DNA of 64,000 nt, from assembly GCA_965205425.1 (NCBI GenBank), contig CBDBGZ010000009.1:1131077-1195076 (forward strand). Reading direction: 5' to 3'. This document shows, piece by piece, positions 1-64,000 of the stretch. The notes beneath the pieces were generated by a model, which was given only the letters and a program-made list of their open reading frames with translations, had not been told where the DNA came from and did no database searches. The stretch is from Nitrosopumilus sp. GTDB taxonomy: Archaea; Thermoproteota; Nitrososphaeria; Nitrososphaerales; Nitrosopumilaceae. Each line of letters starts with the position of its first letter. Position 1 is the first letter of the stretch. Made by a program: the position numbers and the translations under genes.

Positions 1-29
1 TTGCAACACGACCCTGGCAAGTAATCTAA
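1..29 (+). CDS. amoB: ammonia monooxygenase subunit B, 3' end only
   Basis: Frame from nt 3 reads A-T-R-P-W-Q-V-I-stop, the C-terminus I recall for archaeal AmoB. It is followed by a T-rich tract, and the downstream gene order (small membrane genes, rps15) matches the Nitrosopumilus amo locus. Confidence 0.75.
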
Positions 30-122
30 ACAAACCCACTTTTCCTTTTCATTTATTAGATTCTTCTTTACGGTTTCCGTAAGACAGCCAAGTTTTATCT
101 TCTAGAAAACAATAATGAAAAT

Positions 123-437
123 GTGCTAAGTTTCAAGATAACAAAATTAGATATTTTTCAAAGTTATTTTTTTGGAGAAACTGAATTTCGTTCTGACAAA
201 TACAAAGTGAATATACAAAATCAAAGAAGAGGAAAAGTTCTGAAGTTACCTTTTGAGATAAAACCAAAAAGTGAAAAAATTGTTGTGAGAGTATCGGGAG
301 AAGGAGGTTTATTCATGGAAGACTATCTACCTTACAAAGGAGAATCAGAATGGCTTGAAATTGATTCTGATGAAATAACATATTTTCTTGCAGACCATCA
401 AGACCAATGCGATACCATTGAAATTATGTATGAATAA
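123..437 (+). CDS. hypothetical protein (amo-cluster neighbour)
   Basis: 104-aa ORF, GTG start, TTTAT-like box upstream. Confidence 0.7.
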   Translation: MLSFKITKLDIFQSYFFGETEFRSDKYKVNIQNQRRGKVLKLPFEIKPKSEKIVVRVSGEGGLFMEDYLPYKGESEWLEIDSDEITYFLADHQDQCDTIEIMYE

Positions 438-475
438 GAGAAAGGACTTTAAGGAATCTGGTCAAAGTCATCACG

Positions 476-1009
476 ATGAAATATCCTGGAATGGGGGATC
501 CATACAAGAAAAAGAAAACTATTAGATTTCTCATCATATCTGCAATCATTGCAGTATCAATAGGATTAGGTAGTACCGTCATTCAAAGTCAATTAAATCA
601 AGACAATCCACTCAAAGTCTGTATTGATGATAGAGAAACCCCATACAAAATGAAGGTCAGTTTGGAATTAATCATAGATGGTCTTCCAACAGAAATTCCT
701 GCAAACATTAACGCCGGATTAAATGATGGAGAATGTAAAAGGACCATGTATACTTTGACTGATGATGGAACCATCTATGTTGAATGGGAAGAGGATTATC
801 CATGGGAAATTGGTCACTTTTTGTGGATGTGGGAATTTCCTTTACGAGATATGGATCAGGACAAATCAACATTCTATGTAAATGATAAAGAGTCATCAAA
901 ATTCATCAATACTCCATTACAAGATGGATATCACTACAAGGGAGTATTTACTACAAAGGATTATGATTCATCCAAAGACAAAGACTTCCTACCAGAACTA
1001 GAAAATTAG
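476..1009 (+). CDS. membrane-anchored hypothetical protein
   Basis: N-terminal basic patch plus TM helix, then an acidic external domain with 2 Cys. Confidence 0.75.
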   Translation: MKYPGMGDPYKKKKTIRFLIISAIIAVSIGLGSTVIQSQLNQDNPLKVCIDDRETPYKMKVSLELIIDGLPTEIPANINAGLNDGECKRTMYTLTDDGTIYVEWEEDYPWEIGHFLWMWEFPLRDMDQDKSTFYVNDKESSKFINTPLQDGYHYKGVFTTKDYDSSKDKDFLPELEN

Positions 1010-1113
1010 TATTGTGGACTTTGTAAAAATTTCTAATAATTAGAACTTTATAAAAATGGCATAGTTTTCACTGAAGGATATTAAAAATAATGAAAAGATG
1101 AAAGTTGGTAATT

Positions 1114-1383
1114 TTACCAGTATTTACCGTTGTCTGGAATAAGACCGATACCTTCTCTTTCAAAGTGTCTGTCTAATTCATCAACCCATCTTTCACGGTT
1201 GTCTTTGTAAGCCCAGCCGTGTACACGTAACCAGAATGAGATAATTCCAAGAAGGAATATTGTGAACATAATGGTTCCGAAGATGTAAATCATTACATCG
1301 TAAAATAATGGATCATAGTTTGGTCCTAGTTGTCCTGTAATTGAAGACAGGATGCTTAGGAAAGTACCTACGATAGGAATCAT
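1114..1383 (-). CDS. amoY: small membrane protein, probable accessory AMO subunit AmoY
   Basis: 89 aa with a central TM helix. It lies between amoB and rps15, as recalled for the proposed amoY/amoZ pair. The Y/Z assignment is from recalled topology only. Confidence 0.55.
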   Translation of the reverse strand: MIPIVGTFLSILSSITGQLGPNYDPLFYDVMIYIFGTIMFTIFLLGIISFWLRVHGWAYKDNRERWVDELDRHFEREGIGLIPDNGKYW

Positions 1384-1435
1384 AATAATTTGGCTCTATT
1401 TGTGCGATATATACATTTCTTTTATTATCATAAAA

Positions 1436-1449
1436 TACGAGATCAGTAT
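1436..1449. promoter_or_regulatory. 14-bp motif TACGAGATCAGTAT, copy 1 (upstream of putative amoY)
   Basis: Identical copy at 1932-1945; quasi-palindromic ATAC..GATC..GTAT. Confidence 0.55.
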
Positions 1450-1525
1450 TACACTAGAAGAGAGAAATTTTATCTTTAGTATCCACTAAGAATAGATAAT
1501 AAAATAAGAGAAAATTGAGGTTTGT

Positions 1526-1858
1526 TTATCCTCTTCCCATTGCTGCGTATTTGCCTGATCTTCCTCTAATGAAGAAGGCTCCTGCAATACCACCGAACAC
1601 TGCACCTGCAATAACGGCTGCACCAACTACACCACCTGCATCAAGATATGGAGTTCCTGAACCAGAAGATGGATTTGCTTCAGCTGCTGCGATTCTTCTT
1701 GTTTGAATCTCAAGTATTTCTTCTAATGTGTATGATCCGGTTTGACCTTCGCTACCGATATTACCCATGTATTGTGCGAATGCTACTGCTGAACTTGCAG
1801 ACATTCCGATAGTGAAGACAGCGATTAAGGATGCTGTTAATAGTATTGTTGTATTCAT
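1526..1858 (-). CDS. amoZ: signal-peptide plus C-terminal TM protein, probable accessory AMO subunit AmoZ
   Basis: Signal peptide ending AFA-Q, Gly/Ala-rich C-terminal TM helix, basic tail; divergent from rps15 and adjacent to the amoB locus. Confidence 0.55.
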   Translation of the reverse strand: MNTTILLTASLIAVFTIGMSASSAVAFAQYMGNIGSEGQTGSYTLEEILEIQTRRIAAAEANPSSGSGTPYLDAGGVVGAAVIAGAVFGGIAGAFFIRGRSGKYAAMGRG

Positions 1859-1931
1859 ACCGTTTACCTGCTTGTTTTGGGGCCAGAGACTTATTTAACT
1901 TTTATTCTGAACCCCAAATTCGGGTATAATG

Positions 1932-1945
1932 TACGAGATCAGTAT
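1932..1945. promoter_or_regulatory. 14-bp motif TACGAGATCAGTAT, copy 2 (amoZ/rps15 intergenic)
   Basis: Identical to 1436-1449. Confidence 0.55.
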
Positions 1946-1982
1946 AAGTAACGTTTAATTCTGTTCTATAATGAGCCAAATC

Positions 1983-2432
1983 ATGGGACGAATGCACACA
2001 CACAGACATGGAAAATCACATTCTATTAGACCAGCTACACTTCGTGCACCTTCATGGATTACTCAAAGTCCTGCAGAAATTGAAGAATTAGTAATTAAAT
2101 ACACTAAAGATGGTTTGACCCCTAGTCAAATCGGAATTAAATTAAGAGATCAACATTCAATTCCTCTAATCAAACCAATTACCAAAAAAAGTATGGGACA
2201 GATTCTAGAAGAGAATGATTTGAAAGCAGAGATGCCAGAAGATCTTGAAAACATTGTTAGAAAAGCAGTGGGTCTTCAAAAACACCTCAAAGCAAACAAA
2301 GGAGACAATAGAAATGTCAGATCTTTGGAATTAATTGAAGCCAAAGTTCACAGACTATCAGTCTATTACAAAAGAATTGGAAGAATTTCCAAAACATGGA
2401 AGTATAAATCCGTGGTTGCTCAATTAGAGTAA
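1983..2432 (+). CDS. rps15: 30S ribosomal protein S15 (S13e/uS15)
   Basis: MGRMHTHRHGKSHSIRP..., PSQIGIKLRD and MPEDL motifs; second ATG chosen as start. Confidence 0.95.
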   Translation: MGRMHTHRHGKSHSIRPATLRAPSWITQSPAEIEELVIKYTKDGLTPSQIGIKLRDQHSIPLIKPITKKSMGQILEENDLKAEMPEDLENIVRKAVGLQKHLKANKGDNRNVRSLELIEAKVHRLSVYYKRIGRISKTWKYKSVVAQLE

Positions 2433-3853
2433 TGACAAATTCACTTGATGAATCACTTTCATTTTTCAAAGATAAAATTTCAGATTGTATAAAATCAAAA
2501 AAATCAATTTCAGTAACAACCCATATTGATTGTGATGGACTCACATCTGGGAGTATAGTCACTAAAGCTCTAATTAGAGCAGGATCTAATTGTACAGTTA
2601 GAACATCAAAAGAATTTAGCAAAAATGTTCTAGAGTCATTCAAAACAGATTCTCGAGACTTTCACATAGTTACAGATTTGGGAGGAGGCTTTGCAAGTGA
2701 ATTAGACAAAACACTTGGAGATAATTGGATAGTTTTAGATCATCATCAAATATCAGATGAAGAAAAAGATAATCAAAATGTCATAAATTCATGGAAATAT
2801 GGAATTGATGGAGGAGCAGATATTTGTGCAGGAGGAATGGCATATCTAGCCTCAGTAGCCTTAGATGAAAGAAATTCAGATTTATCAGCAATTGCAGTTG
2901 TTTCAGCATTAGGAGATAGGCAAGATCAAGGAGAAAGAAAGTCATTTACTGGTAAAAATTTTGAAATTGCCAATATTGCAAAAGAGCAAGGTTTAGTCGA
3001 TATTGATTTAGATTTGTTATTGGCAGGGAGAGAAACAAGACCACTTGCAGATGCCTTGGCATTTACCTCACAGCCATTTATCGAGGGATTAACTTGGAAT
3101 AGAGATGCATGTTTTTCAATCCTAAATTCCTCAGGAGTCAATCTAAAAGAAGAAGGTAGATGGAGAGTTCCAGCTGAATTGAATGAAGATGAAAAAAGAC
3201 AAGTGATTAAAGCAATTACAAAATTTGCTTCTGGTAAAAATGCGACTGAAATTATGACAGAACTGATTGGGTATACCTATACATTTCCACAAGAAGATAA
3301 TCGAAGTTTCTTACGCGATGGAAGAGAATTTTCAACCATGCTAAATTCATGTGGAAGAATTAATCGTTCAGGTGTAGGGATGGCAGTATGTATGGGAGAT
3401 AGAAATAAAATTCTAAGAGAAGCTGAAACTATTCTAACAAATTATAGAAAAATGATTAGAGAATATATGAATATTTTATCTAATGAAAGATGGAGAATTT
3501 CAGAAAGTGATACATGTGTCATGGTAAACGGTGAAGACATAGTTCCAGAAACCATGACAGGTACAATTTCATCACTTATCGCAGGTTCTCCTAAAAATTC
3601 AGGAAAAATTGTGATCTTGAGAACAAAGGCTGAAGAAAATACAATAAAATTCTCATCTAGGAAATCATTTGGGTGTACATCTGACATTAATCTGAGTGAA
3701 ATAATGAGAACAGGCGCCGAAAAATTTGATGGTATTGGAGGAGGTCATAATGCAGCAGCAGGAGCAAAAATAACTAAAGACAAATTGGATGAATTTCTCA
3801 AATATTTGGAAGTAAATGTCGTTAACGTGTCAAGTTCAAGTAATTCTCAATAA
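2432..3853 (+). CDS. RecJ-like DHH/DHHA1 phosphoesterase
   Basis: HIDCDG, TDLG, LDHH and GGGH motifs. Confidence 0.9.
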   Translation: MTNSLDESLSFFKDKISDCIKSKKSISVTTHIDCDGLTSGSIVTKALIRAGSNCTVRTSKEFSKNVLESFKTDSRDFHIVTDLGGGFASELDKTLGDNWIVLDHHQISDEEKDNQNVINSWKYGIDGGADICAGGMAYLASVALDERNSDLSAIAVVSALGDRQDQGERKSFTGKNFEIANIAKEQGLVDIDLDLLLAGRETRPLADALAFTSQPFIEGLTWNRDACFSILNSSGVNLKEEGRWRVPAELNEDEKRQVIKAITKFASGKNATEIMTELIGYTYTFPQEDNRSFLRDGREFSTMLNSCGRINRSGVGMAVCMGDRNKILREAETILTNYRKMIREYMNILSNERWRISESDTCVMVNGEDIVPETMTGTISSLIAGSPKNSGKIVILRTKAEENTIKFSSRKSFGCTSDINLSEIMRTGAEKFDGIGGGHNAAAGAKITKDKLDEFLKYLEVNVVNVSSSSNSQ

Positions 3854-4058
3854 CATATCTAAAGAAAAAGCCGAAACGGTGAAAAAAGCCTTAGAACCAG
3901 ACAATGTAGATTTTCCAGAAGGATTGAGTCTTTATGTTGAAAATATTGATAACAAACTAGTTTTTAATTTTGAAAGTAAAAAGAATATGAAGCAGCTTAC
4001 CAGTACAGTTGATGAAGTTATGGAGCATATCCAAGTTGCATTAAAGGTGATAGAATAA
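3816..4058 (+). CDS. pcc1: KEOPS complex subunit Pcc1
   Basis: 80 aa with ALEPDN motif, in the conserved rps15-RecJ-pcc1-serS-rps3ae context. Confidence 0.8.
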   Translation: MSLTCQVQVILNNISKEKAETVKKALEPDNVDFPEGLSLYVENIDNKLVFNFESKKNMKQLTSTVDEVMEHIQVALKVIE

Positions 4059-5323
4059 TGTTAGATCCAAAAATTGTAAAAGAAAAATCTCAAGTAATTC
4101 GAGATATGCTCAAAGCTAGATCAGTAGATTTTGATTTGGATGCATTAATTGAATCAGATCAAAAAAGACGAGAATTTATCCTCAAAACAGACGAATTACG
4201 AAAAAAGAAAAACCAAGTTGCATTAGAAATTTCACAGAAAAAAAAGGCAGGAGAAGATACTTCATCAATTTTGTCAGAAATGAAAAATGTGTCAGCTGAT
4301 CTTGCAAAATTAGAATCAGAACAAGAATCTATTGAAAATACTTATTCTAAATTAGCATTAACTATTCCAAATCTTATTCATGAATCAGTTCCTACAGGTA
4401 CTGATGAAAGCGCCAATCAAGAAGTTCGGAAATGGGGAAATATTCCAACTTTTGATTTCAAAATTAATGATCATATTGATATTTCAGAAAATTTAGATTT
4501 AGTAGATCTTGAAAGAGCTGCAAAAGTTGCTGGTGCTAGATTTTATTATTTGAAAAATGATCTTGTAAGATTAAATCAATCACTAATTCATTATGGATTA
4601 GATTTCCTGGCAAAAAAAGAATATTCTTTGGTTCAACCTCCTTACATGATTAATAGAGAATCAATGGAGGGGGCAGTTATTGCGGATGACTTTGAAGAAG
4701 TCATCTACAAAGTAGAAGAAGAAGATCTGTACATGATTGGAACATCTGAACATGCCATGGCTGCAATGAGGGCAAAAGAAATTCTTGAAGGGAAAGATTT
4801 GCCTTTAAGATATGCAGGTGTTAGTCCTTGTTTTAGAAAAGAAGCAGGTGCACATGGAAGAGATCAGAAGGGAATTTTTAGAGTTCATCAATTTGATAAA
4901 ATTGAACAATTTGTATTTTCAAGACCTGAAGATTCTTGGAAGGAACATGAGAAAATGCTAGCAGTTGCTGAAGAATTTTATCAAAACTTGGAAATCCCAC
5001 ATAGAGTAATGTTGTTATCATCTGGAGACATGGGGAAGGTTTCAGTAAAAACATATGACATTGAGGCTTGGATGGCAGGACAGAATGCATATAGAGAAAT
5101 TGTTTCATGTTCAAATTGTTTAGATTATCAAGCAAGACGTTTGAAGATTAGATTTAGAGATAAAACAAATGAAGACACACAATATGTTCATACACTAAAT
5201 AGTACTTTGATAGCCACAACCAGAATCATGGTTTCCATTATGGAGAACTTCCAAACTAAAGATGGACACATTAGAATTCCTAGTGTTTTACAGAGTTACA
5301 TGGGAAATCAAAAAGAGATTTAG
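4058..5323 (+). CDS. serS: serine--tRNA ligase
   Basis: N-terminal coiled coil; GTSE, FRKEAG, RVHQF, EIVSCSNC and HTLNST motifs. Confidence 0.97.
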   Translation: MLDPKIVKEKSQVIRDMLKARSVDFDLDALIESDQKRREFILKTDELRKKKNQVALEISQKKKAGEDTSSILSEMKNVSADLAKLESEQESIENTYSKLALTIPNLIHESVPTGTDESANQEVRKWGNIPTFDFKINDHIDISENLDLVDLERAAKVAGARFYYLKNDLVRLNQSLIHYGLDFLAKKEYSLVQPPYMINRESMEGAVIADDFEEVIYKVEEEDLYMIGTSEHAMAAMRAKEILEGKDLPLRYAGVSPCFRKEAGAHGRDQKGIFRVHQFDKIEQFVFSRPEDSWKEHEKMLAVAEEFYQNLEIPHRVMLLSSGDMGKVSVKTYDIEAWMAGQNAYREIVSCSNCLDYQARRLKIRFRDKTNEDTQYVHTLNSTLIATTRIMVSIMENFQTKDGHIRIPSVLQSYMGNQKEI

Positions 5324-5363
5324 TGACATACCCTTATATTTTGGCTTCAAAGGTCGTTAATAA

Positions 5364-5975
5364 TTGGCACGTAGAAAAGGTCGAGTAAAGGACAAGTGGC
5401 GAGAAAAACGCTGGGTTACAGTATATGCACCAGATTCATTTAACAACGTACCAATTGCATATGTTCCAATCACTGATGATGAAAACGCAGTAGGTAGAGT
5501 TTTAGAAGTTACATTGTATGATATTCTAAAAGGAGATCCTTCACAACATCAATACAAAATCTATTTTCAAATTCATAAGATTGAAGGTGATAAAGCAACA
5601 ACAATTTTCAAGAGATATGAGTATTCAAAAGAGTTTTTGCGTAGTTTAGTTAGACGTGGCTCATCAAAAATTAATTTCAGTATTGATATCAAAACTAAAG
5701 ACGGTTATATCTTCAGAATTAAATTATTAGCTCTAACACATAGACAACTTAACACATCTAGACAACATGCCCTTAGATTAATTGCTCAAGAAGTGATTAA
5801 CAAAACAATTCCAGAAATGACAATTGATCAATTTGTTCAAGCAACATGTTACAGTAAAATTAATTCAGATATCATGGCAGCATTCAAGAGAGTAATCAGA
5901 GTAAGACATGTAGGTCTAGAAAAAGTAAAACTCATCAGAACTGCAGACAAAGAAACAAAATTACTAGAAGCATAA
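5364..5975 (+). CDS. rps3ae: 30S ribosomal protein S3Ae (eS1)
   Basis: KDKWREKRW, GRVLEVTLYD and LRSLVRRGSSKI. Confidence 0.95.
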   Translation: MARRKGRVKDKWREKRWVTVYAPDSFNNVPIAYVPITDDENAVGRVLEVTLYDILKGDPSQHQYKIYFQIHKIEGDKATTIFKRYEYSKEFLRSLVRRGSSKINFSIDIKTKDGYIFRIKLLALTHRQLNTSRQHALRLIAQEVINKTIPEMTIDQFVQATCYSKINSDIMAAFKRVIRVRHVGLEKVKLIRTADKETKLLEA

Positions 5976-6001
5976 CTGTCTAGAATTATTCTTCAATAAT
6001 C

Positions 6002-6430
6002 ATGGTTCATAAGATTGAAATCACAATTGATGTAATTGTTCATGCAACAGAAGATAATTCAAAAATTTTTCAATCGTTTGAAGATATTATGGATATCAAA
6101 GAAGATGAATTTACAATTGATGAAACAGAAGGTCATTATGAAAATCCAATAATAATGTTAAATGCAAAAATTGTAAAAAAACAGGCTCAAAATTTAATGA
6201 ATAAACTCCTTGAAACATTACCTGAAAAGCAAATAAAAGAATTGATTGAAGAGGTTGAAGAAAGAACAATAGATTCAAAATTTCACATGAGATTAGACAA
6301 ACAAGAATTAATCAAGGGAAATCTAGTAAGTAATGAAAAAGGCACTATAAAATTAAAAATACACACACCGATTTACAACAAAAAAGATACTATCAAAATA
6401 TTTTCTGAGATTTTTCAAATTGTCAACTAG
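6002..6430 (+). CDS. DUF54-like RNA-binding protein (exosome-associated)
   Basis: VHATED, EGHYENPI and RLDKQ motifs. Confidence 0.8.
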   Translation: MVHKIEITIDVIVHATEDNSKIFQSFEDIMDIKEDEFTIDETEGHYENPIIMLNAKIVKKQAQNLMNKLLETLPEKQIKELIEEVEERTIDSKFHMRLDKQELIKGNLVSNEKGTIKLKIHTPIYNKKDTIKIFSEIFQIVN

Positions 6431-6460
6431 ATTAAATAGGAATAAAACAACTATCCAATT

Positions 6461-6530
6461 TGGGAATGAGGAAATAACAGCCGCTCCAGTCTGAGCGAAA
6501 GCCTTGAAGACGCCGCGACGAACCGACCCA
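6461..6530 (+). ncRNA. candidate C/D box sRNA
   Basis: Terminal stem TGGG/CCCA; C box ATGAGGA (6466), D' CTGA (6491), GC-GAAA-GC hairpin, C' TTGAAGA (6504), D CCGA (6523). GC-rich island with TTAAATA box about 25-30 nt upstream. Confidence 0.65.
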
Positions 6531-6616
6531 TATTATCGATCAACCATTTTCACACATTGATTTTGTAGACTATTTCATGGTATTATTTTAAATACGGATA
6601 GACAAAACTCAATATC

Positions 6617-8074
6617 GTGACAGACTATGATGTTATAATCGCAGGAGGAGGTCTTGCTGGAACCATTACAGCACAAGCTATTGCTCACTATTCAAATCAA
6701 AATTTGAAAATTTTAATCGTTGATAGAAATACAGAATTTCTACCGGGTAGAAAATCATTAGCTGGATGGGTATGTGGAGATGCATGTTCTAAAGAAGCAG
6801 TTGATTTTATGACAGAGAGAATCAAAGTTGAATGGACTAAACCAGAAATTGAACATGATGTAAAGGGAGTCATGGCATTCTCACCAGATAAAGAAACTTC
6901 AATTCCTTTTGACGGAGATGGATTTATGTTAAATCGTCAAAAATTACCAGAAATTCAAAATGAAAGATGTAAAAAAATGGGTATTGAATTTGAATATGAA
7001 ATTAATCTAACAGGTCTAATTTATGAAGGTCAACAAGCAGTTGGAGTTCAAGGAGTAGATAATAAAACAAAACAACCATTCAAAAAAACATCAAAAATTG
7101 TAATTGACGCAACAGGAGTTACATCTATGCTTAGAAATGGCCTTCAGAACTCTACCAAAGTAGAAAAACGAATTGATAGACGGGATTTAGAATCAACTGG
7201 AAGATACATCATGCATTTTGAAAAAGGTCAAAATGATCTTGCTGAATTTGATCCAGATTATTGTATCATTCATTTAGATCAAGACATTGCACCTGGAGGG
7301 TATGGATGGGTATTTCCAAAAGGAGATACTAAAGTTAACATTGGTTTAGGGGTTGAAAAATCTCTTTTAGATAAAAGAAACAAGAGATTGGGTAAAAAAG
7401 ACAATGTTGAATCATTAATGAAAGAATATCTTTACAGAAATACTGCAATTAAAAATGCAAAGCTATCAGAAGAACCACAAGATATTAACAATAATTCAGG
7501 AGTATTCCAAGTTTCAGTTAGAAGACAAAATGATTGTATGGTGTCAGGTGGATACGTAATGGTTGGTGATTCAGCATGGATGCCAAAACCAATTGATGCT
7601 GGAGGTATAGGACCAGCTTTGATTGCAGGTACAATTCTAGGAAATAACGTAGCTCAAGCATTAGAAGCAAATGATGTTTCTGAAGCAGGTTTGTGGCAAT
7701 ACAATTTAGATTACATCAAAGAGTATGGATACAAAACTGCAGGTCTTGAGCTCTTTAGACGATTAATTCAACAAATGTCTAATGAACAAATCAGTTATGG
7801 AATGAAGCACTTTTTGGGAAAACTTGATGCTGAATCAATTAGTAAAGGTGAACATCCAGACTTTTCAGGATTAGGAAAAATTGGAATGATAATTAGAGGT
7901 GCAATGAATAAAACAGTTGCAGACGGACTCAGATATACTTCTAAAGAAAATCAATGGTTAGTTGAACATTATAATAATTACCCAAAAGACCCATCAGGAT
8001 TTGATGATTGGAATAAAACACTTCATCAAAGACTAGAAGAAGCATTTACAAAAATAGAATCGTTTGATTCCTAG
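6617..8074 (+). CDS. geranylgeranyl reductase family FAD oxidoreductase
   Basis: GGGLAG Rossmann motif, CGDA, GGYGWVFPKG, VGDSA..P..AGGI. Confidence 0.85.
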   Translation: MTDYDVIIAGGGLAGTITAQAIAHYSNQNLKILIVDRNTEFLPGRKSLAGWVCGDACSKEAVDFMTERIKVEWTKPEIEHDVKGVMAFSPDKETSIPFDGDGFMLNRQKLPEIQNERCKKMGIEFEYEINLTGLIYEGQQAVGVQGVDNKTKQPFKKTSKIVIDATGVTSMLRNGLQNSTKVEKRIDRRDLESTGRYIMHFEKGQNDLAEFDPDYCIIHLDQDIAPGGYGWVFPKGDTKVNIGLGVEKSLLDKRNKRLGKKDNVESLMKEYLYRNTAIKNAKLSEEPQDINNNSGVFQVSVRRQNDCMVSGGYVMVGDSAWMPKPIDAGGIGPALIAGTILGNNVAQALEANDVSEAGLWQYNLDYIKEYGYKTAGLELFRRLIQQMSNEQISYGMKHFLGKLDAESISKGEHPDFSGLGKIGMIIRGAMNKTVADGLRYTSKENQWLVEHYNNYPKDPSGFDDWNKTLHQRLEEAFTKIESFDS

Positions 8075-8114
8075 ATCTAATATTAAATATTGTTTAAATT
8101 AATGAAAACATACT

Positions 8115-8909
8115 TTGGAAGAAGCTCAATATCTTGATTGGAATAATTCAACTCAAATTCTAAACAAAGCGCATGAAGCAGGTCTTTTTGTGCTTATTAT
8201 TGGTCCAAAGGGAACTGGTAAAACATCACTAGTCAGAGATTTTGCTAAAAACAAGAATATCAATCAAGAATCAATCAATTTTAGTCTTAGAACTAGAGAA
8301 AGTCATTTGGTTGGAACTAAGACCTTGAAAGATGGAACTGTTAGTTTTGATGAAGGGTTACTGATAAAATCCATGAAGAGTGGAGATATGCTATATCTAG
8401 ATGAAATTAATTCAGCAGAAGCAGATGTTTTACTTAGATTAGATGAGGCATTAGATGATAGACGTCAAATTGTATTAAAAGAATCAACAGGAGAAGTTGT
8501 CAAAGCAAAAGAAGGATGGTTTGTAGTTGCCACAATTAATCCATTATCACATAGTGGAACAAAAGAATTACCACCACAATTACTAAGTAGATTTCCAGTA
8601 CGGATTAGATTAGAATATCCACCAGAAAATATAGAATTAGAAATTGTAAAAAAATATGTTTCAGGAAATCATGAAGCAAAAATTATTCAAGCAATTAAAC
8701 TAGCAAATACACTTAGACAAGCTGCTGCTGTTGAAGAATTATTTTATTCGCCTAGCTTAAGAGAGACCATTGCTTTTGGAAAATTGTTAGATAAGGGAAT
8801 GTCACCAAAGGAAGTTGCAGATATTGTTTTTGGAAATGTCTATACACAATGGGGCAATATTGAATATCAAAAGGTTAGTGACATTATCACTTCAATGTTT
8901 GGAAATTAA
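8115..8909 (+). CDS. MoxR/CbbQ/NirQ/NorQ-type AAA+ ATPase
   Basis: Walker A GPKGTGKT, Walker B LYLDEIN, ATINP, LSRF. Confidence 0.9.
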   Translation: MEEAQYLDWNNSTQILNKAHEAGLFVLIIGPKGTGKTSLVRDFAKNKNINQESINFSLRTRESHLVGTKTLKDGTVSFDEGLLIKSMKSGDMLYLDEINSAEADVLLRLDEALDDRRQIVLKESTGEVVKAKEGWFVVATINPLSHSGTKELPPQLLSRFPVRIRLEYPPENIELEIVKKYVSGNHEAKIIQAIKLANTLRQAAAVEELFYSPSLRETIAFGKLLDKGMSPKEVADIVFGNVYTQWGNIEYQKVSDIITSMFGN

Positions 8910-10472
8910 ATGCAATTAAGTGAGCTCCAAAACGATTCATTAGTGGAAATAGCAACTTTTCTTGTTAGAAGATGGTCTGAGAAAGACAACATCACAATAG
9001 AAATTTCAGATAAGACAGAAACTAAAGCACGATTAAAAGAAAATAAAGTAATCTTAACCCCATTAGAAAAAAGAATTGGGGATGATTTCCAAAAATATCG
9101 TCAATTTAGAACATCGCTATGGTACGAAGCTATGAGAATAAAGTATTGTAAAAAAATTCTCAGCAATGATCATGCATTTGGATTTATTCTCAATACCATG
9201 GAAACTCAAAGGATTGAGCAGTTAGGTAGAGAGGTTTGGAAGGGTATGGATAATGAGATTCTTTTCAATTATACCTACATGCTTGTTTCAAGACCACAAT
9301 TACACACAGTTTACGGAAAAGCAAGGGTTGTAGAAGCATTTTATCAATATTTCATGTTTGGCGTAATCAAAGGAGAAATGCAATTAAGTGATTTTGAGAA
9401 AATAAAAAAAGCAACAATATTTGCAAAAAAAATTGTTAATCAAGCAATTGATGAAAAACAAGATACTGATTGGGTAGAGAAAAATGTTAGTGAAATTATC
9501 AAAATATTAGATATTGATTCTCTTCTAACCATTCCAATATCACTACCATTTATGAAAGCTGGAATGGCATTATCTGAAGAAGAATTACTAAAGGTCTTAA
9601 AAATAATTTCAAAAAATAAAGAAGGGGATGTAGGAACTGTTGATCCCTCATCAATTCTTCGAGGAGATGATGTGTATGATGAATACAAAGTGTTGTTAGA
9701 TGAAAATAAAAAAACTGAAAACAAAGGATTATCATCTGAAACTATTGGAATACAAATTCCATCTACAAGAAATGTAGATGAATCAACAATCTACGACATG
9801 CGATTGATTAATGGATTAAAAATCAAATTTAAAGAATGGAAATCAGGTTGGAAGGAACAACATCTTAGATCTGGAGATGAATTTGATGAGGAAAATTATA
9901 TCGAAGAGCATGAGCCATTTTTTACAGATGTAAAAAAATCAATAAAAACAAAAATTGTGATATTATTAGATCATTCATCTAGTATTGCATCTGATGCTAT
10001 TGAATACAAAAAAGCAACTTTGGCGCTTTGTGAAGTTTTGGCTTTTCTTAAAGTAAAATTTGCAGTTTATGCCTTTAGTACAGAAAACAGAGCAATGGTA
10101 TGTTGGTCAATTAAGCAAGATAATGTCAAATGGAACAACATAACTGCAAAAAGACTAGCACAAATTGTTGCAAATGGTTCAACACCGTTGGCAGAGGTCT
10201 ACGACAAAATGTTTCCAACACTTCAATCAAAAAGACCAGATATTTTTTTGACATTAACTGATGGCGAACCATCAGATCCAGATGCAGTTAGAAATATGAC
10301 AAAATCATTCAAAGGATTGGGAATAAACATGGTTGCTTTAGGATTAGGCCCAAATATTGTCAGAGCCACCACAATAGCTAACAATCTAAAACATTTAGGA
10401 TATGAAAAAACTATGGCAGTAAGTAGACTAAATGATATTCCAAATAAGGTAATGAGTATTTTAGAAGGTTAA
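8910..10472 (+). CDS. vWA-domain partner protein (CbbO/NorD-like)
   Basis: MIDAS DHSSS, GSTP and LTDGEP; abuts the MoxR gene. Confidence 0.85.
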   Translation: MQLSELQNDSLVEIATFLVRRWSEKDNITIEISDKTETKARLKENKVILTPLEKRIGDDFQKYRQFRTSLWYEAMRIKYCKKILSNDHAFGFILNTMETQRIEQLGREVWKGMDNEILFNYTYMLVSRPQLHTVYGKARVVEAFYQYFMFGVIKGEMQLSDFEKIKKATIFAKKIVNQAIDEKQDTDWVEKNVSEIIKILDIDSLLTIPISLPFMKAGMALSEEELLKVLKIISKNKEGDVGTVDPSSILRGDDVYDEYKVLLDENKKTENKGLSSETIGIQIPSTRNVDESTIYDMRLINGLKIKFKEWKSGWKEQHLRSGDEFDEENYIEEHEPFFTDVKKSIKTKIVILLDHSSSIASDAIEYKKATLALCEVLAFLKVKFAVYAFSTENRAMVCWSIKQDNVKWNNITAKRLAQIVANGSTPLAEVYDKMFPTLQSKRPDIFLTLTDGEPSDPDAVRNMTKSFKGLGINMVALGLGPNIVRATTIANNLKHLGYEKTMAVSRLNDIPNKVMSILEG

Positions 10473-10518
10473 TTTTTCAAAATTATATCAGGATGTTATA
10501 TATGAAGCAAAAAATCGA

Positions 10519-12078
10519 ATGGTTCTAGAGAAAAATATGTCTGAAAACGATTTTGATAAACCATTACTTGAAAAATTCGAGCAAGAAATTTGGAATAAAA
10601 TTCCACATTTAGAAGGAGAAAAAGTAGTTAATGCAACACCGTTAATTGATCTCACTAATGATCTTAAAGAATGTGCAAAAAGTGTGTACAAATTAGATAT
10701 TTCAAATTTAGATTTGAAAGTATATGGGAAATTTGATGCCAATTTGTTATCAGGTTCAATCAAAGTTAGACCTGCAATTCACATTATGCATGATGCCATT
10801 AAAACAGGTAAATTGAAAAGTGATCAAACAATCATTGAGGCAACATCAGGAAACTTTGGAATTGCCTTAGGACAAATGTCAAAGCTTGGATTAACTGTAG
10901 TATCACTTGTTTCAAGAAAATTACAAGAAGGAGTGTTTAAGGAATTAAAAAATGAAGATATTCGAATAATGGATCTTGATATGGATATTTGTCCAGCACC
11001 AGGTATGAAAGATAGTGATGCTGATGCATTAAAAGCAAAAGCAACTGCAGGTAATGTTCGTTCTCAATTAACAGAGTTAGGTTTTGATCCTACCATTTTT
11101 GATAATTCAATTTCTGAAATTGAAGCATTGTTAGCTGCACAAGACATTATCAATTTAGCAAAATTACTTGCAAAAATTTATGGATTTTTCTGTCCTGAAC
11201 AATATGATAATGAATTAAACATTAATGCTCATCAAACTATTACAGCAGTAGAAATTGAACAACAATTAAAAGAAAATTCAGATTCTTTAGAAGATTATAG
11301 AATTTGGTGTTCTTTTGGAACCGGTGGCACATCTGGAGGATTAAGCAGATATATGAATGAGAAATATGGTAAAAAAGCAATTCATGTTGTATTCCCAATT
11401 CCAGGTCAAGATGTAGCAGGTATTAGAACAAAGGCCAAAGCTGATGGTTTAAAATTATACAACTCAGATGCATATGAAGCTGAACACGAAGTAGATTTTG
11501 GACAAGCAAAACATTTGCTAAAATTCTTTGTAGATAAAGGTCACAATATCGGTGAAAGTACTGCACTTGCGCTATACTCTATCCTAGAAAAGCTTAGTGA
11601 CGGAGATAAAGGTAAATTCATAGTTGTAGTTGCAGATGGTATTGAAAAATATAGGAAGAATCTAGAAGCAATGTCAAGCAATAAGCGTATGCAAGTCTCA
11701 TTAGATGAAGCATCATCAAGTGTCCAAGAATATGATAAAATAGTATGGGTTCATACATCATACACTCCAAAAGAAGAAGGAATTGAAATGATTGCTAAAT
11801 CATTAGGAGTTGATAAAGAAAAAATTGCAATACCTAAGGCCAGTACCATTAATCAATTATTATCTACACAACAAATTCCTGAAGAATTGAGTAAAGAACT
11901 AGATGGATCCAAAGGTAAATCATTGTTAATTTGTATGGCTGGAAATACATCATTAATGACGGCTCAAGTACTTGCAAGCAAAGGCATAGTAACTGAGAGT
12001 TTAAATGGAGGTATAACAAATTTGCCAGAAGGACAAGGTAAAAACCCAGGCCAATATATCAAAGCAGCTACTGAATAA
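10519..12078 (+). CDS. cysteine synthase-like PLP enzyme with C-terminal rhodanese-like domain
   Basis: SGSIKVR (PLP Lys), EATSGNFG, GTGGT; C-terminal ICMAGNTS...SLNGG. Confidence 0.8.
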   Translation: MVLEKNMSENDFDKPLLEKFEQEIWNKIPHLEGEKVVNATPLIDLTNDLKECAKSVYKLDISNLDLKVYGKFDANLLSGSIKVRPAIHIMHDAIKTGKLKSDQTIIEATSGNFGIALGQMSKLGLTVVSLVSRKLQEGVFKELKNEDIRIMDLDMDICPAPGMKDSDADALKAKATAGNVRSQLTELGFDPTIFDNSISEIEALLAAQDIINLAKLLAKIYGFFCPEQYDNELNINAHQTITAVEIEQQLKENSDSLEDYRIWCSFGTGGTSGGLSRYMNEKYGKKAIHVVFPIPGQDVAGIRTKAKADGLKLYNSDAYEAEHEVDFGQAKHLLKFFVDKGHNIGESTALALYSILEKLSDGDKGKFIVVVADGIEKYRKNLEAMSSNKRMQVSLDEASSSVQEYDKIVWVHTSYTPKEEGIEMIAKSLGVDKEKIAIPKASTINQLLSTQQIPEELSKELDGSKGKSLLICMAGNTSLMTAQVLASKGIVTESLNGGITNLPEGQGKNPGQYIKAATE

Positions 12079-12083
12079 CAGCG

Positions 12084-12539
12084 TTGAAATGTCTTTCAGT
12101 TTCACAACCATTTGCGGATTTAATTATTTTAGGAAAAAAGACCATTGAATTAAGGAATTGGAATACAAATTTTCGTGGAGAATTCTTGATTCATTCTCCA
12201 CTAAAAATTAGAGTGGAAGATTCTAAAAGACTAAAAATTAAAAAGGAATTTGTTACAGGTGTAATTATTGGTAAAGTACAATTGTATGACGTTAAACAAT
12301 ATCATTCAATTAAAGAAATAAAATCAGATCAAAAATTTCATTATGCATCAAAAAAATTTCAAAACAAAACTTTTGGATTTATGTTAAAAAATGTAAAACC
12401 ATTTAGAATTCCAATCCCATGGAAAGGTCAACTAGGATTCTTTGATGTAGATATTCCAAAAACTAAAATCAAAAACAAAGAGATTGTGTCAGATATCATT
12501 GATGAAGAATTTAGATATCAATGGATTGGACATCATTAG
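12084..12539 (+). CDS. ASCH domain protein
   Basis: LSVSQPFA..I..GKKTIELR...RGEFLIH and KGQLGFF. Confidence 0.85.
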   Translation: MKCLSVSQPFADLIILGKKTIELRNWNTNFRGEFLIHSPLKIRVEDSKRLKIKKEFVTGVIIGKVQLYDVKQYHSIKEIKSDQKFHYASKKFQNKTFGFMLKNVKPFRIPIPWKGQLGFFDVDIPKTKIKNKEIVSDIIDEEFRYQWIGHH

Positions 12540-12605
12540 AAAAATCTAAAAATTGAAAAAAATTCTTACTAGTATATATAAAGGGCCTATTTAAAGTCCC
12601 TCGTT

Positions 12606-13169
12606 ATGCCTCAAACTAAGCCAATTGTTAGTGTTGAAAATGTTGTTGCATCTGCATCAGTAGACCAAAAAATTGATCTAATTGAAATTACTGAAAAATT
12701 TCCAGATACTGAATATCATCCAGAACAATTTCCAGGACTTGTATTTAGATTAACAAATCCAAGAACTGCAACATTGATTTTTAGAACTGGTAAAATGGTG
12801 TGTACAGGGGCTAAATCAGAAGAGATGGCAATCAAAGCAGTCAATACAGTTGTTCAAAAATTAAGAAAGGGTAAAATCAAGATCAAGAAAGATGCAGTTA
12901 TTACAGTTCAGAATATTGTAGCAGCAATTAACCTTGGTGGAAAAATCCATTTAGAAAAAGCAGCAAGAACATTACCAAGAAGTATGTATGAACCAGAGCA
13001 ATTCCCAGGGCTAATTCATAGAATGTTAGATCCTAAAACAGTTATTCTATTATTTGCATCAGGTAAATTGGTGTGTACAGGGGCTAAAAAAGAATCAGAT
13101 GTTTATCGTTCAGTTCACAATTTGCATGCATTATTAGAAGAAAAAACTCTAATGATATATGATCAATAA
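12606..13169 (+). CDS. tbp: TATA-box binding protein
   Basis: Two repeats of Y.PEQFPGL...GK.VCTGAK. Confidence 0.97.
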   Translation: MPQTKPIVSVENVVASASVDQKIDLIEITEKFPDTEYHPEQFPGLVFRLTNPRTATLIFRTGKMVCTGAKSEEMAIKAVNTVVQKLRKGKIKIKKDAVITVQNIVAAINLGGKIHLEKAARTLPRSMYEPEQFPGLIHRMLDPKTVILLFASGKLVCTGAKKESDVYRSVHNLHALLEEKTLMIYDQ

Positions 13170-13189
13170 TTTTTAGAAGATTTTAAAAA

Positions 13190-13411
13190 TTGACTAAAGA
13201 TATTTTTGAAGATGAAAAAATTAAGCTAACTCCTAAAACAGGTTTTGATTTGATTGGCATAGATTATTTTGCAGAGCCTGGAAACCAATTATATTTAATA
13301 GAACATTTTGAAATGTATCAAGATGCTTTGAATGCAAAAAAAGATAGAAAAAATCAAGACGAATATTTTGTGCTCTATAAAGGAACTGGAAATGAATTTT
13401 TCTGCAGATAG
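13190..13411 (+). CDS. hypothetical protein
   Basis: 73-aa ORF, TTG start, co-oriented with tbp. Confidence 0.6.
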   Translation: MTKDIFEDEKIKLTPKTGFDLIGIDYFAEPGNQLYLIEHFEMYQDALNAKKDRKNQDEYFVLYKGTGNEFFCR

Positions 13412-13482
13412 ATTAGAAAAATCATAAAACTTTACTAAATTTTACAATCTCTCTTATCATTCAGTTAAAAATTAAAAAAACC

Positions 13483-13733
13483 ATGCCTAGCGAAACAAGT
13501 GATTTGATTGATACATTATATGAAAAAGAAAATCCAGTTCAATCTAAACAAATTTCTAAACAAATTATTCGTAAAAGTCCAAAAGCAAAATATCAGATTT
13601 TTGATGAAATAGAGTTTACACGTGGAAGAGAAGTTCTTGGAGATCTAATTGTTCATGGAATGATAGCTTCGGGTGGAACTGACATAGATTGGCTGATTGA
13701 ACACAAAGGGAGTTTCATCGTTCTAGAATTCAA
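13483..13733 (+). pseudogene. possible PD-(D/E)xK nuclease-like gene truncated by an IS end
   Basis: TDIDWLIEHKGSFIVLEF stops making sense exactly at the CAGTACTTGGGAAAG IS terminus. Confidence 0.5.
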
Positions 13734-13816
13734 CAGTACTTGGGAAAGTAACTACCTGACATCTTCCAAATAGTATTGAGATTTTATTCTCCTAAAGAAA
13801 TCAACAATAATAACTA
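13734..13816 (-). mobile_element. ISH3-like element, 3' terminal remnant
   Basis: 18-bp end CAGTACTTGGGAAAGTAA recurs inverted at 62895-62912; minus frame ...IIVDFFRRIKSQYYLEDVR* stops right at this end. Confidence 0.5.
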
Positions 13817-13825
13817 TAACCATAT

Positions 13826-14917
13826 GTGCCAAAATCAGCTAGGAAATTAGATGGTACTTGCATTCGTATCAAGAAAGTAAGAAATGCAAACAAACACACT
13901 ACCCTTCCTGAAAAAAAATATTTGATGTTTGTAGGATTGGATGTTCACAAGAACTCTGTACAGGTGGCAGCAGTAGATGAGATTGGCAAATTGTTATTTA
14001 ACAAAAAGATTTCCAGTGATTTTTCTGCTATTAGCAAAATTACATCCAAAATTCCAAAGAACGCAAAATATGTTTTAGAGTCATCATCTGTCTGGTATGG
14101 CCTTTATAGACACATGACAGACAAATTACATCTTGATGTTATACTATCTAATCCATACAACACAAAGATAATAGCATCATCACTCAAAAAGACTGATAAA
14201 ATTGATGCGTACCATCTTGCAAATTTGCTACGAGGAGGATACATTGCAGAATCATTCGTGCCAGATCACACAATTGTGCAATACAGACAGCTTGTAAGAC
14301 ATCGACACAAGATTGTGCGCATCATTGTAAAGATGAAGAATTCCATACATGGTATTACACTACAGGAGGGAATCCATATCAAAGCAACACCATTTTCCTC
14401 AGAACACATACGTGCACTTGGAAAATTGGAGAGTTATAGAATAGATTCGTACCTACAAAGCATAAAATTTCACAAAAAGGAGGTTGCAAAAATAGATTCC
14501 ATGATACGTCGCATGGTAAATGATAATCCTGATGTGTGTATTTTGACATCAATACCTGGAGTTGGACCATACACTGCATTGAGCATATTCTCAGAAATTG
14601 CAGAGATTAGTAGATTTTCAAATTCTCACAAGTTATGTGCATATGCAGGGATTGTTCCATCGGTGAGAAATTCTGCAGATACAATACATCACGGAAGAAT
14701 TACAAAGAGAGGAAGCACCATGCTAAGATGGTTGCTAGTGGAGGCAATTCATGCACATGTTAGATACGCACCAGATAGCGACATTACAAAATTTTACAAT
14801 CGCATTAAGAAAAAGAGAGGAACCTCAAAGGCAGCAGTTGCTGCTGCATCAAAGTTATTGCGTGTCATATATTGGATGCTAAAAGAGAGGAGAGAATTTG
14901 TGCAAAATTACAGTTAG
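13826..14917 (+). CDS. IS110 DEDD recombinase/transposase
   Basis: VGLDVHK, VLESS, KTDKIDA (DEDD), SIPGVG, YAGIVPSVRNSA, GRITKRG; ORF intact. Confidence 0.95.
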   Translation: MPKSARKLDGTCIRIKKVRNANKHTTLPEKKYLMFVGLDVHKNSVQVAAVDEIGKLLFNKKISSDFSAISKITSKIPKNAKYVLESSSVWYGLYRHMTDKLHLDVILSNPYNTKIIASSLKKTDKIDAYHLANLLRGGYIAESFVPDHTIVQYRQLVRHRHKIVRIIVKMKNSIHGITLQEGIHIKATPFSSEHIRALGKLESYRIDSYLQSIKFHKKEVAKIDSMIRRMVNDNPDVCILTSIPGVGPYTALSIFSEIAEISRFSNSHKLCAYAGIVPSVRNSADTIHHGRITKRGSTMLRWLLVEAIHAHVRYAPDSDITKFYNRIKKKRGTSKAAVAAASKLLRVIYWMLKERREFVQNYS

Positions 14918-15075
14918 GACTGCAAGTCGCGTTAGAGTTTTTGAGGGACAAGGCCTCGTCTGATAACTGCGAACAATCCTAACTAGGATGAAGATAGCAT
15001 TGAGAGAATAGTCTCGTATGGATACATGTCCGCATCTTTTGATTGAAACCATTCTCTAGCGAAAGCCATGCCCTG
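14912..15075 (+). ncRNA. candidate bridge/seekRNA in IS110 3' non-coding region
   Basis: Two stem-internal-loop-stem hairpins (AGTTAGGA/TCCTAACT; AGAGAAT/ATTCTCT). The second contains ATGGATA, identical to the element's right end. Confidence 0.5.
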
Positions 15076-15120
15076 ATGTATGGAAAGAGAAGAAATGTAT
15101 AAAAACAATTCACATGGATA

Positions 15121-16082
15121 ACTCTTGTTCCCTTCTCTGGCATCTTTCTTGCATATGCCTTTGCAGGGGTCTCAAGATTATCCCAGTCAAGTGACATGTG
15201 TGGCTTTATGTGATTGTACCAGTGGACCAGCTCATCAATGGTGCCAAACCATTTCTGCTTTCTCTGAATCTCGCCGTGAAATCTTTCGAGCTTGCCATTG
15301 GTTTGAGGATGGTTCACTCTTGCCATGATATGCTTTATCTCTAATTTTACCAGTTCTTGCTCAAACTGGGATGCTCCTTTTCTCTTGTATTCTGATTGGT
15401 TTGCATAAAACTGGGAGCCATGATCAGTTAGAATTGATGCAGGCCTACCGTGCTTTGCAATTGCCTCATGTAATACTACAAGTGCGTTATCTGTTGTTGC
15501 CTCTGCAAACACTCCATGAGAAACGATAAACCTTGATGCGTCATCCTGGTAGCATAAGAACCATCTGCCATCATCTAGCTTCTTCCAGTCAGTATGCCAC
15601 ATGGAGTTTGAATATGTCCTTTCATATCGAACCCACTTTCGTCTTCTCCTCTTCTTTGGCTGAGCTTCTGCCAACCCTTCATCTCTCATAATTTTGTGTA
15701 TGGTATTGTGAGGTATGTGTGTTCCAGTAGTATCAATTATTTTCTCCAAGAATACTGCAGAACACCTGAACTTTTCAAATGTAGACTGGACAGTCTGCAC
15801 CATCTGCTCTGTGATTATTCCCTTTGGCCTTCCAGACTTGCCTAGGATTGGAACTGCACCAGTACGGCGATACCGTGAGTAGAGTTTCTGCACCCACCGA
15901 ACAGATATCTTCATGGATGAGGCAACGTCTGCGTTCTTGGCACCGTCCTCTTTTGACTTGATTATCCAGGATATCTGGATTGGATCTAACTTTTGCATAA
16001 TCTTGTGATTCTTTCCTCTTTTCCAAACGTATCTTGACTTTAGTCTGGAAATAATGGGGTGAACTAATTTGAGGATAATAGA
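15121..16082 (-). mobile_element. IS481-family element (transposase start about 15998), 3' end replaced by IS110
   Basis: N-terminal HTH; WHTDW, DDASR, ILTDHGSQF, HPQTNGKLERF, YNHIKPH (rve DDE); terminus-like GTGAACTAATTTGAGGATAATA near 16060-16080. Confidence 0.85.
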
Positions 16083-16355
16083 CTCTACAATTTCCTTGAC
16101 ATTTTCTTTTGCATCTTTAATTTTGAAAGTGTAATCAAACAGTTGCCTTCCTTCAGGCCAGGATATTTTGATGTGTTTTTTGTCAGTTACCTCAACTGAT
16201 GCAATCTGAGAATGCAACCTCTCAAAGAATATTCCTTTTGATTTCTGCTCCAATACAATTGCATTTGTGGTAACATACATGATTCCTTTACCATGTGGAG
16301 AATCGATTTCAAGCTCTTTTTCGATTTTTTCATCATTTCTTAATACTAGTGTCAT
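16083..16355 (-). pseudogene. 5' part of a host gene (PH/GRAM-like beta domain?) interrupted in frame by IS481
   Basis: The first about 92 aa of ORF 14979..16355 are unrelated to transposase (GIMYVTTNAIVLE). Confidence 0.55.
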
Positions 16356-16491
16356 ACTCTAAATGCCTCCATTTTTGATAAAAGCCATATTTTCATCTGT
16401 ATTATTATATGGATAAGTATTATATTAATATTGAGTACAGTTTTTTATAAAAATTATAAAGTTTATAAAATATACCATACTCAATGATATT

Positions 16492-17373
16492 ATGGTTACT
16501 GTTGTTCCTGAGAAAAAGGGAAATCTAACATATTATTTTCTACGACACAGCTCAGGCACTGATCAACTAAAGCGATATCTGGGAAAAACGATTCCCAAAA
16601 ATATTGAACAACTAAAAGCAGATTTTCTTTTGGAATTTTATCAGAAACAATGGAATCCTAATTTTGAATCTATTTACAAAAACTATCAAAATGAAACAAA
16701 ATCAATTCCATCTACCATAAAACTACAAAATTTTGAGAGTTTTGGAATTACATTTACTTACAATACGCAAAGGATTGAAGGATCAACACTAACTCAAGAA
16801 GATACCAAAGATTTGTTAATTCATGGTATCACTCCAAACAAAAAATCAAAAATTGACACTATTGAGACTCAGAGACATTATGATTTGTTTGTAAAACTAG
16901 TATCTTCAAAAAAACCAGATAAAATAATATTTGATACAATTCTTTCATGGCATGGAAATATTTTTGAGCAAACACAAATTGGAGAAGCAGGTTCAGTCAG
17001 AACATATGTAGTGGGAATTAAAGGCAATCCAAAAATTCAGTTTGCAACAGTTCCAGAAATCAAACCTAGATTATCTAAGTTATTTACATGGCTTAACAGT
17101 TCTAAAAAAGATATGTCTCCAGTAGAGATTGCATGCAAAGCTCACTATGATTTTGTAGGAATTCACCCTTTTGGAGATGGTAATGGAAGAATATCTAGAC
17201 TGTTAATGAATTACATTCTCTTCAAATATGATTATCCACTGATGACAATTTTTAACAAAAACAGAAAACCCTATTTCAAATCATTAGAAAGATCACAGCT
17301 AGAAGATAATTCTATACATTTCCAAAAATGGTTTATGAAAAATTATTTCAAAGAAAATAAAAAATATTTGTAA
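16492..17373 (+). CDS. Fic-domain AMPylase (class II-like)
   Basis: Canonical HPFGDGNGRISR; upstream inhibitory-type motif TQRIEGS. Confidence 0.92.
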   Translation: MVTVVPEKKGNLTYYFLRHSSGTDQLKRYLGKTIPKNIEQLKADFLLEFYQKQWNPNFESIYKNYQNETKSIPSTIKLQNFESFGITFTYNTQRIEGSTLTQEDTKDLLIHGITPNKKSKIDTIETQRHYDLFVKLVSSKKPDKIIFDTILSWHGNIFEQTQIGEAGSVRTYVVGIKGNPKIQFATVPEIKPRLSKLFTWLNSSKKDMSPVEIACKAHYDFVGIHPFGDGNGRISRLLMNYILFKYDYPLMTIFNKNRKPYFKSLERSQLEDNSIHFQKWFMKNYFKENKKYL

Positions 17374-17441
17374 CTTGGGTTTGTAATTTATTAATTAGTC
17401 ACTTTTACTGCCTAATTTTAGCAGATTTCAGGATGATTATA

Positions 17442-18274
17442 TTAGAGTGTAATTTGGCCTACTCTTTTCTTTTGAACTTCATGCATTAAACATATCTCTG
17501 CAAACGCTGTTTCGTCAAAATAGATTTTCTTTAATGAATTTCTTTTTTTAATTTCAGGATATTCACTATATTTCCTTCTGTTGATTGTTCTTCCTCCTGC
17601 TTTAGGTCTAAATCCTCCCCACTGCTTGAAAAATACTGCCACTTCTTGTTCTTTACACTGTTCTATTATTTCCTCAATCCATTTTTTTCAACTTGATGAT
17701 AATGATGTCCACTTTCGCCTCCGATAATTGCCCAATTAATTCCACGTAGGTTTACTTTTCCTACAGAATCAAGCAATGGCTCAAAACTGATAAATCTTGT
17801 ATGGCATTTTACTTTCCGTAAATCGTTAATTCTTGAAACATAATTTTTATTTTCAACACTGACTCCCATCCACATAAAATTTGGAATTTTATGACCAAAA
17901 TATTTGAAAAATAATTCTGAAAATTCAGCCATTCTTTTTGGACGTTTAGTGAGAATTTGGTAATCGTGTTGATCTGCTTGAATCATAGTTGAGAAACATT
18001 TTCCTGTAAATTCAAATGTTGATTTCTCATGGAATAAATCCGACATGCTGTTTACAAAAATCTTTTTTGGTTTTTTCCATGTCAATGGTAATTCAACATC
18101 TGATGGATGTTCAATATACTGAAATCCTTTTTTGTATTTTTGTTGTCCCATAGATTTCAATCTTTTTGTTAAAGTTTCAGCATAACAATTTTTACAACCT
18201 GGCGATATTTTTGTACATCCACTTGTGGGGTTCCATGTAGCTTCTGTCCATTCAATTTCAGAACCTATTGCCAT
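17442..18274 (-). pseudogene. DUF5131 (phage Gp37/Gp68) radical-SAM-like protein, frameshifted
   Basis: TWNPTSGCTKISPGCKNCYA, IFVNSMSDLFH, SFEPLL, GGESG; FFKQWGG in another frame, with the shift in an A7 run near 17682-17688. Confidence 0.85.
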
Positions 18275-18362
18275 TATTCGTACCTGTCTAGAGTTTTGAA
18301 GTACTTTCTTTAATATTTTTTATCTATATCTTTTCTGATCAGTGTTAAATCACAATAGATAG

Positions 18363-20670
18363 TTGTCAACAGGTGAAGAGTTGGAATATTATCGTAACAG
18401 ATATGATTCGTTGAAGAAGGAAAACCAGCAGTTACGCAAAGAGATTGCAGAGTTAAAGCAGACAGTATCTGCACTTGCTGCAAGAAACATCAAGGCAAAA
18501 CCAAACAAAATAAAACCAAGCAAGAAGAAGAACATCTCAAAACACGCTAGAAAAAGCAGAAACAGGCCCAACTAATATTGATTGTACCATAACAATTGAC
18601 CAAAAAGAGTGCAACATATGCCAAACCAAACTATCAAGCCCAACTGATTCATACACACGAATAGTAGAGGATATTATTCCTGCAAAGGCAATTGCAACAA
18701 AGTACACGATACTTAGACGATACTGCACCAATTGCAAAAAACAAATCTCAGGCAACATACACACTGCGCTACCCAATGAGAGATTTGGGATTAGACTCAT
18801 GGTGCTAATCATATCACTGAAAACCATCGGATTATCATATGGTAAAATATCTCATTTACTATCGATGCTCTTCTCATTACACATTACAGAATCTGCAATT
18901 AACCATGCAGTATTAATCACAGCAAAAATGTTTGGGAGAAGATATAGCGACGATCAAAAGTTCGCAAACATCTTTGCAGGATTTCTAAAGATATAATTTG
19001 CAACATCAAGCTTGAATTTTGTCACTCTGAAATATTCGGACACTGCCTTGTTCATTATTGTAAACATTGCATAATACTCTGAAACCAACAATGCATATTT
19101 GCTTATCTTCCAGCACTGCTCTATCATGTTCTTCAAGTATGGTGATCCCTTTGGCAACCAGATTAGTTTGGCATCTCTATTGTTTGCAAGGTATTCCTTT
19201 ACCTTCTTTGATTTGTGAACTGATGCTCTATCTAAAATGATTGCAATCTTGCCGTATTTCCAGTGTAACTCCTTTAGGTACTCTACAAATGTTACAGCGT
19301 TGAATTTGTCATAAACTCTGAATAGTTGATTACCATTTTCTGTAATTGTACCATACACTGCCAGACTCTCATGTCGTCCTGTATATGGAAGAAATATTCT
19401 CTTTGCAACTGGTGACCAGTACTTTTTTCCTGTTTTTGTATCCCTTACAAAGAATGCTTCATCAGCCATTGCAATGACAAATCCTTTCTTTTTTAGGCGT
19501 GAAATTCTCTTTTTGGTGCGTTGTTGCCAGCTTCTCACAGCAGATATACTTGCATGGTTGATGTGATATTTTTGTGCAGTTTTTGCAGACATGCCGTATT
19601 GGTGCATTATCTTTCTGATGTGGGTTATGTGAAATTTTACTCCAGTGGAATAAAAGATACTTTGTTGCAACATTATGGGGGTAAACAAAGTTAGCATTGC
19701 TTTTGACATGATAGCATCCATTCGAGTCTGGGAGATTATTCTTGGCCTGCCACTTCTTGGGTGGTCGTAGAGGCCATCTATCTCAAAACGACTCGTCCAT
19801 TTTCTCACCCAGCTTGTGCAGTGGTGTAATGTCTTTGCAGTGCACTGTATGTCCTTTCCATCCTTTAGAATCATCAACACTGCAAGCATCCTTACTGCAA
19901 CCTTGGAGTTTTCTTTTTTGTATGCTGCTTCAAGTGATTCTAACTTGTTCATCAAATTTTACCATACATAGTGATCAAAAAGTTTTTTGTTTTGGAATAA
20001 TTTAGTTCACGAACTTTATCTTTTCGCTATATCATACCATGATTGCAGAACTGAAAAAAGAACTCAACATACACGGCGATGAGACAGTCTGGAGAGTCAA
20101 TGGTGAGACACATTGGCTGTGGGCATTTGTTGGAAAGTGGACTATGATTTATGAGATTGACAAATCACGTAGTGTTACTGTTCCAAAAAGAATTCTCAAG
20201 GGGTATGATGGTAACATTACAAGTGACTCGTACTCTGCATGGAACCACGTTGGAGAAACTCACCAGAAATGCCACATCCATTATCTTAGAGAAATTGATG
20301 ATATTATTCAACACAAGAATCCGGGACCAGAATTTGAATCGTTTGCAAAACAACTCAAAAGAATGATCCATGATTCTCATGGCATAGCAAGAATAAAATC
20401 TGAATCAAAGAGAATCCATGCAAAGAAGAATCTTGAGCGCAGAATATCTCATCTGATATCAAGGCATTACACTGAAAAAAATTGCATTAGGTTTGTCAAA
20501 AGAATCAGACGTGAAAGAAAAATGCTCTTCATATTTTTGATTACGGGAACTGATTCTCACAATAATACAGCAGAACGGGCAATCAGACCAAACGTAGTAA
20601 TTAGAAAAATCACAAACGGACACCGTTCAGAGAATGGTGCATATTCTCACAAGGTGTTGATGAGTATAAA
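18363..20670 (+). mobile_element. IS66-family transposase (TnpC), frameshifted, split by IS630 and 3'-truncated
   Basis: Coiled coil, CxxC..CxxC, HGDETVW, SDSYSAW, HQKCHIH, NNTAERAIR. Removing the IS630 rejoins GRRY-HTMIAE in frame. Confidence 0.85.
18945..20029 (-). mobile_element. IS630-family element copy 1 (transposase 18954..19955)
   Basis: TAGCGA.../...TCGCTA ends with TA duplication; HPRSGRP, ADEA, LDRASVH, PKGSPYL..IE. Confidence 0.92.
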
Positions 20671-20835
20671 GGAGATAAAGAAAAAGCATTAAAAAGTATG
20701 ATTAAAGCAGTAGAGACAAATGATTTGATAGACAAAAGTAAAAAATCAGAATTTAAGAAAATGAAACTAGATGAATTAGATTTTCATGGAATAACATTTT
20801 GTAAGTAAAATACTGAAATCAGGCTCAAAATAGCA

Positions 20836-22016
20836 TTATTTTTTCGATTTATCTTTTAGAAGTGAATCAACTGCTTGCCTCAATCTTGTAATTTCATCTT
20901 TTTGTAATTTTGAATCTTCTGTTATTTTTACAATCTCTGACTTTTCTTCTTTGAGTTTCTCATTTTCTAGTCGTATTCTTTCCTCATCTGAAATTGTCAA
21001 AAATGGAATTGCTTTTTGGTATTCAGGGAATCGCTCAAAGTCTTCTTCCTGGTATCGCTCATAGTGTTTCTCCAAGCCTACCTTATGTCCCATCATGTCC
21101 TCTTTGTCTAGAAAATCTACTTTGGCACGCCTCAACATTGTGTTAAAGTATTTTCTAAATCCATGGTCAAGTTGTACCTCATTCCTCTTTTGGTTAGGTG
21201 CTATGGTGGTCTAAGACCAATATCAGTCACAACTGTATCTATTCTCTTTCTAACTCCTTTTTGGTTTAGTCTACGAATTACAGGATATCGAATGGATTTG
21301 ATTAGTGGATCATTAGGTTTTGGATATGCACCAATGTCTGCCTTCCAGTTTTCACGATAAATCTCTAAAGATTTGCAAGCCTCTGGAGTGATAAATGTGA
21401 AATAACTTTCAGGATCTCCTCTATAGATTCGCAATGCTGCACCTTTGTATGTTCCATCAGTATTTTTGAAAAAGACAACATCTTTCCATGTAAAATAGTC
21501 CCAAGATTCTAATCGGAAACCACCTGATGAAAACATCAAAATTATTACTTTGTCAGTAATGTCATTTGTAACTTCAAGCATCTTTTGAATTTCTTCTTTT
21601 GTATATGCTCTGTCTTTTGATTTTGCTTCTCGTCTGGGAAGTAATTTGTGTAATGACTTCCAATGAATTGGAACACGATTAGCATCAAGTAAAACTTTGA
21701 TTGGTTTGATGTGGTTTGGAATAGTTTGAGAACTAATTTCACCTGAATCGACACGTTTTCTGTCTTCTTTAATGAATGCAGCAATAATATCAGAGGCTTT
21801 ATCCATATCTTTTTTTGCCAATTCAACAAAGAATTTAGCTAGAGTTTTTGCATCCCTGTTCTTAGGAGTCTTTCCAAGAGTATCAATGTAAAGTTGATTT
21901 GGAATCAGTTTGAGAAATGTGTAAAGTAGATTCTTGTAACGTCGTAGAGTTGCAGGGCTACGAATTGAGTCTAAGAATAATTGATATGGATCATTTCTTG
22001 AATTTACTTTATCCAC
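20836..22016 (-). pseudogene. tyrosine integrase, single-base frameshift near 21202
   Basis: SSGGFRLES (Arg I); bridging frame LAPNQKRNEVQLDHGFRKYFNTM (HxxR); MGH...EKHY (Tyr); lies immediately downstream of tRNA-Val. Confidence 0.88.
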
Positions 22017-22073
22017 AGTGAGTTCTATATTTTGTATATATAGTGCGTCCTATTTTAGTCCCAAGAAAGGGTA

Positions 22074-22148
22074 TGGGCCCACGGGGATTTGAACCCCGGA
22101 TCTTCGCCGTGTAAGGGCGACGTCATAACCGACCTGGACTATGAGCCC
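22074..22148 (-). tRNA. tRNA-Val(TAC)
   Basis: Cloverleaf GGGCTCA...TGGGCCCA, anticodon loop CTTACAC, T-loop GGTTCAAATCC. Confidence 0.96.
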
Positions 22149-22227
22149 AGAAACCTACCTTGTTAAAATCCATTTAAACTTTGAGACAAGAGAAAATCTA
22201 GAAATTTGATAAAAAATCAACAAAATC

Positions 22228-23244
22228 ATGAATGTTTCTAGTTTTTTTTCCAGTCCAATTGGATTGGGTCATGTTACTCGAGATATGGCAATTGCAGATA
22301 ATTTTGAAAGTATCTCAACAAATTTTATCACAGGAAGTGGAGCTGCTAAAATTCTAAAAAATCTAGATTACAATGTACAAAATGTATACAATCCACCTTC
22401 ATTCATTATTGAAAATGGAACATTAAAGAGTCCTGCAAAATGGTTATGGAATTATTATCAATATTATAAAGATTGTAAAAACATTTCACAAAAAATTCTT
22501 TCAAAAGATAAAACAAATTTAGTCATTAGTGATGAAGATTTTGCATCATTAACTGTTGCACAAGAAATGAAAATTCCAACAGTGTTAATTACAGATGTTT
22601 TGGAAACTCATTTCACTAAAGGAATAGCATCATTCATAGAAAAAAAGATGAATAAGTCAATGCAAAAAATAATTAAAAAATGTGACATGGTAATTTTTCC
22701 TGAAAATGGAGATGATCATGATAATATCAAAAGAGTAGGACCAATAGTAAGAGAAACAAACTATACCAGAGAAGAGTTAAGAAAAAAATTCTCTTTTAAA
22801 AAAAATACTATACTAATATCAATAGGAGGAACAGATGCAGGGTTATTTCTAATTGAAAAAGCATTACAAGTTCTTTCAAAAATTAATCAAGATATAGAAA
22901 TAGTTCTAGTATCAGGTCCTGCAGTAACAAAAAAATTTGAGAACGTTAAGAATTTAGGATTTGTAGATAATTTACATGAATTAATTTTTGCTGCAGATGT
23001 GATTATTTCATTGGCGGGAAAATCAACCATAGATGAGGCTAATGCCTATGGAACTCCTGCAATTTTTATTCCAATCAAAGGTCATTTTGAACAAGAAGAT
23101 AATGCAAAAGAGCAAGGATTTGAATTTGAAGATATTAACAGATTAGAAGAATTGATTGTAGAAAAACTAGAGCAAAAAAGAAACCAAACAAATACAGATG
23201 GTGCAAAAACAGCATCAACGATAATACAAAAATTGATGAATTAA
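22228..23244 (+). CDS. GT-B glycosyltransferase (MurG/GT28-like)
   Basis: GLGHVTR, SIGGT, AGKSTIDEA, HFEQEDNA. Confidence 0.85.
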   Translation: MNVSSFFSSPIGLGHVTRDMAIADNFESISTNFITGSGAAKILKNLDYNVQNVYNPPSFIIENGTLKSPAKWLWNYYQYYKDCKNISQKILSKDKTNLVISDEDFASLTVAQEMKIPTVLITDVLETHFTKGIASFIEKKMNKSMQKIIKKCDMVIFPENGDDHDNIKRVGPIVRETNYTREELRKKFSFKKNTILISIGGTDAGLFLIEKALQVLSKINQDIEIVLVSGPAVTKKFENVKNLGFVDNLHELIFAADVIISLAGKSTIDEANAYGTPAIFIPIKGHFEQEDNAKEQGFEFEDINRLEELIVEKLEQKRNQTNTDGAKTASTIIQKLMN

Positions 23245-23289
23245 CAATCAAATGCTTAATAGAAGGTAAATTCGATTTGATAAAGTACT

Positions 23290-24705
23290 ATGACTAGACT
23301 AGTAGTTGCCAAATTTGGTGGCAGTGCAATAGGTCCAAACGGGGAAACAATTCCTAAAATTATTCAAAGAATTACAAATTTAAAAACAGATTCCAAAGTG
23401 ATTGCAGTTTTTTCAGCCCCATTGACAATGTATAATGAAAAAAAGCGTTCATTGACTGATGTAGTTTTAGAACAGGGAAGAAATGCAGAGAATGGAATTA
23501 GTCCATCTTTAGATATTGTAAAAGCAACATATCAAAAAATTCTGGAAATGGTTGATGATAAAAACAAAGAAAATTGCAAAAAAACAATTGATTTTCATCT
23601 AGAAAAAGCCCAAAATGCACTAGATGAGGCTTTGAAGAATAAGGAATTTGCAAATGAAACAAGATCTCAAGCTTTGGCATTTTCAGGAGAAATTTTGATG
23701 GCACATGTGATGAATAGCATACTAAGAAGTAACGATATCAAGGCTGAGGCAGTAGGGTTTGATGATTGGCCAATTATTACAGATAATAATATTGAATTTA
23801 CAAATTTTCTCACAATAGAATCCAGAGAAAAGATGGGTAAAACTGTAGAATTAGTAGAAAATAATGAAGTAGTTACCATTGGTGGATTTATTGGAAAAAC
23901 AATAGATGGTGTAATTACCACATATGAGCGAGGGGGTTCTGATAGAACTGCAGCAGATCTTGGAATTTTGTTTCATAAAAAATATGAAACCAGTATTGAT
24001 TTTGAGAAAGATAGTGCAGTAGTTTCAGCTGATCCTAAAATTGTAGATTCAGGATTACGTGAAGTTATTCAGTTATCTTACAATGAAGCAAGACTAGCAG
24101 GAATGTTTGGAATGAAAATTTTAGATCCAATTGCGATAAAAGAAATTGTAGAAAATGGTGTAGACATGCCAATTACCATTACCAATATGAAAAATCCAGA
24201 AAAAATTACTACAATTAAAAGAAATTTGGATGAACTAAAGGGGCATCCAATTAAGATAGTTACAGGTAAAGAGAATTGTACTATTTTTAGGATTGAAACA
24301 AGTTGTATTCAAAAATTATTGACATCATTAGAAAAAGACAAACATTATAGCGAATTTATCATTTTGTCACCCTTTACAAAAGATGGAATAGAATTTTCTA
24401 GAATATTATTTTTAGATGGAGATTATGTTAAAAGAAATGAAAAGTATCTTTTAGGATTTGATTCACTTGCAACAATCACATACAACAGAGGAGTCATTAC
24501 ATTAATTGGTGATGAGATGTGGAGAGTTCAACAAGTAGCTTCTAGAACTAGTGCAAAGATTGGCGAGTCAGGATTAAACATTTTGAATATGGATGCACAA
24601 GAAGAAACATCAAGAATAATTATTGTTGTAGAAGATACTCAAGATAACATTACAAAAGCTATCAAAGCAATACATCAAGAAATTTCAGAAATTAATTTTA
24701 TTTAA
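23290..24705 (+). CDS. lysC: aspartate kinase
   Basis: VAKFGGSA, GGFIG, RGGSDRTA, SADPKIV and C-terminal ACT domain. Confidence 0.9.
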   Translation: MTRLVVAKFGGSAIGPNGETIPKIIQRITNLKTDSKVIAVFSAPLTMYNEKKRSLTDVVLEQGRNAENGISPSLDIVKATYQKILEMVDDKNKENCKKTIDFHLEKAQNALDEALKNKEFANETRSQALAFSGEILMAHVMNSILRSNDIKAEAVGFDDWPIITDNNIEFTNFLTIESREKMGKTVELVENNEVVTIGGFIGKTIDGVITTYERGGSDRTAADLGILFHKKYETSIDFEKDSAVVSADPKIVDSGLREVIQLSYNEARLAGMFGMKILDPIAIKEIVENGVDMPITITNMKNPEKITTIKRNLDELKGHPIKIVTGKENCTIFRIETSCIQKLLTSLEKDKHYSEFIILSPFTKDGIEFSRILFLDGDYVKRNEKYLLGFDSLATITYNRGVITLIGDEMWRVQQVASRTSAKIGESGLNILNMDAQEETSRIIIVVEDTQDNITKAIKAIHQEISEINFI

Positions 24706-24711
24706 TGTAAA

Positions 24712-24805
24712 GAGTGGCGTTACGGGCTTTCACCTGTAAACGCCATCATGGGTTTGTTCTTGGACCGTTATCTAGATTTAGTCCGGCGTTACCCAAAACA
24801 CGCGA
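24712..24805. ncRNA. candidate structured RNA (two hairpins), function and strand unknown
   Basis: GC-rich island with stems TGGCGTT/AACGCCA, TGGGT/ACCCA and GGAC/GTCC. Confidence 0.45.
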
Positions 24806-24855
24806 TACTATATGTTAGAATTTCTAGTATTTAGAGCTGATCTATATAGATCCAT

Positions 24856-25062
24856 TCACACACGCTCAGCTGCGAACCAAAGAATAATTCCAATACCCAA
24901 CAAAGCATACCACTTGAAATTTTTCTTATTCATGAAAATATTGGCTGAGCCCAAATCTTCATCTTTGTATGTGGTTAAACGAATTTTTCTCATTTCAAAA
25001 GCCTGGCCGACCAAGCCTACCACGAGACAGATTATTCCAGCAAAGCCCAATGTCCATTCCAT
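24856..25062 (-). CDS. small two-TM membrane protein
   Basis: 68 aa, hydrophobic at both ends. Confidence 0.7.
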   Translation of the reverse strand: MEWTLGFAGIICLVVGLVGQAFEMRKIRLTTYKDEDLGSANIFMNKKNFKWYALLGIGIILWFAAERV

Positions 25063-25158
25063 ACTAAAATTTACGATTAATCAGATATGTAGTTTCAGAT
25101 ATGCCAAATTTACTAGAAAAGATAATTCTTTAAATTAGCATGGATTTTTTGCTCTCCT

Positions 25159-26073
25159 ATGAAAGAAATTGGAAAAATTTGGATGAATGGAAAATTAGTA
25201 CCATTCAAAGATGCCAAAGTTCACGTATTAACTCATGCATTACATTATTCGACATCAATTTTTGAGGGGATCAGATGTTATAATACTCCAAATGGATCAG
25301 CAATTTTCAGATTACCTGAACATGTAGATAGATTTTTCAAATCTGCAAAATTGTATTCAATGAAAATGCAGTTTTCTAAAAAAATAATTTCAGATGCAAT
25401 TGTAAAAACTGTTCAAACAGGAGGACTCAAAGAATCATACATTAGACCATTAGCATACTATGGATATGGAACTATGGGATTAACTCCTACCACAAATAAA
25501 GTAGATGTTTCAATTTCATGTTGGGAATGGAAAATGGGTGAATCAAAAGCAGGTAAATTTTCTGGAGCAAAATGTAAAGTTTCAAGTTGGACTAAAATTG
25601 ATTCAAGATCTCAACCAATGCAAGCAAAAGCTGCATCAAACTATGCAAACGCAGCACTTGCAAGAATGGAAGCATTAGAAAATGGATACGATGAAGCAAT
25701 TATGTTAAATTCTCGTGGTAAAGTTGCAGAAGGTAGTGCTGAAAATATTTTCATCATTAAAGATGACATTATTCAAACTCCTCCACTTTCAGCAGGAGGA
25801 TTAGAAGGAATTACCAGAGACAGCATTATCCAAATTATAGAAGAAAATGGTGGATTTGTAATTGAACGTGATCTAGAACGAGATGATCTTTACACTGCTG
25901 ATGAGATTTTCATGACAGGAACAGCTGCTGAAGTAAAATCAGTAACTCAGATAGATAAAGTGAAAATTGGAAATGGTAAAATGGGCAATATTACTAAAGC
26001 ATTGCAAAAATCATTTACTGATGTAGTTATGGGTAAAGATGAAAGATTCTTGTCTTGGCTGACATTTATTTAA
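25159..26073 (+). CDS. ilvE: branched-chain amino acid aminotransferase (paralogue 1)
   Basis: HALHY..IFEGIRCY, YIRP, AKAASNY, EGSAENIF, LEGITR, TGTAAEV. Confidence 0.92.
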   Translation: MKEIGKIWMNGKLVPFKDAKVHVLTHALHYSTSIFEGIRCYNTPNGSAIFRLPEHVDRFFKSAKLYSMKMQFSKKIISDAIVKTVQTGGLKESYIRPLAYYGYGTMGLTPTTNKVDVSISCWEWKMGESKAGKFSGAKCKVSSWTKIDSRSQPMQAKAASNYANAALARMEALENGYDEAIMLNSRGKVAEGSAENIFIIKDDIIQTPPLSAGGLEGITRDSIIQIIEENGGFVIERDLERDDLYTADEIFMTGTAAEVKSVTQIDKVKIGNGKMGNITKALQKSFTDVVMGKDERFLSWLTFI

Positions 26074-26114
26074 CATTACATGATGTTTTTTACCCACTGT
26101 AAGGATTAGAAATT

Positions 26115-26276
26115 ATGGATTCATGTTCAACTGGCGACACACAAGAAATTTGTTGGTTTTGTAGAAAAGGACGTCATGATGATTGCATGAAAGAAATTCC
26201 TACACATGGAAAATCAGATGGTCCACATGATTGCACTTTTGATACAAAACTTATTCCTTGTAAATGTCAACACTAA
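26115..26276 (+). CDS. 53-aa Cys/His-rich microprotein (absent from ORF track)
   Basis: MDSCSTGDTQEICWFCRKGRHDDCMKEIPTHGKSDGPHDCTFDTKLIPCKCQH; fills the ilvE-methyltransferase gap. Confidence 0.65.
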   Translation: MDSCSTGDTQEICWFCRKGRHDDCMKEIPTHGKSDGPHDCTFDTKLIPCKCQH

Positions 26277-26301
26277 CAATTAGTATCAAATACAAGATAG
26301 A

Positions 26302-26868
26302 TTGAAAAAAGCCATGAATTACAATGAAGAATTTTGGAATAAATATTCGGATGAGAATGAATCAAGATACAATGAAGAATTTTCAAAATTTGTAAGAGAT
26401 TTAGCTATGTCGTTACGATGTACAAGTGTTTTAGAGGTAGGTTGTGGGACAGGAATTGATTTAAGATTATTTCCAGATACATTTCAGATTAATGGTATTG
26501 ATCTAAATGAAAAGGCATTAAACCTTGCAAAGAAGAAACTGCCAAGTGTAAATTTTAAAAAAGGTACAATAACTGAATTACCATTTGAAGATTCTTCCAT
26601 AGATTTTGTTTTTACTCATGGTTTGATGAACTATTTAGATAATGATACATTAGAAAAAGGAATTTCAGAAATGTTCAGAGTATCAAGTAGATGGATTATG
26701 AATTGTGAAAATTATGATGAAGTAGAAAAACAAATTGATGAAAATCAAAAATCTCGCAATATGCAAAAATATTGGCTTGATTACAAAGTAAAATTTGTCA
26801 GTAATGTAGACATGCATGAAGATATTGAGCCTGATAAACCTAGATTCACTCTATTGAAGAAATTATAA
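26302..26868 (+). CDS. class I SAM-dependent methyltransferase
   Basis: VLEVGCGTG, GIDLN, LPFEDSSIDFV. Confidence 0.9.
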   Translation: MKKAMNYNEEFWNKYSDENESRYNEEFSKFVRDLAMSLRCTSVLEVGCGTGIDLRLFPDTFQINGIDLNEKALNLAKKKLPSVNFKKGTITELPFEDSSIDFVFTHGLMNYLDNDTLEKGISEMFRVSSRWIMNCENYDEVEKQIDENQKSRNMQKYWLDYKVKFVSNVDMHEDIEPDKPRFTLLKKL

Positions 26869-26873
26869 TTTTT

Positions 26874-27250
26874 TTATTTTAATTTTTTATGTTGTATAGA
26901 TAATACTTTTGGCAATTTAATAGTGAAAGTTGTTGGATTATTAGATGCAAAAATTTCTCCTTGATGTTGTTCTATAATATTTTTACAGCTAGCTAAACCT
27001 AACCCAGTTCCTTTTTGTTTAGTTGTAAATAACGGTTCAAATATTTTAGATAAATTATCATCAGAAATTCCATCACCTGAATCAATGAATTGTAATATTG
27101 CTATGTTATCTTGTTCAGAAATTTTAATGTTAATTTTTCCTCCTTCATGCATTGCCTGAATAGAATTTACAATCAAATTGATAAACACCGCATCAAGTTT
27201 GATTACATCACAATCAACAATAAGATCAGATTTTGAAAGTGTTACTTCTA
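26874..27250 (-). pseudogene. sensor histidine kinase, C-terminal HATPase_c fragment
   Basis: N box NLIVNSIQA, DSGDGI, IFEPLFTTK, GTGLGL; 5' part replaced by IS630. Confidence 0.85.
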
Positions 27251-28333
27251 TAGCGACGATCAAAAGTTCGCAAACATCTTTGCAGGATTTCTAAAGATAT
27301 AATTTGCAACATCAAGCTTGAATTTTGTCACTCTGAAATATTCGGACACTGCCTTGTTCATTATTGTAAACATTGCATAATACTCTGAAACCAACAATGC
27401 ATATTTGCTTATCTTCCAGCACTGCTCTATCATGTTCAAGTATGGTGATCCCTTTGGCAACCAGATTAGTTTGACATCTCTATTGTTTGCAAGGTATTCC
27501 TTTACCTTCTTTGATTTATGAACTGATGCTCTATCCAGCATGATTGCAATTTTGCCGTATTTCCAGTGTAACTCTTTTAGGTACTCTACAAATGTTACAG
27601 CGTTGAATTTGTCATAAACTCTGAATAGTTGATTGCCATTTTCTGTAATTGTACCATACACTGCCAGACTCTCATGTCGTCCTGTATATGGAAGAAATAT
27701 TCTCTTTGCAACTGGTGACCAGTACTTTTTTCCTGTTTTTGTATCCCTTACAAAGAATGCTTCATCAGCCATTGCAATGACAAATCCTTTCTTTTTTAGG
27801 CGTGAAATTCTCTTTTTCATGCGTTGTTGCCAGCTTCTCACAGCAGATATACTTGCATGGTTGACGTGATATTTTTGTGCAGTTTTTGCAGACATGCCGT
27901 ATTGGTGCATTATCTTTCTGATGTGGGTTATGTGAAATTTTACTCCAGTGGAATAAAAGATACTTTGTTGCAACATTATGGGGGTAAACAAAGTTAGCAT
28001 TGCTTTTGACATGATAGCATCCATTCTGGTCTGGGAGATTGTTCTTGGCCTGCCACTTCTTGGGTGGTCGTAGAGGCCATCTATCTCAAAACGACTCGTC
28101 CATTTTCTCACCCAGCTTGTGCAGTGGTGTAATGTCTTTGCAGTGCACTGTATGTCCTTTCCATCCTTTAGAATCATCAACACTGCAAGCATCCTTACTG
28201 CAACCTTGGAGTTTTCTTTTTTGTATGCTGCTTTCAAGTGATTCTAACTTGTTCATCAAATTTTACCATACATAGTGATCAAAAAGTTTTTTGTTTTGGA
28301 ATAATTTAGTTCACGAACTTTATCTTTTCGCTA
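27251..28333 (-). mobile_element. IS630-family element copy 2 (near-identical to copy 1)
   Basis: Same ends and TA flanks as copy 1; an extra base near 28232 shifts the N-terminus; lacks the 3-nt insertion seen in copy 1. Confidence 0.92.
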
Positions 28334-28335
28334 TA

Positions 28336-29275
28336 AGATATCGCTCCAAAACCATGATGGTAAAGTCACGGGACGAAAAGAAACAAGAAAGATTACTGGA
28401 ATAGTTGATGATATTCTAAAAGAGACAGATTACAAAAAACTATCAAATGACTATCAAGATTTGTTTGATGGTCTAAAAAATGCAAAGAAAAGATACAAAA
28501 AAATGAAAATAAAATACCTCAACACTACCTCAAAGAATGTTATCTTTGAGGATGGATTATTCAAGGCTGAAATTCTAGGTCCCATAAACATTGGAACAAA
28601 AACATCTCCTGCCTATGCTGCAATTGGTAATGCAGGAAAAATCAGAAACGGTAATACTCTGTTTCACTAATGATTACATATGGCAAATGCAAAATTTTGT
28701 TATATGGGGATTTGAACAAAGAGTATGAGACTGGATTCATCAGATACCATCAAGATGAGGAAAATCCTCTTCAAGCACATGTCTTTAAAGCAAATCATCA
28801 TGGAAGTCAGGAAATTACTGAACATTTCCTACAAGAAGTAAATCCTTGGGTTAGTGTCATTTCTTCAGGTGATACAAGAGATTATGCCCATCCATGTGGA
28901 AAATTATTGGGGCTTTTAGGCAGATATTCGAGTGCTAGTATCAAAGAACCCATCGTCTTTTCAACAGAAATTGCAAGAACATATCATCCACTCAATAAAG
29001 ATGAATTAAAAATCATGAGGGAAACATCTAAATTTTTGAAATCAAAGAAAAGCAAGAAAAGCCGAGACAAAGAATTTGCTAATGTAAAACAAATTATCAA
29101 AAAAGATTCCTACTATTCCAAGGCAATTGATGGAATAATTCATGTACGAACTGATGGAGAAAGTCTAGTTGTAGGACGAGGATATGGAAATTATAAAACA
29201 AAACGTGATGGGGAAACTATAGTTCGTAAAAATTACAACAAATATGATTGGGAATTCTATCCCTTTCATCTTTAA
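28336..29275 (+). pseudogene. ComEC/Rec2-like metallo-beta-lactamase-fold protein, 5'-truncated and frameshifted
   Basis: EILGP, ILLYGDL, FKANHHGS, VISSG...HP and RTDG; split at 28670. Confidence 0.75.
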
Positions 29276-29315
29276 TTTGTCTCAAAGTTGTTTATTTTAA
29301 AATCATTTACCCTTA

Positions 29316-29426
29316 TCAGACGAATGGGTTTTTGATAATTCTATTTGCCAAAAGAACAACTAATCCTATACCTGTACCACCACAGACAAAAATTCCTAAA
29401 AGAACCAATGCATCACGTTTGTCCAT
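29316..29426 (-). CDS. 36-aa single-TM microprotein
   Basis: MDKRDALVLLGIFVCGGTGIGLVVLLANRIIKNPFV. Confidence 0.45.
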   Translation of the reverse strand: MDKRDALVLLGIFVCGGTGIGLVVLLANRIIKNPFV

Positions 29427-29463
29427 TACTAGTATCTGATAATTTCTAACTTATGAAGCTTAG

Positions 29464-29766
29464 TCAAGATTTTGCAATGTCGTAATCTTCTTTTCCATTA
29501 CCAAATCTCTGAGTAATGATTTTCACTCTATGCTTTTTCCCTCTTTGAATGTCTTGAGCCAAAACTGTAGGTTTGCCATTATCATAGAATTTTGCGACAA
29601 TCATCTTCCTTGAAGTGTAAAAATTCTTTACTCCATCAAATTCTTCTTCAGTTTTTATATTGATTTCAGTAATGGTCTCTTTTCCAACTTTTTTTTCAAC
29701 ATTTTCAACTTTTACGATAGTAAATACTCCCTTGTCATCTAGTTTTGAAAGTGAAGCTTCAGTCAT
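29464..29766 (-). CDS. hypothetical protein (possible OB-like beta fold)
   Basis: 100-aa ORF with host-like codon use. Confidence 0.65.
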   Translation of the reverse strand: MTEASLSKLDDKGVFTIVKVENVEKKVGKETITEINIKTEEEFDGVKNFYTSRKMIVAKFYDNGKPTVLAQDIQRGKKHRVKIITQRFGNGKEDYDIAKS

Positions 29767-29915
29767 TTCTTACTCTTCATCTTGCCCATCAGTGTTGATA
29801 TTATCACATTCAGGCATTGACATTGAAATTTGATCATTTTGTTTTATCAAATAATCCAATGTATCCATAATGATTCTAATTTTCCCCTATTGATAATTAT
29901 TTTGATTTAGAAATC

Positions 29916-30200
29916 TCAAGATTCACAACCAATTCCATCCTTGTCTCCATCAAATCTTTGAGGATCAGGCTACAAAACTGTGAAATTCTTTTCTGGAACA
30001 TCTCCGCAATCCAAGTCAGGTGAATCAACTGGAATACAAAAATCAGGATATGAAGGATCACAGTTCATTGACTCTCGTAATTCACATACAAATCTTTGAG
30101 CCCATGAATTATCTGAAAACTCACGGGTACTGCAATACCGTGTAGAAATTTCTGCATGTCCATTATACAGTAATGCAGAGTTTAGTGATTGGTGATTGTA
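29916..30200 (-). pseudogene. thermonuclease C-terminal part plus excalibur-like Ca-binding tail
   Basis: SLNSALLYNGHA...CDPSYPDFCIP..SPDLDCGDV...FDGDKDGIGCES; in-frame TAG at 29970-29972. Confidence 0.75.
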
Positions 30201-30203
30201 AAC

Positions 30204-31089
30204 CTATTACCACCAACTATTTTTGAGTAATTATTGGAAAAAACAATCAACATAATTGAGTTATCTAAAATAATTCACAACAAATCAACTGCATTGGAAT
30301 TTCTCTGCAACCAATTCAAAAAGAAAAACACAATTCATTGTTCATCATGTAACTCTGAGAATTACTATATTATTTCAAGAGGGAAACTAAGATGCAAAGA
30401 TTGCAAGACAGATTATAGACCGTTTGCTGGAACATGGTTTGATATCATCAACATTAATTTTACAAAATGGTTGGCCCTAGTCAAACTATTTGATATTGGG
30501 ATTAGTGCAAGACGTGCAGCTAGAGAAGCAGATGTCAGTTATCCAACTTGCACTAAATGCTTTTGATTGCATCAGATATGCCATACTGTATCATCTGGCA
30601 GAATCTGACAAGAAACTAAAAGGGAAAATTGAGGCTGACGAGGCGACTATTTTGGAGGAAAAAGAAAGGGAAATCGTGGCAGAGGTGCCAAGAACAAGAC
30701 CATCGTATTTGGCATACTGGAAAGAAAGGGAAAAGTTCACGTTGAGATTGTAAACAATGTCAAGGCCAAGACCCTTTTGAAAAGTACGATTAGAAAAGTC
30801 AAGAAGGGAAGTATCGTGTACACTGACAAGTGGAAGGGATACGATTCACTTGTGTTTAATGGTTACAAGCATCTCTCAATAGACCACAGCAAAATGTTTG
30901 GGAGTGGTGATGTGTACATAAATGGAATCGAAGGGTTTTGGAGTTTTGCAAAAGAGAACATGGCAAAGCATCATGGTGTTAGTCCAGAAAAGTTTTTGTT
31001 GTACATCAAGGAAATGGAATGGAGATACAACAACAGAGATGGAAGATACTTTCTCATTATTGTTAGATTATGTGTTGGTGGTGAATAAT
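30204..31089 (+). mobile_element. IS1595-family (ISXO2-like) element, multiply frameshifted
   Basis: Zn ribbon CSSC..CKDC, IEADE, VYTD, INGIEGFWS, EMEWRYN; ends TATTACCACCAAC / GTTGGTGGTGAATA. Confidence 0.85.
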
Positions 31090-31195
31090 TGATAATCACC
31101 TAATTGATAATCATCAAATGATAAATAGAGTCAATTTGTGTTGTATCCCAAAATCAGTAGATAGTATTTTATCTAAGAATATTATATAACTCATA

Positions 31196-32071
31196 ATGCC
31201 AAATTTAAGACGAATGTTACCTTTCTTGGCATTACTTGCAGTTATACCTGCAGCATATGCAGTACCAGGTAATCTAGATGACTTTGAGGAGACACAGTTT
31301 TATGAAAAGAATGACATCCTACATGCTTTTGATTCAATGCAAAGGCATATCACATTGGATGAAAACTATCATCTTTTCATAAATATAACAAGTGCCAAAC
31401 TAGATCCTAACACATCACAATTAGATATTGCAATTGCCAATGATTTTGCAATCTATAATGATATGTTAATGGATGTTAAAGTTGGCCCTGTAGGGCAAAC
31501 CAACGAATTAGATGTAGATTATGATGGCCAAGTAAGGTACATACTTGATGACTTTGACAATGGTAAGTTTAAAAATCTGTTCTCAGAAGAATCTAATTTT
31601 GTTGCCAAAACAAATGAAATAACATACACTATATACAATGAAATTGATACGCCAATCTTGAGCGTATTTGGTGTGGATATTGTACCAGTTCATCATGGTG
31701 CATCAGGTACCGTTTGCAGTGGTGGGTTTGATGATCCACATTTGCCAGATTCATCGCCTACAACTGTTACAGGTTTTACATCCTTACATGATGCACAATA
31801 TGCATTGTACCAGTTAGATTATCACCGTGTTCCTGAATATGCAATATTTGGTGGTGAAGCAAGCAGAGATATAGACTTTGCAAAAACTGTAACATCTGGT
31901 GCACCTGGTGATTGTAATGATGGTCCATTCAGAGATCAGGCAATAATAAACACATACACCCATGCAGAATACAAAGTCACAGAAGATGAGCCAAATCCAG
32001 AAGTATTGTCATATTGGTGGCCATCTTATTGGTGGGGCTTTTATGTCGAATATTGGCATGACAACTTCTAA
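31196..32071 (+). CDS. secreted orphan protein with acidic N-region and Trp/Tyr-rich C-terminus
   Basis: Signal peptide ending AYA; 2 Cys; terminal EPNPEVLSYWWPSYWWGFYVEYWHDNF; intact among IS debris. Confidence 0.8.
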   Translation: MPNLRRMLPFLALLAVIPAAYAVPGNLDDFEETQFYEKNDILHAFDSMQRHITLDENYHLFINITSAKLDPNTSQLDIAIANDFAIYNDMLMDVKVGPVGQTNELDVDYDGQVRYILDDFDNGKFKNLFSEESNFVAKTNEITYTIYNEIDTPILSVFGVDIVPVHHGASGTVCSGGFDDPHLPDSSPTTVTGFTSLHDAQYALYQLDYHRVPEYAIFGGEASRDIDFAKTVTSGAPGDCNDGPFRDQAIINTYTHAEYKVTEDEPNPEVLSYWWPSYWWGFYVEYWHDNF

Positions 32072-32270
32072 ACTACTCCTTTTTCTTTCTTTTTTGCTCA
32101 TCAGTATAATTTCATTTGTTGTAGGTGTTTATCATCCTTTGATCTTTGATATTTTGTTTTATGGTACCATTGCAGGCCCATGTGTTTGGCCTTCTGATTA
32201 CCAGTATATGGGAGGGGATTTAACTAAATTGGAGTATGATGATAAACGTGGATGTTATTTGAAACCTTGA
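32058..32270 (+). CDS. 70-aa membrane protein translationally coupled to the upstream orphan
   Basis: ATG at 32058 overlaps the upstream gene's end; hydrophobic N-half, 2 Cys. Confidence 0.6.
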   Translation: MTTSKLLLFLSFLLISIISFVVGVYHPLIFDILFYGTIAGPCVWPSDYQYMGGDLTKLEYDDKRGCYLKP

Positions 32271-32366
32271 TCATTATAGATCGGTTGCGTAATTGATTCA
32301 ATTTGATAGAATAATCCAAATTCTCTCACAACAAGATCCAAAGCTAAGGAATAACCATCTTCAATT

Positions 32367-32560
32367 ATGTTCAATCACACAAAACTAGCAAAAAGACCAA
32401 GAACAATTCCTATCCATAACAGGAATAACTGTTCCACAGTTTGATTCTCTATCCAAAGAGATTCAAAAACAATACAAAACTACAGAAGAAAAGCGATTGT
32501 CAAAACAAAAAAGAAAACGCAGTATGGGTGCAGGACGACACTTTGATCACGCCCTCAACA
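32367..32560 (+). mobile_element. IS5/ISL2-group transposase N-terminal remnant
   Basis: FLSITGITVPQFDSL...EEKRLSKQKRKRSMGAGR resembles the N-termini of HTH_Tnp_4 transposases. Confidence 0.55.
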
Positions 32561-32665
32561 GTAGATGGAAAAGTAATTCATCGCACACATTCCAAATGAT
32601 ATCTTGCTTTGTCTGAAAACCAATCAACGATTATTTTTTCAATGTATATTTTTAGTAGATGTATA

Positions 32666-32797
32666 TAGCGAAAAGATAAAGTTCATGAACTAAATAATTT
32701 CAAAAAACTAGAAATCAGTTGATCTTACCTATAGGTAAATACGAATAAACAAATTGAAACACCTAAAAAATAACTCACGAACTTATGCTTCTCGCTA
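32666..32797. mobile_element. 132-bp IS630-derived MITE
   Basis: Starts TAGCGAAAAGATAAAGTTCATGAACTAAAT (the 5' end of IS630 copies 1/2 with one mismatch) and ends GAACTTATGCTTCTCGCTA; TA on both sides. Confidence 0.85.
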
Positions 32798-33888
32798 TAC
32801 CTCGGAGCATAATTCTTTGCAATTTTTCAAAACAAATAGCAATACTTTTTGATCAGTAGTTAGAAATAATTTCATGGACATCACAAATGACGAGTTATTC
32901 CAGGCCTACAAAAAAGAAAAGTACGGTAAGAAAAAGGAAAGACTGCATGCAATGTGTAAGATTAAAATCAACGAATCCACAATTGCTGAAACTTCCAACC
33001 AAATGTTTTGTACATGCAATTCTGTAAGGAACTGGCTTGATTCATTTGAAAAATACGGACTAGAGGGCCTGGAGGACCCCCCCTCGTTCTGGTCATCCGC
33101 CATTAATCTCACACAAAAAATTACAAAAGATAGAGCGTACATTTAAGAAAATTTCAAACGGCATGACTCCAAAGAAACTGATACAATTCATATTTTACAG
33201 AACACGCATTACATATCATATCACTCACGTGCGTCCTTTGATGCACAAATGGAATCTAAAACCAAAGGTTCCACAAAAGGTACATGTACGAGCAGCATCC
33301 AAGGATACATGCCGCAAGTGGAAAAACCGCATCATTTCACGCATAGAAAAGGCAAAAAAGAAAGGTTTTACAGTATTCATCCAAGACGAGTCTGTATTTG
33401 TAGACGATGTACGTCTTGGTAAAAAATACTGGACAGATACACATCAACGAATGATTGTACGTTGTAGAGGATCGCACCAAAGATTTTTGGTTTATGGAAA
33501 TGATGATAATCAAAGTTTTTTTAGATCGTATGAAAAATTTAATTCAATTGCATTTATGGATTATTTGGAGGCAGCTCGTAGAAAATTTGGAAAAATATTT
33601 GTTATCGTCGATAGGGCACCGCAACACAAAGCTAATGATGTAAAAAAATATCTGCGTAAAAACAAAGCTGTCAAACTGGCATATCTTCCAAGAGGTTCCC
33701 CGCATTTGAGTATGATTGAAGAGATTTGGAGACAGTGCAAACATGTTAATGTTGAATCAGAATTTTATGAATCTATTCATGAGATGAGACATACAGTTAT
33801 GGAATATTTTAGAACGCACAAATTTAATTTGAATATGTATCAGTATTTTGCAAGAACAATAAATTGAAAAGACTTATGATCTGGGGTA
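32798..33888 (+). mobile_element. divergent IS630-family element, frameshifted transposase (32874..33867)
   Basis: IQDES, VDRAPQH, PRGSPHLSMIEEIW; imperfect TIR TACCTCGGAGCATAATTCTTTGCAATTT vs TACCCCAGATCATAAGTCTTTTCAATTT. Confidence 0.88.
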
Positions 33889-34191
33889 TAGGGATAGTCT
33901 AATTTTGTAATTTGTTGTATGGATGGTATCCCCATCTACAATACTAGTAATTAATTGTGAAACACATTTAGCTTCTCCAATACACCTATGAGAATCAAAA
34001 TCTGTTTTTGATTGAACTGGTTCGTTATTGTAAATACCTGTAAACTGTTCTAGTCCAACTTCTTTTGCTGCAACTCCTGTCTTTTCTCCTGTAGCCAAGT
34101 CAGTACCTGTTTGTGATTGATAGACTAGTGATGCTGCAATAAATAACACAAATGGCACAACAACTAGTGCTGCAATGGATAGAGGTTTCAC
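33889..34191 (-). pseudogene. thermonuclease (SNase) N-terminal part, cut by IS630
   Basis: TM anchor; IVDGDTI...KIRLSL ends at the IS630 TA. Confidence 0.8.
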
Positions 34192-34237
34192 AAGGATTTT
34201 TTAAAATGTATGAATTTAAGAATTACTTTTCATAGTT

Positions 34238-34495
34238 TTATGGTTTGATAGGAGGATTCAATCTTTGTTCTTCATCAATGCGGTCATAACAATCATTCAA
34301 TTCATCTGGTTGACCCATGTAGAGTTCTCTGCATTCTTGTTCTAGGTATGTTTTTTGCAGTAATTGCCATGCAGCTTCATCTTGCTCTTCAGATGTTCCA
34401 ACATTTGGTGGTTCAATAGATGAGGTGAAAAAAACTGTAAACCCTACACCAACAACTATGGAAATTATTACTACAATAATTATTACTGGATTCAT
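34238..34495 (-). CDS. membrane-anchored hypothetical protein
   Basis: N-terminal TM helix, 2 Cys. Confidence 0.65.
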   Translation of the reverse strand: MNPVIIIVVIISIVVGVGFTVFFTSSIEPPNVGTSEEQDEAAWQLLQKTYLEQECRELYMGQPDELNDCYDRIDEEQRLNPPIKP

Positions 34496-34719
34496 TTCTC
34501 CAACTCTTCAATTTTGGCCTGAAGCTCTTTGACTTTGTTTCTTAACTCAATGTTTTCGTCTCTTAGAGAATCCCTTTCTTTTGTGAGTATTTCATTAAGA
34601 TCCATAAAACATACTGCAAAAAATCCAAACTTAAGGGTATCACTTGTGACAATCACAAGCGCAGCTATCAGGAACACATCTGTGATTAATACAATCTCTG
34701 CAGCCTTTACTTCTGCCAC
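34492..34719 (-). CDS. small TM plus coiled-coil protein
   Basis: Heptad-rich C-terminus; 4-nt overlap with the next gene. Confidence 0.55.
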   Translation of the reverse strand: MAEVKAAEIVLITDVFLIAALVIVTSDTLKFGFFAVCFMDLNEILTKERDSLRDENIELRNKVKELQAKIEELEK

Positions 34720-34794
34720 TTTTTACTCTTAATCGCTCTTTATCCATTTGTAAAACCCATAACTTACCATGTGGTTACTGCCGGATTTTAATAC

Positions 34795-35154
34795 TTGCAG
34801 TCTTGTATGACATTAGAAATGCCACAATTCATTGTACTATACTATGCACCACAAGACTCTATGGAAAAATGGAAAAACAAGAGTCCTGAAGAAATGAAAA
34901 AAGGAATGGAAGTATGGATGGTATGGGCTGAGAAATGCGGTGAGCATCTAGTTGACATGGGAGCTCCATTAGGTATTGGCAAACACATTATTGAATCAGG
35001 AAATACTCAAAGCAAAGCCAATGTTGGAGGATATTCTGTTTTACAAGCAGACAATATGGTAGCAGCTGAAGAATTACTCAAAGGACATCCTCATCTTGGA
35101 TGGGGAGATGAATATCACATTGAGGTTCATGAGAAAATGCCTTTACCTTGTTAA
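34795..35154 (+). CDS. YCII-related protein (true start probably about 34819)
   Basis: F..LY..P, W..W, GAPL, GGYSVLQA, HPHL, IEVHE. Confidence 0.75.
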   Translation: MQSCMTLEMPQFIVLYYAPQDSMEKWKNKSPEEMKKGMEVWMVWAEKCGEHLVDMGAPLGIGKHIIESGNTQSKANVGGYSVLQADNMVAAEELLKGHPHLGWGDEYHIEVHEKMPLPC

Positions 35155-35164
35155 AAATTATTTT

Positions 35165-35323
35165 CTAGCTGTTTTCTAAATCAGGTTCATACTTTTCCCA
35201 AATGTTCATTTTCAACCAACATCCATTACACATAGTTGGTTTGTCTTCCATCTCTTCAATAGAGATTGCATGATTCTGATGACAAATCTTACAGGTAAAA
35301 TATTCTGTAATTAACTCTGACAT
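35165..35323 (-). CDS. 52-aa CxxC/CxxC zinc-finger microprotein (absent from ORF track)
   Basis: MSELITEYFTCKICHQNH...MCNGCWLKMNIWEKYEPDLENS. Confidence 0.55.
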   Translation of the reverse strand: MSELITEYFTCKICHQNHAISIEEMEDKPTMCNGCWLKMNIWEKYEPDLENS

Positions 35324-35556
35324 GCAAAAATTTCAAAATCATTGCCTAAAAGCATCACTATACAATATACACTAGACTCCAAATGACTTGGATTTTTTTC
35401 ACATTTTGGACAATTCAGCCCTCTAGTTTCAAGACCACATTTTTTACAATATGCATCAATTCCTGCTACCTCACGCGGACCTGTTCTTGATATTTTGACA
35501 ACCAAAATTATTACTAGTAAAACACCGATTGCAATTCCAATGTATGCTAGTACCAT
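35311..35556 (-). CDS. TM plus zinc-ribbon small protein (C-terminus possibly frameshifted)
   Basis: TM helix, then CKKCG...CPKC; an A7 run follows. Confidence 0.6.
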   Translation of the reverse strand: MVLAYIGIAIGVLLVIILVVKISRTGPREVAGIDAYCKKCGLETRGLNCPKCEKNPSHLESSVYCIVMLLGNDFEIFACQS

Positions 35557-35591
35557 ATGTACAATAGCACTTTATAGAATAAAAGTCTCTT

Positions 35592-35810
35592 TTACACAGT
35601 TAACACATACTGGTTTGCCAAAATTTTCTTGATATCATCAATGTATTGTCGTTTAGTACTACCTACAAATCTCCAACATGCTTGCATTTCGTCTTCTAGT
35701 ATTTCATATACCAAATCAATCTCTTCACCTGCGTCAATTTCTCGTTTAGCAATAACCATTAGTTCTTGCAATCGTAGTTTTTTTCTCCATGTGTGGGCAC
35801 AATCAGCCAT
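35592..35810 (-). CDS. hypothetical protein
   Basis: 72-aa ORF. Confidence 0.55.
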   Translation of the reverse strand: MADCAHTWRKKLRLQELMVIAKREIDAGEEIDLVYEILEDEMQACWRFVGSTKRQYIDDIKKILANQYVLTV

Positions 35811-35869
35811 AATTTTTCTTGAAATTATACTCTAAAAGGATCACTATACATTGAAACTATTTTGTAAAT

Positions 35870-36541
35870 TCAAAGAGAAATATCTTTTCCAGGAATTAGA
35901 TTGTTCTTTTTTGGAATGTCATAAATTTCCAATCCTTCTAAATATTCTAGTTGTTCTGAAATTAATTTTGAATCTCCAAATGATATCAAAATTCTATCAT
36001 TATGTTTTATTTCATAGAGGTTAATGTTTGGAATAGACTTTCCATTTACAGTAATTGTCATAGAATTATCTCTATCAATACAGTTCTGGTTTGGATCTGT
36101 TTGACCTCTTAACACAATACATTCAGATGTTACTTCTAATCCAAATGATGAAAACAGCATATCCAATGGAACATCAGTTGCATGTTTATGAATCAAATAT
36201 GGATTGTTACTTTCAAAATGAATGTACTTGCTTTGAAGCTGAAACCGTGGATGTGAAAAATCAATCGCGTCTCCATTAACATAAACTGTAATTGCTGCAT
36301 GTGCATGCTCACTTCCAAACTGTCCAACTCCATAATGGTCTGCCATATTTTCCTCTACTGTCTTAAATGCAGTGTTATCCAAAATTTGTGAATCGATCTC
36401 ATTTTGATTTAGAAAATAATACGTAAAGATTCCTGTAGCAACTAAGACAAATGCTATTCCAAATATGGCAAGTGATCTCCCTTTTGATTTTGATTCTGGT
36501 TTTATTTCAGGTACAAAATATGCCGAATTACTCTCATCCAT
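35870..36541 (-). CDS. membrane-anchored His-motif protein
   Basis: TM helix, EHAHA, IHFE, IHKHA, D+ILISFG; start placed at MDESNS. Confidence 0.65.
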   Translation of the reverse strand: MDESNSAYFVPEIKPESKSKGRSLAIFGIAFVLVATGIFTYYFLNQNEIDSQILDNTAFKTVEENMADHYGVGQFGSEHAHAAITVYVNGDAIDFSHPRFQLQSKYIHFESNNPYLIHKHATDVPLDMLFSSFGLEVTSECIVLRGQTDPNQNCIDRDNSMTITVNGKSIPNINLYEIKHNDRILISFGDSKLISEQLEYLEGLEIYDIPKKNNLIPGKDISL

Positions 36542-36645
36542 CCGTCCTGGAAGGCTAAAATCTGAATCTTCTTTTGGTAAAACCTTCTCAGTCAAGTAAT
36601 ACTCATAATTGATTAATCGTATAAATTTCCATGTTTGTAATTTTT

Positions 36646-37629
36646 CTATCTGTATTCTCCACCACAATCTCCAATGACCTCAAAGAGATCATTTGATTTT
36701 GCAGTAATGTTACTAATTGATGAAATGTCTGATTCATCTAGTTTTACATTAAACACTTTGGCATTATCATCTCTGTGTTCAGCAATACCTAGTCTAGCAC
36801 CAATGATAACGCCTGCAACTTGAGGTTTATCTAAAACAAAACGTGTTGCAACATTTGCAATACTACAACTGTGTTTTTGTGCTATATCATTTAGTATAGA
36901 TAACAATTCTTGGAATAACTGCCATCCACCCCATACATCTATCATATTCTTGTATTTTTGTAAACTAGATGTAGTCAGATCACCTCTGTGAGGTTCATCA
37001 ACTGCTAGATATTTCTCTGAAAAGAATCCTCCAAGTAAAGTTCCATAAGCTAGTATTTTGATTCCATGTTTTGCAAAAAATGGAGCCATTATTCTATTAG
37101 GTCTTTGGTCTAGTATGGAATATTGAACCTGGTTTGATACTATATTATGTCCGTGTTCTTTCATGATTTTGATTCGCTCAGTATCAAAGTTTGTCAATCC
37201 AATGTGTTTGATTTTATTTTCATTTTGTAATTTTGATAGAACATTTAGTGCATCAAGATAACTTGTATCATTGTAATCCCACCAATGAAACTGGAGTAAA
37301 TCAATACAATCAGTATTCATTTTTTGTAATGACTGCTCGATATAGTGAGTTACAATACTATTGCTCATTGGACCTGGATTTGGAACAAATTTAGTTAATG
37401 CCTGAAATTTCTCATTATCGATTTTTTTTCTAAATTGGCCAATTAGTGATTCAGCAGGACCGTAAATGTCTGCCAAATCCCAGGTTGTAAGTCCAGAATT
37501 TTGATATTTTTTCATATCTTCAAGTGCAGAATCTGTTTCAATCTGACCATGACCTCCAGCAACTTGCCACATTCCATTAAGAATTCTACAAATCTCCAAA
37601 TCTGCAAGTAGAGTTTTCTCAATTGCCAT
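36646..37629 (-). CDS. aldo/keto reductase
   Basis: DLADIYG, IDLLQFHW, IGLTNF, NQVQYSILD. Confidence 0.92.
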   Translation of the reverse strand: MAIEKTLLADLEICRILNGMWQVAGGHGQIETDSALEDMKKYQNSGLTTWDLADIYGPAESLIGQFRKKIDNEKFQALTKFVPNPGPMSNSIVTHYIEQSLQKMNTDCIDLLQFHWWDYNDTSYLDALNVLSKLQNENKIKHIGLTNFDTERIKIMKEHGHNIVSNQVQYSILDQRPNRIMAPFFAKHGIKILAYGTLLGGFFSEKYLAVDEPHRGDLTTSSLQKYKNMIDVWGGWQLFQELLSILNDIAQKHSCSIANVATRFVLDKPQVAGVIIGARLGIAEHRDDNAKVFNVKLDESDISSISNITAKSNDLFEVIGDCGGEYR

Positions 37630-37709
37630 GTACTATGCCATTTTTCTTTCAAAAAAATAGTTTACTAGGATAATATTGAAGAAAAATTGTTCTAAAGTAG
37701 AATATTATT

Positions 37710-38271
37710 TTGGATCTAGTAAAAAGTGCAGAATTATTTGCAAAGAACAAACATGCAGGACAGTTTAGAGCAGATGGAACTACGCCTTATTCAAAACATC
37801 TAGATGATGTCATAAACAGACTCAAAAGTTTGGGTGTAATTGATGAGCATATTCTCTGTGCAGGATGGCTTCATGACACCATAGAGAACACTGATACAAC
37901 TTTTGATGATTTGTATGAACAGTATGAAAGTGAAATTGCAGTTCTAGTATCATCATTATCAAAAGACATGAAATTAACTAGAAAAAAAAGAGCAAGCATA
38001 TGTCACACAACTCAAAGAGGCATCTTTTAGTGCAAAATTAATCAAACTTTGTGATATCTCTGCAAACTTGAGTGATTTGAAAAACTATGAAGCATCAAAA
38101 TCAAAAAAACTGCGACAGGTAAAATAAAAAAGGCATTATCTTACTATAATCAAAAATGATCTAGTAGGAAATCCACACTATCCATATGTGCAATCTCTCT
38201 TTGAGAGTGCAAATTTAATTTTCATAAAGTATGGTCAGAGACCAATATCTATTCAAACAAAGCAAAATTAG
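37710..38271 (+). pseudogene. HD-domain (RelA/SpoT hydrolase, Mesh1-like) protein, disrupted
   Basis: HAGQFR..PY..H, AGWLHDTIE, IKLCD..ANL; frameshift in the A8 run near 37982 and in-frame TAA at 38125. Confidence 0.8.
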
Positions 38272-38320
38272 CCTCAAATCTTTTCAATATTCTTAAATTC
38301 ATTAATTTTTTAGAAAAAAT

Positions 38321-38734
38321 ATGTCTAAAAATGAAAATTCTGAAGAATTCCATTTGTTAGATCAACTAAACAAAAAATATTTTACAGAACTTGAGCATTC
38401 TGTTCCACACATTCAACAGACACTATTTGATTTACAAAATGAATGTTACAAGACATGGAGAAATGCAGTTACTGCAAATACTTCTCTTTACAAAGAATTC
38501 CTAAGTACTTCTGGTTACAATTTCATGTCTTCAAAAGCTGCCAAAGAAATTTTTGAGAATATGAGTGAAGAAGGCCTCAAATTTAGAGAATTATGGAATA
38601 AATTTACCATCTCTAATATTGAATCTGTAAAGAACAATGCAAAAACATGGAACGATAATGCAGATACATTTGTTGAATTGAACAGAAAAATTATGCATTA
38701 CTGGTTATCTACATTTAATCCAAAAACAAACTAA
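38321..38734 (+). CDS. hypothetical helical protein
   Basis: 137-aa ORF. Confidence 0.65.
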   Translation: MSKNENSEEFHLLDQLNKKYFTELEHSVPHIQQTLFDLQNECYKTWRNAVTANTSLYKEFLSTSGYNFMSSKAAKEIFENMSEEGLKFRELWNKFTISNIESVKNNAKTWNDNADTFVELNRKIMHYWLSTFNPKTN

Positions 38735-38927
38735 TCTAATGCTACTACAGCAATAATTACAACTAGACTTCCAATCATTGCCATGATTGCCATCTTGCTT
38801 TTTTCACTCCATCCTTCTTTTACGATTACCCTCATGATGATATTCTCCAGATTTTTTGTATTCACTTAAGCCTATTGCTAGTTATCACAGAAATATCTAA
38901 ATCACAATCATTTGAGAACTAATTATC

Positions 38928-40211
38928 TTGGAATTACCACGTGGAATGAAAGACTTTGAGGGTAAGGAAAATGCAAACATTGAACACATTAGGAATCATT
39001 TCAAGAAATTATCAAATTTGTATGGGTTTTCATTTATGGATCCATCTCCGATTGAATTATTATCCACATTAGAGACAAAGTCTGGCCCTGGAATAAGAGA
39101 TGAGATTTACTATTTCAAGGATAAAGGAGACAGGGAAGTAGCATTACGATTTGATTTTACAATGGGACTCACAAGATATGCAGCCTCTCAAAAATCAATG
39201 AAGCTTCCAGCAAAAATCTCAGCTTTTGGTGGGGTTTTCAGATATGACGAACCTCAAAAGGGAAGATATCGATACTTTCACCAGTGGGATATCGAAGTTT
39301 ATGGTAAAGCCAGCCTCGAATCAGAAGCTGAAATAATAGAAATTACATCTAGATTATTTGATTCACTCTTACTCAAAGATATTACAATTGATGTCAATCA
39401 TAGAAATCTTGTAGAGTCTTACATCAACAAAGTCTTTGATTCAAAAGATCCAGAACTAGTTGCAGATATTCTACGAGCAGTTGACAAAATTGCAAAAAAA
39501 TCAAAAGAGCAAATTCTAAAAGAATTCCAAGAAAAAGGATATGAAACTCAAAAACTAGAAAAAATTCTAGAGTTCTCACAAATCAAAGGTAGCATTGTAG
39601 AGGTGGAAAAAGCATTTGACACAACACAACTAGAATCCTGGGATGAACTAAAAGCACTAATTGATTCACTGGAGAATAGGGGAGTTTCAAATGTTAGAAT
39701 TAATTTCAGTATTGTACGAGGACTAGATTACTATTCAGGAATTGTTTTTGAAGTATTTGATAAAAATTCTACTTTAGGTGCATTAGCTGGTGGAGGAAGA
39801 TATGATACACTAACTAAAGCATTCAACAGAGAAGATATTGGTGCAACAGGGGTTGCAGGTGGTGTTGAAAGAATCATCTTAACAATGCAAGAACAAAAAA
39901 TAATTCCAGAATCTTCACAAAATAGAGTTGCAGTGTTGTACATTAACGAAGAGATGCAAAAGGTAGCTCACTCTATTGCATCCCTACTTCGACTAAACAA
40001 TATTTCAACTGACATTGATTTAGCAGGACGTAACATGAAAAAACAAATGGATATTGCTACAAATTCTAAATTTGCAATAATTGTTGGTCCACAAGAACTT
40101 GAAAATGGAAATGTAGTTCTCAAAGATATGGTAAATGGAACTGAAGGAACTATTTCGCTAGAAAAACTAACTGAAGACCCAAAATCTATTCTTAATTTAG
40201 AAACGCTCTAG
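38928..40211 (+). CDS. hisS: histidine--tRNA ligase
   Basis: PRGMKDF, LRFDFT, FRYDEPQKGRYR, RGLDYY, GGGRYD. Confidence 0.97.
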   Translation: MELPRGMKDFEGKENANIEHIRNHFKKLSNLYGFSFMDPSPIELLSTLETKSGPGIRDEIYYFKDKGDREVALRFDFTMGLTRYAASQKSMKLPAKISAFGGVFRYDEPQKGRYRYFHQWDIEVYGKASLESEAEIIEITSRLFDSLLLKDITIDVNHRNLVESYINKVFDSKDPELVADILRAVDKIAKKSKEQILKEFQEKGYETQKLEKILEFSQIKGSIVEVEKAFDTTQLESWDELKALIDSLENRGVSNVRINFSIVRGLDYYSGIVFEVFDKNSTLGALAGGGRYDTLTKAFNREDIGATGVAGGVERIILTMQEQKIIPESSQNRVAVLYINEEMQKVAHSIASLLRLNNISTDIDLAGRNMKKQMDIATNSKFAIIVGPQELENGNVVLKDMVNGTEGTISLEKLTEDPKSILNLETL

Positions 40212-40857
40212 TCAACATCATTATTTCAGGACCAGTAGTTAATGATCCGACTACTACACAGTGATTATTTACCAATATTCCTGATGATACATACGGAATT
40301 CCATTGTTGATAGAACTCTGCTCTACTTTTACGCCTAAAACATTGGATATGGTCTTCATATCTTCCTCATTAGCCTCTGGATGGATTGCACCACCAGTAC
40401 CATTTGCAACAAGTACAACACCTGTTTGGTTGAATCCTGATATCTTTTTCTGAATCACCTCAACTCCTAAAACATCTGAAATGGTTTGACAGTCTTGTTT
40501 TGATAACCATGGTGAGACAACTGCACCTTTGTCATTTGCACAGATTACATTCCCAAGTGCATTAAATTTTGTATCTAAAACTCCAACTTCTAAATCAGTT
40601 TCAGCTTTTAGATAATCATATTCATTTTGATAAGCAGTAGTAGGTAGCAAAACTCCTTTGTTGTTCATAACTGATAATGCACCAATCAATCTTGTATTTG
40701 CAACAGCAGTTTGATGGATTTCAATATCAAGATACTCTGCAAGTTTGTCAGATTTGGTTTGAGCAAATCCCATTGGTACTAGTCCAATACTATCATTAAC
40801 ACTAATGTACACTCCAAGGTTTGGTCCACGATACACATCATACTTGATAATATCCAT
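40192..40857 (-). CDS. eif6: translation initiation factor 6 (aIF6)
   Basis: GPNLGVY, NNKG, GNVICANDKGA, TTGPE. Confidence 0.92.
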   Translation of the reverse strand: MDIIKYDVYRGPNLGVYISVNDSIGLVPMGFAQTKSDKLAEYLDIEIHQTAVANTRLIGALSVMNNKGVLLPTTAYQNEYDYLKAETDLEVGVLDTKFNALGNVICANDKGAVVSPWLSKQDCQTISDVLGVEVIQKKISGFNQTGVVLVANGTGGAIHPEANEEDMKTISNVLGVKVEQSSINNGIPYVSSGILVNNHCVVVGSLTTGPEIMMLTRAFLN

Positions 40858-40950
40858 ATCCAGAAAATTGATCGTTGATCGTTATGAACGTAAGGAAATT
40901 TCCCTTCCTATCAGATCGAATATCGACTTGTATGTGCATTATACAGCTAT

Positions 40951-40963
40951 CTAGCTTTAAATA
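40951..40963 (+). promoter_or_regulatory. TATA-box promoter CTAGCTTTAAATA
   Basis: Identical at 41568-41580 and near-identical at 54342-54352, each about 23 nt before an ATG. Confidence 0.7.
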
Positions 40964-40967
40964 ATAA

Positions 40968-41495
<528 letters not shown>

Positions 41496-41602
41496 GTTTT
41501 ACGAATCTAAACCTAGAAATTTTTGATTTTTATATTATTTTTTGAATTTAGTCCCCACTAATTTTCTCTAGCTTTAAATATTATTTAGAAATATTATTTT
41601 TC

Positions 41603-42151
41603 ATGGTAGATCTACAAATACCTGAAGATTTTTGTCACGACGACGTAAAACCAAAAGGACAAACTAACCATTCCGATGGTGAGAATTTCCACTACATTTG
41701 GGGTGACGGAAGATCTGATGGTGCAGCATTTTCAAACGACGATGTAAAAGCAGCCTATGAAGCAAGAGGAGAAAAACAAGTTCCTCTTGGAATTCATGGT
41801 ACTACTGTTGCAGTCGATTGGGATTCCTGTGTAGCAGCTGGTTCATGCATGAGTGTATGTCCAGTTCAAACATTCCAATGGTACAGAACCGAAAAAGATA
41901 TTCCTGCAGACAAATGTATGGGAGAAACTTTTGATGGTACTGGCTTGACAGAACAAGACGAAAGATTAGATTATACAGACAAATCACAACCAATCAGAGA
42001 ACACGATTGTACTGTTTGTATGGCTTGTCAAGAAATCTGTCCTGAAGGAGCAATTCTTATCGAATCTGCTAACCAAGAATGGCACGAGAAGGCAGCCGGA
42101 ACATATGTAATTATGAAATCTGGTTCTGAAAACCCACACGCACACGATTAA
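41603..42151 (+). CDS. dicluster ferredoxin, Zn-ferredoxin-like, paralogue 2
   Basis: LGIHGT, CVAAGSCMSVCP and CTVCMACQEICP. Confidence 0.88.
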   Translation: MVDLQIPEDFCHDDVKPKGQTNHSDGENFHYIWGDGRSDGAAFSNDDVKAAYEARGEKQVPLGIHGTTVAVDWDSCVAAGSCMSVCPVQTFQWYRTEKDIPADKCMGETFDGTGLTEQDERLDYTDKSQPIREHDCTVCMACQEICPEGAILIESANQEWHEKAAGTYVIMKSGSENPHAHD

Positions 42152-42157
42152 AAAGAA

Positions 42158-42186
42158 TTTTTTCTTTTTTCTTATTTTTCTATTTT
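42158..42186 (+). terminator. oligo-T archaeal terminator
   Basis: TTTTTTCTTTTTCTTATTTTTC directly after the ferredoxin stop. Confidence 0.6.
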
Positions 42187-42225
42187 ACATCAACAGATTT
42201 TAACCTCTATTGTTCAACATTTTTT

Positions 42226-42309
42226 GCAGAGGTCGCCTAGCTCGGTAGGGCGCGGGCCTTGAGAGCCTGTGTGCGCAAGCATACGGGGGTTCAAATCCCT
42301 CTCTCTGCG
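42226..42309 (+). tRNA. tRNA-Ser(TGA)
   Basis: Acceptor GCAGAGG/TCTCTGC, anticodon loop CTTGAGA, long variable arm, G discriminator. Confidence 0.93.
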
Positions 42310-42312
42310 TTT

Positions 42313-43263
42313 TTAATTTTCTATTTTAGCTAGTTCTGCTAACATTGCAGATAATTGAATTTCAGAATTTGCTCCGACTAAAACTCTATAATCATATTTT
42401 GCAATTACCTCTAGGATATCTGCTAATTTATCGTGTTTTGATTTGAATACTGCAGAGTTTAGATATTTTAGAAAATCAGATTCAGACATTCCATAAACTT
42501 TGATCAACTCTATCATCTTCTCTCTAGCTTCGGGTACTTTTCCAGACAAGGCAATTTTTAGAACTTCATCTACATCACTAGTTTTTGTCAATCCGGCTGA
42601 TGATTTTACATTCTCCTCAGTAATGCCACCAAGACTTGCAGTTGCTTGTAACAGATTGATTGCATGTCTCAAATCCCCTTCTGTATAATCATAAATTGCT
42701 TTGAGCCCTTTTTTGTCAGATTTTACCTTCTCTTTTTTGGCAATTTCCTCTAGTCTGCCAATAACTTTTTCCTCAAGAACTGATGTGAACTTGAAGGTGG
42801 CACATCTACTTTGAATCGGGTCAATGATTTTTGAAATATTGTTAGCTATGAAAATAAATCTGCAAATTTTTGCAGTATCTTCTATGATTCTTCTCAATGC
42901 AGTTTGTGCATCATTAGTCATTTCATCAGCTTCATCTAAAATGATAATTTTGAATGGAACTTCAGCCATTCCAGCGAATCTTGAGAATTTTTTTACTTTC
43001 TCTCTGACCATTCCTATTCCTCTTTCGTCTGATGCATTTAGCTCTAATGTGTAGTCTTTAACATAATCTCCTAAAATTTGTCTTGCAATACATAATGCAA
43101 CTGTAGTTTTTCCAACTCCTGCAGAACCTGAAAACATCAAGTGTGGCATATCTGTTGGATCCTTGATTAAAGCTTCTAAACTTCCAATAATTTCAGTCTG
43201 GTTTACAACTTCAGAAAGTTTTGTTGGTCGATATTTTTCTACCCACATTCCAGTTGCAGACAT
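42313..43263 (-). CDS. rfcS: replication factor C small subunit
   Basis: WVEKYRP, GSAGVGKT, LELNASDERG, DEAD, SRC. Confidence 0.96.
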   Translation of the reverse strand: MSATGMWVEKYRPTKLSEVVNQTEIIGSLEALIKDPTDMPHLMFSGSAGVGKTTVALCIARQILGDYVKDYTLELNASDERGIGMVREKVKKFSRFAGMAEVPFKIIILDEADEMTNDAQTALRRIIEDTAKICRFIFIANNISKIIDPIQSRCATFKFTSVLEEKVIGRLEEIAKKEKVKSDKKGLKAIYDYTEGDLRHAINLLQATASLGGITEENVKSSAGLTKTSDVDEVLKIALSGKVPEAREKMIELIKVYGMSESDFLKYLNSAVFKSKHDKLADILEVIAKYDYRVLVGANSEIQLSAMLAELAKIEN

Positions 43264-43354
43264 GAGTATCGAAGGCTAATTCCCATTAATAAATCCGAAT
43301 TGGTTATTGTGTAATGCTATACGTTAAAATCAAAATTTAGCATAATTCATGCGC

Positions 43355-43451
43355 GATCAGCCTGTGATTAATTAGGATCAATTGATCTCACTAAATTGTT
43401 AACAGAATTGATCGATCCGATACTTGAGGATCTAAATCAGATTAAGTGATC
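43355..43451. promoter_or_regulatory. GATC cluster (7 sites in 97 bp) in the divergent rfcS / GINS-mcm promoter
   Basis: GATC at 43355, 43376, 43384, 43410, 43414, 43429 and 43448. Confidence 0.55.
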
Positions 43452-43455
43452 TCAC

Positions 43456-43986
43456 ATGGAAATAGACAAAATAGAAAAAGTGCATTCAATAGGATATCGC
43501 CTAAAGGATGCTAAGGTTACAGTAAATCAAGATTTCAAGTATAACGTGGCTGGAATGAAAATTGAAGGCACACAAGGTGATACAAATAACATGCCTCAGT
43601 GGGTAGGTAAAATTATCGCTGATAGCAACATAGGAACATTAACTTCTCCAGATATGATTACCCAACTAAAACAAGCCTTGTCAAAAGAAAAGATGGTTGG
43701 CGAATACCAAATCTCTACACTTGATCCTCACTTTTACATCAAACTAAAAGAATCTATGAAAGAATTGAACCGAGATGATTTTGATAAAGTTGAAAGTATG
43801 ATGTTGGAACTATTTAGAATGCGAAGAGGTAAACTAGTAAAAATTGCAGATTCTATCAAACTAAACTCAGAATTATACAACAAACTAACAGTTGAGGAGA
43901 ATGTTTTCTACAAAACAATCCATGATAACAGCATAGAGTTTGAAAAACAAATAAGAGGAGAACGAGATGAGCACAGCTCAAGCTAG
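43456..43986 (+). CDS. GINS subunit (Gins23-like)
   Basis: MPQWVG, LDPHFY, RRGKLVKIA, LTVEE; overlaps mcm. Confidence 0.82.
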   Translation: MEIDKIEKVHSIGYRLKDAKVTVNQDFKYNVAGMKIEGTQGDTNNMPQWVGKIIADSNIGTLTSPDMITQLKQALSKEKMVGEYQISTLDPHFYIKLKESMKELNRDDFDKVESMMLELFRMRRGKLVKIADSIKLNSELYNKLTVEENVFYKTIHDNSIEFEKQIRGERDEHSSS

Positions 43987-46054
43987 TACATTTACAGATT
44001 CTGCATTATCTGATAAGGTAAAAGAATTCCTTACTAGATTCAAGGATAGAGATGGCAACTACAAGTATGTAGATGTAATCGACGAGATGATGCCAAAGAA
44101 TGCCAAATACATTATCGTAGATTACAATGATTTAGTTATAGAGCCACAAATTGAGGCAATTTTCTCAGAAAACCCTGATAGAATATTTGATGCATTCTCA
44201 AGAGCAATCAAAGAAGCATTACAAACAAGATTCCCTGAATATGCAGAAAAAATCAAAGATGAAGTACGTGTAAGATTAGTCAATTTCCCATTAGAACGAA
44301 GTCTAAGACAAATCAATGCTGAAACAATTGGAAAAATTACAAGTGTTTCAGGAATGGTAGTTAGAGCATCTGAAGTAAAACCACTTGCAAAAGAACTAGT
44401 CTTTGTATGTCCTGATGAACATCCCACAAAAGTAATTCAACTAAAAGGAATGGATGTCAAAATTCCAATTGTCTGTGATAATCCAGCTTGTAAACATAGA
44501 GATTTTGAGTTAAAACCTGAAGCAAGCAAGTTTATCGATTTCCAAATATTGAGATTGCAAGAACTTCCAGAGGATCTACCTCCAGGACAACTTCCTCACT
44601 ATATTGATGTCACAACTAGGCAGGATTTAGTCGATAATTCAAGGCCAGGAGACAGAATTATTCTCACTGGTGTAGTTCGTGTAGAGCAAGAATCAGTTGC
44701 CGGAGTTCAAAGAGGTCACAGTGGATTATACAGATTAAGAATTGAAGGAAATAATATCGAATTTCTCAGTGGACGTGGTTCTAAAACTGATAGAAAGATT
44801 GGAAGAGAAGAAATTTCTCCTGAAGAAGAAAAACTAATCAAATCACTAGGTCAAAGTTCAGATGTTTATCAAAGATTAATTGATTCATTTGCTCCACACA
44901 TTCAAGGTCAAGCATTAATCAAAGAAGCTATTTTGTTACTTATCGTTGGTTCCAACCAAAGATTACTTGGTGATGGAAGTAAGATTAGAGGAGACATTAA
45001 CGTATTTCTTGTAGGAGATCCTGGTACTGCAAAATCTGAAATGCTAAAGTTCTGTGCAAGAATTGCACCAAGAGGTTTATATACTTCTGGTAGAGGTTCT
45101 ACAGCTGCAGGTCTTACAGCTGCTGTAGTTAGAGATAAGACAGGAATTATGATGTTAGAAGCAGGTGCAGTAGTATTAGGTGATCAAGGTCTTGTAAGTA
45201 TAGACGAATTTGATAAAATGAAACCTGAAGACCGAAGTGCATTGCACGAAGTTATGGAACAACAATCTGCAAGTATTGCAAAAGGTGGTATTGTAGCTAC
45301 CCTAAATGCAAGAACTTCAATTTTAGCTGCAGCAAACCCAATGTATGGAAAATATGATCCTTTCAAAAATATTACAGAAAATGTCAATTTACCAATTCCA
45401 CTGCTTACAAGATTTGACTTGATCTTTGTAGTTAGAGATATTCCAACTAAAGAAAGAGATATACAAATTGCAAAACATATCATTCGAAGAAATACAACAC
45501 AAGGTACTGATAAAAAATCTGTTATTGAAGTTGACTTGCTAACAAAATATCTGTCATATGCAAAACGAGGTGAACCCGAACTAACACAAGAAGCAGAAGC
45601 TAAAATTCTTGATTACTATCTACAGATGAGAAATGTAGAATCTGAAGAAATGATTACAGTTACTCCTAGACAACTAGAAGGTATAATCCGACTTTCAACT
45701 GCAAGAGCAAGATTACTCATGAAAGACAAGGTAGAGGAAGAAGATGCTGAACGTGCAATCTTCCTAATTCAGAGCATGCTTCAGGATGCAGGAGTTGATG
45801 TCAATACTGGAAAAGTCGATCTCGGTGTGTTACAAGGAAAACCAAGAAGTGAAGTTTCAAAGATGCAATTATTCATGGATGTCCTCAAAGGTCTTGAAGG
45901 TGATAACAAAGTTCCAGTAGAAGAGAAAACATTTGTAAAAGAACTTGAAAAGAGTGAAAAATTCACTGAAGAAGAAGCAAGAAACTATATCAGAAGAATG
46001 CTCAGAGAAGCATCTATTTATGAATCAAAACCAGGTCACTATAACCGAGTATGA
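43967..46054 (+). CDS. mcm: replicative helicase MCM
   Basis: GDPGTAKS, AAGLTAAV, IDEFDKM, AAANP, LTRFD, TPRQLE; no intein. Confidence 0.97.
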   Translation: MSTAQASTFTDSALSDKVKEFLTRFKDRDGNYKYVDVIDEMMPKNAKYIIVDYNDLVIEPQIEAIFSENPDRIFDAFSRAIKEALQTRFPEYAEKIKDEVRVRLVNFPLERSLRQINAETIGKITSVSGMVVRASEVKPLAKELVFVCPDEHPTKVIQLKGMDVKIPIVCDNPACKHRDFELKPEASKFIDFQILRLQELPEDLPPGQLPHYIDVTTRQDLVDNSRPGDRIILTGVVRVEQESVAGVQRGHSGLYRLRIEGNNIEFLSGRGSKTDRKIGREEISPEEEKLIKSLGQSSDVYQRLIDSFAPHIQGQALIKEAILLLIVGSNQRLLGDGSKIRGDINVFLVGDPGTAKSEMLKFCARIAPRGLYTSGRGSTAAGLTAAVVRDKTGIMMLEAGAVVLGDQGLVSIDEFDKMKPEDRSALHEVMEQQSASIAKGGIVATLNARTSILAAANPMYGKYDPFKNITENVNLPIPLLTRFDLIFVVRDIPTKERDIQIAKHIIRRNTTQGTDKKSVIEVDLLTKYLSYAKRGEPELTQEAEAKILDYYLQMRNVESEEMITVTPRQLEGIIRLSTARARLLMKDKVEEEDAERAIFLIQSMLQDAGVDVNTGKVDLGVLQGKPRSEVSKMQLFMDVLKGLEGDNKVPVEEKTFVKELEKSEKFTEEEARNYIRRMLREASIYESKPGHYNRV

Positions 46055-48177
46055 ACATAGCGAAACTAAAACTTCCTGAATCTGCAATTGAATTTCTAAA
46101 ATCACAAGGATTTACAAAATTATATCCACCTCAAGCAGATAGTGTAAAATCTGGATTACTTGATGGAAAAAGCATTCTAGTGTCTGCTCCTACTGCAAGT
46201 GGAAAAACTTTGATTGCAATGCTTGCAATGCTAAGTTATATTTCAAATAACAAGGGTAAAGTGATTTATCTTAGCCCGTTACGAGCACTAGCTGCTGAAA
46301 AGTTTACAGAATTTAAAAAATTAGAAAAAGTTGCTCTAGGAAATAAAGTCAAAGTTGCAATCTCTACAGGAGATTTTGAAAATATTGAAAAGAATCTTGA
46401 GAAAAGCAATGTGTTAATTCTAACAAATGAAAAAATGGATTCTATTATTCGACATGGTGCAGAATGGGTTGATGATATTGGATTGGTAATTTCTGATGAA
46501 GTTCATTTGATTGGAGATGAAAGCAGAGGTCCAACACTTGAAATGATTCTTACACAACTCAAACTATTAGAAACAAAACCTCAGATTGTAGGCCTTAGTG
46601 CAACAATTACAAATTCTGATGAGATTGCAGATTGGCTTGAATGTAAACTAGTAAAAAATGACTGGCGACCTGTTCCATTATCTGAAGGAGTATGCGATGA
46701 AGGCCAAGTCACAATGAGTGATGGAAAGATCTTTGAAGTTGAGCGCAGTTTGAGAGGAACACCTATTGATTTAGGCGTACAATCTGTACAACAAGGAGGA
46801 CAATCACTTGTATTTGCTGAAACTAGGACTCGTTCAAAATCTCTAGCAACAAAAGCCGCAGACATAATTTCTCAAATATTAGAAAAAAAAGAAATTACTG
46901 ACCTAGAAAAAACATCAAAAAAAATTCTATCTGAAAATGAACATACAGAAATTGTAAAAACTTTAGCAACACTAGTAAAAAAAGGAGTTGCATTTCATCA
47001 TGCAGGATTAAATCAAAAATGCCGAGAAACAATAGAAACAGAATTTCGCAAAGGCACAATCAAACTATTATCATCAACTCCTACGTTAGCTGCTGGTGTT
47101 AATCTTCCTGCAAGACGAGTTGTAATATCTAACATAAATCGATATAATGCAAAAGTTGGAGCAAACAGACCAATAAGTATTCTAGAATACAAACAGCTTT
47201 GTGGAAGAGCTGGAAGACCACAATACGATGATTATGGAGAATCAATTATAGTTGGAAATGGAAACACTGAAGATCTAATTGAATATTACATTAATGGAGA
47301 ACCTGAACCTATTGTCTCAAAAATTACAGATGATAAATCTTTACGAACTCATATTCTAAGTGTTATAGTTACACATCCTGGAATTAAAAAAGAAGAGATT
47401 TTAGAATTCTTTTTACAAACACTAGGTGGATTACAATCAAGAAAACCTACAATAAAATTTGCAATTGATATATCGTTGAGATTTCTTTCAAGCAAGTTTC
47501 TCATAATAAAAAAAGGTGAAAGATATGCTGCAACTGAATTTGGAAAAAAGACATCAATGTTGTATATTGATCCGTTAACTGCAACATACTTTAGAGATTC
47601 AATTGAAAATGTCTCTGAAGAGAGAAAACATACTTTTGGTTTCTTACATTTGATAACTAACTGTGAAGAATTTTTCCCCAAATTCTCACTTCGACAAAGA
47701 GATTATGAAACAGCCAGTTTGATGATAGAAAATAATTCCTCACAACTACTTGAACCAATCTCAGAGTATGATTGCTCAAGAAGTCTTTTAGCCTTGCAAT
47801 CTTGGATTACAGAATCCACTGAATTATCTCTCTCTGATAGCCTCGGAATAGAATCTGGAGACATGCACAGAATGACTGAAAATGCTAACTGGTTATCGTA
47901 TTGTCTTAGGGAGATTTCCAAGCATGTTGAAAGGGCAGATTTACTTGAAGAATTGGGAGATTTGAGGAATAGGGTAGTTTATGGAATTAGAGAAGAATTA
48001 CTTGATTTGGTTAGAGTTAAAGGAATTGGACGAGTCAGGGCTAGAATTCTTTTCAAACATGGAATAAAGAACCTTGATGATTTGAGGAAAATTCCTGTGA
48101 ATAAATTAGCAGAGATTGATAAAATTGGTTCAACCATTGCGGATAACATAAAGGCAGAGTTACGAAGGGTTAGATAA
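46051..48177 (+). CDS. hel308: Ski2-like helicase Hel308
   Basis: PTASGKT, DEVH, LSAT, FHHAGL, GRAGRPQYD, C-terminal HhH. Confidence 0.93.
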   Translation: MNIAKLKLPESAIEFLKSQGFTKLYPPQADSVKSGLLDGKSILVSAPTASGKTLIAMLAMLSYISNNKGKVIYLSPLRALAAEKFTEFKKLEKVALGNKVKVAISTGDFENIEKNLEKSNVLILTNEKMDSIIRHGAEWVDDIGLVISDEVHLIGDESRGPTLEMILTQLKLLETKPQIVGLSATITNSDEIADWLECKLVKNDWRPVPLSEGVCDEGQVTMSDGKIFEVERSLRGTPIDLGVQSVQQGGQSLVFAETRTRSKSLATKAADIISQILEKKEITDLEKTSKKILSENEHTEIVKTLATLVKKGVAFHHAGLNQKCRETIETEFRKGTIKLLSSTPTLAAGVNLPARRVVISNINRYNAKVGANRPISILEYKQLCGRAGRPQYDDYGESIIVGNGNTEDLIEYYINGEPEPIVSKITDDKSLRTHILSVIVTHPGIKKEEILEFFLQTLGGLQSRKPTIKFAIDISLRFLSSKFLIIKKGERYAATEFGKKTSMLYIDPLTATYFRDSIENVSEERKHTFGFLHLITNCEEFFPKFSLRQRDYETASLMIENNSSQLLEPISEYDCSRSLLALQSWITESTELSLSDSLGIESGDMHRMTENANWLSYCLREISKHVERADLLEELGDLRNRVVYGIREELLDLVRVKGIGRVRARILFKHGIKNLDDLRKIPVNKLAEIDKIGSTIADNIKAELRRVR

Positions 48178-49170
48178 TTGATTGATTTACTAATTCCAGC
48201 TATAATTTCTTGCATTGTTGCATTTCTTGTAGTATTTGTAATGACTCCGCCATTAATCAAAATTTTAGAAAAAAGAAATTTTGCAGTAAAAGATATGAAT
48301 AAAAAAGAAGATGTTATGGTGGTAAGACCTGGAGGACCTGCAATCATTGCAGGAATTATTGCATCTGAAATTGTTCTTTATGCATTTTTACAAATGAATG
48401 AAATTCTTGCTATTATCATTACAACATCTGCTGCATTTCTGATTGGTTATGTTGATGATCGAAAAGTTATGGGAGGATGGTTCAAACCCGTAGCTTTAGC
48501 AGTAGCTGCAATTCCAATAATTGCACTTGGTGCATATGATACAGATCTTGCTTTCCCATTATTTGGAACTGTACAAATTCCTGCATTATATCTTGCATTG
48601 ATACTTCTAATGATTCCTATTACTGGAAACACAATCAACTCAATAGATGTTCTAAACGGTGTTGCAAGTGGGTTTATGGTAATTGCTAGTTTTTCATTAT
48701 CAATTTGTTTGTTTATTATACAAAATTATGAAATTGTAATAGTTAGTTTACCTCTTGGATTTGTTTCACTGGCTTTTTACAAATACCATAAAATCCCAAG
48801 TAAGATTTTTCCTGGAGATTCTGGTGCACTAACTTTGGGTGCAATGTATGGTTCTATTGCAATAGTTGGGGGTGTGGAAATAATTGCAGCCGTAGCTCTC
48901 TTACCTGCAGTCATAAACTCATTTTTGTTCCTATCGAGTGTAAAACGAATAGTAGAACATAGAGAGATCAAAGGAGTTCCAGTTGATCATACTGATGATT
49001 TTAGATTAAAGGCTACTGATGATAAAACTGCCCCAATCACGTTAGTAAGATTGATTCTTGCAGGAGGTCCAATGTCTGAAAAACAAATAGGCTTTGCAAT
49101 TTTCAAACTAGCATTATTTTCAGGAATCTTGGCAGTGATTACTGCATTTATGATGGGAGTATCACTTTGA
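48178..49170 (+). CDS. UDP-GlcNAc:dolichyl-phosphate GlcNAc-1-phosphotransferase (AglH/GPT, MraY family)
   Basis: Multi-TM; GYVDD, NSIDVLNG, IFPGDSG. Confidence 0.85.
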   Translation: MIDLLIPAIISCIVAFLVVFVMTPPLIKILEKRNFAVKDMNKKEDVMVVRPGGPAIIAGIIASEIVLYAFLQMNEILAIIITTSAAFLIGYVDDRKVMGGWFKPVALAVAAIPIIALGAYDTDLAFPLFGTVQIPALYLALILLMIPITGNTINSIDVLNGVASGFMVIASFSLSICLFIIQNYEIVIVSLPLGFVSLAFYKYHKIPSKIFPGDSGALTLGAMYGSIAIVGGVEIIAAVALLPAVINSFLFLSSVKRIVEHREIKGVPVDHTDDFRLKATDDKTAPITLVRLILAGGPMSEKQIGFAIFKLALFSGILAVITAFMMGVSL

Positions 49171-49397
49171 AGTCTGGTTTATTTGGATTTTTGTTTGGAA
49201 TGTGGACTCTGATAATAATTGGAGGTGGAATCGTAGTTACACTTCTTGGACCAATTTCAATATCTGGTTTTGGAGATTTTGATTGGTTTATTGGATCTGT
49301 GATTAAAGCAACAATTGCATTAGTTCTAGTTGTAATTTGGATTTTAATTTTGTCAAAATTAAAAAACTGGATTTTCAGAAAGGAAATAAAGTTTTAA
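49167..49397 (+). CDS. small two-TM membrane protein
   Basis: Hydrophobic 76 aa, 4-nt overlap with the upstream gene. Confidence 0.7.
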   Translation: MKSGLFGFLFGMWTLIIIGGGIVVTLLGPISISGFGDFDWFIGSVIKATIALVLVVIWILILSKLKNWIFRKEIKF

Positions 49398-49870
49398 CTT
49401 TCTTTCCATTGTCTTTGTTTTTTGTCGTATTCCTCTCTACTATATCTAATTGAAGCAGGTGAACCCATAACAACAGAATTCTCAGGAACATCTCTTGTAA
49501 CAATTGCACCCATTGCAACTACACTATTTTTTCCTATAGTAACACCTGCTTTGATAACTGCACGTGCACCTATTATCGCATTATCTTCAATTGTAACTCC
49601 TACCATTTTATTACACATTGGATATGGATCATTTGTTAATGCAGCATCTGGTCCTATGAATACATTTTTTCCAATTCTAGAAAGTGGTGGAATGTATGCT
49701 TGACCTTCAATTCTTGTATTTTCACCAATCTTTACATCGTAATCAATATGTGCAAGAGATCCTATACTGACATTATCTCCAATCTCAGTATTGTCTCCTA
49801 CATATGAAAAATGCCAAATCTGAACATTTTCACCAATCTTTGCTTTTTCTGAAATAAAATTAGTAACCAT
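49394..49870 (-). CDS. hexapeptide-repeat N-acetyltransferase (WbpD-like)
   Basis: IGENV/IGDNV repeats, FIGP..LTND.YP. Confidence 0.88.
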   Translation of the reverse strand: MVTNFISEKAKIGENVQIWHFSYVGDNTEIGDNVSIGSLAHIDYDVKIGENTRIEGQAYIPPLSRIGKNVFIGPDAALTNDPYPMCNKMVGVTIEDNAIIGARAVIKAGVTIGKNSVVAMGAIVTRDVPENSVVMGSPASIRYSREEYDKKQRQWKES

Positions 49871-49874
49871 TATC

Positions 49875-50144
49875 TTACAAATGCCATGGGTTTGCCTTTG
49901 TAATAATTTTTTCAGGTAATTTGTCCTTGTAGTTTTTCAGAAATTCCATTTCTTGCTTTTTATCTCGTAACTCATCAGGAAGCATAATTGGAATTTCTTC
50001 AATAATTGGATAGAATCTAGAACATTTTGGGCAAAATATTGCACCTTCTGATACCACATTATCTTTTTCCTTTATTTCAAATAATTCTAAAGGATGATTC
50101 TTGTCTATGGGACACGCCAAAATATCCATCATTGTTTTGTTCAT
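49875..50144 (-). CDS. Trm112 family methyltransferase activator
   Basis: DILACPIDK...CPKCSRFYPIIEEIPIML. Confidence 0.88.
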   Translation of the reverse strand: MNKTMMDILACPIDKNHPLELFEIKEKDNVVSEGAIFCPKCSRFYPIIEEIPIMLPDELRDKKQEMEFLKNYKDKLPEKIITKANPWHL

Positions 50145-51076
50145 TTTAGATCCAGATAGATAGGAATTCCCTTTTGACTAGATAAAAGTGCAGCTTCGGC
50201 AATCTTTGTAACATTTACCGCCTCTTGTGCAGTAACTACTTGTTGATTTTTGCCTTCAATTGCACCAAGAAAACTCTGAATTTCTAATAACAGTGGTTCT
50301 TGTTTTTCATTTTGTACAGTTTCAGATCCTTCATCTCTTTCTACAATAACTTCCTGACTGATAAAATCTGATGAAATTATTGCATCAGTACACACTGCAT
50401 TAAATTTCCTTACTTTTTTTGGGGTAATCCAATTTGATGAAATAATTGCAACTTTATCATTTTTGTATCCTAGCATTATGCTTGTAAAATCTTCATGTTC
50501 ATGTTTTATTTTCCCTGCTCTTGCAAATACAACTTGTGGCATATCATTAAACAACCAATTTGCAGTATCGATATCATGAACTGATGTGTCATAGATGATT
50601 CCAACATCTTTAATGTGTAGGGGCATTCTGTTTTCTCTATGAAATTCAAGCATCACTAGTTCTCCATATTTTTTATCATTAACCATTTTTTTAACAACAT
50701 CTACTGCTGGATTGAATCTTTCAATATACCCACAAGTAAGAATTACTTTATTTTTTTCTGCAAGTTTTGCAAGTGTTTGCCCATCTTCAGATTGATATGT
50801 CATTGGTTTTTCAACAAAGACATGTTTCTTTGCTTCTAACAATTTTTTTGCAATTTCTGTATGCGTAGATGTGGGAGTTACTACAAAAGCACCATCAAAT
50901 TCTTCAGCATTTAGTAATTCTTCTATTGATTCATAGTGATTAACTGAATATTTTTCTCCATATTCTTTACTTTTTTGAGAATCTGCATCACATACTGCAA
51001 CTAGTACTCCTAACTGGGACAAAACACGTGTATGATTTTTACCCCATCCGCCAGTTCCAATTTGTACAATCTTCAT
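50141..51076 (-). CDS. Gfo/Idh/MocA oxidoreductase (WbpB-like)
   Basis: IGTGGWG, VEKP, ERFNPA, DTSVHDID. Confidence 0.9.
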   Translation of the reverse strand: MKIVQIGTGGWGKNHTRVLSQLGVLVAVCDADSQKSKEYGEKYSVNHYESIEELLNAEEFDGAFVVTPTSTHTEIAKKLLEAKKHVFVEKPMTYQSEDGQTLAKLAEKNKVILTCGYIERFNPAVDVVKKMVNDKKYGELVMLEFHRENRMPLHIKDVGIIYDTSVHDIDTANWLFNDMPQVVFARAGKIKHEHEDFTSIMLGYKNDKVAIISSNWITPKKVRKFNAVCTDAIISSDFISQEVIVERDEGSETVQNEKQEPLLLEIQSFLGAIEGKNQQVVTAQEAVNVTKIAEAALLSSQKGIPIYLDLK

Positions 51077-51994
51077 CTAATAAACCTCAGTTAACCAATG
51101 AGCATAATCCTTATTTTTGTTCATTACTATGTCTGTATACTCTTGCATCATCTTTTTTGTAATATCACCAGGCTTTCCATTGCCAATTTGTTTAGAATCC
51201 ATTGTAATAATTGGTGTAATTTCAGCTGCAGTACCTGTAAGAAAAATCTCATCTGATATGATCAATTCACTTCTTGTAATATCTCTCTCAATTACATCAA
51301 TATCCAAATCTTTTCCAATTTTGATTATTGCATCACGAGTAATCCCTTCTAAAGCTGATGATGCAAGTGATGGTGTCACTAACTGACCATTTCTTACAAT
51401 GAAGATATTCTCTCCTGGGGCCTCACTCACATTTCCATTATGATCAAGTAAAATTGCTTCATCAACTCCATTACGTTTTGCTTCTTGGGTTGCTATGATG
51501 GAATTTAGATAATTTCCTCCCATTTTTGCTTGTGGAGGAGTAGACATGTCTGAGAATTTTCTCCAAGACACTACTCCTGCTGTAATTCCATTTTTGTTAA
51601 ATAAATCACCAAATGGAAATGTAAAGATTGCAACACTTGTAGGTGCTTTCTCTGTTACATGGAGATTGATTCCATAATCCCCAACAAAATAAAATGGTCT
51701 GATGTAACAAGATTTTTTAATTTTATTTTTTTTGCAGATGCCAATTATTGCATCAGTAATTTCTTGGTCTGAAAAATTAAGTGAAATATTATAAAATTGT
51801 CCTGATCTTCTAAATCGTTTTACATGTTCATCTAATCTAAACACATTGAGATTCTTTCCATTCCAATAAGCCCTTATTCCCTCAAAGATTGATGTTCCAT
51901 AATGAATTGCATGTGTTGTAATTGGTACTTGGGCTTTTTCTGTAGGAACATACTTTCCATCAAACCATACATATTTTGATAATGGAAGTTTCAT
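51077..51994 (-). CDS. ilvE: branched-chain amino acid aminotransferase (paralogue 2)
   Basis: HAIHYGTSIFEGIRAY, AKMGGNY, GENIF, LEGITR, TGTAAEI. Confidence 0.9.
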   Translation of the reverse strand: MKLPLSKYVWFDGKYVPTEKAQVPITTHAIHYGTSIFEGIRAYWNGKNLNVFRLDEHVKRFRRSGQFYNISLNFSDQEITDAIIGICKKNKIKKSCYIRPFYFVGDYGINLHVTEKAPTSVAIFTFPFGDLFNKNGITAGVVSWRKFSDMSTPPQAKMGGNYLNSIIATQEAKRNGVDEAILLDHNGNVSEAPGENIFIVRNGQLVTPSLASSALEGITRDAIIKIGKDLDIDVIERDITRSELIISDEIFLTGTAAEITPIITMDSKQIGNGKPGDITKKMMQEYTDIVMNKNKDYAHWLTEVY

Positions 51995-52022
51995 AGGAAA
52001 CTTTTAGCTGTTGTGTATTAAT

Positions 52023-52625
52023 CTATTTTGAATACCCTTCTTTAGGAAATTTCATTCCTACAATTCTAGTGGTTTGATCATCTCCATTTGCGTATTTTTC
52101 AACTGTTTTCCATTCATCTTCAATGATTTTGACTATGTTTTCTGGAACATCTTCTTCCCAGTTTGATTTCCCCCCAAGAACTGAATCATATAATTTTTCT
52201 TTAACTGATGTTGCAGAAAGTGATTTTCTTTCACCAATCTTTGGTTTTAGTCTATACATTTTCAACATGTATCCTTCAGCTTTGTCTCCTGTGTATGAAA
52301 AATAATCTCCTTCAACTCCATCAAGAATTTGTTTTCTTAATTTCCATGATTTTCTTCTTACAAGTGGTGGAAGATATTTTTTGAAAGGTGCCAAAAATGC
52401 ATAATCATCAGTAATTTTGATTGAATCCCCAAAAATAGATTCAAGCATTTTCTTTCTAGTTTCAAAATTAAATGGGAAGCTTTTACTGTTTATTTCTCTA
52501 TCTTCATCTCTGAATACTACTGGCATCACTTTGACAATATCTGCCTGTTTTTTTAATTCAGTAATTATTTCTACGTGAGCATTTGTAACTGGATTTAGAT
52601 GTGCAAGATAAAGTGCTGTAATCAA
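52023..52625 (-). CDS. nucleotidyltransferase (cytidylyltransferase/NMNAT-like)
   Basis: HLNPVTNAH (HxGH variant), PFNFETRK, SATSVK, WEEDVP. Confidence 0.75.
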   Translation of the reverse strand: MITALYLAHLNPVTNAHVEIITELKKQADIVKVMPVVFRDEDREINSKSFPFNFETRKKMLESIFGDSIKITDDYAFLAPFKKYLPPLVRRKSWKLRKQILDGVEGDYFSYTGDKAEGYMLKMYRLKPKIGERKSLSATSVKEKLYDSVLGGKSNWEEDVPENIVKIIEDEWKTVEKYANGDDQTTRIVGMKFPKEGYSK

Positions 52626-52676
52626 TTACATCAACTAAATAATTCTCATATTTCAATGATTGAATTTTAAAAAGTT

Positions 52677-53522
52677 CTATCCGTATGATTCGTATTTGAC
52701 TTCAAAGCTTCCATCTTCACGTTTGTCATGTTCTGTAACAAAGCCTTTAGGATTCAAAAAGTCCATCACACCGTCGATTGTTCCTTGCCATCCACAAACA
52801 TAGAACATTGTGTTTTCTTTAGTAATTTTATCGTCAATTAATTCCTCTAATGGTGAAAGTCCACTTTCTCTTGGTCTTAGGAATGTTTCAACTCTACCAA
52901 TTTGACCAGCCCATGATCTGTTAAACCATTCTTGTGGTCTACTGATTGCTGCTCTGTATCTGAAATTCCATTTATCTTTACCTTTGGCAATACTCTCATT
53001 TTCAAGATTAGTTAGCAAATCTTTGTAACTTAATTCATCAACATAACTTGCTCCGTGTAAAACAACGATTTCTCGTTTATCTCCTGTATCATGAAGATGT
53101 TGTGCAAAGCTTACAAATGGTGCTAAACCTGTTCCACCACCAATACAAACAATTCGTCTATTGTCTTTTTCGCCGTTTGAAAATTCTTCATTAATTAACA
53201 AAGCTCTTCCTGTTGGTTTTAACCAAAGAATTTCATCCCCTTCCTTAACATTGAAAATTTGTGTTGTTAATCTTCCAGGTAGTGGTTTTCTTACCCATCT
53301 AATTACCAATTCAATGTAATCTTTATTTTCTGGATGAGATGCAATTGAATAAGCTCGTCTAACAATTTTTCCATTTTCTACAGGATTTGGTAATCCTAAA
53401 GTGATGAATTGTCCTGCTTTATAATCTGGAACAGGGCCATCATTTGGAACTAATCTAATAATTACAAGATCTTCTTTCAATAATTGTACATAAGTAACAG
53501 TTGCTTTGTTATCTACGACCAT
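52677..53522 (-). CDS. ferredoxin--NADP+ reductase
   Basis: AGQF, RAYSIAS, GGGTGLAPF, YVCG, terminal ESYG. Confidence 0.92.
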   Translation of the reverse strand: MVVDNKATVTYVQLLKEDLVIIRLVPNDGPVPDYKAGQFITLGLPNPVENGKIVRRAYSIASHPENKDYIELVIRWVRKPLPGRLTTQIFNVKEGDEILWLKPTGRALLINEEFSNGEKDNRRIVCIGGGTGLAPFVSFAQHLHDTGDKREIVVLHGASYVDELSYKDLLTNLENESIAKGKDKWNFRYRAAISRPQEWFNRSWAGQIGRVETFLRPRESGLSPLEELIDDKITKENTMFYVCGWQGTIDGVMDFLNPKGFVTEHDKREDGSFEVKYESYG

Positions 53523-53648
53523 AACGATTGAATCAACATTTGCAAGGTTAAATATATTGTGTTAATTTCATATCCAGATTATCTTTTAGACCACTAAACG
53601 TTAATAACCAAATTTGTAAAACGTATTTCAATCAGATTTCTGATTATT

Positions 53649-53722
53649 GGGCCGGTCGTCTAGTCCGGTAGGATATGTGCATGGCATGCATGGGATCGAG
53701 GGTTCAAATCCCTTCCGGTCCA
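53649..53722 (+). tRNA. tRNA-Ala(GGC)
   Basis: Acceptor GGGCCGG/CCGGTCC with G3:U70, anticodon loop ATGGCAT. Confidence 0.95.
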
Positions 53723-53723
53723 C

Positions 53724-54260
53724 TTATTTTTTAATTGACAAAATCATTTTCTCTATTTCAGAATCTCTCTCTTTAAAAATTTCTTTTATTTTCTCATCTG
53801 AGATCGTTATTTTCAAATCTATTATTGCCTGTAATGCACTTTTTTTTACTTCTAAATTAGAATCAGATAATGCCTCAAGAAAAATATCTTTAGCTTCTTG
53901 AGCTTTTAGATATCCCAATGCTCCTAGTGCACATGATCTAACCATGGAACGTTCATCTTTTGCAAGTTTAATTATTTCAGGAATTGCTGATGTCTCATTT
54001 CTATTTGCTAATACTAGTGATGCAAAACCCCTGACATTTTTGTTTGCTGCATGCAAACCATTAATTAAAAAATTTGAAATTTTATTTTTATTTAATACAA
54101 GAGAACTAAATGCTTCTCCTCTCACTTGAATGTCATCGTCATTTAATTTTGAAATTACTTTTTCTAAAATTTCAGGATTATCATTATCATCTAAAGTTTC
54201 TAAAATTTTGATTTTTTCATCGCTACTTCCAAATTCTAAAACTTTTGAAATATTTTCCAA
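53724..54260 (-). CDS. HEAT-repeat protein
   Basis: Repeated L.D....VR..A..AL units. Confidence 0.85.
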   Translation of the reverse strand: MENISKVLEFGSSDEKIKILETLDDNDNPEILEKVISKLNDDDIQVRGEAFSSLVLNKNKISNFLINGLHAANKNVRGFASLVLANRNETSAIPEIIKLAKDERSMVRSCALGALGYLKAQEAKDIFLEALSDSNLEVKKSALQAIIDLKITISDEKIKEIFKERDSEIEKMILSIKK

Positions 54261-54375
54261 GTTCTGACTAAATTCCTTCTTTCTAGTTAATAATGCTTCA
54301 AATTTTTCAAAGTTTTTTCATTTAATTAGAAAAACTCCTTTTAGCTTTAAATTATCCTTAAATACCAAATTTTGC

Positions 54376-54663
54376 ATGTCAAATGAAACCAGAGACACCG
54401 TATTCATTGGTAAGAAACCATTGATGGCTTATGTAACATCAACGCTAATTCAATTGGCAAACTTACCAACCGTCAACATCAAAGCTAGAGGACTCAGCAT
54501 TGGACGTGCTGTCGATGTAGCTCAAATCATTGCAAGAAAGACTGAAAATGCAGGCTACACTATCGGCGAAATTAAAATTGGCTCAGAATCCTTAGAGTCA
54601 CAAGACGGTAGAACAAGAAATGTTTCAACAATAGAAATTGAAGTAAAGAGAAATACAAACTAG
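54376..54663 (+). CDS. albA: DNA/RNA-binding protein Alba
   Basis: VFIGKKPLMAYV, IKARG..I.RAVDVA, VSTIEI. Confidence 0.95.
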   Translation: MSNETRDTVFIGKKPLMAYVTSTLIQLANLPTVNIKARGLSIGRAVDVAQIIARKTENAGYTIGEIKIGSESLESQDGRTRNVSTIEIEVKRNTN

Positions 54664-54689
54664 TTGTACTTTACTTGAAATTTTTTATT

Positions 54690-55553
54690 TTATCTTTTTG
54701 ATTTTTCGTATTTTTTCTCCATTTTTCTAAACTTTGGAAGTTCAACCAAATCATTGAACTGATCAAAATTCACAACTTTTTGTTTATACTTTGAAGTGTT
54801 ACCGGATTTCTTTAATTCTTGAAGAATATTCATTGTTGCAAATGTATTTGCATACAACACTGACAATGGATATAGAATTATGTTAAATCCCATTTTACTT
54901 AATGCTTGAGCAGAACTTAATGGTGTAGCTCCTCCCTCAATCATATTTGCAACTAGTGGAGCATTGATCTCTTTTCCTATTCTTTTCATTTCATTTATTG
55001 TTCTTGGGGCTTCAACAAAAACTGCATCAGCACCTGTTTTCTTATTTTGTTTTCCACGTTCTATTGCTTCATCTAGGCCTTTAGTTGCTCTTGCATCTGT
55101 TCTTGCAACAATAATGAAATCTTTACTTTCCCTTGCATCAATTGCTGCTGATAATTTCTCTGTGTATTCTTCCTGTGTTACTACATCTTTTCCTTGCATA
55201 TGCCCACATCGTTTGGGCCATTTTTGATCTTCAAGGAAAATACCTGATGCTCCTGCTGATTCTAATTCCTTTACTAATTTCCATACGCTTAATGCATTTC
55301 CATACCCTGTATCTGAATCAACAATAACTGGAACTGATGCAGCTCTGCAAATTCTTCTAGCATTATCTACAGTTTCAGTAGCACCGATAAATCCATAATC
55401 TGGCATTCCAAATAATGTGGCTGAAGTCCCATAGCCTGTTTGGAACATTGCTTCAAATCCTACCTTTTGGGCAATTTTTGCTCCTAGTGCATCATAAACA
55501 CCTGGAATCACAAGTGGTTTTTTTGATTTTAACATACTTTTCAAATTTTTCAT
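54690..55553 (-). CDS. methylisocitrate lyase / PEP mutase family enzyme
   Basis: DSDTGYG, EDQKWPKRCGH, ARTDA, ANMIEGG. Confidence 0.9.
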   Translation of the reverse strand: MKNLKSMLKSKKPLVIPGVYDALGAKIAQKVGFEAMFQTGYGTSATLFGMPDYGFIGATETVDNARRICRAASVPVIVDSDTGYGNALSVWKLVKELESAGASGIFLEDQKWPKRCGHMQGKDVVTQEEYTEKLSAAIDARESKDFIIVARTDARATKGLDEAIERGKQNKKTGADAVFVEAPRTINEMKRIGKEINAPLVANMIEGGATPLSSAQALSKMGFNIILYPLSVLYANTFATMNILQELKKSGNTSKYKQKVVNFDQFNDLVELPKFRKMEKKYEKSKR

Positions 55554-55624
55554 AAATGAGTTCTTTATCTGAATTATTTATGATTTTAATTCATTTTTGA
55601 TTTTATAAAAATTGATTTTTTTGG

Positions 55625-56137
55625 TTATTCGATCTTGATTTCCTTGCCTTTCTTTTTTACATTTTTTTCTTGAACTTTTTTTAGTTCTGATTCGAGGAAT
55701 TGTTTGTATTTCTTTGTCTCCTCATCTGTCATATTGGCAAAATTAGAACTAAGAATAGACCCCATAGCTGAAATTTTCTCTAATAGATCTATTGCTACAA
55801 ATCTGCCAACGTTACCTAATCTGAATAATACCTCTAATTGCTTCTTTACAATATCATTTACCTTGTCCACATCTTCTGCTGTGTCTTTACCTTTCTTTGT
55901 TAGTTGATATTTCCCATCTTTAGTTTCTTCAATGAGTCCTTCATCTAGTAATCTTCCTAATAATGGATAGATCAATCCTGGTGATGGTTTCCAAATCCCA
56001 TTACTTTGCTCAACTGCATAATCGATAATCTCTTTTCCGGTATGAGGTGTTTTTTTCAATAATTCTAAAATGAAATATCTTGAAAATCCTCTAGGAACTG
56101 AACTTCCTACCCTTTGAAACCATTCAGAAATCATCAC
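55625..56137 (-). CDS. PadR-family transcriptional regulator
   Basis: ILELL, WKPSPGLIYPLL..L..EGLI, YQLTKKG. Confidence 0.9.
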   Translation of the reverse strand: MMISEWFQRVGSSVPRGFSRYFILELLKKTPHTGKEIIDYAVEQSNGIWKPSPGLIYPLLGRLLDEGLIEETKDGKYQLTKKGKDTAEDVDKVNDIVKKQLEVLFRLGNVGRFVAIDLLEKISAMGSILSSNFANMTDEETKKYKQFLESELKKVQEKNVKKKGKEIKIE

Positions 56138-56156
56138 TAGTGATATCGCTAGTGAT
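56133..56156. promoter_or_regulatory. tandem palindrome ATCACTAGTGAT-ATCGCTAGTGAT, putative PadR operator
   Basis: One perfect and one single-mismatch 12-bp palindrome over the padR start, in the divergent padR/sdh region. Confidence 0.6.
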
Positions 56157-56229
56157 ATATTTTAAGATTTTGGATCCTGCCTAGCAATTACTACATATTT
56201 ATCCCGCCCAAAGCAAGTTTGACTGAAAA

Positions 56230-57942
56230 ATGGTAGATTCTCTTGAATTTGATTTGATTATTTGTGGCTCTGGCCTTGCAGGTTTGAGGGCCGCAATTGC
56301 TGCAGCCAAAAAAGGACCTCATCTCAAAATTGGAATTGTTTCCAAAGTTCAAGTAATGCGTTCTCATTCTGTTTCCGCAGAAGGTGGAACAGCCGCAGTT
56401 CTTTTTGAAGATGAAGGTGATACAATTGAATCACATGTTTATGATACTGTCAAAGGAAGTGATTTTCTTGCAGATCAAGATGTTGCAGAAAGACTATGTG
56501 TAGAAATGCCACAAGAAATTCATCAATTAGATCATTGGGGAATGCCATGGTCTAGAAGAGACGATGGTAGGATTGATCAAAGAAATTTTGGTGGTTATAG
56601 TTTTCCTAGAGCAACTTATGCATCAGATAAAGTTGGTTTCTTTGAAATGCAAACTCTGTATGACACATGTCAGAAATTTGAAAATATTGAATATCTTAAC
56701 GAATGGTTTGTAACATCAATTGTTCATGATGGTAAGCGATTCATGGGAGTTACTGCAATTGAATTAGGTTCTGGTACATTTTACACTATCAAAGGAAAAG
56801 CTCTCATCATTGCAACTGGTGGTGCTGGAAGATTATACAGTTTTTCAACTTATGCACTTTCATCTACACCTGATGGTTTGGACATGGGATTACGAGCTGG
56901 CATGGCACTCAAAGATATGGAATTTGTACAATTCCATCCAACAGGAATCTTACCATCTGGAATTCTAATTACAGAAGGTGCTAGAGGAGAAGGTGGCTAT
57001 CTTCTTAACAATAAAGGTGAACGATTTATGAAAACATATGCAGAAAGCAAAATAGAATTAGCTCCACGTGATATTGTATCAAGATCAATTATGACAGAAA
57101 TTCAAGAAGGGCGCGGATTCAAACATGAAACTGGTGTTGATTGTATGAAACTTGATTTACGACATTTAGGAGATGAAAAAATTAAAGAAAAACTTGGAGG
57201 AATCAGAGAAATATCAATTAAATTTTCAGGCCAAGATCCTTCTAAGGATTTACTTGACATTAGACCTGTTTGTCATTACATGATGGGTGGATTACATACT
57301 GACATTGATGGAGCAACTGAAATTCAAGGGGTTTGGGCAGCAGGTGAGGCTGCATGTAACAGTGTTCATGGTTCTAATCGTTTAGGTGCAAATTCAACCT
57401 CAGAATGTATCGTATGGGGAAAAATCACAGGTGAATTGGCAATTGACTATATTCAAAAGAATGAATCTACAAATCCTTGGCCTCATCATTTGGTGGCAGC
57501 TGAAGAAAAGAGAATCTATGATGGAATCTTTAGAGGAAATGGGGATGTAAATCCATATGAAATTAGACAACAACTTACTGACACAATGAATGAAAAAGCA
57601 TATGTCTACAAAAATGAGAAAAATCTTGTTGAAGGCTTAAAGAAAATCCGTGAACTAAAACAACAAACATGGAAACACGTAGATGATAAAGCTAAAGAAT
57701 ACAATACTAATTTTTCAAATGTAATGGAACTTGATTCTATGTTTAGAGTAGCAGAAATTGTGTTACTTGGAGCAATTAATAGAAAAGAATCTCGTGGTGC
57801 ACATGCAAGAACTGATTTCCCAAAACGTGATGATGCTAACTTTTTACATCATACTCTTGCTTACTATGATCCAAATGAACCAATCATGAAAACCCATCCA
57901 GTTACAATTACTAAATACCAACCAGTGGAGAGGAAATACTAG
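56230..57942 (+). CDS. sdhA: succinate dehydrogenase flavoprotein subunit
   Basis: GSGLAG, RSHSVSAEGG, QFHPT, HYMMGG, HGSNRLGANS, ESRGAH. Confidence 0.96.
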   Translation: MVDSLEFDLIICGSGLAGLRAAIAAAKKGPHLKIGIVSKVQVMRSHSVSAEGGTAAVLFEDEGDTIESHVYDTVKGSDFLADQDVAERLCVEMPQEIHQLDHWGMPWSRRDDGRIDQRNFGGYSFPRATYASDKVGFFEMQTLYDTCQKFENIEYLNEWFVTSIVHDGKRFMGVTAIELGSGTFYTIKGKALIIATGGAGRLYSFSTYALSSTPDGLDMGLRAGMALKDMEFVQFHPTGILPSGILITEGARGEGGYLLNNKGERFMKTYAESKIELAPRDIVSRSIMTEIQEGRGFKHETGVDCMKLDLRHLGDEKIKEKLGGIREISIKFSGQDPSKDLLDIRPVCHYMMGGLHTDIDGATEIQGVWAAGEAACNSVHGSNRLGANSTSECIVWGKITGELAIDYIQKNESTNPWPHHLVAAEEKRIYDGIFRGNGDVNPYEIRQQLTDTMNEKAYVYKNEKNLVEGLKKIRELKQQTWKHVDDKAKEYNTNFSNVMELDSMFRVAEIVLLGAINRKESRGAHARTDFPKRDDANFLHHTLAYYDPNEPIMKTHPVTITKYQPVERKY

Positions 57943-58374
57943 ATGCCACAAGATGAACATAAAGAAGGTGTCAAAGGAATGGCTAATCCTACGAGATATG
58001 GAATTGAACGTGTTGCATATCTGTTAATGCGATTAAGTGGATTGGGATTATTGGCATATTTTGTAGCTCATATTTATGAAACAAGTAATATTCTTAGAGG
58101 CCAAGTTGGTTGGGATGACTTTTTAGCACTTACCCAAACAACTGAAGGACACATTGGAATGTCTATTGTAATTGCAATGTGTGTATTTCATACTGTAAAT
58201 GGAATTCGAGTAATGATGGGACATGGAGGAGTTGGTGTAGGAAAACCTGCAAGACCTGATTATCCATATGACCCAGCATCACAAAATTATAGACACAAAA
58301 TAGGAATTTACTCTGCAATTCTTTTAGCAGCAATTGCAATGATGTATGGTTTAGCGGTAATGTTTGGTGAATAA
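57943..58374 (+). CDS. sdhC: succinate dehydrogenase cytochrome b subunit
   Basis: 3 TM helices, RLSG, FHTVNGIR. Confidence 0.88.
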   Translation: MPQDEHKEGVKGMANPTRYGIERVAYLLMRLSGLGLLAYFVAHIYETSNILRGQVGWDDFLALTQTTEGHIGMSIVIAMCVFHTVNGIRVMMGHGGVGVGKPARPDYPYDPASQNYRHKIGIYSAILLAAIAMMYGLAVMFGE

Positions 58375-58375
58375 A

Positions 58376-58720
58376 ATGAGAGAAAGCACAATTATGAAAA
58401 TTCACTATGGTACGGCTTTGGCAGCTGTGGCTTTAGTTGCAGTTCATATTTTGATGCGTCTCACAATGAACTATACTGAATCTTTAGAATATGAGAACGT
58501 ACTTGCAAATTACAAATTAGTTCCATATGCTATAATGTTAGAGTTGATTCTAATTTTATTATCTGTACACGGATTTAATGGATTGAGAGTGATCTTACTT
58601 GAATTAAAACAAGGAAGAATGTATGAGAAAGCTGTTTCTTATGGTTGCCTTGCAGCAATGATTGGATTAATAGCCTACGGCTCAAGAACAATTATTATGA
58701 CTAACATGGGGATGGTATAG
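58376..58720 (+). CDS. sdhD: succinate dehydrogenase membrane anchor
   Basis: 3 TM helices, HGFNGLR; start placed at MRESTI. Confidence 0.85.
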   Translation: MRESTIMKIHYGTALAAVALVAVHILMRLTMNYTESLEYENVLANYKLVPYAIMLELILILLSVHGFNGLRVILLELKQGRMYEKAVSYGCLAAMIGLIAYGSRTIIMTNMGMV

Positions 58721-58722
58721 GA

Positions 58723-59490
58723 ATGGCACAAGTTTCTAGTATTGCAGATGAGCAAACATCAACACCAATATCTTCTTCACAATCTATTACACTTAGAATT
58801 TCAAGATTTAATCCAGAACATGATGAATCTAGTGGATTTATGGAATTTTCTGTACCTGTTGAGAAATGGACAACGGTTCTTGAAGCTATTCTTGAAGTCA
58901 AAAAACACTTTGATCATTCAGTCGCTGTTAGATATTCCTGTAGACAAGCTACATGTGGTTCATGTGGAATGATAATTAATGGAAAACCTAGGTTAGCATG
59001 TTTTACAAAAATTAGTGAATTAAACTCTAATGTTGTAACCGTTGAACCCATGAATAATTTCCCAATTATTCGTGATTTAGCTGTAAAGTTTGAAAAATTA
59101 TTTGATACTCATCAAAAAATAAAACCTTATCTTATTCGTGATGATACTGAACTAGTATCTGATGAAAAAGAATTTTTGCAATCCCCTGAAGAAGTAGAAC
59201 AATACATTCAGTTTGCAAATTGTATCAAATGTGGATTATGTAATTCTGCATGTCCTACTATGGCTACTGATTCTTCATTTGTTGGCCCTCAAGCACTGGC
59301 TCAAGCATATAGATATGTTGCTGATAGTAGAGATAAAGGAAAAGATTCTAGATTAAAAATAATTGATGATTCTCACGGAATCTGGAGATGTCATTTTGCT
59401 GGATCTTGTAGTCAAGTTTGTCCAAAAGGTGTTGACCCTGCAATGGGAATTCAATTGCTTCGAGGATATTTACTAGGTTTTAGAAGTTAA
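58723..59490 (+). CDS. sdhB: succinate dehydrogenase Fe-S subunit
   Basis: SCRQATCGSC, CIKCGLCNSACP, CHFAGSCSQVCP. Confidence 0.96.
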   Translation: MAQVSSIADEQTSTPISSSQSITLRISRFNPEHDESSGFMEFSVPVEKWTTVLEAILEVKKHFDHSVAVRYSCRQATCGSCGMIINGKPRLACFTKISELNSNVVTVEPMNNFPIIRDLAVKFEKLFDTHQKIKPYLIRDDTELVSDEKEFLQSPEEVEQYIQFANCIKCGLCNSACPTMATDSSFVGPQALAQAYRYVADSRDKGKDSRLKIIDDSHGIWRCHFAGSCSQVCPKGVDPAMGIQLLRGYLLGFRS

Positions 59491-59843
59491 CCTAGTTTTT
59501 TTGGATTTGGACTGTTGTTTACTTGATTATTGATTTGTTCAGCCATAAAGTGATTTGAAACATTAACTTTAACGTCTTTTACTCCATCAACTTTCAATAG
59601 ATTATCGTGAACATCTTGACAAATCTTAAAACCAAATACTGCTGGACAGAATGGACTGGTAAGATGCAAATCAACTTTGACATTGCTGTCGTTGATATCA
59701 ACTTCATCAATTAATTCTAATTCTACAATTGATGTGTTAATTTCTGGATCTACAATCTTTGATAGCTCATCAAATATTTTTACCCGCATCAGTTTGATAT
59801 CTTGGCTCATGTCGTGAAAACCATTGTTGCTATATATAACCAT
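59487..59843 (-). CDS. DUF59/MIP18 Fe-S assembly protein
   Basis: IVDPEI..SIVEL, LTSPFCP. Confidence 0.88.
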   Translation of the reverse strand: MVIYSNNGFHDMSQDIKLMRVKIFDELSKIVDPEINTSIVELELIDEVDINDSNVKVDLHLTSPFCPAVFGFKICQDVHDNLLKVDGVKDVKVNVSNHFMAEQINNQVNNSPNPKKLG

Positions 59844-59859
59844 TATAGAACCTTAGGTA

Positions 59860-61320
59860 ATGTATCGTTCGCGTCTTGGTACTGATTTGAGTGATATTAC
59901 TTTGGATTATGTTTCATCAATTAATGATGATTCTGAAATTGCTCTTTATGATATTCTTGGTAGTCAAGCTCACACATTGATGTTATTTCAAAAAAATATC
60001 ATTACAAAAAATGATGCAAAAAAAATCTTAACTGCATTAGAGAATTTGAAAAATGAAAAATTTGATGCTTCTTCTGAAGCCGAGGATATTCATGAGTTAA
60101 TTGAAACTTTAGTGATTAAGAAAGCTGGAATGGCAAGTGGTGGAAAAATGCATACCGCAAGATCTAGAAATGATCAAGTTGTCTTAGATATTCGTATGAA
60201 AATCAGAGATGATATCAATATCACATGTAATTGTCTTTTAGATACCATTGAAGCCCTTGTATCTGTGGCTAAAAACCATCAAAAAACCATCATGCCATTA
60301 TACACTCATCTTCAACAAGCTCAAGCGGGACTTTTCTCACACTATCTTTTGGCACATGCAGATGTTTTAACACGAGATTTTGAAAGATTGTTTACAACGT
60401 TTGAACGAATAAACCAAAGTCCACTTGGTGCAGGACCTGTTGGTGGAACTAGTATCCCAATTGATAGACATAGTACTGCAACGATGTTGGGTTTTGATGG
60501 TTTGGTTGAAAATTCAATTGATGCTACAAGTACACGTGATTTTGTAGCAGAGTATGTTGCAATGATTTCAATTTTAATGACTAATCTTAGTAAAATATCT
60601 GAAGACTTTGTAATTTGGTCTACGTCAGAATTTTCTTTTATTGAACTTTCAGATGAATTTACATCTCCTTCAAGTGTAATGCCACAAAAAAAGAATCCTG
60701 ATATTTTAGAATTAACACGAGGTAAAACTGCCGAAATAATTGGGAATCTAACTGCAATTCTAACTACTGTTAAAGGTTTAGCATCTGGTTATGGACGTGA
60801 TTTACAACAAGTAAAATCATCTATTTGGTCAACATCTAAAATTTCTATCAGTGCATTGTTAATTTTAAAATCAATTCTCTTAACTTTAAAAGTAAATGAA
60901 AAACAAATGAAAAAAGTAACTGAATCAAGTAATCTTATCGCATTAGATATTGCAGAGAAATTAGTACAAGAAGGAATTCCATTTAGAGTAACTCACAAAA
61001 TTTCAGGAATTTTAGTTCAATTAGCTCATAATTCTAAAAAACCTATTTCAAAACTATCACTGTCTGAAATTAAAAAATCAGTTATAGGTACAAAAGTAGA
61101 TCCTAAAATTATCTCAAAAATTATTTCTACTATTACTGTAGTTTCTTCTCTCAAAGATAGGACATCTTTTGGATCTTCAGGATATGATGAGCAAAAAAGA
61201 ATGATTTCAGATAGAATACAGAAGATCAATCAGTATAGATCTGATGTCTCACAAAGAGAAAATAAAATCACTTCCGCAATTACTGATTTAACAAAACAAG
61301 TTAATGCAATAATTAAATGA
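59860..61320 (+). CDS. argH: argininosuccinate lyase
   Basis: EDIH, HTARSRNDQ, YTHLQQAQ, SSVMPQKKNPD. Confidence 0.96.
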   Translation: MYRSRLGTDLSDITLDYVSSINDDSEIALYDILGSQAHTLMLFQKNIITKNDAKKILTALENLKNEKFDASSEAEDIHELIETLVIKKAGMASGGKMHTARSRNDQVVLDIRMKIRDDINITCNCLLDTIEALVSVAKNHQKTIMPLYTHLQQAQAGLFSHYLLAHADVLTRDFERLFTTFERINQSPLGAGPVGGTSIPIDRHSTATMLGFDGLVENSIDATSTRDFVAEYVAMISILMTNLSKISEDFVIWSTSEFSFIELSDEFTSPSSVMPQKKNPDILELTRGKTAEIIGNLTAILTTVKGLASGYGRDLQQVKSSIWSTSKISISALLILKSILLTLKVNEKQMKKVTESSNLIALDIAEKLVQEGIPFRVTHKISGILVQLAHNSKKPISKLSLSEIKKSVIGTKVDPKIISKIISTITVVSSLKDRTSFGSSGYDEQKRMISDRIQKINQYRSDVSQRENKITSAITDLTKQVNAIIK

Positions 61321-61336
61321 ATAAAGTAAAAGAGAG

Positions 61337-61410
61337 CGGGTCTAAAGGGATTCGGACCCTTGACAACCGGATTAAAAGTCCGGTGCGCTACCTGGCTGCG
61401 CCATAGACCC
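61337..61410 (-). tRNA. tRNA-Lys(TTT)
   Basis: Acceptor GGGTCTA/TAGACCC, anticodon loop CTTTTAA; T-loop reads TCCGAAT. Confidence 0.92.
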
Positions 61411-61565
61411 TCGTAAAAAATGCTTTAACTGTATATTTAATCTCATGGTTTCGGTTTTTTCATTTGATAGATTTATGACTTTTACGCCTAATCTCCACCT
61501 TCTCTTCTGAGGATCTAACCGATGGTTCTATCATGGTCTGGTGATATGATCTCTTGTATTGAACC

Positions 61566-62536
61566 GGCCTTGTAGAAACCATGATAAAATAACAAAATCT
61601 AATTTTCTAATCCTGTAAGCATTGTATGCAATTAACCTGTACAACATCTCATTGTCCTGAGTTGTAACATTTCTTGATGTGACATCTCCTGACATTATCT
61701 GTTTGATCACAAAAAAGATTGTTTCAGATTTGTTTCTCTGATGGTACAATTGTACAGGAAAGTTCCTCTTCATCTCCTTTCTGTGAATTCCGCTGGTTCT
61801 GTAAATTGGAACTGTTCCATATCGAGTTGGAATTATTGCAGCTGTGTTGATCTGTTCTGCACCAACATGATTATTCTCATCATCAAAACCCATGTCACCT
61901 AACACAATATCAACTGGAACAATATTGTTGGTTTTGTACAACAATGGCAGAAAATCAGGATTATCATGTTGCATGTTGTGGTGTGTCATGACACAGCAAA
62001 CAAGCTGTGTATTCATGTCAGCACAAACAACAACTTTTAGGAAATTCCTGCGTAACTGTACTCTTTTTGTATAATAGTATGATGCTGTACTGTAACTGAA
62101 TCCGCTACCATCAATTCCAGCTAGAACCAGTCTGACTTTTTTGTACAAAATGAATTCCTGCAACATTTTATGTAACAGATTTCCTTCCAGTCTTGCAGCT
62201 GCCTTTTGTAGTGTGGTGTAATGTGGAATGGTAGACAAACCAAGATATTCCTGAATTCCTACACATTCTTCTAAAAATTCTGTAAATCTTCTATAACTCT
62301 TTGATTCGTACTGTCGTATTGCCAAGAGTATGAGATGTGTCCAAACAGAATAGATATGATTTGATTTTGGATGTAAGAACCTGGGAATTCTGCATCTGGT
62401 GATTATATTGAGTAGTGTTTTGCACATTTTGACGTATGATGAGACCATACTGTAATCTGCAAATACAATCCTAATGGATCTAAATTAGCTAAAATGTATC
62501 ACAATTGGGTTAAAATCAGATGGTTTCTACAAGGCC
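61566..62536 (-). mobile_element. IS5-like DDE element (transposase ORF 61531..62448)
   Basis: Perfect 16-bp TIR GGCCTTGTAGAAACCA; 9-bp TSD TATTGAACC (61557-61565 and 62537-62545); PHYTTL, IDGSG, GDMGFD, YHQRNKSET. Confidence 0.92.
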
Positions 62537-62679
62537 TATTGAACCGTCTTCTCGTATGTGGTATCCTACAATCTTCATGTTTCTTTGAACATTGTTTTGT
62601 TCCATGTAATTCTATAATTATACTTGAATTTATACACTGTTGAATCTTAGGGGGTTTTCCCAACTTTCCAGTGTAGTAT

Positions 62680-62912
62680 ATGGCATTACTTTTTTGTGAG
62701 CAAGAAAACGACAACGTTGTGCACATTATTTTAGCGATATTTGCAAATGCTTGAGTTGTTGAATTTCTAATGTGTGCAAAATCAAGATTGTTATGATTCA
62801 CATTTGATGGAGCAGCACACATCCTTCAAGCTTTTTCTATCCAAATTTGTTGTTTAACTGATGAAATAATGGTTAGTTTGTGATCTAAACTGGATTACTT
62901 TCCCAAGTACTG
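62680..62912 (-). mobile_element. ISH3-like element, 5' terminal remnant
   Basis: End CAGTACTTGGGAAAGTAA is identical to 13734-13751; ORF start at 62822 is cut after about 48 codons; family call is from the resemblance of the end sequence only. Confidence 0.45.
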
Positions 62913-63058
62913 GTGATAGTACTAGTTGCAGTTGCTGCGTTACTTTTGTTACCTTCAGGACAAAAGAGGTAGCGTTTATTGGATTTGAGAACTGCAAGCA
63001 AAATTCCATGGGGAGTTCTACTGATGAGCAATTAGATGAAATTGGTTTAGATCCAAGG

Positions 63059-64000
63059 TAACCATATGTGAATAAACAACGAAATTTAGATGGTACTGCT
63101 GATTCTATAGTTTCTAAAAGATACACCTCCAAGAAAAAACCAAAGAAAATCATTAGGACTAGAAAGACAAAACCCATGACCTATGTCGGAATTGATTTGC
63201 ACAAAGAATTCTTACAGGTCGAAACAATGGATGATAAAGGACATACATTATTCAATGAAAAAATTACAAACACCAGAGGGGATATCAAAAAAGCATTTTC
63301 TGCAATCCCAAAAAACTCAAAATGTGTAATGGAATCATCATCTGTCTGGTATGGCGTGTTTAGGTTTCTGCGAGACGAACTAGGATTTGATGTAATACTA
63401 TCAAACCCATATCACACAAAAGCAATTGCAGCATCAAAGAAAAAAACTGACAAGATTGATGCTCACATCTTGGCAGATTTGCTAAGAGGAGGATACATCT
63501 CATCTTGTCATGTACCAGAAAAAGATACCGTGCAAACAAGACAACTGGTGAGATATAGAACCAAACTAGTCCGCAACAGGACAAGGATGAAAAATTTGAT
63601 TCACAGTATAACCTTACAAAATGCAATCAAGATACCAGGAACTGCATTTTCTGATTCATATGTGCACAAACTGTTGGGATTAGATGACTATCGAATAGAT
63701 GGATATCTCAAGATGATAATATCAATCAATGATAGAATCGCAGAGTCAGACATGAGAATCAAGGATGCTCTAAAACATGATTCTAACGCACAACTCTTAG
63801 AATCAATACCTGGTGTTGGAAGATTTACTGCATTAACCATATCCTCTGAAATTGACAATATCGAAAGATTTTCAGATTCTCACAAACTGTGTTCATATGC
63901 AGGAATTGTACCATCGGTGAGAAACTCAGCTGACACCATACGCCATGGGTCCATAACAAGAAGAGGAAGTAGCATGTTACGCTGGGTTCTGGTGGAGGCA
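63059..64000 (+). mobile_element. second IS110-family element; recombinase open from GTG 63068 (ATG 63176) to window end
   Basis: YVGIDLHK, VMESS, KKTDKIDA, SIPGVG, YAGIVPSVRNSA; not in the ORF track because there is no stop within the window. Confidence 0.93.

Follow-up and report, generated by a model that had tools for sequence, protein, structure and literature searches.

To our knowledge, RNA-guided IS110/IS1111 recombinases have been characterised so far in bacteria only. The closest described systems are the IS1111 elements with a seekRNA (ISEc11, ISKpn4, ISPa11 and ISPst6; Siddiquee et al. 2024, PMC11187229) and the IS110-group element IS621 with its bridge RNA (Durrant et al. 2024, PMC11208160). 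In IS1111 seekRNAs the segment complementary to the top strand lies 5' of the segment complementary to the bottom strand, the two overlapping at the core, and the transposases are 330–350 aa long with a serine motif of the form TA, TG or SG (PMC11187229). Many IS1111 RNAs have multi-loop donor sites (Durrant et al., PMC11208160). Archaeal IS110 recombinases as such are already known, according to the available part of one source (10.1101/2024.06.21.599552). No ammonia-oxidiser example of an RNA-guided IS110/IS1111 element was found in the literature searched. The window analysed here is a 64,000-nt stretch of DNA from Nitrosopumilus sp., and the element described below is supported as a putative archaeal member of the recombinases guided by bridge or seek RNAs. 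Its boundaries, its protein domains, its covarying RNA structure and all four guide-DNA correspondences were established by comparison.

The ends of the element were set by comparing five full copies, which had their sequence in common from TAACTATAACC onward and differed upstream of it. The intact element spans 13811–15120 on the + strand including the TA cores. The left TA core (junction dinucleotide; 13811–13812, +) precedes the left end in all parsed relatives, and the element proper begins at 13813 rather than at 13817, where the initial annotation had placed it; every motif that it cited was located where it had been reported. The left end (13813–13830, +) consists of the tip ACTATA followed by ACCATATGTG, a sub-terminal inverted repeat with the GTG start codon inside and with CACATGG as its partner at the right end. 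The right end, CACATGGA (15112–15120, +), was placed by comparison of copies and relatives and contains the sub-terminal repeat and the right TA core (15119–15120). The sub-terminal inverted repeats, an IS1111 trait, read CCATATGTG on the left (13820–13828) and CACATGG on the right (15112–15118) and were kept in relatives. Non-coding DNA measured 203 nt 3' of the gene (14918–15120; earlier put at about 200 nt) and 13 nt 5' of the GTG, which is the IS1111 layout. At least five full copies and several partial ones were present in the genome, with common sharp ends and TA at both junctions. Contigs of four DNA runs, a form of data that drops rare forms, contained neither the circle junction (...CACATGGA-TA-ACTATAACC...) nor the empty site, and no RNA run was listed as containing the sequence. 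Judged by these features, 13811–15120 is very probably an intact Nitrosopumilaceae copy of the IS1111 group (IS110) that moves as bacterial IS1111/IS110 elements do.

The recombinase gene (13826–14917, +; GTG start) matched Pfam PF01548 (N-terminal DEDD, RuvC-like; E 8.9e-22, residues 36–177) and PF02371 (C-terminal Transposase_20; E 1e-22). From translation and alignment to ISCro4, the DEDD set was assigned to D39, E85, D124 and D127 (GTG numbering), which sit in MFVGLDVHK, VLESSS and KTDKIDA. The C-terminal domain aligned to ISCro4 (9t56, E 5.6e-8) and IS621 (8wt6, E 3.6e-7), serine on serine; Ser283, in GIVPSVRNSA, aligned with the SG serine of ISCro4, and the 'SA' found here is a variant of 'SG'. 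The intact DEDD and catalytic-Ser recombinase that had been read from the letters is borne out by the Pfam matches and the aligned serine.

The protein is 363 aa from the conserved in-frame GTG and 330 aa from ATG 13925; at 363 aa it exceeds the range given for IS1111 transposases (PMC11187229). The 33 additional codons (13826–13924, +) encode a Lys/Arg-rich N-terminal extension. Translation from ATG 13925 (330 aa, MFVGLDVHK), with 13813–13924 as an untranslated leader and the GTG frame open by chance, is decidedly unlikely, even though the Pfam and PDB matches to the long ORF start only beyond residue 34, a Met stands 1–3 residues ahead of VGxD in most relatives, and 330–350 aa is usual for an IS1111 transposase (PMC11187229). 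Counting against it, the GTG of the repeat was in frame with VGxDxH, with no stop, in 34 of 39 distinct relatives despite a span that varied from 17 to 65 codons, the peptide motifs (R/K)x(L/S)D(G/S) and NKQI(R/T) were conserved within the stretch, and seven relatives (L063, L029, L030, L032, L034, L033 and L031) had no Met adjoining VGxD.

A covariance model (R1) was built from homologous right ends of the same genome and of relatives, and found 98 instances in 92 sources. Its sole match in the window, at 14910–15074 (+; 130.5 bits, E 3.2e-26), marks the candidate seek/bridge RNA core, with 29 pairs in six helices. In an alignment that was itself fitted to the covariance model, 94.3% of 905 cells were paired, versus 35.8–44.8% with the partners slid; compensatory change on both sides was seen in 20 of 29 pairs, and 103 cells were changed on both sides, versus 30.4 ± 4.1 after shuffling (0/500). 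The many G-U pairs in the helices (27/31 in P2, 31/31 in P5) fix the + strand. Conserved structure and covariation among homologues, proposed earlier as a check, were in this way found.

The target-binding module (14913–14983, +) was defined by covariation and comprises P1 (14913–14918/14978–14983), which overlaps the stop codon TAG (14915–14917), P2 (14927–14931/14968–14972) and P3 (14943–14946/14954–14957), with 97.9%, 98.1% and 88.7% of cells paired, respectively, and 13 of 15 pairs changed on both sides. Hairpin 1 of the initial annotation (AGTTAGGA 14912–14919/TCCTAACT 14977–14984; TCGC 14927–14930/GCGA 14969–14972; GAGG 14943–14946/CCTC 14954–14957) is conserved as these three helices. 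The donor-binding module (14986–15031, +) comprises P4 (GGATG 14986–14990/TGTCC 15027–15031; 96.2% of cells paired) and P5 (GAGA 15002–15005/TCTC 15012–15015; 99.4%). P6 (15057–15068, +) is a hairpin, TAGC-GAAA-GCCA, with a GNRA-like loop (80% of cells paired; both-side changes in 2/4 pairs). A second hairpin drawn previously, AGAGAAT (15003–15009) with ATTCTCT (15051–15057), was rejected in that form: the letters are present, the pairing was not kept in relatives, and the conserved pairings there are those of P4 and P5. Single-sequence folding of 14905–15125 was no better than chance (z = -0.39; 69/200 shuffles folded at least as well; left end, z = -0.12), so the structure rests on covariation and not on energy. 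An Rfam scan of 13000–16000 with E up to 10 returned two chance-level matches only, far under the gathering score, and no family. No conserved TATA-like box upstream of P1, as an RNA promoter of its own, was seen by eye.

Loops were read by parse-free substring tests and from the columns of the model alignment. The right-target guide TTAGAGTTTTT (14932–14942, +), on the 5' strand of the target loop, has (A)TA plus the right flank as its reverse complement and was hypervariable among copies 95–99% identical. The left-target guide GTCTGATAACT (14958–14968, +), on the 3' strand, corresponds to the left flank, TA and the initial left-end bases (ACT); this strand always ended in TAAC or TAAT, resembling the left end. 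The target loop was the most variable part of the RNA, at 1.02 bits per column versus 0.43 elsewhere, among 37 distinct RNAs with one common donor loop. Guides were compared with flanks by the longest common substring, own versus shuffled pairing, the larger set having one element per distinct guide. Right guides scored 203 with their own flanks and 129.5 ± 6.2 with shuffled ones (n=34), and left guides 152 with their own junctions and 102.3 ± 4.5 with shuffled ones (n=25), each with 0/200,000 permutations; these figures overstate independence because many relatives are kin. A first, smaller set gave 104 versus 74.1 ± 4.5 on the left (n=14; 0/100,000) and 108 versus 90.6 ± 3.8 on the right (n=18; 3/100,000). 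Covariation of loop bases with insertion flanks, which had been put forward as a check, thus appeared as own flanks matched far better than those of other elements. Examples of left-guide matches ran to 8–10 nt, and own matches were poor (4 nt or fewer) in 10/34 right and 6/25 left comparisons. Within the same genome, the A1_40 guide matched the B_247 site at 11/11 nt, and the match of the B guide to the A1_40 site was 10 contiguous nt long.

In the window copy the right guide matched only 6 nt, in a shifted register, and the left guide 1/5 flank bases; the other copy with this guide occupies a site that does not match it. AGAGTT (14934–14939), noted earlier for its complementarity to AACTCT (15120–15125), does fall precisely within the strand whose counterparts in relatives match the right flanks; as evidence the 6 nt alone are weak. 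A run of at least 6 against the genome's four guides occurred at 12.7% of random genomic ATA sites.

The donor loop carries guides to the ends of the element. The left-end guide AAGATAGCATT (14991–15001, +), on its 5' strand, is complementary to the left-end tip and covaried with it (ACCAT, ACTAT and ATCAT; ATTAC and GTCAT via G-U pairs), scoring 4.12 with its own tip versus 3.47 with others (378/200,000 permutations). The right-end guide GTATGGATACA (15016–15026, +), on the 3' strand, contains ATGGATA, the last 7 nt of the element. The loop heptamer equalled the right-end heptamer in 20/21 aligned relatives (ATGGATA, ATAGATA, ATGAGTA, ATGGGTA), and in L037 as ATAGGTA; the equality of 15018–15024 with 15114–15120 had been pointed out beforehand. 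One table was left out of this evidence because its right ends had been located by the loop sequence itself; in it the right end was mis-set for L053, L025, L066, L095, a second match in each of L026 and L061, and the L076–L086 family.

From these comparisons we infer that an RNA would be made from the 3' non-coding region, bound by the DEDD/Ser recombinase and required for its action. The internal loop between P2 and P3 would read the target, its 5' strand pairing with the top strand (TA plus 5–9 nt of right flank) and its 3' strand with the bottom strand (4–6 nt of left flank plus TA), where 2–3 more bases would equal the first bases of the element in a handshake-like manner. The internal loop between P4 and P5 would read the donor with the same geometry, its 5' strand pairing with the left-end tip and its 3' strand with the right end plus TA, and the excised circle would be inserted by recombination at the common TA core. 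A thaumarchaeal IS1111 recombinase with a guide RNA, as first suggested from the letters, is supported by the covariation, the loop/flank matches and the IS1111 seekRNA order. The 3' region might instead act as DNA, as recombinase-binding ends, or as plain mRNA 3' structure or terminator, the loop/flank matches then arising from a site preference for likeness to the element's own ends with no RNA guiding. Several targets do resemble element ends: A2 lies inside the left end of B-type elements, the rve-IS site ATAACTCT is similar to the junction ATAACTAT, and the TAAC/TAAT ending of the target loop is left-end-like. Such an explanation is nevertheless very improbable, since pairing in the helices is kept by way of G-U pairs, which become A-C on the opposite strand or in a DNA duplex, the variable stretches of the two target-loop strands track unrelated flanks in different elements through 8–11 nt matches with no similarity to element ends, and architecture and strand order are the same as in the experimentally shown IS1111 seekRNAs (PMC11187229).

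The window copy was 98–100% identical to A2 until about 14890 and thereafter 90–98% identical to B. Judged by this profile, it is a natural chimera of an A2-type left end and recombinase gene with a B-type RNA and right end, with the joint near 14891–14905; the hexamer ACTATA at its left tip is extra and derived from the B-type left tip. The B genes of the same genome are frameshifted. Its two flanks are unrelated repeats. The left flank (13732–13810) is part of a repeat, X, of which three unoccupied copies read ...CAACAATAA-TA-ATTTCAAAG. The right flank (15121–16355, - strand) is an insertion sequence of the rve family (DDE) from which the final 63 nt are missing, as seen by copy comparison: in 18 of the 20 copies listed, 63 further nt stood ahead of ATAACTCTTG. 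The ORF of the rve IS reads into the IS1111 element only because the end of the rve IS is missing.

The best explanation for these flanks is that two copies recombined, not that one clean insertion took place. A single, ordinary guided insertion at an X/rve-IS junction that already existed would account for the complementarity of the right-target guide to AACTCT at the junction, for a second right-end fragment found at this very position in a further rve-IS copy (C7:83045), and for a contig of another run in which an element with B-type guide variants at 14934–14940 is joined to the rve IS here. It is unlikely all the same: the element-free junction (X...CAACAATAA-TA-ACTCTTGTTCC) was not found in the genome, the 63 nt missing from the rve IS are precisely those to the left of the site, which an exchange of the left half of an element inserted there would produce, repeat X has a good site of its own, AATAATTTCAA, at 10/11 to the B guide, and a second copy on contig C5 shares the X left flank. 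The other-run contig that joins an element to the rve IS is record 27 of X6 and carries 21 other letters.

IS110 elements are known for a 'junction promoter'. In the window element, an outward-facing TATA-like box, TATAAAAA (15098–15105, +), is a predicted promoter that ends 15 nt before the right end, and 24/25 distinct right ends had an A/T box, TTTAWAAA, at positions -23 to -16 relative to the end. In the predicted circle (right end-TA-ACCATAT-GTG) the G of GTG is the 23rd base after the box, the position at which transcription from an archaeal promoter would begin. The position of the box and the GTG in the left repeat would thus give a leaderless mRNA only once the circle has formed or where copies lie in tandem; this mRNA would encode all 363 aa of the recombinase, the basic N-terminal extension included, and carry the guide RNA in its 3' tail. 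We tentatively suggest that these archaeal elements may have rebuilt the IS110 junction promoter in this way, with a BRE/TATA-like box and GTG giving circle-dependent leaderless recombinase mRNA, a reading held at somewhat under even chances. In integrated copies the same box would fire outward into host DNA. The 5' strand of the donor loop recurs in the codons of the conserved LDG(T) motif, and the two covary; this repeat would let read-through transcripts fold onto the left-end tip and hide the start codon. If real, the TATA-box/GTG geometry would illustrate the adaptation of circle-dependent expression to archaeal transcription and leaderless translation.

The locus and its relatives form a well-resolved archaeal RNA family with four guide segments assigned and a TA core. 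They provide dozens of naturally occurring guides combined with a single, unchanging donor loop, a natural RNA-module swap between recombinases only 55–72% identical, and new orthologues for programmable DNA insertion. The elements come from mesophilic marine or soil ammonia oxidisers, a globally abundant group whose genomes can be very rich in insertion sequences (PMC13343696), and are therefore relevant to how plastic those genomes are.

Compared with the bacterial IS1111 seekRNA elements (PMC11187229), the window element shares the DEDD + Ser transposase, the sub-terminal inverted repeats, the long non-coding region 3' of the gene, and a top-strand-complementary segment 5' of the bottom-strand one with overlap in the target. 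RNAs usable across diverged transposases would be a further likeness (PMC11187229). The window element differs in its archaeal host (Nitrosopumilaceae), in being known from sequence comparison, in the 33-aa basic N-terminal extension of the recombinase with the GTG inside the left repeat, and in a TATA-like box at the right end where bacterial IS1111 elements have a -35. The protein shares too little identity with the solved bacterial members to be aligned with them over its full length.

Against IS621, the core is TA in place of CT, and bases beyond the core match partner DNA as they do in IS621; such extra bases are reportedly called 'handshake guides' in its companion structural paper. Two internal loops, target and donor, each reading both DNA strands around a short common core, are likewise shared with the IS621 bridge RNA (PMC11208160). 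The RNA lies at the 3' end of the window element and at the 5' end of IS621, and the strand order of the loops is reversed relative to IS621 (PMC11208160). The window element has a simple internal loop for the donor, as it does for the target, unlike the multi-loop donor sites of many IS1111 RNAs (PMC11208160). IS4321/IS5075 (IS1111) insert into the terminal repeats of Tn21-family transposons, as relayed by PMC11208160 (reference 10), and in two genomes an A2-type element that lies at TA|TGTGAA, within the left end of B- and C-type IS1111 elements, similarly suggests that the end of a different mobile element was targeted for insertion. Unlike what that source relays of IS4321/IS5075, the A2-type element has a sister IS1111 element, at its left end, as target, and the nested pair later gave the window chimera by recombination. 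As in the available account of ISPpu9 (Pseudomonas putida, IS110 family; PMC12288879), the downstream small-RNA module appears shareable with, or separable from, the transposase gene; the modular transposition of ISPpu9 is bacterial, and the window element is archaeal.

The element (13811-15120, + strand) was delimited by a BLAST search of positions 13700-15300 against the 2.2-Mb, 9-contig genome (the window is on contig C9), which returned four more full-length copies at 95–98% identity as well as disrupted and partial ones. In a junction alignment, the sequence common to the five full copies spans TAACTATAACC... through ...CACATGGATA and the DNA beyond is unrelated; the ends of relatives read TA-ACCATATGTG...CACATGGA-TA. 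The shared junctions and these ends therefore place a TA core on both sides (13811-12 and 15119-20), with sub-terminal inverted repeats CCATATGTG and CACATGG. The window copy belongs to sub-family A1. The A2 gene is the same as that of A1 at 99% identity and its 3' region is different; B proteins are 55–72% identical, with both copies frameshifted and a 3' region resembling that of A1; C proteins are 57–59% identical. A second IS1111 element, of C type (63182-64000, 57% protein identity), runs past the contig end, and its mate lies where contig C4 begins; these IS1111 repeats probably caused the assembly breaks. Protein matches at E 1e-30 or better were found in 33 of 301 genomes of the same taxonomic family, the window's own included. 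A scan of named assemblies gave 66 loci, all of which fall in archaeal records (Nitrosopumilus sp., Cenarchaeum sp., Nitrososphaerota archaeon or Nitrososphaera sp.), so that the thaumarchaeal assignment is sound.

The 3' regions of 21 elements (protein identity 42–100%) could be aligned from stop codon to right end, and 16 of the 29 pairs in the helices predicted by RNAalifold show compensatory changes. No Rfam family matched the region, and the 3' region alone had an ordinary folding energy (z = -0.39). A covariance model built on a hand-written six-helix structure (168 positions, 29 pairs) returned 38 instances in 45 sources, rising to 98 in 92 sources with named MAG loci included, and a single match within the window (14910-15074, 130.5 bits). 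In a phylum sample of 151 genomes the model matched 4, all from the window's own family, and none of the 131 genomes searched in other families (33 families). Pair statistics were taken from the 38-row alignment (32 distinct rows), itself fitted to the model: standard pairs filled 94.3% of 905 cells, against 35.8–44.8% with the 3' partners slid by 1–3 columns; both sides changed in 20 of 29 pairs; and double-change cells numbered 103, against 30.4 ± 4.1 after shuffling (0/500 shuffles). The helices lie on the + strand at 14913-18/14978-83 (P1, overlapping the stop codon), 14927-31/14968-72 (P2), 14943-46/14954-57 (P3), 14986-90/15027-31 (P4), 15002-05/15012-15 (P5) and 15057-60/15065-68 (P6). 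This strand is that of the RNA, since G-U pairs that are invariant or frequent (27/31 in P2, 28 in P4, 31/31 in P5) become A-C on the opposite strand. Every motif named in the initial annotation was located where it had been placed, and its first hairpin corresponds to P1-P3; the pairing of its second (AGAGAAT/ATTCTCT) is not kept in relatives, where P4 and P5 take its place. The covariance model that it had proposed to build from homologous right ends was built, and its helices covary.

The variable part of the RNA is the P2-P3 internal loop, whose 11-nt 5' strand reads TTAGAGTTTTT, TTGTAATTTAT, TTAAAATGCTT or TTGTAATTATT among copies otherwise 95–99% identical. Mean column entropy was 1.02 bits in this target loop and 0.43 in all other columns (37 distinct RNAs, one common donor loop). 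Reverse complemented, the 5' strand gives (A)TA and then the right flank, with contiguous matches of 9 nt in C elements (ATGTGTTTA), 10 nt at the relatives' loci L087 (ACAATCATAA) and L111 (ATAATTACAA), and 8 nt each at L030, L034, L036 and L024. The 3' strand gives the left flank, TA and the first bases of the element; 9-nt matches on this side include L024 (GGAAGTAAC), L030 (TTATGTAAC) and L034 (CAGATTAAT).

Guides were also compared without a parse, by the longest common substring of junction window and hairpin or loop, in own and shuffled pairings. A first set, with the A1/B group analyzed apart and copy C_240 left out (its guide is the same as that of copy C_C2), gave own sums of 104 against 74.1 ± 4.5 on the left (n = 14; 0/100,000 permutations reached the observed value) and 108 against 90.6 ± 3.8 on the right (n = 18; 3/100,000). 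In a larger set, where each distinct guide was represented once and elements lacking a detected end or duplicating a guide or flank were left out, the sums were 203 against 129.5 ± 6.2 on the right (n = 34) and 152 against 102.3 ± 4.5 on the left (n = 25). The loop bases thus vary with the insertion flanks, as the initial annotation had proposed to check: 0/200,000 permutations reached the observed value on either side, figures that overstate significance somewhat because kin are not independent. Own matches in this set were ≥7 nt in 14/34 right and 11/25 left cases and ≤4 nt in 10/34 and 6/25; such poor matches are expected if RNAs work in trans among copies with common donor ends. Among single copies of the genome, B_247 occupies a site matching the A1_40 guide at 11/11 nt, A1_40 one matching the B guide over 10 nt, and A1_484 one matching the A1_86 guide (7 nt) rather than its own guide. 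The best guide runs at 11 occupied right-end sites were 11, 10, 9, 7, 7, 6, 6, 6, 6, 6 and 5; random ATA sites gave runs ≥6 in 12.7% and ≥9 in 0.22%.

Two Nitrosopumilus MAG chromosomes carry many copies. The 11 copies on one (L076-L086) have right junctions CACATAGA-TT-GATTCATA or CACATAGA-TG-ATTCATAC, not ...GA-TA-, and their guide still matches TGATTCATA over 9–10 nt, which hints at a second core base from the target or a cut shifted by one base. On the other (L087-L114), at least 10 different right-target guides occur on one constant donor loop and mostly adjoin a matching site beginning CATA, in effect a reprogrammed-guide library made by nature. Contigs of three other public DNA runs (X1, X4, X6) show alternative guide letters exactly at the variable loop positions (14934-14940; A>G, G>T, G>A, T>A).

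The donor loop lies between P4 and P5 and matches the target loop in geometry. Right ends were set independently of the loop, by the invariant CACAT and its fixed spacing to an A/T box. The final heptamer of the element recurs in the donor-loop 3' strand: loop and right-end heptamers agree in 20 of 21 aligned relatives (variants ATGGATA, ATAGATA, ATGAGTA and ATGGGTA), L027 differs by one base between the two, and L037 has ATAGGTA at both. The 5' strand, AAGAUGGUAC (AAGAUAGCAU in the window), complements left-end bases 1–5 after TA and covaries with this tip (ACCAT, ACTAT, ATCAT; ATTAC and GTCAT via G-U pairs), the match averaging 4.12 for own pairings and 3.47 for others (n = 16; 378/200,000 permutations). 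In C, A2, L050 and the L087-L114 group, the two donor-loop bases after TA are the same as the two flank bases next to the element; in other families they differ. Some 30 nt in from the left end, the LDG(T) codons AGATGGTAC repeat the donor-loop 5' strand and covary with it (own mean 6.06, others 4.92; 41/200,000 permutations). Since codons and loop strand are both complementary to the left tip, one possible reading is that read-through transcripts fold back and hide the start codon.

The longest ORF (13826-14917, + strand, 363 aa, GTG start) carries both IS110-family Pfam domains (PF01548, E 8.9e-22; PF02371, E 1e-22). The C-terminal half of the recombinase aligns with the ISCro4 and IS621 transposases, for which structures are solved, with the GIVPSVRNSA serine aligned to the SG serine of both. 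In almost every relative, a whole number of codons separates the left TA from the conserved VGxDxH motif. Of 39 distinct sequences, 34 have the GTG within CATATGTG in frame without a stop (spacing 17–65 codons), the remaining five having a stop or frameshift; conserved basic peptides are encoded in between (VPKSARKLDGT...NANKHTT in the window); and seven relatives lack a Met beside VGxD. For these reasons ATG 13925 was dropped as the gene start, and the in-frame GTG at 13826, 13 nt past the first base of the element, bears out the initial placement of the start some 10 nt in from the left end. A nucleotide motif in the 5' part of the gene, GCAAACAAACAGATTAGGG (13900-13915), is conserved among relatives and encodes the peptide ANKQI(R/T).

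The A/T box, TTTAWAAA, is shared by 24 of 25 distinct right ends, where it spans -23 to -16 counted from the end (15098-15105 in the window) and is preceded by AAA at -28 to -26. In a circle, the order would be box, 13 nt, TA, ACCATAT and GTG, with the G of GTG as the 23rd base past the box. This would centre the box near -27, where archaeal TATA boxes usually lie relative to the start; in the window copy, an extra hexamer puts GTG at the 29th base. The right-end box and left-end GTG are tentatively regarded as a putative archaeal junction promoter across the circle joint. This spacing predicts a leaderless recombinase mRNA from joined ends only, whose 3' tail would contain the guide RNA; in integrated copies the box would drive transcription outward. 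Such joints were absent from contigs of four DNA runs, and a look for RNA runs carrying the sequence returned none. We infer expression of the guide RNA, circle formation and RNA dependence.

A1 is 98–100% identical to A2 up to ~14890 and 90–98% identical to B thence to the right end, and its left end consists of the 6-nt tip of B (TAACTA) followed by the A2 end. At three places in the genome and at several loci in another, A2 elements are inserted at TA|TGTGAA in the B left end, a site that the guides of A2 match. Recombination within a nested pair of this kind, where the two gene ends resemble each other, would yield A1. Nested pairs lie at C8:46854-49520 and C9:245988-248658, and at L056, L058-L060 and L062 in the other genome; as they recur with different outer flanks, the pair may move as one unit via the tip, RNA and right end of B. 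Since both B genes in the genome are frameshifted, A1, if still moving, presumably used an A-type or another recombinase with its B-type RNA.

The flanks of the window copy are unrelated in origin. Repeat X, on the left (13732-13810), is present in at least 5 copies, whose shared left boundary is sharp; in three empty copies the site is CAACAATAA-TA-ATTTCAAAG, a 10/11-nt fit to the B guide. The rve-family (DDE) IS on the right (15121-16355, - strand; Pfam rve, rve_3 and HTH_23) occurs at about 20 other genomic places and is cut 63 nt short of its end here, the missing 63 nt being present in 18 of 20 copies listed. A single guided insertion into the present place, weighed with both the guide fit at X and the truncated right flank, appears less likely; exchange between two copies, then loss, is favored, and a search for the reciprocal junctions of the flanks found none. 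Intact copies of the rve IS end ...TGTTGTATCCCAAAATCAG, and in the copy at C7:83045 a short IS1111 right-end fragment adjoins the same internal point. In two copies of X (window and contig C5) an IS1111 element lies at the same TA and the right half of X is missing, and in a 616-nt X6 contig an element bearing B-type guide letters abuts the rve IS at the same junction as in the window. By eye, an upstream ORF (12606-13169) resembles archaeal TATA-binding protein, with two similar halves, and one past the rve IS (16492-17373) has HPFGDGNGR, a motif typical of Fic-domain proteins.

A literature search found no bridge or seek RNA described for ammonia-oxidising archaea; supplementary tables might include archaeal elements. 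For 93% of the IS1111 elements in ISfinder, covariance models predict a bridge RNA (Durrant et al., PMC11208160), and 662 archaeal IS110 recombinases have been catalogued. On these grounds, the window element is well supported as an addition to the known bridge/seek RNA class, not a separate class. Its layout is that of IS1111, the gene lying between a short left end and a long non-coding right end of 203 nt (PMC11187229; PMC11208160). As in the IS1111 seekRNAs described in PMC11187229, strand order is the same, with the complement of the top strand first and an overlap at the core. The loose RNA/transposase specificity reported there for ISKpn4 and ISPa25 is in line with the presumed use of an A-type or another recombinase with a B-type RNA.
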